DNA of 63,856 nucleotides, the filler included, from Octopus bimaculoides (lineage: Eukaryota), in the NCBI RefSeq assembly GCF_001194135.2. It is 4 parts of 4 records of this genome, joined end to end, with 100 filler letters (N's around TTAATTAATTAA, not from the genome) between each part and the next. Parts side by side here need not be neighbours in the genome. Positions count along the whole stretch, not along the records: positions 42,294 to 60,925 come from NC_069002.1; 3 more parts are not named here. The stretch is one strand, 5' to 3'. The notes under the pieces are model-generated. The model did no database searches and was not told the origin of the DNA. It saw nothing but the letters and a program-made list of their open reading frames with translations. This document shows, piece by piece, positions 1 through 63,856 of the stretch (position 1 is its first letter; every line of letters starts with the position of its first letter). The translations under genes were made by a program, and so were the position numbers.

Positions 1-440
1 TTTTATGAAAAATAGGTAAAGAATACTGAGATGAAAGTTTAATCTATGACGTTGTATGTATCACTTTCTCTCTCTCTCCCTCTCCCTCTTTTACTTTTAC
101 TCTCTATATTTTTATGTTGAGCGCGTGTGTAAGAATGACGTTCCAGGTAGCAGGGATGAAATATAAAAGTTGCTAGAAACAACAGCCAAATCTCCCTTAA
201 ATCACACAAAGTAAACGGAATTTTAAAAATCTAATTACTGCACTGGAAAGTTCAGATCGAGAAAATTCCATTGATGTAAATATTTTTACGAACAAGTGGA
301 AAATGTGGATTTCTATAAACATTCAAAAAGGCTTCACACAAACACCCAATTTCAGATTTATATATTAAGATAGTATATTGTGTTTAGACTTGGGTCCCCT
401 CCCCAAACTTTTCCATTTTGTATATGAAAAAACAAAACAT

Positions 441-514
441 TCCGAAATCCGAAAATTCTGAAACCCGCAACATTTTTGCTTTCATGAATTTCGGATAACG
501 GATTCTTACTTGTA
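441..514. mobile_element. Terminal fragment of a pogo/Tigger-like non-autonomous DNA transposon
   Basis: Repeated TCCGAAA motifs ending ...TTTCGGATAACGGATTCTTACTTGTA, resembling Tigger-type TIR ends as I recall them; no partner TIR seen. Confidence 0.35.
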
Positions 515-1679
515 TTCACTTCTGACAAGTCTCACTTCTTTCTAGATACTATTACCCTTCACTCCACTTTACTATACACCAGAGTAATTCACATGCATAT
601 ACATGCTGCGCTTCTGGAATGAATCAAAACTGAGCTTGAGTGTCAGCAGAGTAATGATAGGCCTGAAAACATGATAAGGCATGAATATCAGTGAAGTGGA
701 ATGCGCTAGAAATCAGTGAAGTGTAACATTCAATTTTTTATGGAGGGGTTCAAACTGAGAACAATAAATGATTTTTCAAAGTGCTTAGTATGTGGGTGTT
801 ATCATATAGGATTGTAAGTTCGTAATAAACTATCAAAAAAAGATCGTTCAACTAGCTGGGCGTGACTGAGATGTAGATGAAATGATGAAACCACCCAACA
901 TACACTCATCTAGTTTCCATGAATTGCCTCGTATCGATTATCTGCTATATAGGATGAATTTAGATTCAGCTCAATTTATCTTGGATATCTCTTCACCATC
1001 TTCAGAAATAACAATACGATCATTTTTCTTTCTCCATATCGTAGAGAAGATAAAAAGGGCTAAGTGTAGGGGGCTTTTTAATCTGTCTTGCAAGGGATAT
1101 AGCTATATCTGGGATTAGCTAATAAATAGGAATAGCAAAACAGTAAAAACACAACTTAAAACAGCGTTAATTTTTAATCTCCATGCCGAAATCAAAATAG
1201 TACCAGTACACTATACATTAGTTGGTACCTGCACATTTTGCTAAGGATGCAATCAACATTTTCTGGGCTTTGATCAAAAAATCAACTATTTTGCTCGCAC
1301 GATAATAAATGTCAGCAAGAAACTCTAAGACAACACGAACAAATTTAGCAGTATGATGGCTTGTATGATTTTTGATTTATCGATGTTTTGTTAACATTCC
1401 AAATATTTTTCTAAAGGTTAAATTTGGATATTTTTCTGAGGGTGGTTATTGAAAACATGCCTTTCTACTTGCTAGAAACCAATATCAAGAAGTTTCGTAA
1501 GAAAGCTTTAAAAAATGAGTATTTGTTGTTCCGAAAGCTTTTAAATAGAAATTATGTTGCTTATACTGACACGAAGCAACATTTCTGCGGAAGTTCAGTG
1601 GTAAATAATTTGAAAACGCTTTTTTTATATGTAGAAATAGATTTATTGACAAACAGAGAGGAAGTTCTCACAGATCTTG

Positions 1680-1940
1680 ATTAAGAGCAAGGATAATTTT
1701 ACACCAATGAAGTACAGACAACTGACTCAACACTACCGTAAACTACCACACATGTACGGTATCCCTAAGATTCACAAGGATGGTATTCCATTAACACCTA
1801 TAGTGATCTGTAGAGGTTCAGGATGTCATCTATTGAGCCACTTCCTTGTGGATATAACCAGTCCATTAGCAGGAAAGTCAACATCGTACGTGAAGAATTC
1901 CACCCACTTCACAGAATCAATCAAGGATACCCCTATTGAA
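1680..1940 (+). mobile_element. Penelope-like element reverse transcriptase fragment
   Basis: ORF 1677-2069 contains LPHMYGIPKIHKDGIPLTPIV..RGS....LSHFL....PL......VKNS, the typical PLE RT N-terminal motif (YGLPKIHK..P.RPI). Confidence 0.85.
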
Positions 1941-1978
1941 TCCAGTCAGATGAGAATCCAGGTTCGAAATTTCTCCAA

Positions 1979-2023
1979 GACACTTGATGAAGGTGGAAGG
2001 TATATCAGCCGAAACTTTGTGTT
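1979..2023 (+). ncRNA. Degenerate minimal type-I hammerhead ribozyme in PLE pseudo-LTR (~1945-2085)
   Basis: GACAC-TTGATGA-A-GGTG..CAGCC-GAAA-CTTT-GTGTT: stem I ACAC/GTGT, core with C3>T, damaged stem III; directly follows the PLE RT fragment. Confidence 0.55.
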
Positions 2024-2591
2024 AACAAACAAGATGAGGACAAACATCCGACAAATGCAAATAATGTAAATAATGGTTTAATTATTATTTTACAAAAATA
2101 ATCAAGGTACATCTTCCGGTGGTACATGCCATCAATTCCAGTGCAATCTCACAAGGCTCTTTTTCAACAAATGTTAAAGTTCTTTAACAAAATGCGGCGA
2201 AATGAAATAGAATATAACAACTCAATGAATTCAATATAGCTTACACATAACATATTGTTAATATTCTATGAATAAAAATCAATGAGAATATATGTGCTAT
2301 AGCTATCAACTTGTATGTGTATGACATATTCCATGCTCAATCGTTTCCCAGTTATTGAATTACCTACAAAGTTACATGCTTTATTCTGGCAACACAGTAT
2401 GCATATCCGCTTACACTGACAATATGTTGAAAACGCATTAAAGGAACAAAACCAATTACAAAAGGGAAGAGAAAGAATAACAATTAAATACAGCAGACAA
2501 GTCCTGTGCACAGAATAATGTAAAATATTGATGTGAAGTGAAATAAAATACTAAATGCAATAGTGCATGTAATCTGTATATAAAACAAAGG

Positions 2592-3065
2592 ATGTGTGTG
2601 TGTGTGTGTGTGTGTAATTGTGTGTGTGTGTGTGTTTGTGTAGGACGTATGCATCTCTACAGTTTTCTACCAATTTTCACCAAACTTCATATACATTACT
2701 TATGTGCCAAAGCTGGTCATGCACTATAACATTTTGCCCAGAGCTCCCACGTAAAGCGAGAAATTAGGAAAAAGATGTTTTACACAGGTTTTTCTCTGAA
2801 GGCTTCTGCATTTTTCAACCGATTCTCTCCCTTTTCTCTCTCTGTTTATTTCTCTCTTCTCTCTCTTTTTCTCATTCTCTGTTTCTCTTGATTATACATA
2901 TTCTCTCTCACCTTCCATAATAGTTCCTCTCTTTTAGTCTATGTCTGTTTCGTTCTCTCTCTCTCCCTCTCTCTATCTCTCTCTCCCCCTCTCTCTCTCC
3001 CTCCCTCTCTCCCTCCCTCTCTCTCNNNNNNNNNNNNNNNNCCTCTCCCCTCCCCCCTCTCTCCG
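2592..3065. repeat. (TG)n and (CT)n microsatellites
   Basis: Direct reading: TG run 2592-2640, CT-rich run ~2820-3065. Confidence 0.95.
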
Positions 3066-3681
3066 TGTGTCTCAATTTGTCATGCGTAAAATTCTCTGTT
3101 GTTACGGTTTTTGTACATTCTCCCTGAAAAGTAATTTAGTTATTTTTAATTTTTGTTCACCCAGTGTTTAAATTTAGTTTTGCCGCATCTACCTAAAAAT
3201 TGACTTCAGTGTATTTCAGTTTTGTTGTGCATAAATGTCTTTGTCTTTACGGTATTTATACGTTCTCCCTGTAACATTACTTATTTAATTTTGTTTTTGC
3301 ACGCCGTCTATTTAAATACACTATTTACATTTCTTCATCTATCGAACACGTTGTGCGTGCGGTCGTGCATACATACGTATGACCGCTACGAGCCACATAC
3401 AGCCGATAAACCTTTATTACTAACCAATGAGATTTCAACCACGTCACTGAGCGGTGATGCGTTAGGAAAAGCTATCCTAAAGCGGCTGAAGTTTTTTCAC
3501 TCAAGCTATTTTCTTCTAGAGCTTTATACGCTCAAACGCAGTTTATAAGTTCTGCCTACAAATTGACTTCCTTGTATGTGTGTGTGTGCGTGTGTGTGTG
3601 TGTTTGTGTGTTTGTGCGTGTGTAGGAAAAATTGAAAATGGAGATAAACGCTCAATATGTTATTAAATCATTTATATCTTC

Positions 3682-3776
3682 ATATAATCGACATAGGTTT
3701 CGAGGAATGCATTCAAAATACATCCGACAGGATGAATAATGATCGGCAATGCCTCAATCTCATCAGGGTGAATATA
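3682..3776 (-). ncRNA. Hammerhead-like motif with long stem II
   Basis: Minus strand CC-CTGATGA-G...(internal CATCC/GGATG hairpin, GCATT/AATGC pair)...C-GAAA-CCTATG-TC; core intact, stem I poorly paired. Confidence 0.45.
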
Positions 3777-3836
3777 AACACCAGTGCTCATTAAACAGAC
3801 ATTTTAACAGATATAAGAAACCATAGAAAATATGAC

Positions 3837-3906
<70 letters not shown>

Positions 3907-3911
3907 CTATG

Positions 3912-3943
<32 letters not shown>

Positions 3944-4130
3944 CATACACGTGCACACATACATATACTCACAACACACACATATATACATACGCATACG
4001 TTTATAGACGTGTACGACCACGTACATACACACGTACACATACATACACAGACACTCACTTACATAAACACATACACAGATTTGTACACATACTTAATAT
4101 ACATACATACAGAAACAAATACAGATATAC

Positions 4131-4988
4131 ATGCATATATATGGGAAGCTAAGTAGTGAAGGGAATGTTGAAATTTGAAAATGCCGTTAAGGAAACATAC
4201 TTCATAGGATGAGAAAAAAAGAGAAGGTATAGATAAATAGGGAGGAGGAAGGAGTAAACAAAGTTAAAATGGCCTTAAATAATATCAACGATATTAGGCC
4301 TTGCAACTGTGGCCCAAGTAAAACCTCTGTACTAAATGGATATTGTAGTATTAAAAATATCGTGTACCACTGCAAGATTACCCCTGGATCCAAGAAATTT
4401 CTTTATATTGGATTATCTTCTACGGATTTGAAATCCAGACTGGCGAACCACTTTCTACCTACAAATATAATCGTAAGCGTAATTCCACAGGACTTAACAA
4501 ACTAATCTTGTACTTTAGAGACCCTAACAAACTTTTTCTTCAGATTGGAAAATTTTATCTTGATCATTCCCCTATGACAAATAGAAATCTTCCTGTCCTC
4601 TCTGTACGAAGAGCAATTTTCTATCTTCTTTTCCAAACATAAACTGTTGAACACGTTTACGGAGCGAGTTTACAGCTGTTCACATAGGAAAAAAACACTC
4701 TTTCACTTTTTTTAAATAGTATCTACCTCTTACCTGATAATAATTTCTGCAAAATCATCTTTTCTTTATTATTACTTCACATAACCTTTATTCCTCCCTT
4801 CATCTTTTCGTTTCATTTTTTATCTATCCAATTTTGCCCGTTCCTCTCCCCCCTCTCTCTGTTTTCTGCTTTCCCCCTCCCTATTTATCTATACCTTCTC
4901 TTTTTCTCTCACCCTATGAAGTATATTTCCTTAACGGCATTTTCAAATTTTAGCGTTCCCTTCGCTACTTAGCTTTCCATATATGCAT
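4131..4988 (+). mobile_element. Penelope-like element: GIY-YIG endonuclease relic flanked by ~115-bp inverted repeats
   Basis: CNCGP...LNGYCSIKNIVYHCKI...KFLYIGLSSTDLKSRLANH (4269-4505), then frameshifted WKIL...PY...SCPLC; 4131-4245 is the reverse complement of ~4876-4988. Confidence 0.85.
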
Positions 4989-5109
4989 ATGCATGTATGA
5001 CCTTTGATTAATTTTAATCCTTCAGCTATTTAATGCTTTTATGAGCCTGCAATCGCCTATATTAGTGATTCTATTATTATCATTTTTAATTGTTACACTA
5101 GATAATAAC

Positions 5110-6487
5110 AGAGTCAATAATATCTTCGCAAAAAGCATACTACAGACGAATTAGATTAATACTGAAAACAGAGCTCAATGCAAAAACAGGATAATAGGTA
5201 TCAACACTCTAGCCTTCCTATTTATATGCTAGAGCTACAATATTCTTAACTGAACTCTAAATGAACTAATCAAAATAGATAGGAAAACAAGAAAAATAAT
5301 GGCAAGATTTAGGATGCACCACCTAAAATCTGACATAGAAAGGTTATATATACAACGTATGGAAGGTTGTAGAGGCCTTATACAGCTGGAAAACTATTAC
5401 AAAATAAGCAACATAGGACTACAGAAATACCTACTTCAGAAGCAAAGAAAACTAATACAAATAGCCACAAAACACGAACGAAACAAAATACTGTTTTCAG
5501 TTTTTAAGGAAGCTGAAAAATACAAAAAAGAAGTCATAGTACCTAACAACTATGAAGGAAAAGAAGAAACAACAAAAGTTGTAAAACAACCGAAATCCTA
5601 GCTATAACTGGAACAGTAACAGATCATGATAAAACGATGGCAAGAAAAGCCCCTTCGTGGCAAATACTGGGTTAAATTAAACAGAAAAGCAATAGACAAA
5701 GCAAGATCCCAACAATGGCTGAGAAGCTCAGGACTCAAAGCAAAGACTGAAGGATTTTTAATTGTAACACAATATCAAAGTCTTCCTACCAGAAATTACT
5801 AAAACATGTAATGAAAAGAAATACAAGTAGCTGCAGAATATGTGGAGATAGAGAAGAAACAATAAATCATATTGTCTCTGGCTGCCCAGCCTTAGCTAAG
5901 AAGGAATATATTCACAGACACTACAAAGTTGGGATCTACATACACTGGAAGCTGTGTCAACACTATGGAATAATAAAAGAAAAAGATGGTATAGGCACAC
6001 CTCAGAAAAGGTCACAGAATATTAGAAAGTAACCATACTCTGGGATATGCCAATACACACAGATAGAGAAATCAAAGCCAATAGGCTAGATGTAGTTGTC
6101 AGAGATCAATAAAAAATGCTTTCTAATTGATATATCAATACCAACAGATGACAACATTTCTCTAAAAGAAACGGAGAAACTTTCAAAATACAATGAACTG
6201 GAAATAGAGGTAACTCGAATGAGGAGCCTAAAAACAGAAACAATTCCTATTATAATAGGCGCATTAGGTATGCCAAAAAATATTCAGACAAATACAAAGC
6301 AAAACATCAGAACTAACAAACATATATAGCATACAGAGAATAGCACTACTAGGCACTGCACACATTCTATGTAAAACACTTTCAATACAGTAAAAATAAG
6401 AGCATCACAACAAACTGCAGCGCATGCTCAGGGCACATAGAGCTGCACTCGGTAGTGCAGTGAAATCACGTGATAAAAATAAACCTA

Positions 6488-6548
<61 letters not shown>
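5110..6548 (+). mobile_element. R4/Dong-type REL-endonuclease LINE, 3' part (family A), with (TAA)n tail
   Basis: SDIERLYIQRMEGCRGL (RT thumb), CRICGDREETINHIVSGC (CCHC), FLIDISIP..KETEKLSKY..IPIIIGALG (REL); stops and frameshifts; (AAT)n at ~6492-6548. Confidence 0.9.
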
Positions 6549-7158
6549 TTAAAAAACAAATCTAATCTAATGACATCGGTGGAATGGGATAAAGGAACAT
6601 GTGGAAGTCTTGAAGGAACCGACCCTTTAACGAAAATAATCACAAAAACGAAATTTTACTGCCATACAAAGCGCATTTTCTCCTATGCACGACATCTCAG
6701 TGAAACATGTGCGAGACACACACGCGAAATCAACACCGGAAAGTTTACAAATTATAAAATATAAATGGAACTAAACAGTAAGTACATAAATTGAGTAATT
6801 ACACATACATTCGAATGTCTACATAATCATATATATATTTTAATACCCATAGAACTACACATACATCCCAATGTTTACACAACCTCGTGAAATTTACTGG
6901 ACACACATACACGCATACGAAAACAGGTGTCACAAACGAAGCAAAAACAAAAAAAAAAAAGAGACAAAAACAAAAAAAGCAATTTAAAAAATATTTTCGA
7001 ACGAACACAGAGTGAAGAATTCATGAGTTTAAAAACACCACAAAAAACTATGCCCTTAGACAAATCTATCAGCAAAATAAGATACAGACGAATACAAATC
7101 TCTTAGCCTTAAGAAGCTACGTTACGAGCAATGTTTACATGCAGAGAACTCGGAGGCA

Positions 7159-9150
7159 GTGTTGTCTCAAAAAATTAACCCTAAAGAGACAGATCCATCC
7201 CCTAATGTTAACGCCCAAACTCGTCATGCCTCAATGAGAACAAAGCAAAATACAAATCGGTTCTGTCGTCACCCAGAACACCAAGAATCGTGTAGTCGAA
7301 TGATGAACCAAATTGTACATAAAAAGTCCGCTACTGGTTCATATCTTCTCGAAACACAGGAACTGGAAGTACCCTACAACTGGAATATTCCAACAAATGG
7401 CCATCCATTCTCGTCATCAAATAACCAAAAGAAAAGGAATGAAAAATGGTCTAGGGAAGATAATAAAGAAGTTCTTACGGCCTTCTATCATGCCATATAT
7501 TTTCCCACTAATAAATCTAACACTGTACAAATCTACTTAAACTGGAGACAGAAACACCTTGAAGTAAGACCCTACATGGACAGTTACAAACTTGCCAACA
7601 TCAGATGAAACATTATGAACAAGAAATTACTAACTGAATTAAAGATTGTCCAAATTAAACAATCAGTAAGGGATAAAAGTAACGAAGTTGCGACTAAAGA
7701 AGATACTACAGAGGAAATAATTATAGACCAGCCCAGAGCTGATGAAAATGCAATAAAAATTGAAAGAGTTAATGTAACGGATAAGCAAAGTGAAATACTC
7801 TCTGAAACAACCATAAACACTAAGGCAAGTGAAAATCAAATAGATGAAGAAAGTCATACAGAAATCGACGCAACAGAACTATATGATCTAAAAAATCAAA
7901 TCATGATTGAATGGCTGAAAATTAAAGAAACCAGTATGAATGAACGCGACACTCTCCCCAAAATTCGCAATTCTAACCAAAACCTGAAAATAATTGGTAA
8001 AATCTACCTTGCACTTAAGGACATAATTTCAGCTAATGATGTTGATATTACAGATCTCAACCACCTGTACTATGCATCCGCAAAAATCTCAACGGTTCTA
8101 TGTGGTAAAAAGATTAGAAAACGACAACACTCCCACAAAAAGCATTCTTGGCAAGAGCGCATTCAACACCAAATTGAACTACTTAGATCTGACATAGAAT
8201 GTTTGAAAAACCTTAAATTTGATAAGAGTATCAAACCTACAAAGACCCAAAAACTAAAGAAAAAATATAATGTGAAAACCATAGTTGACATTGATGCCAC
8301 CATAGAAACCATCAAGCAAAAGGTATGTGCTAAAGCTGCCCGTATAGCAAGGTATGAAAAGCGCGTTAGATTCTTCAAGGACAACAGCATATTCAAAAAC
8401 AACTCAAAAGATTTTTACAGGAAGATAGGGGAAATACCAGTTACAGTAAAGCCTGTCCCATCAAAAGAAGTGCTGGAATTTTGGAATAAAATTTGGGCAG
8501 AAGAAAAATCACACAATGAAAAGGCCCCTTGGATTGATAGAATATCTACAGACTTAGTCTGCTTAGAAGAGCAAAAGTGGGAGGGTATTAAGGAAGAAGA
8601 TGTAAGATCTGCTCTCAGGAAGTCAAGCAAATGGAAGTCTCCTGGAAAGGATAAAATTCCTAGCTTCTGGTTGAATGCCTTCTCAGAGAACCATGAATTG
8701 CTAACAAAACTTTACAACGTTTTGCAACAACCTAGTATGATTCCCTCTTGGTTAGTTAATGGTGTAACATTCCAACCTTTCAAAAAATGAATAAAATTGA
8801 ACCAAAAAATCATAGACCGATAACTTGCTTAACAGCAATGTATAAAATATTAACATCTGTCTTAACTGAATATACCTTTAGTTTTTTAATAGAAAGTTGC
8901 ATATTTCCTAATGAGCAAAAAGGATGTAAACGTGGATCTTATGGTTGTAAAGATCAGCTACTCATCAATAAGATGATCTTGAAGATTGTCACAAATGACA
9001 TAAAAACTTGTCGATAGCCTGGATAGAGTATAGAAAGCTTTTGATAGTCTGCCACATAGCTGGATTAAGAATGTCTGGAAAAGTATAAAATATCACCTAC
9101 TCTACGAAACATCTTGTCTGTAAGTATGAGATCATGGAGAACAATACTGA
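7159..9150 (+). mobile_element. R4/Dong-type LINE, 5' part through RT N-terminal half (family B)
   Basis: KWSREDNKEVL..FY N-terminal motif, WKSPGKDKI...W, RPITCL..MYKILTS, EQKGC..GSYGCKDQLLINKMI, YRKAFDSLPHSWI; broken off near 9150. Confidence 0.9.
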
Positions 9151-9154
9151 CTTG

Positions 9155-9370
9155 AACAGTTGGGTTCTTGGGAACAGTATCAGAAGGCATCAAGAGGAAT
9201 ATACAGGAATTTGGAATAGAGTGCCCAGTAGAACTGTTACAAATAGTTTGCCTCCTTGGCACGGCTAGAATAATCAGGGAAGTATTAGATAGCTGAAAAG
9301 AGCGAATAGCATGGCACCGTACGCTACGCATGCAAGACTCCAGGAGCTCCAACCAAACTTGTGATAAAAA
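9155..9370 (+). mobile_element. 3' end fragment of LINE family C
   Basis: Closely matches 14200-14430 (GAATAGAGTGCCCAGTAGAACTGTTAC...GCATGCAAGACTCCAGGAGCTCCAAC). Confidence 0.85.
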
Positions 9371-9469
9371 GGTCCTTGTTGTGACTTAACAAACTGTACA
9401 AACCCCCGGTAGACACAATATCTTCCATCAACAACATCACGATATTGTATACTGTGCGACGTCTATAAT

Positions 9470-9964
9470 ATTGATAAAAAGATGGTATAGGCACATCTCA
9501 GAAAAGGTAACAGAAAACAAACGAGAAAGCAATCGTACTCTAGCATATGCCAATATACACAGATAGAAAAATCAAGGCTAATAAAAAATGATGTCTTCTA
9601 ATCGGTGTATCAATACCAACAGATGACAACGTCTCTCTAAAAGAAACGGAGAAACTTTCAAAATACAAAGATCTGGAAATAGAAGTAACTCGAATGTGGA
9701 GTCTAAAAACAGAAACATTACCTATCATAGTAAGCGCATTAGGCATGATAAAAAATATTCAGACAAATACATAACAGAAACACGAGGACTAACAAGCTTA
9801 TATAACATACAGAAAATAGCACTACTAGGCACTGCACATATCCTACGTAAAACGCTTTCAATACAGTAAAAATAAGAGCATCACAACAAACCGCCCAAGG
9901 CACACAGAGCTGCGCTCGTTGGTGCAGTGAAAGCACGTGATAAAAATATGACTACAGAATAATG

Positions 9965-10040
<76 letters not shown>

Positions 10041-10072
10041 GGATGATGATGATGATGATGATGATGAGGATG

Positions 10073-10110
<38 letters not shown>

Positions 10111-10123
10111 AATGATGATGATG

Positions 10124-10174
<51 letters not shown>

Positions 10175-10190
10175 GTAACAACAACAGCAA
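9470..10190 (+). mobile_element. Second 3' end of LINE family A with (ATA)n(ATG)n(ATA)n tail
   Basis: Closely matches ~5980-6490; compound trinucleotide tail at 9961-10190. Confidence 0.9.
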
Positions 10191-10439
10191 CAAGCCCGCT
10201 CTTCTATTTAGCGCCGAAGCGACATCAATAGCTAAACCAACAGCCGTAATTCTGCCATCATTTGTTGTCTAAAGAAATCAGGGGAAACAATATTAAGACC
10301 TCTAGATCTTATAGTAATAATACAATTATATTAGTAATAGGCAAACTATAGTAGTGAACAAGTTAATAATAAGACAGGGGTTATGGTAGTAATAGTGAAA
10401 TTATAATAGTGAAGAAGTAAATAATTACCCTGATTGATA

Positions 10440-13400
10440 ATTACCCAGGATGATTAACAAGTGGTGTTGTGAAACTATCGAATCGTCGGCGACTAAACTT
10501 GCAACTCCACTAAGCTTGCTTGGTGAAGAGTTTGGATTTTCGACACCCTGCAGGATTAAAAACAAAACCCGGCAAAGGGCAGAGGAACTCAGAAGAGTCA
10601 ATGGCCATTCTGAAAATGGGTTGACGGAACTCGTGAGCCTTGGTTGGCAGTCTGTCTAGGAGAAGGAACACTGATTTAAAACTGGGATAGATAGGACTCC
10701 TTAGTCACAATGGTGACAACCTGTCAGTGTCCAACGGCTCCATGCTTGGGATGAAGACGAATGAACCGCGAATCGGGACTTAATTCCAGAGCAATATTTG
10801 GATGAAGATCCGGGACCAACTGATGCTCACCTATCTCCTAGTGAGAATCATGATCACGGACCCCAACACATAGAAATTGGAAGGGAACAGGCCCAACTTA
10901 TGGGTAGTAAGAGCTCTGCAGTTTTGGTTGACAATATTTCTAGAGATGATGTCTTGATAAAAATACCGGTTGGTGGCTAACTTTAAAACACAAACCTCAT
11001 TGTTGAGTGAAAATATCTAATATAAGTGAAAATGTCTAATATAAATGTATCAAATAACGGTGTTAATGATGCTGGAACCGAAAATAGAAGCCTTTCATCC
11101 GGCAGGTGCCCTGTGGTTGAGCAGCGCAAGCCCGGTCGTCATCCAGAGACTGCTTGTGCACAAAGCCAGAGGCAAAGAAGGTGGACTAAGGAAGCAAACC
11201 GAAAGGGAATTGAATGCTGGATCAGGAGTGAACCCAGTAGAAGGGGATTCCGACAACAAATGAAAGCAAAATGGAATGAAATAAAACTCTTCGAAATAAG
11301 TGAGCAACGGTAGCCGACCAGGCAATAGCAATAAGAACAAAAGGGTAGTTAACAGACAGAAATTGAAGAGAACAAAAGGAAATTAGAAAATAGAAACAGA
11401 TACATTGCCCAGCAAGAACAGAGAAATGAATGGCAGCAGTGAAGGCGTAGAGCAAAGTGTAAATGTAAACGCATTCTCAGCAAATGAAGCAGAAGTAATA
11501 GGAAGAGCTGTAGCACAAGAATACGATGATGACCGAGAAGATATAGTGAGGATGCTGTGCCGACATATTAGAGAAGACCAAGATCAAGCACCCACCAATC
11601 TGAAGTACATTGATCGACGCAAGCTCAAAGTTGAAATCGAACAGATAGATTCTGTCCTTAAGCTATTTCAGACGAGAAATATAACTGAAACTAACAAGAT
11701 TATTTGGGCTGCAGCTATAGTTGCTGCAGACAGAGTCGGATACAAAAGAAGAGAACAAACAGAACGTAAAGAATTTGTGAGAAACAAACAAGGTTAAAAA
11801 GACATTTAGGACAAGTTGATAGATTGAATAGAAGCGAATTTCAGAACGAGAGCATAAGAATAATGCTGGAAAGAGCACATAGAATAAAGGATAAAGGTTA
11901 TGATGTGATATTGGAAGGATTGAAACAAAATGTAGTAGCAACCAAAGAAAAACTGGGAAGATATGACAATAGAACTAAACAATTCAGGCAAAACAGATTG
12001 TTTGAAGCAAACCAGAAGAAACTGTTTCAGGAACTAAATGGGCAATTGCACGTAACAATAATTCCAGATGCAGAGGAAAGCAGGGCATTCTAGAGAGGTA
12101 TCTAGGACCAACTTGTAGAGCTTAATGATGAAGCGGAGTGGCTGCATGAAATCAAAGATAGGTTAAGAAATATAGAAGGCCAAGAAGACAAAGATAACTA
12201 CAGAAATGATAAGAAAGCAGTTTAAAAAATTCCCAAATTGGAAGAGCCCAGTACCGGATAGGGTCCAAGGTTATTGGATGAAGGAGCTGAGAGGGCTCCA
12301 TGAAAGGATAGCGCAACAACTAGATGAATGCTTGCAGAAAGGCGAAGTACCCAACTGGATGACAAAAGGGAAGACATTGTTGTATGCCAAGGATCCTGAA
12401 AAGGAAAGTGTTGTATCCAACTTTAGATCAATAATATGCCTTCTGCTAATGTGAAAACTAATGTTAGGTGCGTTGGCTGGTGAACTTATAGGTATCTGGA
12501 AACAGTGGGCTGCAACTTATTGAACAGAAAGGGTGTCGAAAGAGGGGCCGGGGAACGAAGGATCAGCGCTTAATTGATAATCTAACTATCAGGAAGTGCA
12601 AGAGAAGACACACAAACCTGAACATATCATGGGTTGACTATCGTATATCATACGATATGATACCACACTCCTGGATAATAAAAACAATGGAGATGTATGG
12701 AGTAGCAGAAAATAGGAGAAGCCTCATATGGAATAGCATGAAATGCTGGAGAACGGAATTAGCAGCAGTGAATCAAGTATTAGGAGAGGTGAAAATCAAG
12801 AGAGGTGTCTTCCAGGGGTGTCTTTGCTGATCTTCGCGTTGGGAATGATCTCCTCGAGTGAAATACAACAGAAAATGAAGTTGGAAAGAGGTAAGGGAAA
12901 AACTGAACCACTTGCTATTGATGGACGACCTGAAGCTATTCACAAAAACTGAGGCAGAACTGGACAGCCTAGTCCAGTCTGTGCAGATTTTCTCCAGTGA
13001 TATTAAGATGGAGTTTGGATTGTCAAAATGTGCTACGATTGTGATGAGACGAGGAAAACTTTTCAGAGCAGAAGGTATATGGTTGCCAAGTGGTGAAATG
13101 ATGAAGGCAATTAAATCTCAACCTCAATTCAGTAATAAATTCCTGGGAATACTTGAGGCAGATGGAATCAAACAGAATGACATGTAGGAAAAGACAAAAA
13201 GAGAGTACCTGCGGCAAGTGAGAAAAAATGCTTCAAAGCAAAATGTCAGAAACATAATTTCGGCATTAAACTCGCACGCAGTCGCAGTTGTTCGGTATGG
13301 TGCTGAAATCCTGAAGTGGAAAGAGGAGGAACTAAAGCACAGGAAATCAAGAAAGCTTCTAACGATGCTTGGTGCCCATCAACCACGTGCGGACACTGAT

Positions 13401-14477
13401 CGCTTATACATAAAGAGAGCAAATGGAGGAAGAGGACTGATAAGTGTGGAAGACTACGTGCGTATCGAACTCAAGAGCTTAATAAAATACCTAAGGAAAC
13501 CTTGCTAATGACAGTTAGGAACGAAGGCATATTGAAAGCAGAGAAAAAAGGAAAACAAAGGAAGAAGTGCAAAAAGGACATGAAGAAGAATTACACAAGA
13601 AAGGACTACACAATCAATTCCATGCAGCCACAGCAGAAGTTGCTGGAAAAATAGGTGGGATTGGCTGATGAAAGGAACACTAAAAAAAGAGACCAAGCGT
13701 ACTATACTAGCTGCGCAAACTGGAGGGTCAATCTTAGGAATGAGCAAGTGTCTCCGCTGTGCCACATCTGCAATAAAGTGGATGAAACCATTGCCCACAT
13801 CACGAACGAATGCTATGCGCTTGCCCCAAACAATTACAAGTCGTGGCTGCACGATCACGTAGCGAAAGTGTTACATTGGAAACTGTGTGAAAAGTGGGTG
13901 CTAGAGAGAGGCAAATCGTGGTATGAGCACAAACTGCAGAGAGTGACGCGGTTGGAGACTAGCAAAACCCGGTAAGATTTTCCAATCCAAACAGATCAGG
14001 CCTTAGAGCATGACAGACCGGACCTAGTGGTGGTGGACAAGATGCACCACCTATGTTATGTAGTTGATGTAGCATGCCCCTTTGACCCACGAATAGTCAA
14101 TGAAGAAGGTGAAAAGGTAGATAAATACAACCCTCTTAAATACGAAATAGCCCGTCTATGGAAAATGAAGAAGGAGAAGATAGTGCAGATTATTACTGGG
14201 TCCTTGGGAACAGAAACAGAAGGCATCAAGGGAATATAAAGTAAGTTGGAATAGAGTGCCCAGTAGAACTGTTACAAAAAGGTTTGCCTCCTTGGCATGG
14301 CCAGAATAATCAGGAAAATATCAGATAACTGAAAAGAATGGATAGCATGGTGCCGTAGGCTGCAGGTAGCAATCCCGCTACGCATGCAAGACTCCAGGAG
14401 CTCCAACAAAATCTGTGATAAAAAGAAATAATAATAATAATAATGATAACAACAACAACAACAACAACAACAACAGC

Positions 14478-14525
<48 letters not shown>

Positions 14526-14540
14526 CATAATAATGATAAT
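10440..14540 (+). mobile_element. Near-full-length decayed R4/Dong-type LINE (family C)
   Basis: Collinear RRWTKEANR..ECW, WKSP..D..QGYW, LLMDDLKLF (RT), LYIKR.NGGRGL, CHICNKVDETIAHITNEC (CCHC), RPDLVVVDK...DVACP (REL); many stops; (AAT)/(AAC)n tail at ~14430-14540. Confidence 0.92.
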
Positions 14541-14548
14541 TTCTACTA

Positions 14549-14641
14549 TTGGCACTAGGCCTGAAATTTTTGGGGAGAGGGCTAGTCGATTACACCGATC
14601 CCAGTGCGTTACATTATTGACCCCGAAAGGATGAAAGGCAG
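14549..14641 (-). mobile_element. SINE fragment (same family as 17850-18081)
   Basis: Reverse complement of the GCCTTTCATCCTTTCGGGGTCGATAA...GTCGATGTAATCGACT core. Confidence 0.75.
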
Positions 14642-15539
14642 TTTTTTCGGATGGTGCACACCCGTCATCTTGTACAGTCGACTGACCGAACGAATCAGCA
14701 ATTATAACTCTTGTTTATCTCATAATATAACAAACCTTGTAATATCTAAATTAATACTGTGATAAATGCAATACTTGTTTCTTTTTACATAATAATTCTC
14801 TGCAGAGAGAAACTCAAGAACAATCTGATTCGAGTTTCGGCTCTCTGGTGTTTTCATCAGAACCTACGTACACCTAATTCTTCCCATGGAAAGAATACTT
14901 TATAATGTTACCTAATATGGTAGTACTAGTGAATTAGAAAATTAATTTTAGCGTTAATGCATTTACTGGTAGCCACTTCAAAATGTTTGCTAATTTGTCT
15001 TCTAAACATGCACCAACCTTATCCATAACACACACACAGATAGAATGATGGGAATAAGATTTTAGTAAACTAGAAATATACTAAAATCCTTGAGGATGAG
15101 ATTGGAAAATGGTGGGTTTGAAGCTCCCAACTATGTGGTAAAAAGTAAAGTAACGTCATCTGCCAGCGAAACATTTTGTTTCCATTACTGTATGCACACA
15201 CAACCACAATTAATACACATGCACTAAGAAAAAGAAGATGAAATAGGAAAGGTCTGGATACATTTCAGTTTAAACAGCTAGGTTTGGGTACGTTACTGTC
15301 TATAAGTAGAGAGGGAGACATCAAACTTTTAACCTAACCAATCATAAAATAAACAAAAGCAATACCGTAACAACCTCTAACGCATCAATGAATACTCAAG
15401 CGTAATAAATATTACACATACATACAATAATAATTTCGATCCTCAGGAGATTATATATGCATGTACACACACCCCCATGAATGCGTGAGTTAGTGTGTAT
15501 GTATATGCATATATGTATGTATTTATAAATATTTATAAA

Positions 15540-15577
<38 letters not shown>

Positions 15578-16211
15578 NNNNNNNNNNNNNNNNNNNNNNN
15601 NNNNNNNNNNNNNNNNNNNNNNNNNNNNNNNNNNNNNNNNNNNNNNNNNNNNNNNNNNNNNNNNNNNNNNNNNNNNNNNNNNNNNNNNNNNNNNNNNNNN
15701 NNNNNNNNNNNNNNNNNNNNNNNNNNNCATACACACACATACACACACATATATAATTTACGTGCGTGTATATGAGAATGAAATATGAATAGTATGATTT
15801 TTGTTTGTGTATTTGTGTTGAGAGAACGAAAGAGCAATCAACTTATTGGACCTATCCTTAGCACTGCAGGTAGAAACTTGTTGTGTGTTTCTGTGCATGT
15901 CTGTCCCCGCGCGTGTGCATTTACAGACTCAAACACACACACACACATACACACACACACACACACGCATGTATATTCATATAAATATCTGCAATTAAAA
16001 CTGTTGTACATCATTGAGAAGAAAACCTTGTTAGAGTGCTGTTATTTGATACGTGGTCGGAAAAATTTTCTTTTTGATAGAAAAGAAAAAAAAAATTAAA
16101 AAGAATAAACTGTAGAAATAAGCTAACAAGAAAACATTTATGTATGCAAAGAGGTAATTTCCTCACTCGTGAATGTTTGACTTGCTATCTAATACAATAT
16201 AATAAAGAAAT

Positions 16212-16566
16212 ATGGATTGCTTCTCAGTTTGGCACGTCATTCGAAAAGCGAATCTTCACGTAATTACTTTCCCAATACTGTTATTCCAAATATGCTTGGG
16301 CAGTAATGTAACTTTCAGAGAATATTATGGGATTCGTGTTCCACTTCCTCTAACTTCCATTCCAGAAGACGACAAAATAATTCAGATGTCAAACATCTCA
16401 TCGGAAATTGAATGTTTTTCTCACTGTATAACATATTCCAAATGTGGTATGATTATTTACAGCGTTTCCGATGAACTATGTATCCTACGTAAAATCATGC
16501 TATTACCTGATGCCTCATCATCCATCAACATTCCTGCAAACAGTATTTACACCATGCTACAAGCAC
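16212..16566 (+). CDS. Exon 1 of a secreted PAN/Apple-domain + C-type lectin protein
   Basis: ATG, hydrophobic signal-like segment (VITFPILLFQICLG), PAN-type cysteines ECFSHCITYSKCGMIIYSVSDELCIL; donor C|GTGAGT, phase 1. Confidence 0.8.
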
Positions 16567-17746
16567 GTGAGTAGTTTTCTAAATTTCCTTTTTAGCCTAC
16601 GTTTCGTGCGTGTTCAATTTATTTTATTTTTTATTTTGTTTTAGCTCTTGCTGATCTATGATCTAACACATTTACGACTATATACGCTCCAGTTGTGACT
16701 TTGTTGTATTTTTAATTATACATTGGCTTCCGTTATCTGATGTATTCTTTCCTTATTTCAGACGATATCTGAGTTCTGAAAGAAATGTGATTACTATTAC
16801 TAGCAGTGGTGCAACTTACTTATATCCTGTTGCACATGTTATAGAATACAATCATTCTTAAAACTGTTCTAACTGCAATCATCCCTTCTTTGTTTAAACT
16901 GCAATGTATCCAGGTATACCTTATTCCATCTTGTCTTTCTAAGATGGTTGGATGTTTATTTGAAGGCAATTAATGCTAGTTGCAGAGTGTTAACACTCTG
17001 CAATCATTTCGACTCCCCGTTTTGGCTCGTATGGTGCATGTGCGCGCGCGTGTATATGGGTTTGTCTGTGTGCGTGTGTATGTATGCGCGCTTATATCTT
17101 TGTGTATATCATGTAGGTATGAGCTTTGTATGTGTAAGGTATAATTGTAAAGTAATTTAGAGGAATATTAAAAGAATGTTTGTTACAATAGTTTCATACA
17201 GTGTCCCAAATAGATTAATATCTACTTCTGTTAATCTATAAGAACACTGGTATAGATAAATTGGACCTTCAGTAATATATGTCAAAATATTAAAAGTACC
17301 ATCAAATATCACAAAACTCACTGGATGCAGATGGCCGTTTTCATTGTTCAGTGGATTAACTCAGGGTCTCAGATTATGACTAATGAAAAAAAAAAAAATT
17401 CTAGTGTTTTACGAAATAAAGTGTCTGTAAACGAAATTTAATAAAAGTATAACTTATAAAAGATGCTTTTCACAATTTTCGAAATAGCATATTATTGCAT
17501 AATTGTTACATGACCAAATTTCCTCTTTAAGATAATTCTTGCTTTATTTAATATCTTATTAATTGTAGATTGGCAACAAGAGTTGTCCGTTAAACATAGG
17601 TATGACTCATTCGCTGTTTGGAAATGTCGTATGAAGGTTCCAAAAGAAAATAAACTTGAGAACTGCTGATTGTGACGTTTTGCTGCTATACTTACACGCA
17701 TACACACAGCTATGCCTGGCACTTATAGAATAGTGTTCTAGTTCTA

Positions 17747-18081
17747 GAGTCTCGGTGCGTGACTTAGTGGTTAGATCGTTACACTCACGATCGTAAGATA
17801 AGGTTTCGATTACAGTGCAGGGCGCTGTGTTCTCCAATAAATAATTTTAAGGCGTTGAGCTGGCAGAATCGTTAGCATACCGGGCGAAATGCTTAGTGGT
17901 ATTTCGTCTGCCGTTGCGTTGTGAGTTCAAATTCCGCCGAGGTCGACTTTGCCTTTCATCCTTTCGGGGTCGATAAATTAAGTACCAGTTGCGCACTGGG
18001 GTCGATGTAATCGACTTAATCCCTTTGTCTTTCCTTGTTTGTCCCCTCTATGTTTAGTCCCTTGTGGGCAATAAAGAAATA
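17747..18081 (+). mobile_element. Composite SINE (truncated tRNA-derived head + second SINE) inside a 20-bp TSD
   Basis: Box A TAGTGGTTAG and box B GGTTTCGATT at ~17765-17810; second SINE from ~17850; AGAATAGTGTTCTAGTTCTA at 17727-17746 and 18082-18101. Confidence 0.8.
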
Positions 18082-18134
18082 AGAATAGTGTTCTAGTTCT
18101 ACGTTAATATTTAATTTGATATTGATTTAAAATT

Positions 18135-18335
18135 TTGGCACAAGGCCAACAATATTTAGGAGGCGGTAAGTCGATTACATCGACCACCAGTGCTCAAGTG
18201 GTACTTATTTTATCGACCCTGAAAGGATGAAAGACAAAGTCGTCCTAGATGGATTTTGAACTTAGAACGTAAAGAACGAAATATCAATAAACATTTTGTC
18301 CGACGTGCTAACGATTCTTCAAGTTCACCACCTTA
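18135..18335 (-). mobile_element. SINE (same family as 17850-18081), opposite orientation
   Basis: Reverse-complement match to the adjacent copy. Confidence 0.8.
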
Positions 18336-18749
18336 TTATCTAATTTCATATTGACAGAGTACCTTGTAAAACAATGGCTGATGCCATCTGTAATCGGTGC
18401 TGTGATGGGTCGGTGTATAAGTGAGCATTTTTATAATTGTTGATTTGAGGAACGGTTACGTATTTCTTTCCTTTTCTTTTACTCTTTAATTTCTACTTAT
18501 TCTTTGTGCTCCAACGATTGTAGCAGTGCCAGTAATATCCTTAACAATGTTTCTCACATTTCTCTCCCCATATATTTGCTTCAGAATAATTTACGTGTCT
18601 TTTAAATTTTTATGCTATTGTTATTGTTGTTGGTGCACTTATTGTTGTTGTTCATGCGAAATTCTACCTTGATCGAGTTATGATCAAAGACTTTTTCGTC
18701 GTAATTCTTTCGTCTCTTTCAGTGTTATCTAGAAAATTCGGTCAATGTA

Positions 18750-19590
18750 CAGTTTAAGCCCCGGTCACAAAAAAAAAACAAACAAAAACCAGCCTACTAG
18801 GTGTAAAAAAAATGTAGAAAACGAATATGAAAACAAAAATTTGCACAAACGAACGGGAGGGGTAGGGAGAGGACTTTCGGAAAATCCCCAAGATCCGATT
18901 TTTCTCTCATAACTTTCAGGAAAATGGATATATAGTAACGAAATTTTATAGAAATACTGTCCAAATGGCACAAATTACGATTATAAAGAAATTTCTGGGG
19001 AAACTGTTTTCCGAAGGGATGGTAAGAAGATTTTGGAAAATTCACATGATCCGTTTTTTCCCCCTTATAACTTTCAGGAAAATGGATATCTTTTAGGGAG
19101 ATTTTACAGAAATACATTACAAACAGCATAGATTACGATTATAAAAAAATTTGTGAGGCAAATATTTTCCAAAGGGGTGGAGAGAGTACTGTCGGAAAAT
19201 TCACACGATCCGTTTTTTTTCTCTCATAACTTTCAGTATCTAGTTTAGCGCCTGGTCATCAAAATGCAACACCCCATCCCCACCCCAAAGCGTGTACAAA
19301 ACGAATATGAAAACAAAAATTTGCGCAAACATACATGTACATACCTTCGTCTTGGCTGGCAACGATTCGAGAGAGGAAGGTATAACTAGGCTGCCTCTCT
19401 CCCTACCCCCTTAGAAAACATTTTCTCCAGAAATTTCTTTATAATCGTAATCTATACTGTTTGAAAGGTGCTTCTGTAAGATTTCATTAAAAAATACCCA
19501 TTTTTCTGAAAGTTATGAGTAAAAAAATCGGATTGTTTGAATTTTCCGAAAGTCCTCTACCCGCAACCCCGTTCGTTTACGCAAAATACA
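18750..19590. repeat. Element with ~157-bp tandem units plus an inverted unit
   Basis: Unit starts at ~18872, 19029 and 19187; inverted copy at ~19400-19560; ~18755-18850 repeated at ~19240-19330. Confidence 0.75.
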
Positions 19591-20066
19591 TGTTAACTAA
19601 ACACTTTCAAACAAAAGAACCAAATACTCACATAATCATTATAGAAACAACATTCATATGACTTATACGCATCAGCTTATTTATAAATTGTCAATAAACT
19701 TATAAATAACTGTCTTTAGCTTATGCACTAGGCTAGAAAAGTCGAATACGGCACATCGATGTAAATGCTATGTTAGATTTTATGCGATGAAATCTAAATA
19801 TTTCCAATAATTTCACTTGTCTTTGTCTTTTATTCATCGCACAACTTGTTAACAGTTTACCTGCTATTGTCTATATTTTGTCTTACACATTTTGTCAATA
19901 AAGTAGTTGTATGCTGTCAACTTAATGTGACAGTCCCATGAAGGGAATAATACTACTGCTATTTAGCCCCAGGAAGCAGCACCGCTTCCTGTCAGCCTTG
20001 ACACATTTCCTGTGTCCTTATGTTTACAAGGGAGAGATAAGCACCCTCATCCAGCTAAGCCTGCAT

Positions 20067-20107
20067 CCAGAGACTAGTTTCTAAGTCATTGCTCGTCTTC
20101 AGTCAGG
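20067..20107 (-). ncRNA. Minimal type-I hammerhead ribozyme, intact catalytic core
   Basis: CCTGA-CTGAAGA-CGAGCAATGACTTA-GAAA-CTAG-TC-TCTGG: palindromic ACTAGT stem III, GUC site, one mismatch in stem I. Confidence 0.8.
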
Positions 20108-20318
20108 AGTAGCATGGCTTGCTAGTTGGAGATGCCTATCTAGCTCTTGTAAACATATACTTATTTTAGTGAAATGCATTCACTAATTTCAAAAATAGAA
20201 ATAATACATTTCTAAATCTCTCAAAGAGATTTATGCAGTAGTGATATGGTATTTCACTAGAATAATTATATGTTTACAAGAGCTAGATAGGCATCTCCAA
20301 CTAGCAAGCCATGCTACT

Positions 20319-20359
20319 CCAGACTGAACACGAGCAATAACTCAGAAACTAGTCTCTGG
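20319..20359 (+). ncRNA. Minimal type-I hammerhead ribozyme, G8>C core mutation
   Basis: CCAGA-CTGAACA-CGAGCAATAACTCA-GAAA-CTAG-TC-TCTGG: perfect stem I CCAGA/TCTGG. Confidence 0.75.
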
Positions 20360-21084
20360 ATGCAGGCTTAGCTGGGTGGAGGTGCTTACCTCCCTCATGT
20401 AAATATAAGAACACAGGAAATGTGTCAAGGCTGACAGGAAGCGGTGCTGCTTCTTGGGGCTAAATAGCAGTAGTATTATTCCTTTCATGGGACTGTCACA
20501 TTAAGTTGACAGCATACAACTACTTTATCGTATCACTACTGCATAAATCTCTCCGAGAGACTTAGAAATGTATTATTTCTATTTTGTCAATAGTTTACTT
20601 GTTATTGTTTATATTTCGTCTTGCACATTCTGTTTTACTACATTAAACTTACAGCTTACTACCAAAATGTAGAGTTGTTAAGTGAGTCCATCATACTTTA
20701 ATGTCGAATGCTTATTTTTTAAGTCATCCTCTATCTCTGCGTTTTCGAAACCAATACTTTTGTATTAGCATAGTTCTGCGAATCTCAAGCATGGATGAGT
20801 GGATAAGCAGTTTTCTTGATAACCAGGTGGCCTCGAGTTTCAATTACCCTGCGCGCACCTTGGGAAAGTGTCTTTTCTGTAGTCACGTGTCAACCAACTA
20901 CTGGTGAGTGAAATTGCTAAACGGAAACCGAATGAATGTATATTGTAGATGTGTGGCTGAGTACGTATGTGTGTGTGTGTGTGTGTGTGCGTGCGTGCGT
21001 GCGTGTGTGTGTGTGTATGTGTGCGTGCGCGTGTGCGCGTGTGTGCGTGCGCGCGCGCATTCTGTATTCAATAATTTAAATTCT

Positions 21085-22710
21085 TCCTCTGAAGAAGGAG
21101 CTGATTTCTAACAAAGATACAAAGCCACCATCTTTGAAATGTAGATTATGAAAGCAATGCCACACATTTTAAACCTAAGAAAAGTGTTGCATAGTTTTAC
21201 GCTTCCGCTTACAGATTGCATGAGTAATGTGCAAATGAGCTGGTTGATTTCTTTTTCTGAAAATCCAAGCTTATCCAGACTGACAGGCATTTACTAACAA
21301 AACCAAGTGCTCCAATTATTATTGAATGTAAATTTGTAATCTGGGTATAAAACCTGGAGGATTCGAAGCAGTTGTCCATAGTAATCTTCATTCTGTTTGA
21401 TTTTCAAAGAGATATTAACATCAACAGGACAGCTTCCTTCTATAACGGTACATATACTTTTTTTCTGTCTGACCCAAACAACAATATCCGGCCTGTTATG
21501 CTTACACTTAACAGATGTTTTGATGGGAACGTTCCATCAGTATCTCTTGTGCTAGTATTTGTGTACATATTCAATAATAAGGAGGTTCTCTATATTTATT
21601 TCAGGACAGTCGAATGGTATTGTATATTGTTTTGGCGACAACGGCATGTCACTTACGGAGGTAGTACCTTGATAACATTTTTTAGGTATCTGCTAATCAC
21701 ATGTGTCATGTCTTCCACAGAAATATGACATAATCTACATGTACAGTTGTACCTTGGAACTCCAAGGGCTTAACTGACTCTTTTGTTGATCAGGTATTTA
21801 GTAGCAATCTCCTGTTCTTGGATTGCAAATGCATAGCCTTCGAAAAGTAGCGTCACGAGTCCAAGAGATGCTTCGCTACATGTCAATGTTACTATCTTCT
21901 TTAAGTCTACGAGAAACATACTCATGCCTTTTTTTTTTGGTATGCTGAACGCTTGACCTCCAGGTCTTCTTTGAGGTACGCTAGTCCAACTGATTTTGGG
22001 TTGTACGGGCAGTCATCAGGAAGAGAGTACTTCCTGAAGAGCTCACTTCCAACACGTTGGATATTGTTTTTTTCACTTTTCAGCATAAATTAATGTATTT
22101 ATCTTTGCTGCTGTTGTTTAGCAAGTACTTCCCAAGAGAGACTGTGCGACATTCAAAAGATGTCTACACTGATCACAAGTCCCTACCTCCTTTATCTTTT
22201 CTGAGGTAGAGCTTGTCGATATCGCTATTTTGTATAGGTTTCCAGTTGACGTTAGAATCTTGTGGGTTTCAATGTCTATGGAGTAGATTTCTTTTACAAA
22301 CCAGCCAAGTATTCCGAATGTTGGAATCAGCACTGGTACTGCAAATGCATTGTGGGATATTGTCATGTTGTAAGAGATGGGTTCAGACTGCTATACTTTT
22401 TTCTTAGTCTGATGTAATATTCTTGGGTCACTCTATCTTTATTCACAGTAACTTGGTATGATATAAATTCTTCAATGCCAAGGTACTTGTAGCACACTTT
22501 GTGTGGGACAGGACATATAGTGTGACCATTGATGCACAGGTTTTGGAACTGAGGGACTGATTTTACCCGTTCAACAATTAAATATGAACATTTCTTCTGG
22601 CCAAATTCCATTCTTATGTCAGCTAAAAATGGTTTTATTAATTCCAGTTGCTCATTTGGCATTAACATTTTAGCATAAATTTTGAGGCTATCTACAAAGA
22701 AATGTATGTA
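21085..22710 (-). mobile_element. 5'-truncated decayed R4/Dong-type LINE in the lectin gene intron
   Basis: FVDSLKIYAK..DIRMEFGQKKC..YKYLGI (RT), NAFAVPVL..FGI (thumb), IIIGALGFVSKCL and SVKLCNTFLRF (REL C-terminus). Confidence 0.85.
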
Positions 22711-23094
22711 TGTATGCATGTATGTATGAATGAATGAATGTATGTATGTATGTATGTTTGAATGAATGAATGAATGAATGTATGTATGTATGTGTGTGTG
22801 TGCATATGTGTATGTGCCTGTGTGCGTACATATGTCCAGTTCATCCGTTCAAATGCCCTGCCGTCACTTTAGTTATCTTATTTCATTTCACTCCCTTTCT
22901 GTTTCTTTTTCTCTCTCTCTTTCTTGTGACCTGTTCTCAATGGCTCTATTTATTACCCCCTCACCACAACTTTATCTTTTTTTTTCTGTACGCCTCCAGC
23001 GTAGTTAAAAGATAAAAGCAACCTGAAATTAACATACATTATTACTTTTCCAAATGATCTAACACATGAAAGATATTTTTTTGTCCTCCTATAG

Positions 23095-23274
23095 CTGAAT
23101 GTCCTACTTCAGCCGGCTACACTTACCAACCAGAATTGAGATTGTGTTATCAAATAGGTTCGACGAAAGCATCATGGAATGAAGCTGCAGACAATTGCAA
23201 TAAGGATCGGGGACAACTGATCCACATTAAAAATCAGGAAATAATGAACTATCTAAAATCAATATTATTATCAA
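23095..23274 (+). CDS. Exon 2 of the lectin gene: N-terminal half of a C-type lectin domain
   Basis: Acceptor TTGTCCTCCTATAG|, donor A|GTGAGT, phase 1/1 (180 nt); (P)ECPTSAGYTYQPELRLCYQIGSTKASWNEAADNCNKDRGQLIHIKNQEIMNYL fits the CTLD pattern C..GY...CY...SW..A...C...G.L..I. Confidence 0.9.
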
Positions 23275-23297
23275 GTGAGTGATATTTTACTATTTAT

Positions 23298-23404
23298 ACC
23301 CTCTCCCCTTCTCTCTACCTCTCCCCTTCTCTCTACCTCTCCCCTTCTCTCTACCTCTCCCCTTCTCTCTACCTCTCCCCTTCTCTCTACCTCTCCCCTT
23401 CTCT
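23298..23404. repeat. 18-bp minisatellite (CTCTCCCCTTCTCTCTAC)n running into a gap
   Basis: About six units read directly. Confidence 0.9.
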
Positions 23405-24092
23405 NNNNNNNNNNNNNNNNNNNNNNNNNNNNNNNNNNNNNNNNNNNNNNNNNNNNNNNNNNNNNNNNNNNNNNNNNNNNNNNNNNNNNNNNNNNNNNNN
23501 NNNNNNNNNNNNNNNNNNNNNNNNNNNNNNNNNNNNNNNNNNNNNNNNNNNNNNNNNNNNNNNNNNNNNNNNNNNNNNNNNNNNNNNNNNNNNNNNNNNN
23601 NNNNNNNNNNNNNNNNNNNNNNNNNNNNNNNNNNNNNNNNNNNNNNNNNNNNNNNNNNNNNNNNNNNNNNNNNNNNNNNNNNNNNNNNNNNNNNNNNNNN
23701 NNNNNNNNNNNNNNNNNNNNNNNNNNNNNNNNNNNNNNNNNNNNNNNNNNNNNNNNNNNNNNNNNNNNNNNNNNNNNNNNNNNNNNNNNNNNNNNNNNNN
23801 NNNNNNNNNNNNNNNNNNNNNNNNNAAGAAAGGAACGAAAAACACTGACAGTAAAAGAAAACTCTTTCAGTATCAAAACTGAAACAATCACATTTCCATA
23901 CTGTAATGACAGATACTTTCACTTTAATGGTTTCATTTTCATATTTCGAATTCCGTCCTTCACCATGATAAAAAAACAAAAACAAAACAAAACAAAATAA
24001 ATAAATAACCACACATCTTTCTCAAATGCGATCGACAAACATTTATTCCCTACAAACTGTGAGTTTTTTGGAAAATCTTTTCGTAAATCTTG

Positions 24093-24212
24093 AGATTAAC
24101 ACCCGCACGATTACCTACCTAACCCTAACCCTAACCCTGACCCTAAAACTCTAACCCTGACCCTAAAACCCTAACCCTAACACTGTAGTGAAAATCGTGT
24201 GGGTGTTAATCT
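24093..24212. mobile_element. Short element: 20-bp inverted repeats enclosing (TAACCC)n-like telomeric variants
   Basis: AGATTAACACCCGCACGATT (24093-24112) pairs with AATCGTGTGGGTGTTAATCT (24193-24212) with one mismatch; interior is aaccctaaccctgaccctaaa... Confidence 0.7.
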
Positions 24213-24334
24213 GAAAATTTAACAATCTTTTTTAAAACACATTTACTTACTAACATTTTTTAATTTAGTGTGAGTGTGTGTTGCCCATATATATATATAC
24301 ACTTAAGACTTACTTGTGGATTGGGAGTTTGATC

Positions 24335-24685
24335 AGCAGATGTCATTATTATTATTATTATTATTCAGTAGTTTTATTTTTATAACGTGCTTTCACTTCA
24401 CTACCGAGCGCAGCTCTGTGCGCCTTGGGTATGTGCTGTGGTTTGCTGTGGTGCTCTTATGTTTACTGTATTGAAAGTGTTTTGCGTAGAATGTGTGCAG
24501 TACCCAGTAGTGCAATTTTCTGTATGTTATATATATTTGTAAGTCCTGGTGTTTTTGTTATGTATTTGTCTGTATATTTTTTTATTATACCTAAGGCACC
24601 TACTATGATAGGAATTGTTTCTGTTTTTAGATTCCACATTCGAGTTATCTCTATTTCCAGGTCTTTGTATTTTGAAAGTTTTTCC
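24335..24685 (-). mobile_element. Third 3' end of LINE family A with (TAA)n tail
   Basis: Reverse-complement match to ~6150-6510 and ~9650-9980. Confidence 0.9.
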
Positions 24686-24729
24686 NNNNNNNNNNNNNNN
24701 NNNNNNNNNNNNNNNNNNNNNNNNNNNNN

Positions 24730-24741
24730 TTAATTAATTAA
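24730..24741. other. Artificial TTAATTAATTAA spacer in a 100-nt gap
   Basis: 44 N + 12-mer + 44 N; identical layout at 42238 and 60970. Confidence 0.9.
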
Positions 24742-24789
24742 NNNNNNNNNNNNNNNNNNNNNNNNNNNNNNNNNNNNNNNNNNNNTGGT

Positions 24790-25060
24790 GGTTGTCTATT
24801 CCTTAATCAGAGTTTGACCACCTCCTGCACCTACACCTTAGCCCTTTCATGGCGTCTGATGTGGCTTTTTAAACCAGACAGTGTTTTGAAAAAACACCCA
24901 CACAGATTGCACCTCTGATTTGCACTACCAATACCTGCAAGTAAGTTCTGCTCATTGTGGATCCTAACATGTCTTTTAAGACCCCCATTGGATTTGCAAA
25001 CCCTCTGGCACACACCACATTCAAACGTGTGCACAGACATATAATCAGAATAGCTGGGTG
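24790..25060 (-). mobile_element. RTE-like LINE 3' end encoding two C2H2 fingers
   Basis: CGVCQRVCKSNGGLKRHVRIH...CNLCGCFFKTLSGLKSHIRRH then stop and short 3' tail; no TGEKPY linker. Confidence 0.6.
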
Positions 25061-26186
25061 AGGTTTGTTTTCCATGTATATACATATACACATACATACA
25101 TATATATGTGCGTGTGTATTAGATTTTGTTTCCGACATTGGACTGCGGCCTCGCTGTGACACGGACTTCAAGTGTTTTAGTCGAAAATATATAAATATTC
25201 ACACACACACACACACACACATACACACACACACACACACACACATACACACATACACACACACAAACACACACACACACATACACAATATATATTTGTA
25301 ATCATTCATGCACACATATATTATTCCATTATTAGAACTTATGAATACGTCATATTAATTCACCCTACGTTGAAGTGATAACTGTTTAAGTCGGTGTTAG
25401 CTACATAAGATAGGGACAAAGTTGTGGCAAAATATTATTAGATAACTCATTTTGTTTGCTTTACACTATGTTCTCACTTCCCACTAACAATTCTACCATC
25501 GTCTCAATCGGACCAACATTCATGAATATCTTATTACTAGTGTTTTAATCAGAGGATACATTTAAAGTTTTATATGAGTCATTAGTATTCAAATGCTAAT
25601 ATTCTCACTATAAACAATAGAAAGGATACTCAGACGAAAAGGAAACGAGATTAAATGTTAAGCAAGAATGGTAATATTGCTGCAAGTTGTGTTTTTTGTC
25701 AAGTATTGTAGTATAAAACATGGAAATTTTATTTTGTAAGTTTAGACACCATCGTTAAACTGATAGGGAAACACGCTCCCATACGCGCACAATCACAAAC
25801 ATACATGCATATATGTATGTGTGTGTATGTGTATGTGTGTCTGTCATATATATATATATATATNNNNNNNNNNNNNNNNNNNNNNNNNNNNNNNNNNNNN
25901 NNNNNNNNNNNNNNNNNNNNNNNNNNNNNNNNNNNNNNNNNNNNNNNNNNNNNNNNNNNNNNNNNNNNNNNNNNNNNNNNNNNNNNNNNNNNNNNNNNNN
26001 NNNNNNNNNNNNNNNNNNNNNNNNNNNNNNNNNNNNNNNNNNNNNNNNNNNNNNNNNNNNNNNNNNNNNNNNNNNNNNNNNNNNNNNNNNNNNNNNNNNN
26101 NNNNNNNNNNNNNNNNNNNNNNNNNNNNNNNNNNNNNNNNNNNNNNNNNNNNNNNNNNNNNNNNNNNNNNNNNNNNNNNNNNNNNN

Positions 26187-26219
<33 letters not shown>

Positions 26220-26333
26220 CTGATTTGTGTATAAACTCTTAGAAATTTATATATTTACAGAATTATATATATATGTATATGTCCATATATATTTATGTAC
26301 TAATATGTGTAAGTGCCTGTGTTTATATAAAAT

Positions 26334-26374
<41 letters not shown>

Positions 26375-26510
26375 ATGTTTTTCATATACATATATGCATG
26401 CATATATACATATATGTCTGTGTGTGTGCATATATAGTTATGTATATATACATACATACGTACATACATACACATATATATGTATGCATGTATGTATATA
26501 TATATATCTA

Positions 26511-26604
<94 letters not shown>

Positions 26605-27714
26605 ATGCCTAAATATATAAAGTAATACATATATATATGTAAATATATATATATGTGTGTGTGTATATTTGGTTATGGAAACATATTGTTAGAATTATAT
26701 ATAGAGAGAGATTTATATACCTACTAGGGCATATATTTATATACTAATATATGTAGGTTTATATATGTCTATGTGGTTATATAAAATTATGTATGTATAT
26801 GTATGTATATATATTTATACATATATATATGTATATACAACATATGTATATGTATATATTTCTGTGTGACTGTATGCGTGTGTATGTGTTTGTACCTATA
26901 TAAATATGTACAACTATTTATATATACATATAGATAGGTAGGTAGGTAGGTAGGTAGGTAGGTAGGTAGGTTGGTAGGTAGGTAGGTAGGTATAGGAAAG
27001 GTGCCGAGGAGGTGGTCGGAGACAAGTTAAAATTTGAATTAAACACTCTTTGATTGTGAAATAGTGAAGAGGGGAAAATGACATACTAATAATTCTTCAC
27101 AATTTTATAGCATCAATTCCAAAAACACTTTTTAATAGTTCTAAACATAATAAATAACAAAGAATAATTCCTCAAGAAATAGTTCTAAGCAGAAAAGAGA
27201 AATAAAAACAGAAAGATGAAGAAAAGCGAAAGAGTTAAACTAAATCCTGAAATAATCTTTAAAAAAATGTATCCATAAAATTGATAAACTCACAAATGGC
27301 AGATATTGAACGCTAATGTTTCCTAATAGCATAGAATAGTTTTCTTAATTGGATTACACTCACGCTCTCACACGTATATACACACACCTACATATACACA
27401 CATACACACACGCGCGCGCACACATTCACACACGCAGACACACACACACGCACACATGCACATGCACGTTTATGGGTATGCGATATGTGTGGGTGCGTAT
27501 GTTGGAGATCATTCATACAAACACCCACACATTGAGCTTTTCATTGTAACTGTTCTTGCTCAAAAATAGGTATGCATGTATACATCATATATANNNNNNN
27601 NNNNNNNNNNNNNNNNNNNNNNNNNNNNNNNNNNNNNNNNNNNNNNNNNNNNNNNNNNNNNNNNNNNNNNNNNNNNNNNNNNNNNNNNNNNNNNNNNNNN
27701 NNNNNNNNNNNNNN

Positions 27715-27755
<41 letters not shown>

Positions 27756-28534
27756 GAATGTATGCATGTATGTATGTATATATATGTGTGTGTGTGTATG
27801 TATATAAGTGTGCTTGTATATGTATGTATCTATGTATATATATATATTAAATGTATATGTGTGTATGCATTCATATATATGTATACATATATCATGTACA
27901 TGTGCATTCATATGTTTGTATACATGCATGAGAAAAGTTAAATAGTTCTAAATAAATGTATGCTTTATTTTCTTCCATATCAGCACACACATGCATGTAC
28001 ATTTCCACATACATAAACACAAGTGAAAATAAATATGCATGTGTGTATATAAATATATGTATATACATCTATATATGTGCATGACATTTTTACATATGTA
28101 TGCATACACACACATGTATGTATATATATGATGTTATATATATATATGTACATGTGTGTATTAAGCGTTACTACATGATGTTATAAAGTATGTTTGGCCA
28201 ATATTTTAAGTATATAAATATAAAAATGTTATGTATGTATGCAGAATATGCTGTCATATGTAACTGTAATAATATTAATCCGTTTAAAATGGAAGTATAG
28301 AAGTATTTTTGTGTGTGTGCTATGTGCTCTGGATTGCAGGTGACAACAAGCATACATTTGTGGACTTACTTAAATATCGTCATTGGAAATTTAAATTATA
28401 TAGCGGTTTAATGCGCGGGCGGAGAAGCATGTTTCTTTAAGTTCCATATATGTATGCGTGTGTGTGTGTGTATATATGTCCCTGTGCTTACGTGTATGTA
28501 GTTACATGCGTATAAGAGAGAGAGAGAAAGTGAG

Positions 28535-28614
<80 letters not shown>

Positions 28615-28620
28615 AACGCA
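25060..28620. repeat. Dense (CA/TG)n, (AT)n, (CT)n, (TAGG)n microsatellite field with gaps
   Basis: Direct reading. Confidence 0.95.
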
Positions 28621-31084
28621 AATTTTCTGTTGAATGCATCTTAGTAAACAGGGTTTCTCTGATTTCTTAATAGTATTAGTTAGAGTTACACATTGTTCCT
28701 ATGCTTTTTTATCTGAAACTTGTTCGTTACATAATCATGCTCATTTGAAAATAAGCATAAGTAGCAAGTGGCGATAAGAATAAACGTACATTTCTCGATA
28801 TATTTAATGGAGGAACAATTAAGTTTGAAAAATCTCTCTCCTAGCAGCTCACCACTGTAAAATAACAAAATAATTTTCGATTATATTTAATCCCCATAGC
28901 ATGCTGCATGACATTTAATTATTTTAACCAACGTGTCATATATTTATGTACAATTGCTCACATTTCATTTTTCAGATGTGTTGGCATAATATTCGCAAAC
29001 CTGAAGCAGTAATACAATGCATAACTTAGAGATATCTCTGAGTCTGTGCCATTCTCATTCAGCTTACTATGGCAGCCAAATAGTACCCAATATATCATGT
29101 AATTTAGTAAACATAGTTTAAGTTTTATGTTTTTGCTTTTGTTTTCAGTGTATGTTGTAGAGTTTATAGGTACGTTTCTATTCAATTGTATGTATTCTTG
29201 TGTTTTATTCTTCGTTAGGAAACATAAACATCCTAACACTCATGAGACTACTTTCCTCAGAAAAGTCGAAAGTATCGTAAGTTCCCATTTATCTTTCTTT
29301 CCAAATGTAGTGGTTTCTATAGTAGGCCAAAATGTATAATATGAGAAATATGAAGACATTATAAAGCAGTGAATAGAAATAAGATATTGACGAATCGTGT
29401 GCTGTTACTCAAAACGTGTTTCAATTCAGCCTTGGCAGAAAGACAGGGCTTACGCGAGGAAGCTCATAATACTCAATATCTATTTTACACCCAGGCATCC
29501 CTACGTGACTAAGAATTTGAGAGAGAAGAATGCTGTGAGAGGCATCATATGTTGTTACACCTCTTCATTAAACATAGTAAAATACATGTAATAATTCGAG
29601 AGGACTTTTTTTTCCTAATTCTCTAATTCGTTTCTTGGCAAACAACTGATATCATTGTAACTGTTAAGTTCATTTACGTGTCTTGTTTTTAGAAATAAAA
29701 GCAGCGTAATGTTTTTAACCCTTCGCCATTGTTCCAACGCTACAGAACAATCGAAATTGTAAAGGTGCCGGCAGATGAAACACTTATCATGTACAGTGTA
29801 CTGCTAACAATTACTGTAATAAGCTATTGTACACCATGGTAACTACTTGCAACTAGCTGAAGAGTGCCGTTGAAAATAGCCTCTCTTAATCGAATATCTC
29901 TGGATAGTTGTCTTAATGGTCCTCAGGGAGTTTCTGAAGTATCGTAGAAACCTTCCATCTGAAGTTCGCACAAGAAAATGACCGAAGCTCAGTTTTATTT
30001 CTGCTCAACGTATCTCAAGTAGTGTATTAAAACGCATATTTAATGTTCTTTAAATCTCTACACAGAAATAGAACCAATGAATTGTAGATCATAAGTGTAA
30101 TATATACTTGTCTGTATCTTCAGATAAAGGTACGAGATAAGCTCAAGTCTTTTAAAAAAGAAAGACTACGGCGTTTCATATCTTGATATGTTCAGCGAGT
30201 ATTCAGTGGGTATAGATGATAACAACATAAAACCACAGTTTTACATTTATAACATAAATATTTAAAGGGCAAACTAGATCATTCTCTGTAATAAGAATTG
30301 TAGAATAAATAGAATTACTAGCTTTTTAGCTAGTGAGTGAATTATTTAGTTAGGTAACTATTTTGTGAATCGGGAATTTTTCAGCAATCTTAACACGCAT
30401 CGTATATCACTTTCTATCATCCATGAACTTTTATTTAAACTCTTGGAAACTGCTTACTTCTGTTGTCTTCTAGTATTTGGTTCGCAGAGTTTTTCTACTG
30501 ACTTGACGAATCTCCTTTTACTATGAGGACTTTGCCCAAGAAAAACTTCAGCTACAAGCACATCTTTGTTACACCAACAGTGACTTACACATCTCAACTT
30601 GTGCTTAGCACTTATGGTGATATTTTTACAAAAACACTTGCTGACGAATATTTGTAGCAAATGAAATGTGGTTAGGTCACCTTTAGTCCAAGTTTTCAGA
30701 TCATTTATCAAGTATATTTAGCTACCTCAGCTGAGAAGAATACATTCCTCTTAGTCTTTTATGGAAGAAGACGCTTAACATATTCCTAGAAACGAATGAA
30801 ACACTAAACGGCAAGTGTATAAGCTACTTAGAGCATTGAATCAACAATGCTCAGGGTATCTCATTTTTATCTAGTGCAATGTATTTCGTCATACGAACTA
30901 TTTTGAAATTCATAAAATCTGAGAGCATAGGCAGCACGAAACCACTGACAGGTTTCCGTAAGCCGTTGGCAGCTCTCTTTAAAGCTTTCTATGAAGCTAT
31001 AAATACGTATTTAATATGGATGTGATCACTGAGAATCGCACATCAGTAAAGATGATATATATTTTAAATAATAATTCTGAGCAT

Positions 31085-31240
31085 TATTTACATTATTTAC
31101 AATTGACGGATATTTGTCCTCATCTTGTTTGTTGTTAACACAATGTTTTGTTAAAAACGTTTGTTAGCAACGTTTGTTAACAAAAACCAAGATGAGGAAA
31201 AATATCCGTCAATTTTATATATTGTACATAATTCCTCATC
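31085..31240. mobile_element. Inverted pair of PLE pseudo-LTR termini (family of 1945-2085)
   Basis: GACGGATATTTGTCCTCATCTTG..TTAACA and TTAACA..CAAGATGAGGAAAAATATCCGTC, both matching ~2020-2055. Confidence 0.7.
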
Positions 31241-32799
31241 TCTTAAATATAGAACAATAATTCAGAGGTTATAACATCGAATGTAATAATGCGCTCTTAG
31301 AAAGAAACATTGAATGAAGCTAAAATTGTGTCACCTATAGAAATTACTTAACGTTTGTAATCTTATACACCCAAAATCCAAAGTTTAACACGATAGTACA
31401 CACTTTTATAACCTTAGCCATGAACAGATGTACGCTATGAATGGTGTTTTTATATTTTCTGGGAGGTTAATCTGGTTTTTCAAATACATTAGCCACATTG
31501 GTTCTAAAAGAATCGTATGAGAAGGTGCTGCTGTGTCTGCGACGCATTTCCTGTAAATTTCTACTAAATTATAGTAGCATTTGGTTCTAATAGTTATTAA
31601 TGGATTTGCTGAGGTTTATTTTCCTTCATTTTACTGGGTGTGGATAGTAAATATACTTACTTGAATGCTTATAATTCAAGTACAAACAAACAATAATCCT
31701 CAAACAAATTTATGTTTTGCGTAGTGAAACAAAATCTTTGCAAATTTATTTACAATATTTTTCAGGGAAAAAGAGAATGATCAATTATCTAGTCTAGTCT
31801 CAAAACTCGAATAGTATCAGCAATTGTAGATGCGTATTCATAATTAGAAGGAATCAATTGATGGATAGTTATACATACACAGCAGAATATCAAATACGAT
31901 GTTGATTTTGGTGACCTGGGATTAAAGGTTGTCAAAGTACTTTCTTGTTACTTTTCCTTGTCATGGAAACGTTCCGTTAAAACTCTAGTCTTCTTTGTTA
32001 TTGAAACATAAGTTTTGTAGAAATGAAACATACGTTTATTCTGTGATTTATAACAATATGGTTTATTGGTAAATTTATTGAGTGTTATGACATTCACAGA
32101 CCACTTCCTGAGTATATAATAGCCTCGTCAATATATAAGTAGTTATTTGTGGCAAATGGTATATGCATGCATACGTACATACATATATACATACACACTC
32201 ACATAAATACATGCATACATACATACATACACACATACACACATACGTATATAATGATGGCTGTCCACTCGTAACCGAAGAAGACCTTCCCTGATCAGGA
32301 CCCATACAAAATGCCAGCGATGCCGGTGCATGGGATAATTGCACCTGCAATCGGTTTCATTGCATTTCGATTCCGTGGTTTCCATACTTGCCGCTGCGCA
32401 CCGGGCATCAGATATTTTACTCGCCGTTGATTGGACAACCTAAAACTTTTAGGTCCAATAGGGCTTGCAAAGAACTTGACTGACTCTCACCACGCTACTG
32501 ATATGAAACAGAGAAATGCTTTGGAAATATATCCAGTGCAAATACGTTCAGAAAGCTTAGGAGTGTGGGAAGGCAATGTCTTGAAGTGCAAGCTCTAGGA
32601 GTGCTTGAAGTGCAAAATGTTCAATGCCATTCTCTGCAAGCTTTCCCAAATTCTAAAGAATGCCTGTCGTCCACTAGTCTTCCAGTACGCCGGTCACCAA
32701 TGTGGAACTTCTGAGGATCGTGTTATGCTAAGATAGCTGTTGAACATACACATACAATAGGTTCATTAGTCTTTTTGATAGGTTTTATTTTTGGTCCAG

Positions 32800-33180
32800 G
32801 ACGCGTAATGGCCCAGTGGTTAGGGCAGCGGACTCGTGGTCATAGAATCGCGGTTTCGAATCCCAGACCGGGCGGTGTGAGTGTTTATTGAGCGAAAACA
32901 CCTAAAGTACCACGAGGCGTCTGCAGGGGATGGTGGCGAACCCTGCTGTACTCTTTCACCACAACTTTCTCTCACTCTTACTTCCTGCTTCTGTTGTGCC
33001 TGTAATTCAAAGGGTCAGTCATAGCACACTGTGTCACGCTGAATATCCCCGAGAACTACGTTAAGGATACACGTGTCTGTGGAGTGCTCAACCACTTGCA
33101 CGTTAATTTCACGAGCAGGCTGTTCCGTTGATCGAATCAACTGGAACCGTCGACGTCGTAAGCTACAGAGTGCCAACAAC
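32800..33180 (+). mobile_element. tRNA-derived SINE, apparently full length
   Basis: Box A TGGCCCAGTGGTTAGG, box B GGTTTCGAATCC, (AAC)n tail; imperfect 11-bp TSD; close paralogue at 58880. Confidence 0.85.
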
Positions 33181-33239
33181 AATTGTATTTTTAGTCTTCC
33201 CTAGTTTCTAACAACCCTCTTCACCAAGCAAGCTTAGTG

Positions 33240-33660
33240 CAAGGAGAATTTTAGTTACCGACAAACCAATCATGCATAAAGTTGTTCCTGGGTTCCAGTA
33301 GTATTCATGGGGGAGGAGGTGTTCGAGGCGTGCAGGCCTGGTCAGCCTTCAAAAATCTCACAGGAATCGACTGATGATAAACAGTGATGTGGCTATTACA
33401 ATTTACAGTACAACATGTGTAAAATATGGAAATGTGTGCCTCTCAGTTGGAGTTCTGAAAAGACATGTTAAGAGAGTGCATATGATGTCACTTATTTCTC
33501 CTGCCAGCCGGAAAAGCTGTGCAGTTTGTAATAAAATGTGTAAAACTTTGGCTGGGCTTAAAATTCATATAAGGGCATCACACAGCATCAATAATCAATC
33601 ATTTCAGTAAGACATTTTGGCAATGGCTTTTCTCGTGTAATGAGGGTGCACCTAAGATAT
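33240..33660 (+). mobile_element. RTE-like LINE 3' end encoding two C2H2-like fingers
   Basis: CVKYGNVCLSVGVLKRHVKRVH...CAVCNKMCKTLAGLKIHIRASH, then stop, short 3' UTR and microsatellite tail. Confidence 0.55.
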
Positions 33661-33665
33661 GTATG

Positions 33666-33773
<108 letters not shown>

Positions 33774-36700
33774 CGTTTATCAAATTGTGCTGCAAGATTT
33801 CTGATGTGAAATCGTGTTATCTTTAATACGATCAGAAACAGTTCTTTTTGATACTCTAATATTTACAAACAAATTAAGTTTTTTGTGGGCATATATTCTC
33901 AACATTATTTCACGAATTCATCATCGCTATGTGGTTTGAACCTTTTAGCAATATTCTCATATACCTCATAACTAACCCGAGAAACTGATTAACTTTCAAG
34001 AATTGGCCTTTTAAAAAAGCTTGTCTTTTGCTCAGATTTTCGTTTAAGGAGGCTATCTTGTCAAAATGTTGAGATTATTTTAAATTTCCATAGGTCTCAC
34101 AAAATGCCTCTCCATATATTTTTTATGAACGGCTACTTGTTCGTTGCAAATAAGATAAATACACTAGTTATTTATTTCAATAAAAAAAATAATAAAGCGC
34201 TGTCCATTTTTCATCAAACAAAGCACGTTCACCAGCACTTCATTTTATAGGATTTTTATAACCGCTTGCCATATTGATAAGGGTATTGAAAAACTGATTT
34301 AACAAAGTTAACAGTTATAAACCGGTTAAATTTATATTATCAGTTACGGAAGTTTTGTTATTACCGCTGCCTGGAGAAAACAAAAGCCATGTGGCTCGTA
34401 GTCATAATGCAAGCCTTTAGGGTTGTAAAAATAGTAAAAAATAAAGATCGTAAAAAAATTACGATATTATTTGGTTTAGCAAGGTTTAACTTAATTTTTC
34501 TCTCTCCCTTCTGCACACAGGTGTTGACAAGCGAATCGATAGGGAAGGGCGATAACTGATAAGTCGTTGGCAGATGAAAGTAGCTCCTGTTGACCTTCTT
34601 GGCACCGAGAGATATCAAAAATGCGAAGCCACTTCAGAAAATCTTTATTTTTCACCGCTTTTCCAGAAAAAAAAAATAGTTTGTAATATCTTTTTATAAT
34701 CCTGTTCACAAAGCACCAAATTAGTAGTGTCTGTTTCGACGAAGCTTTACCAATTTGTTTTTGATTTTTAATAGATTGTATAATATTTTTTGCTTATTGA
34801 TTGACAGAAAGAGGGTGAGTGTCAATTTAGGAGATTTTTTCGTAGAAATGTGAAAAATGGAATAAGGAGGACCATTTAAATATTTGAGGTTCATGGATAT
34901 GAATAATTCTTACACTATATCTTCTACAACCCTTCAGCTTTCGTTTCATATAAAAAATTATTTCGATACATGCACTATATTTTTTCACTTTCTCAGCTAA
35001 AGTGTAGCTGGGGCTCATGTGGGTTGTACAAACCTAGCAATATGTTTTATATTGAAAACAAAATTTCCATTCAAGTGGCAATTACCGGACGATTTCATTT
35101 CCAGTCTGACCGTTTTAAGTCATAGTGGAATCCCGACCTATGTCACAAGTAAGTATACGAGTATAAATTTTGTAATTGAAAAATGTTGTGCATACGAGTA
35201 TATCAGACTGCGGGTGCAATAACATGGGCACGTGCACGCAACTGCGCCCGGGGTTGGGGGTTTCCCCATCCCTGTTTTAGGGGGATTTTTGTTTCAATTT
35301 TTTTGATTTCCTCTTGCTTCGAGGCTCTTGCCTTTTTCTCATTACATTTTACTTATTCCTTCAACAAACACTCATTATTAATGAAACTATATGGAATTAA
35401 TGATCTCTATTTACTATGTATCCATATACAATAGAATGATGATGATGGCCAAACCAATTGAGTTGAGAATCCATTTTATGTATTGCATGTAGGTAAATAA
35501 TACATACCCACGTTATCTAAGATTTCCATGTACTGCCGTTAGTGGCAATAGCCTCTTATCTTATTCGTTTTTAATAGCCAGACAAACTGAGTCTTTAAAT
35601 GACCTTACATTGGTTACAATATTGAACAAGAAAGGGATACAAACTAGATAACCGCTTGCTTTTTACTCTCGACTTAACCAGGTAAAATCATCGTAAGATA
35701 TGCAACGTAAATGATACAACGTAAAAGTTATAAGGGCAGTTATAAGGTATAAAAGTTATACAGTACAAGCATGAATTAACACACCATAGAAAAACTAGAA
35801 ACTGAATACTTTATATTCCTAATTTCGAATACCAACCACAGTACAACGATTTCAAAATTCAAGATAAAATTTTAAAGAAATCTTTAAGATAAAGAATGCT
35901 AAAACACTATTATTTACTATAAGGAATATCAAATAGATTTCAACTACATTACATAGAAAAAGGTTGCCAATTTTCATGCGGAGAAATTCTCTGGCAATAG
36001 TTACAGTTCTTGATTTGATTTTGAATGTAAATATTATCAAGTCTGTCGGCAATGCTCCAAGACATGAAGCTGCGATGGTTATCGAGAGATGATTATTATT
36101 ATTATATTATTATTATTGGGTAAGAGAGCAGTGCATGCCATCTATTATTATTATCATCATCATCATCATCATCATTATCATCATTATTACAATTGGTCAG
36201 CCGAAAAGTTTTCCATTAACTTCAGTATTTGTACAATGTTGCAAACTTTACTACAGATGGTTGTTATGATGGCATTCTTAAATTTACTAATTCTAATGAA
36301 ATGCTACAGAAGTTTTGCTAATGTAGAGGTATGCTGTTATATACATGAAATAAATCATATAATATTTCAAAGGGTTATTTGAAAATATGCTTGCTATGTA
36401 TAACCTAATTTTGGAAATGCATAAAGCATTATATTGTGCTTTCATGTGGATTATAGCCAAACTCCATGAAACTTGCCAGTTAAATTAAAAACTAGATGAA
36501 ACATGTAACGAAAATTGAAGTGTTTAAGTTGCACAGTTAGGAAGGTATATGCATCCGTGTGATGTTCGTATGTATGTTCTATGTGTATACTTACATTCAC
36601 GTATATATATAATACAAATGATATATGAGCATATGAATGTATACATACATATATGTACATGCCAGTATCTACATGCATATATAGAAGCATATCCGGGTAC

Positions 36701-36799
36701 AAGACGTGAAAAAAGGAACGGGAACATAAACAAAGCACAAAAAACGGACTTTTTTACGGAAAACAGAATGAACACATAGAAAAAAAAGACGAGCCACTT

Positions 36800-36885
36800 A
36801 TGGAACTTTTACTTCATCAGCTGCCTCTATTCTAAACTACGCGTTTCGAATATGAGGCAGAACGCGCTCTTAGAATAGCTCTTCC
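36800..36885 (-). ncRNA. Structured element containing hammerhead core parts in permuted order
   Basis: CGCGT-T-CTGCCTC-ATATTC-GAAA-CGCG-TAGTTTAGAATA-GAGGCAG-CTGATGA: 5-bp stem III and 7-bp stem I placed exactly at the core junctions; stem II weak. Confidence 0.5.
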
Positions 36886-37032
36886 CGCGAGGTGGTTTAA
36901 CCTGCAAAGCGGAGGGTTGCAAAGTAGCAAACAAAAACCAAGACAGGAAAAAATAAACAGTGAAAACAACATTAAGGGCCGTTAAGCTGAATGCGATGAG
37001 ATATTGAACGCTGTGATACACACATATGTATA

Positions 37033-37262
37033 CGTATCGGTCAAACAGGACGCCACTTAGCTGATCGGTTCGCGGAACGCCTCGGAGACATCCGACTCGG
37101 CAATGAGACACTGGTCGCGCGCCATTTCCGCTCAACCGCTCACTCTTTGCAACACCTGTCTGTGTTCGGATTGTCCTTGCACAGGTCTCATCCGGACTCC
37201 CGTCTTCGCCGTGAACAGGGATTAATCTCTCTTCGCCCCTTTGCGTTACATGGGCTCAACTC
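37033..37262 (+). mobile_element. Penelope-like GIY-YIG endonuclease relic (second family)
   Basis: IGQTGRHLADRFAE.L.DIR..N...VARHF....HS...L.VFG......R..REQ.LI....LHGLN. Confidence 0.85.
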
Positions 37263-38199
37263 TCCTCCCCTGTTCATATAACCCTCCTCCCCTCTCTTCT
37301 CTTCCTCTCACGCCTACTTCCTCCCATCTACCTCTCNNNNNNNNNNNNNNNNNNNNNNNNNNNNNNNNNNNNNNNNNNNNNNNNNNNNNNNNNNNNNNNN
37401 NNNNNNNNNNNNNNNNNNNNNNNNNNNNNNNNNNNNNNNNNNNNNNNNNNNNNNNNNNNNNNNNNNNNNNNNNNNNNNNNNNNNNNNNNNNNNNNNNNNN
37501 NNNNNNNNNNNNNNNNNNNNNNNNNNNNNNNNNNNNNNNNNNNNNNNNNNNNNNNNNNNNNNNNNNNNNNNNNNNNNNNNNNNNNNNNNNNNNNNNNNNN
37601 NNNNNNNNNNNNNNNNNNNNNNNNNNNNNNNNNNNNNNNNNNNNNNNNNNNNNNNNNNNNNNNNNNNNNNNNNNNNNNNNNNNNNNNNNNNNNNNNNNNN
37701 NNNNNNNNNNNNNNNNNNNNNNNNNNNNNNNNNNNNNNNNNNNNNNNNNNNNNNNNNNNNNNNNNNNNNNNNNNNNNNNNNNNNNNNNNNNNNNNNNNNN
37801 NNNNNNNNNNNNNNNNNNNNNNNNNNNNNNNNNNNNNNNNNNNNNNNNNNNNNNNNNNNNNNNNNNNNNNNNNNNNNNNNNNNNNNNNNNNNNNACCACA
37901 CACAACCACACCACACACAACCACACCACACACAACCACACCACACACCACAACACCATACCACCATACCAAACAACACAACAGTACATCAAACCACCAC
38001 GCACACACTAGCACTGGCCACTCCCCAACACATACACGTACACATGCACACAAGCACACGTCAAGGCCATCATCCCTCTTCCACACGCTCATACATGCTC
38101 TCCTATATACACGCAGGCGCACATTCGTTTGGGATCACACTACTATATTATCTCCCCTTCTTCCTAGCTTTCCTGTGTGATCCATCTGTCCCGCATTCG

Positions 38200-38372
38200 C
38201 CATGATAGATCACTAGCCATTACACATCATTTTTTATTGTCCCTGTTTCTTTCTGTGTTCCTTTCTGTGGAAGAGCGTAAAGTCGAAACGTTAAATACTT
38301 TTTCACTTCCCGAGCGTTAAACTAATGCATCTGTTGTCTACACTACCTGTCTTCGTCTTTTGTTTTTCTGAG
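38200..38372 (+). mobile_element. PLE-type 3' terminus with hammerhead-like relic
   Basis: TGGAAGA-G-CGTAAAGT-C-GAAA-CGTT at ~38268-38292; non-canonical core; lies downstream of the GIY-YIG relic. Confidence 0.4.
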
Positions 38373-39106
38373 ANNNNNNNNNNTTACATAAATGGCATAT
38401 ACCAAGACTATATTTGTATACACATGCATAAACTAAGAATATGCAAAAGAAACTAATAAATTATAGTAACTAATTAATTTATATACAATTATAAATATTT
38501 AGGGGTTTCATATGATTATTATTTTTTTTTTCTCTATCTCTACTATTTTTTAATAGGTTATTTACGTTATACATATTTTTTTTCTGTTGATTATTTTTTT
38601 ATATAAACTTTCTTATACAAAAATTATCATTTTTGATCCTTTCAATACCTTATTATATTTCTCTCCTCCCTTCTATTATTCATTCTATTAATTTTATATC
38701 TAATTGTCTTCCATATATAAGTGTTTAATAAATTGACCCACTTTGCTTAAATATATTCTGTTGATGTATAATCATATCCATGGGATGCTTTTGAGCTGAT
38801 GAGCAAGCTTAGTATCTCTATTAATTTATAAATTGTACAATTTATATTATATATATTAATACAGACATGTAAATAACGTATTACCCAATACAAAATAATG
38901 TAAAATGAATTATTACTACATGCTAGTAAGCTGCGAGACTATGGTAGTTAAATACGGATATCAAAAGGTAAAACAAAGTTTATTCATCCTATAATTCCTC
39001 TCCTTTATTTATATATAAACACACGCACACACACATACGGGCATGACATGGATACATATACCTACTTACCGATATGTATACATCTATGTATATGTACATG
39101 TTTTCC

Positions 39107-39139
<33 letters not shown>

Positions 39140-39169
39140 ATACACACACACACACACACAGTGTTTATA

Positions 39170-39239
<70 letters not shown>

Positions 39240-39680
39240 TATAAACACTGAAAATTTAACTTCAATTGTCGTCATATATCACATCCAGATTATAATCTAA
39301 CTTGTAAGTTTCATAAAATTTGGCTATATTCCAAATGAAAGGAGAATATAAAGCTTTATGTACATCCAAAATTAGGTAAGACATAAGCGTATTTGAAATA
39401 TAAACCTTTGAAACATTATATGATTTATTTGATGTATAGAACAACATACATGTACAATAACGAATTTCTTAAGCACATTTTTTCCAGTTACGAACATTCG
39501 CAATACTACCTATCGGAGTCGACTTTTATAACAGCATCTGAACTGCATAACTTTATATGACTATTTATATACACGCACACATACATACATACATACATAC
39601 ATACATACATACATAATACATACATACATACGTACATTCACACATACATATATATATATATATTTATTTATACGTATATA

Positions 39681-39724
<44 letters not shown>

Positions 39725-40702
39725 TGTGTGTGTGTATGTGTGTGTGTGTGTGTGTATGTGTGTGTGTGTGAGTAGGTGTGTCGGTGTGTGTATGTATGTA
39801 TGTATGCATATATAGATATAGACATAAATATAGACATTTAGAAAGATAGGTAGATAGACATATTGAATAATGCATTCAATAAATTTATACAATTCAGACC
39901 ATGCTATAATAATAATTCTCTCAAATGGAGGGCATTTTGAACATTCCTAACTGGAAAAAATTACATATTCTATTGAATATGATATACTAGATAGAATCTT
40001 GCATATACGAAAATAATTATACTGAGTTGCACCTTGCATCATCAAATTTTTGATTAGCTTTCAGCCGCCATGATTTGGATACGTACGTTATTCTCATGCA
40101 AAAATGCCCTATGGGAAAATTTCACGTTAATATTTCAAACAATTCATTAAGTGTTTTATATAGATATATAGTTGAATAAATACGTTATATATTTTCGTTG
40201 ATACCGTAGACTGTATATGTTGATTGCAGCTTACACTTCTGCAGCCTGGTTCGGCGTTTCCTTGATCACATTCGATGCTTTTTCAGAGAATAATACCGTT
40301 AAGCAAATTACGTAGCAGTGTAACTGTTCAGTCTCTAATCATTTATGTTTGAAGCCTACACAACATTTTGATAGGTTTCTCGGAAATATATTCCCAAAAC
40401 AATAAGAATTATTTATCTTTACTAGCTGCTGTGGTGAAAACCTATCAACTCCGTGTATGAACTCATTTTCTGCAAGCATTAAAATCGGATACAAAGGATT
40501 TTCATTAGCCGAAATCATTATCTTAAGATATACGGCTTAAACCACAAATACCTAAGAACGTTCATGAAGAAGCACTGCAAAGTGGATACAAACACACGGG
40601 AATGTATGCACGGATACACATACATAATGTATATATAAAAGATAATAAGAGTGAAAAAACTACAGAAGGCTTGTGTTACTTGGTTAAAGTATATATTTAA
40701 AT

Positions 40703-40975
40703 TATGTCAGAAAAATGTCAGAGAAATGTTAGAAAAATGTTAGAAAATCTTTTTGGTATATAAACATTGTAGTTTGAGAAATAACCGGTTTCGTGTTGTC
40801 TTTTCAAATTTCTCTACTTCATTGTGTCGTGTTCGACTGGAGCGAACACGACACAATGAAGTAGAGAAATTTGAAAAGACAACACGAAACCGGTTATTTC
40901 TCAAACTACAATGTTTATATACCAAAAAGATTTTATAACATTTTTCTAACATTTCTCTAACATTTTTCTGACATA
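40703..40975. repeat. 133-bp-arm palindrome (7-nt loop); each arm carries a hammerhead relic
   Basis: Arms 40703-40835 and 40843-40975 with two mismatches; GAGAAAT-TTGAAAA-GACAACAC-GAAA-CCGG-TT-ATTTCTC at 40864-40902. Confidence 0.85.
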
Positions 40976-42237
40976 NNNNNNNNNNNNNNNNNNNNNNNNN
41001 NNNNNNNNNNNNNNNNNNNNNNNNNNNNNNNNNNNNNNNNNNNNNNNNNNNNNNNNNNNNNNNNNNNNNNNNNNNNNNNNNNNNNNNNNNNNNNNNNNNN
41101 NNNNNNNNNNNNNNNNNNNNNNNNNNNNNNNNNNNNNNNNNNNNNNNNNNNNNNNNNNNNNNNNNNNNNNNNNNNNNNNNNNNNNNNNNNNNNNNNNNNN
41201 NNNNATATATAAAGTGGGAGGAAATAAATATTCCTACATATCAAAATTCTTTATTTATTTAATTTCTAATGAATACAAATGAGATATACCTATACTATGT
41301 TTGCATACACATGCATAAACTAAGAATATGCAAAAGAAACTAATAAATTATAGTAACTAATGAATTTATATACATAAATTATGTTTACGAAATATAGGAT
41401 TTAATATCAACAAGAATAGGAATAACAGGAAATTAAAAATCAGAAGTTTAATGATAGAAGTAAATTGAGAACAGAATGAAGTAATTAATAGAAGCAATAT
41501 TATTTGGTATGATAGATGGGAATAGATCGAAATATATAAGCATAGAACAATAATATTGGTATGCATAAGGTAGAATAGTTTTGTACATACACATACATGA
41601 TATATTAAAACAATGTCATATCAATATTGTTAGTAACTAAATATACTCGAAATTTGAATAAACATTATATATAAACAGTGAAATATATTTATCAGTGGTG
41701 TAAACACCCATTTATGTCCATCACACTTTCTCGCTCTATATAAACATTTACAATATGAACATATCATTCAGAGTACTGCCAAAATGCTGTCTGGATTTAC
41801 ATGGGATTTTAACAATTTTATTCCTTGTAAGCTGTAAATCTTCCCCGTCTAAAATATCCATACTTTGACTCGGACATGCTAACCGTCCGCTTGAATTTTC
41901 ATGAGAAACGGCTGTAAAACTTCAAATTCACCTTACCCCAATTAAATTATTCTAAATTAATTGAGATACACGTTCTGCGTTAGTTTTTATTTTATTTTTC
42001 CACTAATATAATATATACATGCTATAACGGAACCCTAACACGAATCCTTAGATCCAGTCTTAGCTGTGATCTTGGAACTTAACTGTCGACCAGCTGTAGC
42101 ACTTATCCAGTGTACCTATTCGTTTAAAATTCAAGTGAACTGAACTCCTCATACTCTCTCTCTCTCTATCTCTCTCTCTCTCTCTATCTCTCTNNNNNNN
42201 NNNNNNNNNNNNNNNNNNNNNNNNNNNNNNNNNNNNN

Positions 42238-42249
42238 TTAATTAATTAA
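42238..42249. other. Artificial TTAATTAATTAA spacer in a 100-nt gap
   Basis: 44 N + 12-mer + 44 N. Confidence 0.9.
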
Positions 42250-42639
42250 NNNNNNNNNNNNNNNNNNNNNNNNNNNNNNNNNNNNNNNNNNNNGAATATA
42301 ACGTAGCATGAATTTAGGAAGCTTAGAAAATAGAGAGGGCTCTTAATTGTAGATTTTAAATATTTGAGAGACAACAATGCATAAATCGTAATTTTTTTTT
42401 TAAAAGAGCAATGAATTCTGGGTGATTAGAATATAACGTAGCATGAATTTAGGAAGCTTAGAAAATAGAGAGGGCTCTTAATTGTAGATTTTAAATATTT
42501 GAGAGACAACAATGCATAAATCGTACAAAGTACCTAATAAAAGTCAATATTAATTCAATTTTGGGGGATTAATCGATATGAGGGTATTCTATTTCAGATA
42601 ATTCAAAAAATATGAAATTAGAAAAAGAATATCCCAACA

Positions 42640-42912
42640 CTACCAGACCTTTTGAAATCCCAATTTAAGTAAGTCTACAGGCTTAAGTAAATATATATGG
42701 GAATTAAAATCTAGAAAAAGAGAGTACACACTTAATTGGAGTATTATAGGTAGAGCCCACTCTTATAATATTGGGAATAAAATGTGTTTGTTATGCATAA
42801 CTGAATTTATGAAACTACTACAGTCTAGAGATGAATTATTAAACACATACGATGAATGAGGAGTTAACTGTAGGCACTGAAGTAAGTTTACATTTAGTAA
42901 AATGAAGTACTG
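42640..42912 (+). mobile_element. Penelope-like GIY-YIG C-terminal relic (third fragment)
   Basis: STGLSKYIWELK....YTLNWSIIGRA..Y..GNK.C.LC..E.......LLN...E....CRH..KF with in-frame stops. Confidence 0.8.
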
Positions 42913-43269
42913 AACCCCCAACCCCTGAATCAAATAACCACATAATTTTATTTCTAAAGCACTTGAATAGACTATATAAATAAATAAATAAAAATTTAAT
43001 AATGCAGTTATTTAAATTAAATATATGAATTAAATATCACTAAAATTATATAACAAATTATATATACCTCCCAATATAGGTAAATTTGAAAATAATAATA
43101 GAGGATAATTTAAAATTAAAACTATGTATAGTGTAATTACCCCACTTGGTACTAACCACCTATAAATACCCATAGTTCTCTGCTATCTTCTTCCTCTAAT
43201 CACCATTTTAGTACCAGACATTTTTATTCTGATATATAATCTTATATCTCACATTCTGTATTTGACATA

Positions 43270-43448
43270 TACTTGATTTGATAAAGAAAGGAACATGGCA
43301 AGTTCCCCTTAGAAAAACCCACAAGACTGTTCACAATGTTGAGGTCTTCACCCAGAGAAGTCTTGTAACATCTGGAACAATGCATCTAAGAATTCCACTT
43401 AGTCATTTCACTGACAACCTACAGGACTTGATCAGGACTGGCCTGGGG
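43270..43448 (-). pseudogene. Putative disrupted exon 5 of the SerRS-like gene
   Basis: After TTTAG: PQASPDQVL*VVSEMTKWNS*MHCSRCYKTSLGEDLNIV, resembling the SerRS segment P.....RVL..VG....H.E.GE.L.I as recalled; TAG at 43419-43421 and 43386-43388. Confidence 0.45.
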
Positions 43449-43479
43449 CTAAACAATGACAACAATGATGACAACTTAC

Positions 43480-43554
43480 TGTGTCTCTGTGTAGCACATT
43501 TGGTAACTTCAAACTTCGCATAATTACGGTTTCTTCCAGAATATTGAAATCAGC
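43480..43554 (-). CDS. Mitochondrial SerRS-family (SLIMP-like/SARS2-like) coding exon 4
   Basis: TTTCTTGCAG| ADFNILEETVIMRSLKLPNVLHRDT |GTAAGT; 75 nt, phase 0; contains the SerRS L.LPN..H motif. Confidence 0.88.
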
Positions 43555-43589
43555 CTGCAAGAAATAAGTAAAATAATTAAATAATTGGT

Positions 43590-44265
43590 TCAGGCATGGC
43601 TGTGTGATAAGAAGCTTACTTCCCAAACACGTGATTCTAGGTTCAGTCCCACTGTGTGGCGCCTTGGGCAAGTGTTTTCTACTGTAGACTTGAGTGAATT
43701 TGGTAGATGAAAACTGAAAGAAGCCCATTGTATATCATCATCATCATCATCATCATCATCGTTTAATGTCAGCTTTCCATGCTAGCATGGGTTGGACAAT
43801 TTGACTGAGGACTGGCAAGCCAGATGGCTGCACTAGGCTCCAATCTGATCTGGCAGAGTTTCTACAGCTGGATGCCCTTCCTAACGCCAACCACTCTGAG
43901 AGTGTAGTGGGTGCTTTAACGTGCCATTGGCACGAGGGCCAGTCACACGGTACTGGCAACAGCCACGCTCAAAATGGTGGTTTTTACGTGCCACCCGCAG
44001 AGGAGCCAGTCCAGTGATTTGTGTGTCTGTATTTGTCACTTGACAACCGATGTTGGTGTGTTTACATCCCTGTAACCTAGTGGTTCAGCAAAAGAGACCG
44101 ATACAATAAGTGCTAGGCTTACAAAGACTAAGTGCTGGGGTTGATTTGTTCAACGAAAGGCAGTGTACCAGCATGGCTGCAGTCAAATGACTGAAACAAG
44201 TAAAAGAATAAATGAATAACAAGTAAAAGAATAAATGAATAACAAGTAAAAGAATAAATGAATAA
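43590..44265 (+). mobile_element. tRNA-derived octopus-type SINE interrupted by an RTE-tailed repeat (43736-44012, - strand)
   Basis: Head GCATGGCTGTGTGATAAG..GTTCAGTCCCAC; tail with a 23-bp unit x3; inserted repeat with (CAT)n tail. Confidence 0.8.
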
Positions 44266-44269
44266 TTGG

Positions 44270-44712
44270 TAGGTTATCAGGTGACTGGCTAGCTTCCTGA
44301 AGTTGGTGTTGCAGAGCAACAAGCTATTTGCATCATAGAACTTCAGTAGCCTTATTTCCTCTTCGTTTCAGGAACCAATTCCATGGCCCCCATGTACACC
44401 ATGGAAGATACCGGGCTGCCACCTGACATGCCCATTGAAATCCCCAGCCATGAAGATGAGATCATTGTCACTCATCTTGGAGGTAGCCTGCAGAAGAATA
44501 TCATAAAAGTAGTCCTTCTGTTCATTTGGTAGGCCTGCTTGTGAGGCATAGGCAGAGATAATCGTTGCTATACTATTCTGCAAGACTAGCCTGAGCTTAA
44601 GTACTCCATCGCACACTCTGACTATCTCTATGACCTTATGGAAGTCTTCTGGTACAGAAGTGAAACAGAGCTCTATAGAAGTCTCCAGTATAATAGAAGA
44701 GATTTCTGGTAT
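44270..44712 (-). mobile_element. RTE-clade LINE apurinic endonuclease fragment
   Basis: IISAYA.QAGL....KDYFY..L......DLIFMAGDFNGHV....GVHGG.G.GSRNEE...LL.F. Confidence 0.85.
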
Positions 44713-45329
44713 NNNNNNNNNNNNNNNNNNNNNNNNNNNNNNNNNNNNNNNNNNNNNNNNNNNNNNNNNNNNNNNNNNNNNNNNNNNNNNGGAGGGGGTG
44801 GGAATGGGTGGGTGCATCATGGACAAGTAATGGCCAGCTTCGCCTCAGGAAACAGAAATAGCAGTAAGAAGACACTAGTGAGGCAGAGAGAGAGAGAGAG
44901 AGAGACTTGAAAGACTATCACTGGAGGAAATCATGACAAAAATGAGATAATAGTATTATATTGTAGTACTATATAGTAGTATTTTCTAGTGTAGTAGTAT
45001 GACGTAGTTTGAATTCAGTATTACATTTTGTCTCGGCCCATTCCTACATTCATTGAGGTATTAGTAGTAGAAAGAGCAACCGACTATAAAAACTACTCAC
45101 TGTAAAAATATACAGATATGAAAATTTGTGAAAAAAAAGCCCATCCCTCCTTTACATTTTAACAATGGAACAATTGTGCAAGTCAACAAGAAAAAGCAAA
45201 AAAAAAAGAGACATAATTAAAATAAAAATTCAATCAGTGACAGCTTTCACTTGTTGAAACATACAAGTATGCGCGCACAAACAACAAATACATACATATA
45301 AGGGTGGGTGGATAGGTAGGTAGGTAGTT

Positions 45330-45497
45330 ACACAATGTGTTTCTTTCAGTTTCAGTCTACCAAATCCACTCACAAGACTTTGGTCAGCCTGAGGCTACAG
45401 TAGAAGACATTTGTCCAATGTGTCACACAGTGGTACTGAACCCAGAACCATGTGATTGGGAAGCAAACTTCTTGCCACATAGCCATTCCTGCACCTA
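45330..45497 (-). mobile_element. SINE head fragment (family of 46005-46400)
   Basis: Reverse-complement match to the SINE 5' half. Confidence 0.75.
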
Positions 45498-46004
45498 TGC
45501 AAATTTTTTCTTAATGACTCAACAAATTCTCACTGAAATGAAAATGTTCGCATTGGGGGTGGGAGCTTTTTGGCAGAATCCAATCTGTTGCAAACATTCA
45601 AGGTACAGTCTTTGTTTCATAGACACTTCCCTCCCTCTTCCCATTTTTCTTGGTAGCTCTTAAAAAAAATGCATTATGGGTACTACTCTTCTCTTCCTTA
45701 CTAAATAGTAACCATTTTTTTTTTTTGTTCTGATATTTTTATAGTCACTCAATTGCAAAGATGTCCAATTCAGACTGACATACTCTCAAAAGTAAACCTT
45801 CTTCACTTCAGTTTAATCTTTTGAAACACAGTTAGTTAACCAGCTAGAAATAGCAATCAAATCTCTTTAGATTGGAATCCTTTAGATCGGTGTTTCTCAA
45901 CCATATTTTACCAAAGGATCCCTTAGATTCCTATTTTAGTCAGGTGGACTTCTATGGCCATTCAGTGATAATCCTATGATATTTTTATAATTAAATATTA
46001 TTAA

Positions 46005-46400
46005 GTGCAGGAGTGGCTGTGTGGTAAGTAGCTTGCTTACGAACCACATGGTTCCAGGTTCAGTCCCACTGTGTGGCACCTTGGGCAAGTGTCTTCTACT
46101 ATAGCCTCAGGCTGACCAAAGCCTTGTGAGTGGATTTGGTAGACGGAAACTGAAAGAAGCCCGTCGTATATATGTATATGTGTGTATATGTGTGTGTATC
46201 TGTGTTTGTCCCCGCAGCATCGCTTGACAACCGATGGTGGTGTGTTTACGTCCCTGTAGCTTAGCGGTTCGGCAAAAGAGACCGATAGAATAAGTACTAG
46301 GCTTACAAAGAATAAGTCCTGGGTTCGATATTTGCTCGACTAAAAGGCGGTACTCGAGCACAGCCAGTCAAATGACTGAAACAAGTAAAGGAGAGTAAAA
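46005..46400 (+). mobile_element. Full-length tRNA-derived octopus-type SINE
   Basis: GCAGGAGTGGCTGTGTGGTAAG, GTTCAGTCCC, internal microsatellite, AAGTAAA(G)GAG tail; related copies or parts at 48200-48355(-), 48388-48545(+), 54436-54797(-), 56322-56727(+), 57525-57917(-). Confidence 0.88.
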
Positions 46401-46443
46401 AGGAATTGTATTTAAAAAGTTGTTGAAATATTTTGTGTATCAA

Positions 46444-47500
46444 ACGAGGAAGAGTCAAAAATTATACACACTCTTTTGTGTAATTACATCAAAGAAACAA
46501 GAGTCATCATCATCATCATCATCATCGGAAAGCGGACGTTAAACGATGATGATGATGATGATGATGACTCTTGTTTCTTTGATGTAATTACACAAAAGCA
46601 GGGGATAGTACGTCATTTTTCTATATAGTCTCCTTCCTTTTCAATGCACTTGGACCAGCAGTCCACAAGCTTGCATGTTCCCTCCAAGAAGAAGGTTTCC
46701 AGCTGCACCACTTCCTTTACATCTTCATCCATAGGAAATTGAAAACCTTGTAAACCATCTTTGAGCAGTCCAAAGATATGATAGTTGGAAGGGGTGAGAT
46801 CTGAGCTGTAGGCAGGGTGTTCCAGCACCTCAAAAACTAATTGGTTAACGGTTTCAAGGGTCTGGGCAGTCATGTGTGGGCATGCATTGTCATGCAACAA
46901 CAAAACTTTCTTTGATAATAGGTTTTGGTGTTTAGTGCAAATTGCTGGCTTCAGTTTGTTAGCCAGCAAAGCACTGTATCTTATACTATTGATAGTACAC
47001 CCCTTTTCCAGGCAGTCTTCCTGTATAGACCCTTTTGAGTCCCAAAAAAGGGTTAGCATCACCTTTCCTGTGGAAGACTGAGTCTTAAATTTCTTTGTAA
47101 TTGGCAAGCCAGGATGTTTCCACTCCATACTCTGTCTTATGGATTCTGCCTCATAATGATGGACCTACATTTCAACTCCTGTGACTATTCTACTAAAATA
47201 TTTCTCACCTTCATTGTTGTAGTGATCGAGTAAATGTTCATAGATCTCAAGATGTTTGTGCTTGTGCTCTGCAGTAAGCTCTCTTGGCACTCATCTAGCA
47301 CAGACTTTATGGAAGCCGAGCTCATCGTGGATGATTTAATAGGCAGAACCATGACTAATCTGCAGAGAACAAGCTATCTCATCGACGATAAATCGCCGGT
47401 TCACCATTACCATCTCTTGAGCTTGCTGAATCTTCTCATCAGTGATGAGAAGATTTTTATCCAAATATTGCTTCTGGTTTCAATTGTTTTTAAGACAATT
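46444..47500 (-). mobile_element. Mariner (DD34D-type) transposase relic with one TIR
   Basis: RIVTG, KVMLTLFWDSKG, LLHDNACPH, HPAYSSDL.PSNYHIF; upstream HTH region with stops; TIR-like ACGAGGAAGAGTCAAAAA at 46444. Confidence 0.92.
46473..46598. repeat. Perfect 54-bp inverted duplication around an 18-nt retroelement tail
   Basis: Arms 46473-46526 and 46545-46598; core GGAAAGCGGACGTTAAAC. Confidence 0.9.
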
Positions 47501-47779
47501 TAGTCACGGCGATATAAAAGGAAAATGAATTGAATTAAAATAAATGAAATTCATCTTTAATAATATCAGTTATGGAAGTTCACATGTTCTTCCAGATTGA
47601 TTTCATTTATTTACAACCAGTAGCATATTTTAGTAAAAATGTCAATATTTTATTTCTCTCAAAATGTTGTCTTCTCTTTGTTTTTTTAGATGCACATTCC
47701 TGTGCACGTATACACACACAAACACACAAATACACTGTCAATGAAGTAACAACATTCTTTCAATCAAATATAAACTTAC

Positions 47780-47860
47780 ATTTAAAGTCTTTAAAAGCTG
47801 TCTCAGAGATTTCCCACGAGACTTCAGCAGCTCTTTTGATCGTTTGACATCTTCTGTTTC
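47780..47860 (-). CDS. Mitochondrial SerRS-family (SLIMP-like/SARS2-like) coding exon 3
   Basis: TGTGTTTTTAG| ETEDVKRSKELLKSRGKSLRQLLKTLN |GTAAGT; 81 nt, phase 0; second helix of the coiled-coil arm. Confidence 0.85.
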
Positions 47861-49339
47861 CTAAAAACACAAAGCAAAAAAAAAAAAGAATATGCATTTA
47901 TCTACTGTTGATGTTAGCAGTATCCTCATCATGATCATCACATTGTCTCTATTGGCTTGTGTTGGTGTGTGTAGCCCTCAAGTGTGATGTGCTTCATTTT
48001 AATATATTTCCATCCTTATACAGATCCCCTTTAATCAATATAGGCACAAGTGTATTAAAGTGTCACTCACAACTATCATGTGACATCAAGACAAAAAGAC
48101 ACAACATACAGACACACACACATATGTATTATATATAATGGGCAAATTATTTGAAAAATATGAATTATCCACATGACATTGTTATGGTTTTAAAATTCAA
48201 TCTAGTTGATGAAATTGGCCTCAGGACTTATACTTTGTAAGCCTAGTACTTATTCTATTGGTCTCTTTTGCCAAACTGCTAAGTTACAGGAATGTAGATA
48301 CAGCAACAATGGTTGTCAAGTGGTGATGGGAGGACAAACACAGACACAAAGACACACACACATTGATATATATATATATATATATAAGTGCAGGCATGGC
48401 TGTGTGGTAAAAAGCTTGCTTCCCAACCACATGGTTATGGGTTCAGTTCCACTGCATGGCACCTTGGGCAAGTGTCTTCTATAGCCTTGGGCCAACCAAA
48501 GCCTTGTGAGTGGATTTGGTAGATTGAAATAAGAAGAAGCCTGTCNNNNNNNNNNNNNNNNNNNNNNNNNNNNNNNNNNNNNNNNNNNNNNNNNNNNNNN
48601 NNNNNNNNNNNNNNNNNNNNNNNNNNNNNNNNNNNNNNNNNNNNNNNNNNNNNNNNNNNNNNNNNNNNNNNNNNNNNNNNNNNNNNNNNNNNNNNNNNNN
48701 NNNNNNNNNNNNNNNNNNNNNNNNNNNNNNNNNNNNNNNNNNNNNNNNNNNNNNNNNNNNNNNNNNNNNNNNNNNNNNNNNNNNNNNNNNNNNNNNNNNN
48801 NNNNNNNNNNNNNNNNNNNNNNNNNNNNNNNNNNNNNNNNNNNNNNNNNNNNNNNNNNNNNNNNNNNNNNNNNNNNNNNNNNNNNNNNNNNNNNNNNNNN
48901 NNNNNNNNNNNNNNNNNNNNNNNNNNNNNNNNNNNNNNNNNNNNNNNNNNNNNNNNNNNNNNNNNNNNNNNNNNNNNNNNNNNNNNNNNNNNNNNNNNNN
49001 NNNNNNNNNNNNNNNNNNNNNNNNNNNNNNNNNNNNNNNNNNNNNNNNNNNNNNNNNNNNNNNNNNNNNNNNNNNNNNNNNNNNNNNNNNNNNNNNNNNN
49101 NNNNNNNNNNNNNNNNNNNNNNNNNNNNNNNNNNNNNNNNNNNNNNNNNNNNNNNNNNNNNNNNNNNNNNNNNNNNNNNNNNNNNNNNNNNNNNNNNNNN
49201 NNNNNNNNNNNNNNNNNNNNNNNNNNNNNNNNNNNNNNNNNNNNNNNNNNNNNNNNNNNNNNNNNNNNNNNNNNNNNNNNNNNNNNNNNNNNNNNNNNNN
49301 NNNNNNNNNNNNNNNNNNNNNNNNNNNNNNNNNNATATA

Positions 49340-50470
49340 TATAATGGGTTCTGAAGATATAAAAAGCAAATGAAAAGAAAGAACCAAACTGGAGGAAGAG
49401 AATAAGAATGAAGCTGGAAAAGACAGAGAAAGAGCTGGGACAATTGAATAGGATAAAGGAGAGCTCAAGAATAAGGTAGCAATCAGAAAATGGAATGGAC
49501 AGTACAGGTTAGAAGAAAAGAGAAATCAAATGGTACATGAAGAATTCACACAAAAGGTGACAGTATTAAAGGCCAAATTGAAAAGATATGATGCTAGATG
49601 CAAAGGTTTTGAACAGAATAGACTGTGCCAATCAAATAGAAGGTGTCTATTTGAAGAAAAAGAAGGAAACCAATGTCAGGAACTGATTCCAGATGTGGAA
49701 GAAAGTAAAGAATTTTGAGGAAGGCCAGCAAAACACAAAGAAAACACAAAGTGATAAACAAACTTGGAAAGATAACTTGCAACTGTACCAAGACAAAAAA
49801 AATGCCGGAATTAACCTATATACAGTGAGACAGAAGTTTTTAAAAAATAGCAAATTGGAAAGAACCAGGCCCAGATAGAGTACAAGGCTATTGGCTGAAG
49901 AACTTTACACAGTTGGTTGAAAGGATTGTTGCCTGCAGCATGGTTACATCCCTGCCTGGATGACAAGTGGATGAACGATGCTATGCTTCAAGGAGCCCTT
50001 CGCATCAAATTTTTTACCTATAATCTGTTTACCACTAATGTAGAAGCTTATGACTGGTGTCTTAGCAGAAGAATCAATATAAAGAAACTTGACAGAGAAA
50101 CTAGGAAGTTGTTGACAATGTATGGAGCCCATTATCTGAAAGCTGATATCAACCAGTTGTACTTGAGGAGGGCCAGGGTGGAAGTGGCTTCATAGCAGTA
50201 GAAGAATGTGTACAGATGGAAAGAAAAAGTCTAGTAGAGTATTTACAGAGCAGTAAAGAAAATCTACTAATGACAGTTAATAAAGAACAGGTGATGAAGT
50301 ACATAATAGGAGAAAAGGACACGAAAGAAATACAACTTGTCAACAATAACTTGTTTTGAAGATATTTTAAAATGTGATATCCATCTCTTGGAAAAAGAAA
50401 TAAGGCTTAATATCACAAAGGGCAAGCATAGAAAAAAATAGATAAACACAAAAGAAAGGAACAAGTGAAA
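49340..50470 (+). mobile_element. Internally deleted R4/Dong-type LINE fragments
   Basis: LKAKLKRYD..C..FEQNRL, VQGYWLK.F, KLDRETRKLLTMYGAH..KAD...LYL.R; RT core missing. Confidence 0.8.
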
Positions 50471-51539
50471 GTTTTAAGATACATCTCGCAGATGCTCTAG
50501 GTTGCATCATTGCTAATGTTTCTAGGGTCCCAGGAGATTTGGGATCTTTCAGAATCAGAACCCCTTGCCCGGTTGACCCAACTTGCAGTTCAATGATGGC
50601 AGACCACTGGTCTTCCTTCTTCACCTAAAGCCATTTACTAGCCTTTGAATAAAATATCACCTCAACTACTGCAGAGCGGAATCTCGCTCTAAAGTTCATA
50701 TGCACTTAGCATTTCTTACAATCACTACCACCGCTTTTGTTTTCTTACTTTACCCTCTATCTATATGACAGGAGTGTGAAACACACAGCATTTTATTATG
50801 TAAGATATGGAGAAATATATGTCACCACACACACAAAGAAATATACACCACACAAATATGCGCACGCACACACACATACACACGAAGAAATATGCACCAT
50901 ACACACACATGTGGAAAGATACATCAGTACATATATATTACACATGTGGTTGCTTAGTTAAGAAATAGTTTACAATTGAATTGTTCATGTTCAGTCCACT
51001 GCACGACAACACCTCTCCACCACAGAATGCTTTGAGATTGTTTATTCAAACTCAAAAGTTAAGTCAATTACAATAAACTGGTGAAAATAATCATCTATGT
51101 ATTTCTGTATTTCAATTTAAAATAGAAAGTTTATCAAATCAAGATTTGATCACAGAGCAAAGCTGATGACTTAGGTTTCAGAAAAATTCAGATGAAGAAA
51201 CCTAAGAGGAGTTAATGACAGCAAAATCTAATAAACATCCTCTTTAAAGATAATTAGTAGTCATAAAATATCTATTAAATGTGACCTTGAATTTAAGAGT
51301 TTCTAATTTAAGAAGTCAGGAGCTACTGTAACCTATTTAGATTAAAAAAAAAAAAAAGAGAAGAAAGCAAACAACTGGATAACATTATCAAATGTTATAA
51401 GCTGACGATAGGTTTTAAATGATAAAGTTGACAAATGAAAACAGCAACCCACAGAGATAAAAGGCGAAGCTGACTTCACTAGGATTTGATCTTAGAATGT
51501 ATAGAGTCAAAAGAAATACTGCAATAGAGATTCTGCAAG

Positions 51540-52120
51540 ATGCAGTACCAGGCAGTGACTCTCATGGCTTCTGATCTTAAATGAGTGGAAGTGTTATCAT
51601 GTACATATTTTGTCTTGGTATAAAAGGTGGGCTACAGTAAATATTCTGCTCAATACTGCAGATTTTCTTGTCGATTGCTTGACCATAACCAGTTGAGCAT
51701 GTCCCTCAGTGGCTGATGATATGTGCATCTCTGATCATGAGCAGGAGAAGTGGGGGAGCATCATAGCCATGTGTTGAGAGGAATTCTTTAGGATTTGAAT
51801 AATTCACCTCTAGAAACACGGGTGTTTCATTCATCATCCTTAAACAAACCTAATTCGGGGACCTTTGGAGTGGGATGGGCTACTCAACCGGAAGAAAATT
51901 CTAACTAGGTCCCACCTGCAAGGTCATGTGCTGTTTATCTTGATCTGAAATCACCATGTCATGCACATGTGGTTGTGACTCATGTACATAGTGTACCTTT
52001 ATCAGACAGGTAGTCATGATAGGTATATTAGGCTTCATATATTTGTATCTCAGTGTCACTTTGATGTCATGCATCATTCTCTCACCCAATAATAATAATA
52101 ATAATAATAACAACAACAAT
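51540..52120 (+). mobile_element. Unclassified interspersed repeat ending in (AAT)n
   Basis: Higher-GC segment with (AAT)n tail; recognised only as a recurrent octopus-like repeat. Confidence 0.4.
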
Positions 52121-52129
52121 AATGGTTTC

Positions 52130-52320
52130 AAATTTAGGTACAAGTTCAGTAATTTTAGGAGAGGTGATAAGTTGATTGCACTGACCTTAGAGTTCAACTG
52201 ATACTTATTTTATAGACTACAAAAGGATGAAAGGCAAAGTCAACCGCAGAACGTAAAGACAGACGAAATGCCACTAAGCATTTTGCCTGGCATGCTGACA
52301 ATTATGCCAACTCACTGCCT
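52130..52320 (-). mobile_element. SINE (family of 17850) inside an (AAT)n tract
   Basis: GGATGAAAGGCAAAGTC..GACGAAATGCCACTAAGCATTTTGCCTGG, with (AAT)n on both sides. Confidence 0.8.
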
Positions 52321-52439
52321 TAATAATAATAATAATAATAACAATGATAATAGAAAGAGTAGAAGGTAACCCAAAACCTCCACTGGCTACTATGCCGTAA
52401 GTACGGACATGAGGTTATATGTCAAATATAAATTTATGA

Positions 52440-52750
52440 AATAACAGCGTGAGTAAGGCAGGAACTGATAACAGTGAAGATCTCTCACCTGGCAGGTGGT
52501 CTACTGCACAGCAGAGTAGGCCTGGCTGTCATCTAGCTATTGTGGTATGAAAGAGAGGAGGAAGAGAGATCGACTGGATCAGGCTGAATGCAACTGTGAT
52601 GGAATGTTACATGCAAAGTGAACCTAGCAGACTTGGCTATATGGACAGAATGATAGAGATATAACTTGAAAAGGGAATGTTTGATGTTACTCGACAGAGA
52701 CTAAGCAATCAAGTAATAGACAGATAAAGAAGAAAAGGTTATATTACATA
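52440..52750 (+). mobile_element. R4/Dong-type LINE N-terminal fragment
   Basis: W...NATVMECY..SEPSR.GYM.RM.....EKGMFDVT.QRL.NQ, homologous to ~11170-11330. Confidence 0.7.
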
Positions 52751-52779
52751 GGCCAGAACAAACTTTCTGCTCCACCCAA

Positions 52780-53072
52780 TCATCATCATCATCATCGTTT
52801 AACGTCCGCTTTCCATGCTAGCATGGGTTGGATGATTTGACTGAGGACTGGTGGACCAGGTGGCTACACCAGGCTCCACTCTGATTTGGCAGAGTTTCTA
52901 CAGCTGGATGCCCTTCCTAATGTCAACCACTCCGAGAGTGTAGTGGGTGCTTTTACGTGCCACTGGCATGAAGGCCAGTCAGGCGGTACTGGCAACAGCC
53001 ATGCTCAAAATGGTGTATTTTACGTGCCATGCTCAAAATGGTGTATGTTACGTGCCACCTGCACAGGAGCCA
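52780..53072 (-). mobile_element. RTE-tailed short interspersed repeat with (GAT)n tail
   Basis: CATCATCGTTTAACGTCCGCTTTCCATGCTAGCATGG..GGATGCCCTTCCTAA; relatives at 43736, 53360, 55560(+), 57115, 58520. Confidence 0.8.
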
Positions 53073-56000
53073 GTCCATACACTACTTTGCATGAAAACTC
53101 ATTTTACTAGAAGGTACAGAAATAATTGCTTTAATGTGTACATCAATCTTAGACAACTTAATATATAATTACTAATTACATATAAACCATGGTAAATGTA
53201 GCAATTAACACTGGGGGAAAAACAGATGAATGTTATTAGAGATTGTTTCTATATGTTGGTAAACATAATGTCTATCGGGGAAATTGTCATTATTTCTGGT
53301 TCGCTTTGTTACTTTTTGGTTTCATTGACTTATATTTAATAAAGATACAATGAACCTTCATCATCATCATCATTTTAAAGTCCACTTTTCCATTCTTGCA
53401 TGGGTCAGATGGGGTTTATTGAGGCAGATTTTCTATGGATGGATGCCCTTCCTGTCACCAATCCTTACCTGTTTCTAAGCAAGGTAAATGACAAAACGTT
53501 TGCACAATATGAAGACAAGGATGGACGCACACATACACGTAAACACGCACACATATACATATATAAAATGACCTTCTTTATTTAATCACAGAGAAGAATC
53601 TTTAATTCTATTAATTAATTATTTTATTATCTTTTTTTTAAAAATCATACTTTGGTAGGGCTTCTACTGAGTGTCCTGAGTGTTTTTTTTTTTGTGGCAC
53701 AACCACTTGTGAGGTTGTAGGACCCTTCCTCCCTCTTTGAGCAAGAGGCGGAGTCCTACAGTCGAAAGGGCAGCCACTTCAGTCTACCAGGGTGGGGACA
53801 GGTTTCTATGTCTACTACATATTACACAGCATTGGATGGGGTGTGATAGGTGTGAAGTGGGAAGGAGAGATAAAGATGTGGGGGGATGAGGTGTCAGTGT
53901 GGACCCTAAGAAGAGAACAGGAAGGTAGGTGGGGCTACATAGGTAGCAGTTGCAGGAATTTATGGAGGTGGGGAACGGGTAGTATGGTGGGAATATACTG
54001 AAGATGAAGACAGGTTGAAGATGGTGGGAGTGACAAAAAGGATGGCAGTGGGGTAATGAACAAGGGTTGAAGATGGGTGTGATTGATGAAGGGGATAGCT
54101 GATGAACAGGGGTTGGAGGGAAGGGGTGATGGAAAGGGTCGGGTGGGGTGGTGATGAACAAGGATTATATATTTTGGTACTCTATTTTCAATGCTGAGTA
54201 CTCTGTTCTTTCATGTACACTGAAGTTCTAGGCATCCATACAGCGAATTTGATGGTATAAAAAACTCTTAAACATATTAGAGACTCCCAAATTTCAGCAG
54301 CAGATATTCAAGAAAAAAAAAAAAATTAGTGCATTAAATCATGAAATATTTAAAGCAAATTCACATATTGGACTTGGGGTGATTTTTCTGAAACATTTTC
54401 TGGGAAAGAAAGTTCATCTTACACNNNNNNNNNNTATCACCTTTAGTCGAGCAAATGGACCCCAGGACTTATTCTTTGGAAGCCTAGTACTTATTCTATC
54501 CGTCTCTTTGCCGAACCGCTAAGTTACGGGGACGTAAGCACACCATTATCGGTTGTCAAGCGATGCTGGGGGGACAAACACAGACACACAAACATATACA
54601 CACACACATACATATATATATATACATATATACGACAGGCTTCTTTCAGTTTCCGTCTACCAAATCCACTCACAAGGCTTTGGTCAGCCCGAGGCTATAG
54701 TAGAAGACACTTGCCCAAGGTTTCACGCAGTGGGAATGAACCCAGAGCCATGTGGTTAGTAAGCAAGCTACTTACCACATAGCCACTCCTGCGCCTATAG
54801 TTTATTTTTGTTTCAGTAACTGATAACATAAGGTAAAACAGTAAAAGGATGGAAATGTTCTTCATTTTTATTGTTGTTCCCTGTTAATGTTTGTAAGTGG
54901 GTCGATTTTTAACATGGTTTCTTCAAAAACAAAGTGATGTCACGCGACTGCTCTTTCTGCCATGACTCACTATCCTACTTTTAGTCACCTACGTAGATGT
55001 TTGTTACTAATCAAAAGATGCTGGTTAGTTTATCCACCCAAAGATGGAGTAGGACGATATCACACTGCATGGGAAGAAAGAAAAGGAAAGAAGGAAAGAA
55101 GGAAAAAAATACAAACAAAAATGAGAAAAGAAAATAGAGAAACGATAATGTGAAAAAAAAAAGGAAAAAGGAAGTAAGCAAAACATAAAGAGAGAGAGAG
55201 GAAGAGATAAAATGAAAGACAAATAGAGACAGAAAGAGAAAGGCAGAAAAATAAAAACCCAAAGGGCAAACAGCAGGGTATTAGATTGATGATCTAATGC
55301 CAAGTGCCAAACATAACTCATAAGGCTGGATAGAAAAGTTGACCCAGCAATTATAATTATAAAAATGAATTCAGAAATGTGGTCATCATTTATAATTAAC
55401 TAATTTATTACTAATAGATCTTTTTCTCTTTTTTTTTTCTTTCAATTAAGTCATTAGCCCTTTAGCATTTAAACCTGCCAAATATGGCCCAAATATTCAA
55501 ACTGGCCAGGTCTGGCCTATCACTCCTACACTACATGAAGGCTGATCTTAAGACACTATGTTTTATGAAGGAGATGACAAAGCACCAAGATATCTTGGCA
55601 CATTGCTGTACTCAAGGAAACTTAACCACCACAGCAAAACTGCTACTGGTGCTGATACCATATAAAAAGCACCGAATACACTCTGTAGAGTGGTTGACAT
55701 TAGAAAGGGCATCCGGCTGTAGAAATCATGCCAAAATAGAGCTTGGTGAAATATCACCAAGCATTTCACCTGGCGTGCTAATAATTATGCCAGCTGGCCA
55801 ATAATAGCAATAACAAATCACAAGCACCTTTATGCACTTATTCAACGTGCCAGTAACAACAGCCAAATCTCCCTTGATGCACAAAGTACCATCTTAATGA
55901 AACAAAAAGACACTGGATAATGTAATCCAAAATACACTATGCCTAAAAATATGATGGGGTGGTCATGGCAGGAATGCCTTTGAATATAGGATTTCTTGAA

Positions 56001-56741
56001 CAGGGCTAACCTTGGGTTAACAATGTCAGAAGCAGCATTATTAACAACAGCAAAAGGAGCTTCTATGTGGTCAGTCAACCAGCTAGAAATAACAGCCAAA
56101 TTTACTCCAAATCACACTCAATCATTTTAAAGAGAAAATGAGAACACATTGGGTAATGCAACTGAGGGTACACTATGCCTAGAACAAAAATTTAAAAAGT
56201 ACGGTTGGTCACAACTGAAATGTTTTTGATCATAAATCTGATCCACCAGGGTTTACTTGGGGATGAACAACAACAACAGCAACAAAAATAAAAGTATTAT
56301 AGGCATAGGCATGGCTGTGAGGTAAGCAGTTTGCTTCCCAACCACATGGCTTTGAGTTCAATTCTATTGTGTGGCACCTTGGACGAGTGACTTTTTCTAC
56401 AGCCCTGGGCCAACCAAAGCCTAGTGAATAGAATTGGTAGATGGAAACTGAAAGAAGTCTGTCGTGTGTATATACACGTGCATGTGCGCGTGTGTGTGTG
56501 TGCTTTTGTGTTTATGTCAGTAGCCCACTCCCAACTGTTTGACAACAGGTGTTGGTTTGCTTATATCCCTGTAACTTAGCAGTTCAGCAAAGGAGACTGA
56601 AAGACTAAGTACCAAACTCTAAAAAGAAGAAATATCAAGTACCAGGATCAATTTGTTTGACTAAAATCCCTTGAAGGCAGTGCAGTAGCATGGCCACAGT
56701 TCAATGACTGAAACAGGTAAAAGATAAGATTCCAGACTCAC

Positions 56742-56846
56742 TTTTACTTTGCTCAAAGCAGCCATCATGCTTGCAATATTTTTTCTTTCTTCTTCTAGTT
56801 TCTTTTTGTTCAACTTTAATTTCATCAACCACTTGTAATCCTCCAC
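56742..56846 (-). CDS. Mitochondrial SerRS-family (SLIMP-like/SARS2-like) coding exon 2
   Basis: TTTTCAATATCAG| VEDYKWLMKLKLNKKKLEEERKNIASMMAALSKVK |GTGAGT; 105 nt, phase 0; coiled-coil character. Confidence 0.85.
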
Positions 56847-57011
56847 CTGATATTGAAAAGAAAAACAAAAAAACATGCACCCGAATTAATTAATACAGAA
56901 TAATTTACATATTTTAGACAAGAAATTAAAAGATATAATTAATAGTTTTGATGTCAACCTGCCTGAGACTGTCCTTGTATCTATGATACAAACTTCCAAT
57001 AGTAAAGTGAT

Positions 57012-57700
57012 TAAAATTACCCCTTTAGCATTTAAACCAGCTACCATATTCTAATGTGTATAAGGAACCCTTCTTTATCAAAAATTAGGTTAAAAAGATA
57101 TGGGAATTTCTCATACATCATCATCATCATCGTTTAACATCCGCTTTCCATGCTAGCATGGGTTGGATGATTTGACTGAGGACTGGTGAAACCAGATGGC
57201 TACACCAGGCTCCAATCTGATTTGGCAGAGTTTCTACAGCTGGACGCCCTTCCTAACACCAATACATGGATAGCATTATAATCCTTTACAAAACCTTTTT
57301 CCAAATTCTAAGCCCCCGCAAATTAGGGGGGTTCCTTATACACATTAAAAATATGGTATATCCAACCCAAATAGCCTAGCTGTTTTATATTCAAACTGTC
57401 AGAACCTGGCCTCTTACACCTACCCTACAATGTCATTCTAAAAATAAACAATCTCATCATCGAAACCACAAAGCTACGAAATAATGCATGATTAATTCAA
57501 AACAATGTGAATAAATATTACTCTTTTACTTGTTTCAGTCATTTGACTGCGGCCATGCTGGAGAACTGCCTTTAGTCGAGCAAATCAACCCCAGGACTTA
57601 TTCTATCGGGCTCTTTTTGCCGAACTGCTAAGTTACGGGGACGTAAACAGACCAGCATCAGTTGTCAAGCGATGGTGGGGGGACAAACACAGACACACAA

Positions 57701-57753
<53 letters not shown>

Positions 57754-57953
57754 CAACGGGCTTCTTTCAGTTTCTGTCTACCAAATCCACTCACAAGGCT
57801 TTGGCCGGCCCGAGGTTATAGTAGAAGACACTTGCCCAAGGTGCCACGCAGTGGGACTGAACCCGGAACCATGTGGTTGGTAGGCAAGCTACTTACCACA
57901 CAGCCACTCCTGCGCCTATACATGACAGAAATAATCTGAATGCTAAAGGATTA
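57012..57953. mobile_element. piggyBac-like MITE containing a nested TIR MITE (57042-57358), an RTE-tailed repeat and a SINE
   Basis: Ends CCCTTTAGCATT...AATGCTAAAGGATTAA; uninterrupted copy at 59884-60112; inner TIR TACCATATT..TGTGTATAAGGAACCC. Confidence 0.75.
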
Positions 57954-58879
57954 AAGCCTTCCATCAAAATTTCATTTTAATTTATGATCCAAACACCAGC
58001 TTAATTATGACAAAGTTATACCATTAAATTCTTCATTATTTTCAAAATGAATTGAAACAAAGGAAGTGAATTTTTACCAATATATGGTAACAAAAAGGTT
58101 AAAGTGATCCAAATTAAAACCGTCCATAAAAATTTCATGTTAATTTAGGTACCAAAAACCAGTTTAATAATTACAACGTTATCTTAGATTTTGGCTGCTA
58201 TTTTTATTATAGCCTCCTCTGACTCACTTAAAGCCATCATGGGTAATTACACTTCCTATCACATCATTAATTGGCCTCTGTTCCACAGAGCTGACTGGTC
58301 ACATAGTAACTATCCCACCCCAACGCCCAATCCCACACTGACCACTGTGTTCTGTCCTTTCTCTGTATTACATCATCCCTCTGGAATCTTTTTTATGTTT
58401 ATGTCTTTCTTGCAGGTGCTTACTTGTAACAATTTAAACACAACATTAACAGCATCAACTCCACTAGTCTTGGAGGGCCTACAAAGGTCATGGACACTGC
58501 CGCTTCCTTCAGACTTCTTCATCCTTTTCTTTTTTCATCATTTCCATGCTGTCATGGGTTGAACGTTTTAACACAACCCAACAAGTCAGAAGACCACATG
58601 TCTTAATCTAGTGTTTCTGTTTAGGCACAGTTTCTATGGCTGGATGCCCTTCCTAACACCAACCACTTTATAGAGTGTGCTGGAGACTTTTTCAGGGCAC
58701 CAGCACTAGTGAGGTTGCCTTGTAACTTGCAAACCCATAGAGCCCCTTTGCCTGAGACGGAGAACAGAAGATAGAGTAATCACTTTAAGTGAGGTGTTGA
58801 TGATGAGAGGGGCAAGAACAGATTTAGTGTTAGGAGGAACCAATACCTCTTTGGTAAATTCATTGCCATGCTTTTTTAG

Positions 58880-59266
58880 GTGGAGGCGCAATGGCCCAGT
58901 GGTTAGGGCAGCGGACTCGCTGTCATAGGATCGCGGTTTCGATTCCCAGACCAGGCATTGTGAGTGTTTATTGAGCGAAAACACCTAAAGCTCCACGAGG
59001 CTCCAGCAGGGGATGGTGGCGAACCCTGCTGTACTCTTCCACCACAACTTTCTCTCACTCTTACTTCCTGTTTCTGTTCTGCCTGTAATTCAAAGGGCCA
59101 GCCTTGTCACACTGTGCCACGCTGAATATCCCCGAGAACTACGTTAAGGGTACACGTGTCTGTGGAGTGCTCAGCCACTTGCACGCTAATTTCACGAGCA
59201 GGCTGTTCCGTTGATCGGATCAACTGGAACCCTCGATGTTGTAAGCAATGGAGTGCCAACAACAAT
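58880..59266 (+). mobile_element. tRNA-derived SINE, paralogue of 32800-33180
   Basis: Box A/B intact; ATGCTTTT direct repeat on both sides. Confidence 0.85.
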
Positions 59267-59385
59267 GCTTTTAAACTGCAAAGTAATTACATTGTTGAAT
59301 ATTATTTCAAGTTTTTATTCATTGAATAAACACATCACCTTTTATTAACAGTCAATAAATGTGTAACATCTAAGCCATAACCTAC

Positions 59386-59712
59386 CAATTCTTCAATATC
59401 CATTTTCTCAATATTCCGCACTGCTACATTGGATTTCAGTTCATCTAGGTTTTGCAATTTTTCAGCCAAATTCAAAGCAACATTTACAGCAGGAGTACGA
59501 CTTTCAACAGAGCGATTCACATAGAGAGCAGACTCTGAAAGGAACCGAACAGGCTTAAGTCCACAATACCAAAATTTTCTGACATCATCAGTATGCTGTG
59601 GACTGGAACCATCCAACAGCTTGTTCCTTGGTGATAATGTTGTGCAGTGGTAAAAAATTCTTGACTTCTGATTCAGTAGAAGTTTTTGAGTTGATAGTCT
59701 GAATGCTGCCAT
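59386..59712 (-). CDS. Mitochondrial SerRS-family (SLIMP-like/SARS2-like) first coding exon
   Basis: MAAFRLSTQKLLLNQKSR.. is basic and acid-free (targeting-peptide-like); SALYV...L.L.E...N.DEL..NV..RN...DIEEL; donor G|GTAGGT; 327 nt, phase 0; upstream acceptor TTTTACAG at ~59859. Confidence 0.85.
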
Positions 59713-59883
59713 TTCATAAAAGAAAGTGCTTTTGGTATCAATACAATGAAAGATGACAATATTTGTTCACTACTAGCTGGGATCACTGTCAGGGATTGTA
59801 TTCATCCAGGAGGTAAATGCAGATAATCAGCTTGTAATTCCCTTGAAAAGACTTCATACTGTAAAATAAGGAAATAAAAGTGT

Positions 59884-60112
59884 TTAACCTTTTAGCATTC
59901 AAACTGGCCATATCCGGCCAAAATATTTTACTTGTTCAATGTTCAAATTGACCAGATCAGACCTCTTACACTTACCCTACAATGTCATTTTAAAAAACAA
60001 ACAATCACATCATCAATATCTGAAAACAACAAGATAATTCATTTATTAATTAAAAATAATGTCAATAAATAATCGTTGGAATTGACAGAATAATCTGAAT
60101 GCTGAATAGTTA
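59884..60112. mobile_element. piggyBac-like MITE
   Basis: TTAACCTTTTAGCATT...AATGCTGAATAGTTAA, with TTAA at both ends. Confidence 0.7.
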
Positions 60113-60559
60113 AAAAAAAACTAAAAACAATGTTTATTTTTTGTTTTTTTAGTTTTTACAATTACAGTTTCTTTCTTTTTTGTTACTCTTGGGCTCTCAA
60201 CCCATCAATGAGTTTCAGGTCTTTCTAACAAATACGGGTTCATCACCAATTTTCTGGCACCCTGGTTCCAGACCTATAATGAATTATCCATAAGACAAGT
60301 AATAATAATTCGGGATAATTCCTAGAAGACTGCTGCTGCCATGCTAATGACTTTTTTGCTACTCAACCTTCACAACACTCCTTAGTTTATTCATTAGACA
60401 CATGATGCTAAGTTTGAAACATTCTTCCAACTATAATAATATGAAGGCACAAATATAAAAATTAAAAACCACCTAACTTGCCCTTTTCATCATATTAGAT
60501 TTAGTTTTACAAAATTAAATATTGAAAAAAATGCATTTGGCCAAATTTGGACATATGAC

Positions 60560-60925
60560 AATTTAACATAGCCAAAACCCTCCCTGGCGAAGAATGTACA
60601 CCCCAACACAGATTAGTAGTCAGCGACTTCGAGATCAAGGCAATATGGGTGCCCAGAAGTAGACCGGCTTGGAGGAGAAGGGTATGGAAGCTTAAAGAGC
60701 CTGCAAATGGACAGAGACTTAGAGACAAGTTACTTGAGGCATTTGACGAAATAGAAGGGGATATAGCATCATACAACGTAGAAGACAATTGGAGATTTCT
60801 GCGGGACAACCTGTTGAGAGCCACCGACCAGATCTGTGGCTGGTGTAAAGTCCCCTCTCGACCCAGAGTAACGTGGTGGTGGAACAAGGAGATAGAGGGG
60901 GCTATTAGACAAAAGAAACAGGCTT
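60560..60925 (+). mobile_element. RTE-clade LINE fragment (end of APE plus linker)
   Basis: PGEECTPQHRLVVSDF..RRVWKLK..W..LRD.LL.A...ICG......TWWWN.EI..AI..KK.A. Confidence 0.85.
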
Positions 60926-60969
60926 NNNNNNNNNNNNNNNNNNNNNNNNNNNNNNNNNNNNNNNNNNNN

Positions 60970-60981
60970 TTAATTAATTAA
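60970..60981. other. Artificial TTAATTAATTAA spacer in a 100-nt gap
   Basis: 44 N + 12-mer + 44 N. Confidence 0.9.
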
Positions 60982-61039
60982 NNNNNNNNNNNNNNNNNNN
61001 NNNNNNNNNNNNNNNNNNNNNNNNNATATATATATGAAG

Positions 61040-61350
61040 GGGCGTGGGTTAGTGGTTAGTGTGTTGCACTCAGGATTGCAAAATCGTGGTTTCGATTCCC
61101 AGACTGCGCGCTGCGTTGGAAAGAATGAGGAAGAGAAAGGTAGTGGTAGGAAAAGATGTGTGTGTGTGGGTGTGGGTGCTTATTTGGGCTTGTCCTCAAC
61201 CACTTGAAAACCGGAGTTGGTTTGTTTACGTCTGCGTAACGTAGCGGTTACTGAAAAGCGAAAGGATAGAATAAGGAAAACGCTGAAATAAGTAATGGAA
61301 GCCATTCGTTCGACTAAGACTCTTCAAAGCCGTGCTCTATCAGTCAAGTT
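61040..61350 (+). mobile_element. Degenerate tRNA-derived SINE
   Basis: TAGTGGTTAG and GGTTTCGATTCCC boxes; 3' half resembles the 46005 family. Confidence 0.6.
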
Positions 61351-61364
61351 TCTGAAATAAATAA

Positions 61365-62758
61365 AACATGATACACACACACTCACACACACACACACTC
61401 ACACACACACACACACCTACACACACACAAACACACTTATATTTATACGCACATATAGATACACACACACACACCTACACACATGTTTTAGTGTCCTTTG
61501 TCTGAACACAAGACACCTAGAAGGAGAGACATTGAAGAGGTCGCAGGATGTATGATGATAGATTATACATATATACATACATACATGTGCACACACACAC
61601 AATTATACTCAGAAGTGACTGTAAAGCAGAATATATATATATATACATTAAACATACATGTATACACACACACGTGCACACACAAGCACACACATATTTA
61701 TATGTGTATATAGATAAGGAGGATGAGAGAAGAAGCCATAAGTAGAGGTCTCTAGAAAGTAGCCTACAGATATTTACTTTATACATTTATTAGATGTTTC
61801 GCGTGTGTATGGGTGTGGGTATGCTTGTGTGTGAGTGTGCTTGTGTGTGAGTGCCTGTATGTGCCTGCATCTGTGTCCCTGTAAATGTTCGTCTACGTCG
61901 TAAATGTTTCCTTTTCTGAGAAATTCTAACGTCTATGCAAGTGAATCTAACTATGGTTATATATGAAGGTATCCGGGCGTATGAGTAAGTGTACTTAGGT
62001 CTGTGGAGTTTGTACGTGTGCCAATCTGTGCGTCTGTGTGTGGATGTGTATGAGAGAGAGAAAGCGAGAAAGTGTATGTGTGTGTGTGTCTGTGTGTGTG
62101 TGTGTGTGTGTGTATACATATGACTGTATGCGCACGCTCGTGAACCTCTAGCAGTTAAGTGTGGTATGGACATTTTCTGCAATCTTCGTTGGATATTTGT
62201 GGCGGAGCGTAAAATATATACATATTGCGATTGCTCTGATCACACACACACACANNNNNNNNNNNNNNNNNNNNNNNNNNNNNNNNNNNNNNNNNNNNNN
62301 NNNNNNNNNNNNNNNNNNNNNNNNNNNNNNNNNNNNNNNNNNNNNNNNNNNNNNNNNNNNNNNNNNNNNNNNNNNNNNNNNNNNNNNNNNNNNNNNNNNN
62401 NNNNNNNNNNNNNNNNNNNNNNNNNNNNNNNNNNNNNNNNNNNNNNNNNNNNNNNNNNNNNNNNNNNNNNNNNNNNNNNNNNNNNNNNNNNNNNNNNNNN
62501 NNNNNNNNNNNNNNNNNNNNNNNNNNNNNNNNNNNNNNNNNNNNNNNNNNNNNNNNNNNNNNNNNNNNNNNNNNNNNNNNNNNNNNNNNNNNNNNNNNNN
62601 NNNNNNNNNNNNNNNNNNNNNNNNNNNNNNNNNNNNNNNNNNNNNNNNNNNNNNNNNNTATATATATATATCTATATGGCACTTTGGATCTTCGCTGACG
62701 TATTAATGGCTTCTATGTAAGTTATGTATTCAGATACTCACATAGACATGTATAAATA

Positions 62759-62811
<53 letters not shown>

Positions 62812-63090
62812 TGTGTGTATATGCATGCGTGTCCATATGGTTATATTGACGAGGAAATAACAGGCTGTATGTTCCACTGATCTGAACAATAAACAGCAAG
62901 GTAGACCAAACATCAGAGAAAATATTAAGCCAAGTAAAAAAATAAAAAATAAAAAAAAACAGAAAAACAAAAAAGGAAAATCAACCGCCATTTCTGTTCT
63001 GACCTCTCTCTGTCACAAAGTAAAAAAAAAACAAAGAATTATGAAGGAACTTACCAAAGAAATGAGAATGGAATGCACAGATACACACAC

Positions 63091-63188
<98 letters not shown>

Positions 63189-63383
63189 AGTCGATATGTT
63201 TATAAAATATAGTTATTCATGTATGTTGATATATATATATATATACATATACATATATTTTTATATGACTATATATATATTTGTATATATGTATATATAT
63301 ATATATATATATATACAACCAAACACACACAAACATATACATATATGTATGTACACATGTATGTAGGCGTATGTATATAAACT

Positions 63384-63452
<69 letters not shown>

Positions 63453-63808
63453 ATATAGTATGTAAGAGTGCTGCGCGTCTTTGTGTGTGTATGTGTGCAT
63501 GAACATGGTCTTCACACGGCATATATCGCAACTAAGATCTGATAAAACACAGAAGCTGATCAATAAGAAAATTGAAAAGTAATTAAATAAATAAATTAAA
63601 TTAATTAGAAATTTGACAGCTACGACTGTGTGAAGAAATAACAGAGATCAAGAGAAAATAACTAAATTTAAAAAAAAGACCCCTAAGAATCAAGGAAAAG
63701 TTGAACCGAAACTAGAGCAAGTATAATGCACTGCATACGATAAGGCAATCACTTATATAATATTAGTCTTATCCATATATATATATTTGTGTATGTGTGT
63801 GTAGATGA

Positions 63809-63856
<48 letters not shown>
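61365..63856. repeat. Microsatellite-rich terminal region ((CA)n, (TG)n, (AT)n) with a gap
   Basis: Direct reading. Confidence 0.9.

What the first reader, a model, noticed from the sequence alone, without database searches (positions are those of the whole stretch)
43480..59712. SLIMP-like seryl-tRNA synthetase paralogue in a probable cephalopod
Seen: four phase-0 exons with canonical splice sites give 196 aa: a targeting-like leader, a coiled-coil arm and LKLPNVLH. Known: SLIMP is a catalytically inactive mitochondrial SerRS paralogue described mainly from insects and a few other invertebrates. Inference from recalled sequences: SALYV and GKSLR match Drosophila SLIMP (SALYI, GKSLR) better than human SARS2 (NLLYE, GREIR). 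No catalytic-domain exon was found in the ~43 kb of window downstream, so this may be an arm-only, truncated product or the exons are lost at the 42194-42293 join.
Basis: partly seen in the sequence, partly recalled or inferred. Interest (0 to 1): 0.7.

Follow-up and report, generated by a model that had tools for sequence, protein, structure and literature searches.

The report
First four exons of octopus SLIMP
This stretch holds the first four exons of the already annotated and published Octopus bimaculoides SLIMP gene (the inactive, tRNA-binding partner of the mitochondrial seryl-tRNA synthetase); the rest of the gene lies beyond the edge of the piece, so the finding is real but ordinary.

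Summary
On the minus strand, four phase-0 exons with AG/GT sites (59712-59386, 56846-56742, 47860-47780, 43554-43480) splice to 196 aa. That peptide is identical to residues 1-196 of RefSeq XP_052831740.1, [quoted passage not shown] (503 aa). The piece is 100% identical to chromosome CM046622.1 of assembly GCA_001194135.2.

All three assembly gaps lie inside introns. The gap-free O. sinensis orthologue has the same 16 exons with identical lengths, so the gaps hide no exon.

The SLIMP reading is right:
- The arm and the conserved tRNA-binding arginine (R164) are kept.
- The full-length protein has lost the catalytic TxE and fRxE residues.
- All 40 aligned relatives recruited by the arm lack the RAE motif; 12 of 15 clusters checked include a Slimp-named member.
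- De Potter et al. 2023 (NAR) already list this protein as Octopus_bimaculoides_SLIMP, beside a separate arm-less, catalytically intact SerRS2-alpha.

The "arm-only or truncated product" idea is wrong. Exons 5-16 exist, and exon 5 starts 6.2 kb past the piece's edge.

Nothing is new here: the gene is known, annotated and published.

The parts
59386..59712 (-). Coding exon 1 of SLIMP (aa 1-109). ATG at 59712-59710. It encodes a basic, acid-free leader (aa 1-33), a low-confidence linker, the conserved SALY motif (aa 61-64), two short N-terminal helices (aa 82-85 and 89-98) and the start of arm helix 1.
   Evidence: The leader has 6 K+R and 0 D+E in aa 1-33. AF2 pLDDT is below 50 for aa 10-56. 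S61 and L63 are invariant in the 9-sequence alignment A1; L63 is also nearly invariant across 40 relatives.
56742..56846 (-). Coding exon 2 (aa 110-144): most of the outgoing helix of the coiled-coil arm.
   Evidence: The AF2 helix spans aa 106-141. It aligns to the arm of bovine and human mitochondrial SerRS.
47780..47860 (-). Coding exon 3 (aa 145-171): the tip and returning helix of the arm. It includes RGKSLRQ, with R164 (codon AGA at 47803-47801) aligned to human SerRS2 R146 and Drosophila SLIMP R123, the tRNA T-arm-recognising arginine.
43480..43554 (-). Coding exon 4 (aa 172-196): the end of the returning arm helix and the LKLPNVLHRDT junction motif that leads into the class II core.
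   Evidence: P189 is invariant and L186 nearly invariant across 40 relatives; N190 is invariant in the 9-sequence alignment A1.
56847..59385 (-). Intron 1 (2539 nt, no gap). It contains a 390-bp interspersed repeat.
47861..56741 (-). Intron 2 (8881 nt as assembled), holding the assembly gaps 54425-54434 and 48546-49334. It is made up of transposon and SINE-like debris, with no coding exon.
43555..47779 (-). Intron 3 (4225 nt as assembled), holding the gap 44713-44790 and a decayed mariner-type transposase.
42294..43479 (-). First 1186 nt of intron 4, cut off by the piece's edge. The next coding exon (PSDEVKILQETVLEK...) is not in it.

Best explanation
The window piece holds the 5' third (coding exons 1-4 of 16) of the Octopus bimaculoides SLIMP gene. 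SLIMP is the catalytically dead paralogue of mitochondrial seryl-tRNA synthetase.

The 196 aa encoded here comprise:
- a probable mitochondrial presequence;
- a short N-terminal helical segment;
- the complete antiparallel coiled-coil arm that binds tRNA-Ser.

By analogy with the Drosophila enzyme, the full 503-aa protein would enter mitochondria and pair with the arm-less but catalytically intact SerRS2-alpha. It would supply the only tRNA-binding arm, including R164. The heterodimer would then have a single working site and would charge mt-tRNA-Ser in the SerRS2-alpha pocket.

Shown here: the gene model, its identity with the annotated protein, the retained arm and arginine, the lost catalytic residues, and conservation under purifying selection.

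Inferred from the literature and not tested in octopus: mitochondrial import, heterodimer formation, the tRNA-positioning role, and any LON-linked moonlighting function.
For: Identity and gene structure:
- The spliced peptide equals residues 1-196 of P0001.
- P0001 is XP_052831740.1, [quoted passage not shown]. Orthologues are named Slimp in O. sinensis and O. vulgaris.
- The piece is 100% identical to GCA_001194135.2 CM046622.1.
- There are 16 AG/GT coding exons over 69.7 kb, with exons 1-4 at the window coordinates given.
- The gap-free O. sinensis locus has the same 16 exon lengths.

Family placement:
- The closest solved proteins are mitochondrial SerRS, by sequence (arm alone E=2e-4; full length E=2e-28) and by fold (1WLE, TM 0.73-0.81).
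- Pfam finds tRNA-synt_2b at 43.5 bits and a weak Seryl_tRNA_N hit that covers the whole arm.
- AF2 gives two long helices, aa 106-141 and 147-185, at pLDDT above 90.
- R164 aligns with human R146, which the paper shows is essential, as is Drosophila SLIMP R123.

Loss of catalysis:
- GTAEV becomes GVSPM, CYRAET becomes CYHPVV, and RVHHF becomes NTSQT.
- The 47 proteins recruited by the arm peptide are the relatives. Forty were aligned, and none has the RAE motif.
- Of the 15 clusters whose names were checked, 12 include a member from a mollusc or nemertean (Octopus, Patella, Lottia, Solemya; Haliotis, Littorina, Pomacea, Mytilus, Potamilus, Lineus, Tubulanus). NCBI's Slimp name appears in seven of these 11 genera; the other four are unnamed, hypothetical or 'serine--tRNA ligase-like'. 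The remaining three clusters hold only unnamed Logan or ENA sequences.

Published record:
- De Potter et al. 2023 (PMC10570016) list Octopus_bimaculoides_SLIMP with the same residues and numbering (..NILE = 178).
- They also list a separate Octopus SerRS2 with TSEM and RAEI and no arm.

Selection: dN/dS against O. sinensis is 0.32 for the whole CDS and 0.37 for exons 1-4.
Against: - Nothing in the window itself shows catalytic loss, because those residues are encoded outside the piece. From the window alone, the SLIMP assignment rests on identity to the annotated protein.
- The Pfam arm hit is below the gathering score (18.5 against 28.2 bits).
- No octopus experiment exists for localisation, heterodimerisation or aminoacylation.
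- My own search for the octopus SerRS2-alpha returned only cephalopod-like fragments (91% identity). Its presence in O. bimaculoides therefore rests on the paper.
Confidence: 0.95

Rival explanations
1. It is the canonical, catalytically active mitochondrial SerRS (a SARS2 orthologue) that works as a homodimer, and the only mitochondrial SerRS gene in octopus.
For: The best PDB matches are vertebrate mitochondrial SerRS. An older NCBI name was "serine--tRNA ligase, mitochondrial-like".
Against: The serine- and adenylate-binding residues are replaced: TAE by VSP, RAE by HPV, RVHHF by NTSQT. The published alignment shows a second octopus gene with intact TSEM and RAEI and no arm. Cephalopod fragments of that second gene exist. 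NCBI's current name is Slimp.
Confidence: 0.02
2. It is an arm-only, truncated product or a decaying pseudogene whose catalytic exons have been lost.
For: No further coding exon lies in the 1.2 kb of the piece downstream of exon 4.
Against: Exons 5-16 are present and uninterrupted in the same chromosome, starting 6.2 kb past the piece's edge. O. sinensis has the same 16-exon structure. dN/dS is 0.30 for exons 5-16. Probably mRNA-derived contigs (about 2-2.6 kb) of a related 522-aa protein encode the full length.
Confidence: 0.02
3. The four exons are chance open frames in repeat-rich intronic or intergenic DNA.
For: The piece is full of transposon debris with many short ORFs.
Against: The peptide is exactly identical to an annotated protein. 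The exons are conserved in length and position in O. sinensis. There are 47 significant homologues, down to E=7e-117.
Confidence: 0.01

Closest known systems
Octopus bimaculoides Slimp, RefSeq XP_052831740.1 (formerly XP_014775376.1), row 'Octopus_bimaculoides_SLIMP' in de Potter et al. 2023, NAR 51:10001, Suppl. Fig. S2
   Same: Identical over all 196 residues encoded in the window. The genomic sequence is also the same.
   Different: Nothing differs. The window simply holds only exons 1-4 of 16.
Drosophila melanogaster SLIMP (Guitart et al. 2010, as cited in the 2023 paper; Picchioni et al. 2019; de Potter et al. 2023)
   Same: It derives from mitochondrial SerRS, keeps the coiled-coil arm with the GKSLR arginine, has lost the catalytic pocket, and coexists with an arm-less SerRS2-alpha.
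   Different: The sequences are highly diverged. Heterodimer formation, the requirement for aminoacylation, and the LON and cell-cycle roles are shown only in the fly. The octopus gene has 16 coding exons spread over about 70 kb.
Vertebrate mitochondrial SerRS (SARS2; PDB 1WLE, 7TZB, 7U2A/B)
   Same: The overall fold is the same (TM 0.73-0.81). The arm geometry and the LKLPN...H junction motif are shared, and R146 is equivalent to R164.
   Different: SARS2 is an active homodimer with intact TxE and fRxE motifs. The octopus protein has these replaced. Sequence identity is about 22%.

Membership tests
SLIMP (SerRS2-derived, catalytically inactive subunit of the invertebrate mitochondrial SerRS heterodimer) | It belongs to the mitochondrial SerRS lineage, not the cytosolic one. 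| tested here: met
   The top PDB matches by sequence and by fold are bovine and human mitochondrial SerRS; cytosolic and bacterial enzymes score far lower. The published tree places it in the SLIMP clade.
SLIMP (SerRS2-derived, catalytically inactive subunit of the invertebrate mitochondrial SerRS heterodimer) | The N-terminal coiled-coil arm is retained, with the conserved tRNA-recognising arginine (Dm R123 / Hs R146). | tested here: met
   The arm is encoded in the window. AF2 gives helices at aa 106-141 and 147-185 with pLDDT above 90. R164 in RGKSLRQ aligns with human R146 and with the Drosophila GKSLR.
SLIMP (SerRS2-derived, catalytically inactive subunit of the invertebrate mitochondrial SerRS heterodimer) | The catalytic pocket has collapsed: the TxE and motif 2 fRxE residues are lost. 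| tested here: met
   Met for the full-length protein, in residues encoded outside the window. GVSPM stands for GTAEV, CYHPVV for CYRAET and NTSQT for RVHHF. It cannot be tested on the window's 196 aa alone.
SLIMP (SerRS2-derived, catalytically inactive subunit of the invertebrate mitochondrial SerRS heterodimer) | A separate SerRS2-alpha gene, with an intact active site and no coiled coil, exists in the same genome. | tested here: inconclusive
   The published alignment has the row Octopus_bimaculoides_SerRS2 with TSEM and RAEI and an arm deletion. My own search found only 148-164-aa cephalopod-like fragments, with up to 91% identity. The full O. bimaculoides protein was not retrieved.
SLIMP (SerRS2-derived, catalytically inactive subunit of the invertebrate mitochondrial SerRS heterodimer) | Mitochondrial localisation. 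| not testable with these tools
   The only evidence is a presequence-like leader: aa 1-33 have 6 K+R, no D/E and 6 S+T. A short helix spans aa 2-15, followed by a disordered stretch.
SLIMP (SerRS2-derived, catalytically inactive subunit of the invertebrate mitochondrial SerRS heterodimer) | It forms an obligate heterodimer with SerRS2-alpha that is required for mt-tRNA-Ser aminoacylation. | not testable with these tools
   This is shown only for Drosophila.
Canonical mitochondrial SerRS (SARS2/SerRS2) | The class II active site is intact (TxE serine binding, motif 2 fRxE). | tested here: not met

The most novel reading that the evidence does not exclude
Besides the full-length mRNA, octopus may make a minor isoform from this 5' region. 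It could arise by termination in the long intron 4, or by use of the unannotated in-frame 90-nt candidate exon at 43361-43272 (AG/GT, phase 0, TSLGEDLNIVNSLVG...). The result would be a free tRNA-binding arm or an insert-bearing SLIMP variant. I found no evidence for this. It is simply not excluded without transcript data.
Probability: 0.03. Interest if true: 0.35.

Novelty: already known. Interest (0 to 1): 0.08.

Why it matters
It matters little as a discovery. The gene is annotated as Slimp in RefSeq for three Octopus species, and this exact protein was used in the 2023 study that established SLIMP/SerRS2-alpha heterodimers as widespread in invertebrates.

The case is still a clean illustration of that asymmetric division of labour. 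The part in the window is the part SLIMP kept (the tRNA-binding arm), and the degenerate part lies downstream.

Its practical value is as a check on the scan. The truncation idea was an artefact of the window being pieced together.

Tried and rejected
1. I first guessed a fifth exon at 43361-43272 (TSLGEDLNIVNSLVGFSKGNLPCSFLYQIK; AG/GT, phase 0), because it loosely resembles VGDESQARVLHMVG of SARS2.
   - Rejected. The real exon 5 (PSDEVKILQETVLEK) lies outside the piece.
   - No orthologue or transcript-like relative carries such an insert.
   - My first query also carried one spurious extra V at the exon 1/2 junction. I corrected this.
2. The word-indexed protein search with the peptide gave no hit at E<=1. 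The exhaustive HMMER search then found the protein.
3. An exact look-up of the exon-1 ORF read through to its intronic stop (125 aa) was not on record, as expected for a spliced gene.
4. The search for octopus SerRS2-alpha, using a query taken from the paper's machine-read alignment, gave only fragments.
5. The Drosophila SALYI motif could not be checked. The N-terminal alignment blocks are missing from the held supplement text.
6. Rfam, tRNA and tandem-repeat scans of the piece found nothing relevant.
7. Pfam gave no hit for the LINE-like ORF fragments at 44368-44712, 49917-50195 and 60649-60924.
Full report
**What is in the sequence**

Only 42294-60925 of the window is real sequence. The feature lies on the minus strand.

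Reading the DNA and translating it gives four coding exons:
- E1 59712-59386 (109 aa)
- E2 56846-56742 (35 aa)
- E3 47860-47780 (27 aa)
- E4 43554-43480 (25 aa)

All are in phase 0. Every internal boundary has an AG acceptor behind a pyrimidine-rich tract and a GT donor. In-frame stops lie upstream of the ATG.

**Assembly gaps**

- Gaps 54425-54434 and 48546-49334 are in intron 2, and gap 44713-44790 is in intron 3. No exon edge is closer than 686 bp to a gap.
- The public assembly carries the same N runs, so that assembly cannot show continuity.
- I fetched the orthologous locus of O. sinensis, which has no N at all. An exact spliced mapping of its protein gives 16 exons. Their lengths match the O. 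bimaculoides exons one for one (327, 105, 81, 75, 46, 67, 142, 36, 85, 78, 53, 107, 94, 87, 75, 54 nt).
- A 522-aa relative found only on about 2-2.6 kb contigs, probably mRNA-derived, aligns across the E2/E3 and E3/E4 junctions without an insertion.

The gaps hide no coding exon. Only the intron lengths are uncertain.

**Identity**

- The exhaustive HMMER search with the peptide found 47 proteins. The best is P0001: 503 aa, E=7e-117, 99% identity. The single mismatch was a spurious extra V in my query.
- The corrected 196-aa peptide equals P0001 residues 1-196 exactly.
- P0001 is XP_052831740.1, [quoted passage not shown], formerly "serine--tRNA ligase, mitochondrial-like". It clusters with Slimp of O. 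sinensis and O. vulgaris.
- Its gene lies on CM046622.1 of GCA_001194135.2. The window piece is 100% identical to that locus (L001 8788-27419).
- The gene has 16 coding exons over 69.7 kb. Exons 1-4 are the ones in the window. Exon 5 (PSDEVKILQETVLEK) starts at L001 33629, which is 6.2 kb past the piece's edge.

**What kind of protein it is**

- With the arm alone, the only significant solved relatives are bovine and human mitochondrial SerRS (E=2e-4 to 2e-3).
- With the full length, they are again the best by sequence (E=2e-28) and by fold (1WLE, TM 0.73-0.81; AF2 model pLDDT 84).
- Pfam gives tRNA-synt_2b above threshold. It also gives a sub-threshold Seryl_tRNA_N hit that spans the whole arm.
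- In the model, aa 106-141 and 147-185 form the two long helices of the arm. That is essentially exons 2-4. Residues 10-56 are disordered.
- Residues 1-33 carry six K/R and no acidic residue, as expected of a mitochondrial presequence. That reading is an inference.

**SLIMP or SerRS2**

De Potter et al. 2023 (PMC10570016) report the following:
- SLIMP arose by duplication of SerRS2 at the root of Bilateria.
- It is kept in molluscs, annelids, arthropods, echinoderms and others.
- In all SLIMP-bearing species SLIMP keeps the coiled coil but loses the catalytic pocket, while SerRS2-alpha keeps the pocket but loses the coiled coil.
- The arm arginine (human R146, fly R123) is essential for charging.

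Their Supplementary Figure S2 contains the row Octopus_bimaculoides_SLIMP, with the same residues and numbering as the window peptide (..NADFNILE = 178, then ETVIMRSLKLPNVLHRDT PSDEVK...). It also contains a separate Octopus_bimaculoides_SerRS2 row with an arm deletion.

At the catalytic positions:

| Protein | TxE position | fRxE position |
|---|---|---|
| Octopus SLIMP | VSPM | HPVV |
| Octopus SerRS2-alpha | TSEM | RAEI |
| Vertebrate SerRS2 | TAEV | RAET |

In the window, R164 (AGA, 47803-47801) aligns with human R146.

As an independent check I looked at the relatives recruited by the window-encoded arm alone:
- None of the 40 aligned relatives has the RAE motif.
- I checked the names of 15 clusters. 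Twelve include a mollusc or nemertean member (Octopus, Patella, Lottia, Solemya; Haliotis, Littorina, Pomacea, Mytilus, Potamilus, Lineus, Tubulanus). NCBI's Slimp name appears in seven of these 11 genera. The other three clusters carry no name.

My attempt to retrieve the octopus SerRS2-alpha returned only cephalopod-like fragments. These have a short pre-LPN region and up to 91% identity. That criterion therefore rests mainly on the paper.

**Selection**

Against O. sinensis, dN/dS is 0.32 over the CDS, 0.37 for exons 1-4 and 0.30 for exons 5-16. The gene is functional and moderately fast-evolving, as reported for SLIMP.

**Mechanism**

The steps below are inferred from the fly work and not tested in octopus:
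1. The protein is imported into mitochondria.
2. It dimerises through its degenerate class II core with SerRS2-alpha.
3. It presents the only coiled-coil arm, which docks the T-arm and elbow of mt-tRNA-Ser through R164 and neighbouring residues.
4. The acceptor end then reaches the single active site in SerRS2-alpha.

**Verdict**

The truncation hypothesis is wrong. Nothing is new: this is a known, annotated and published gene.

The remaining DNA of the piece is intronic transposon debris with no RNA genes.

Noticed in passing
window 46613-47128 (-), with broken ORFs at 47165-47464 (-): A decayed mariner-type transposase lies in intron 3 on the same strand as the gene. Pfam Transposase_1 scores E=2.5e-10, with an LLHDNACPH motif. 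The upstream ORF pieces are separated by stops.
   Followed up: partly
window 58875-59265; further copies at L001 42756-43140, 47464-47796, 52828-53195, 58732-59117, 63460-63844: A roughly 390-bp interspersed repeat sits in intron 1. At least five more copies, 90-93% identical and in both orientations, lie in other introns of the same gene. This suggests a fairly young octopus repeat family.
   Followed up: no
window 57518-57920, 54440-54799, 46007-46400; partial copy at 48390-48545 next to the large gap: A SINE-like repeat of about 350-400 bp carries an internal (TA)n/(CA)n-type microsatellite, which produces the recurring [11 protein letters not shown] and FQFPSTKSTHKALV pseudo-ORFs. Copies are 81-88% identical. 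One copy abuts the 789-N gap and may be why the assembly broke there.
   Followed up: no
window 43272-43361 (-): An unannotated 90-nt segment in intron 4 has an AG acceptor, a GT donor and an open phase-0 frame (TSLGEDLNIVNSLVGFSKGNLPCSFLYQIK). It is not used in any orthologue or annotated isoform, so it is probably chance.
   Followed up: partly
window 42294-42390 and 42429-42525: Two 97-bp direct repeat copies, spaced 135 bp apart, lie at the very edge of the piece (read).
   Followed up: no
L001 vs L002 (O. bimaculoides vs O. sinensis SLIMP loci): Exon lengths are identical but intron lengths differ widely:
- intron 2: 8881 vs 10783 nt
- intron 3: 4225 vs 7075 nt
- intron 4: 7395 vs 3667 nt
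- last intron: about 27 kb vs 24.7 kb

L001 still contains 18991 N.
   Followed up: partly
P0049 (O. vulgaris Slimp, CAI9739086.1): The annotated O. vulgaris protein is 497 aa and lacks six residues (GKCYHP) at the position of the degenerate motif 2. This is probably a splice-site choice in the annotation rather than a real deletion.
   Followed up: no
window 44368-44712 (-), 49530-50195 (+), 60649-60925 (+): These ORF fragments look like LINE endonuclease or reverse-transcriptase remnants (for example LIFMAGDFNGHV and KLLTMYGAHYLKADINQLYL). None gave a Pfam hit at E<=0.01.
   Followed up: partly
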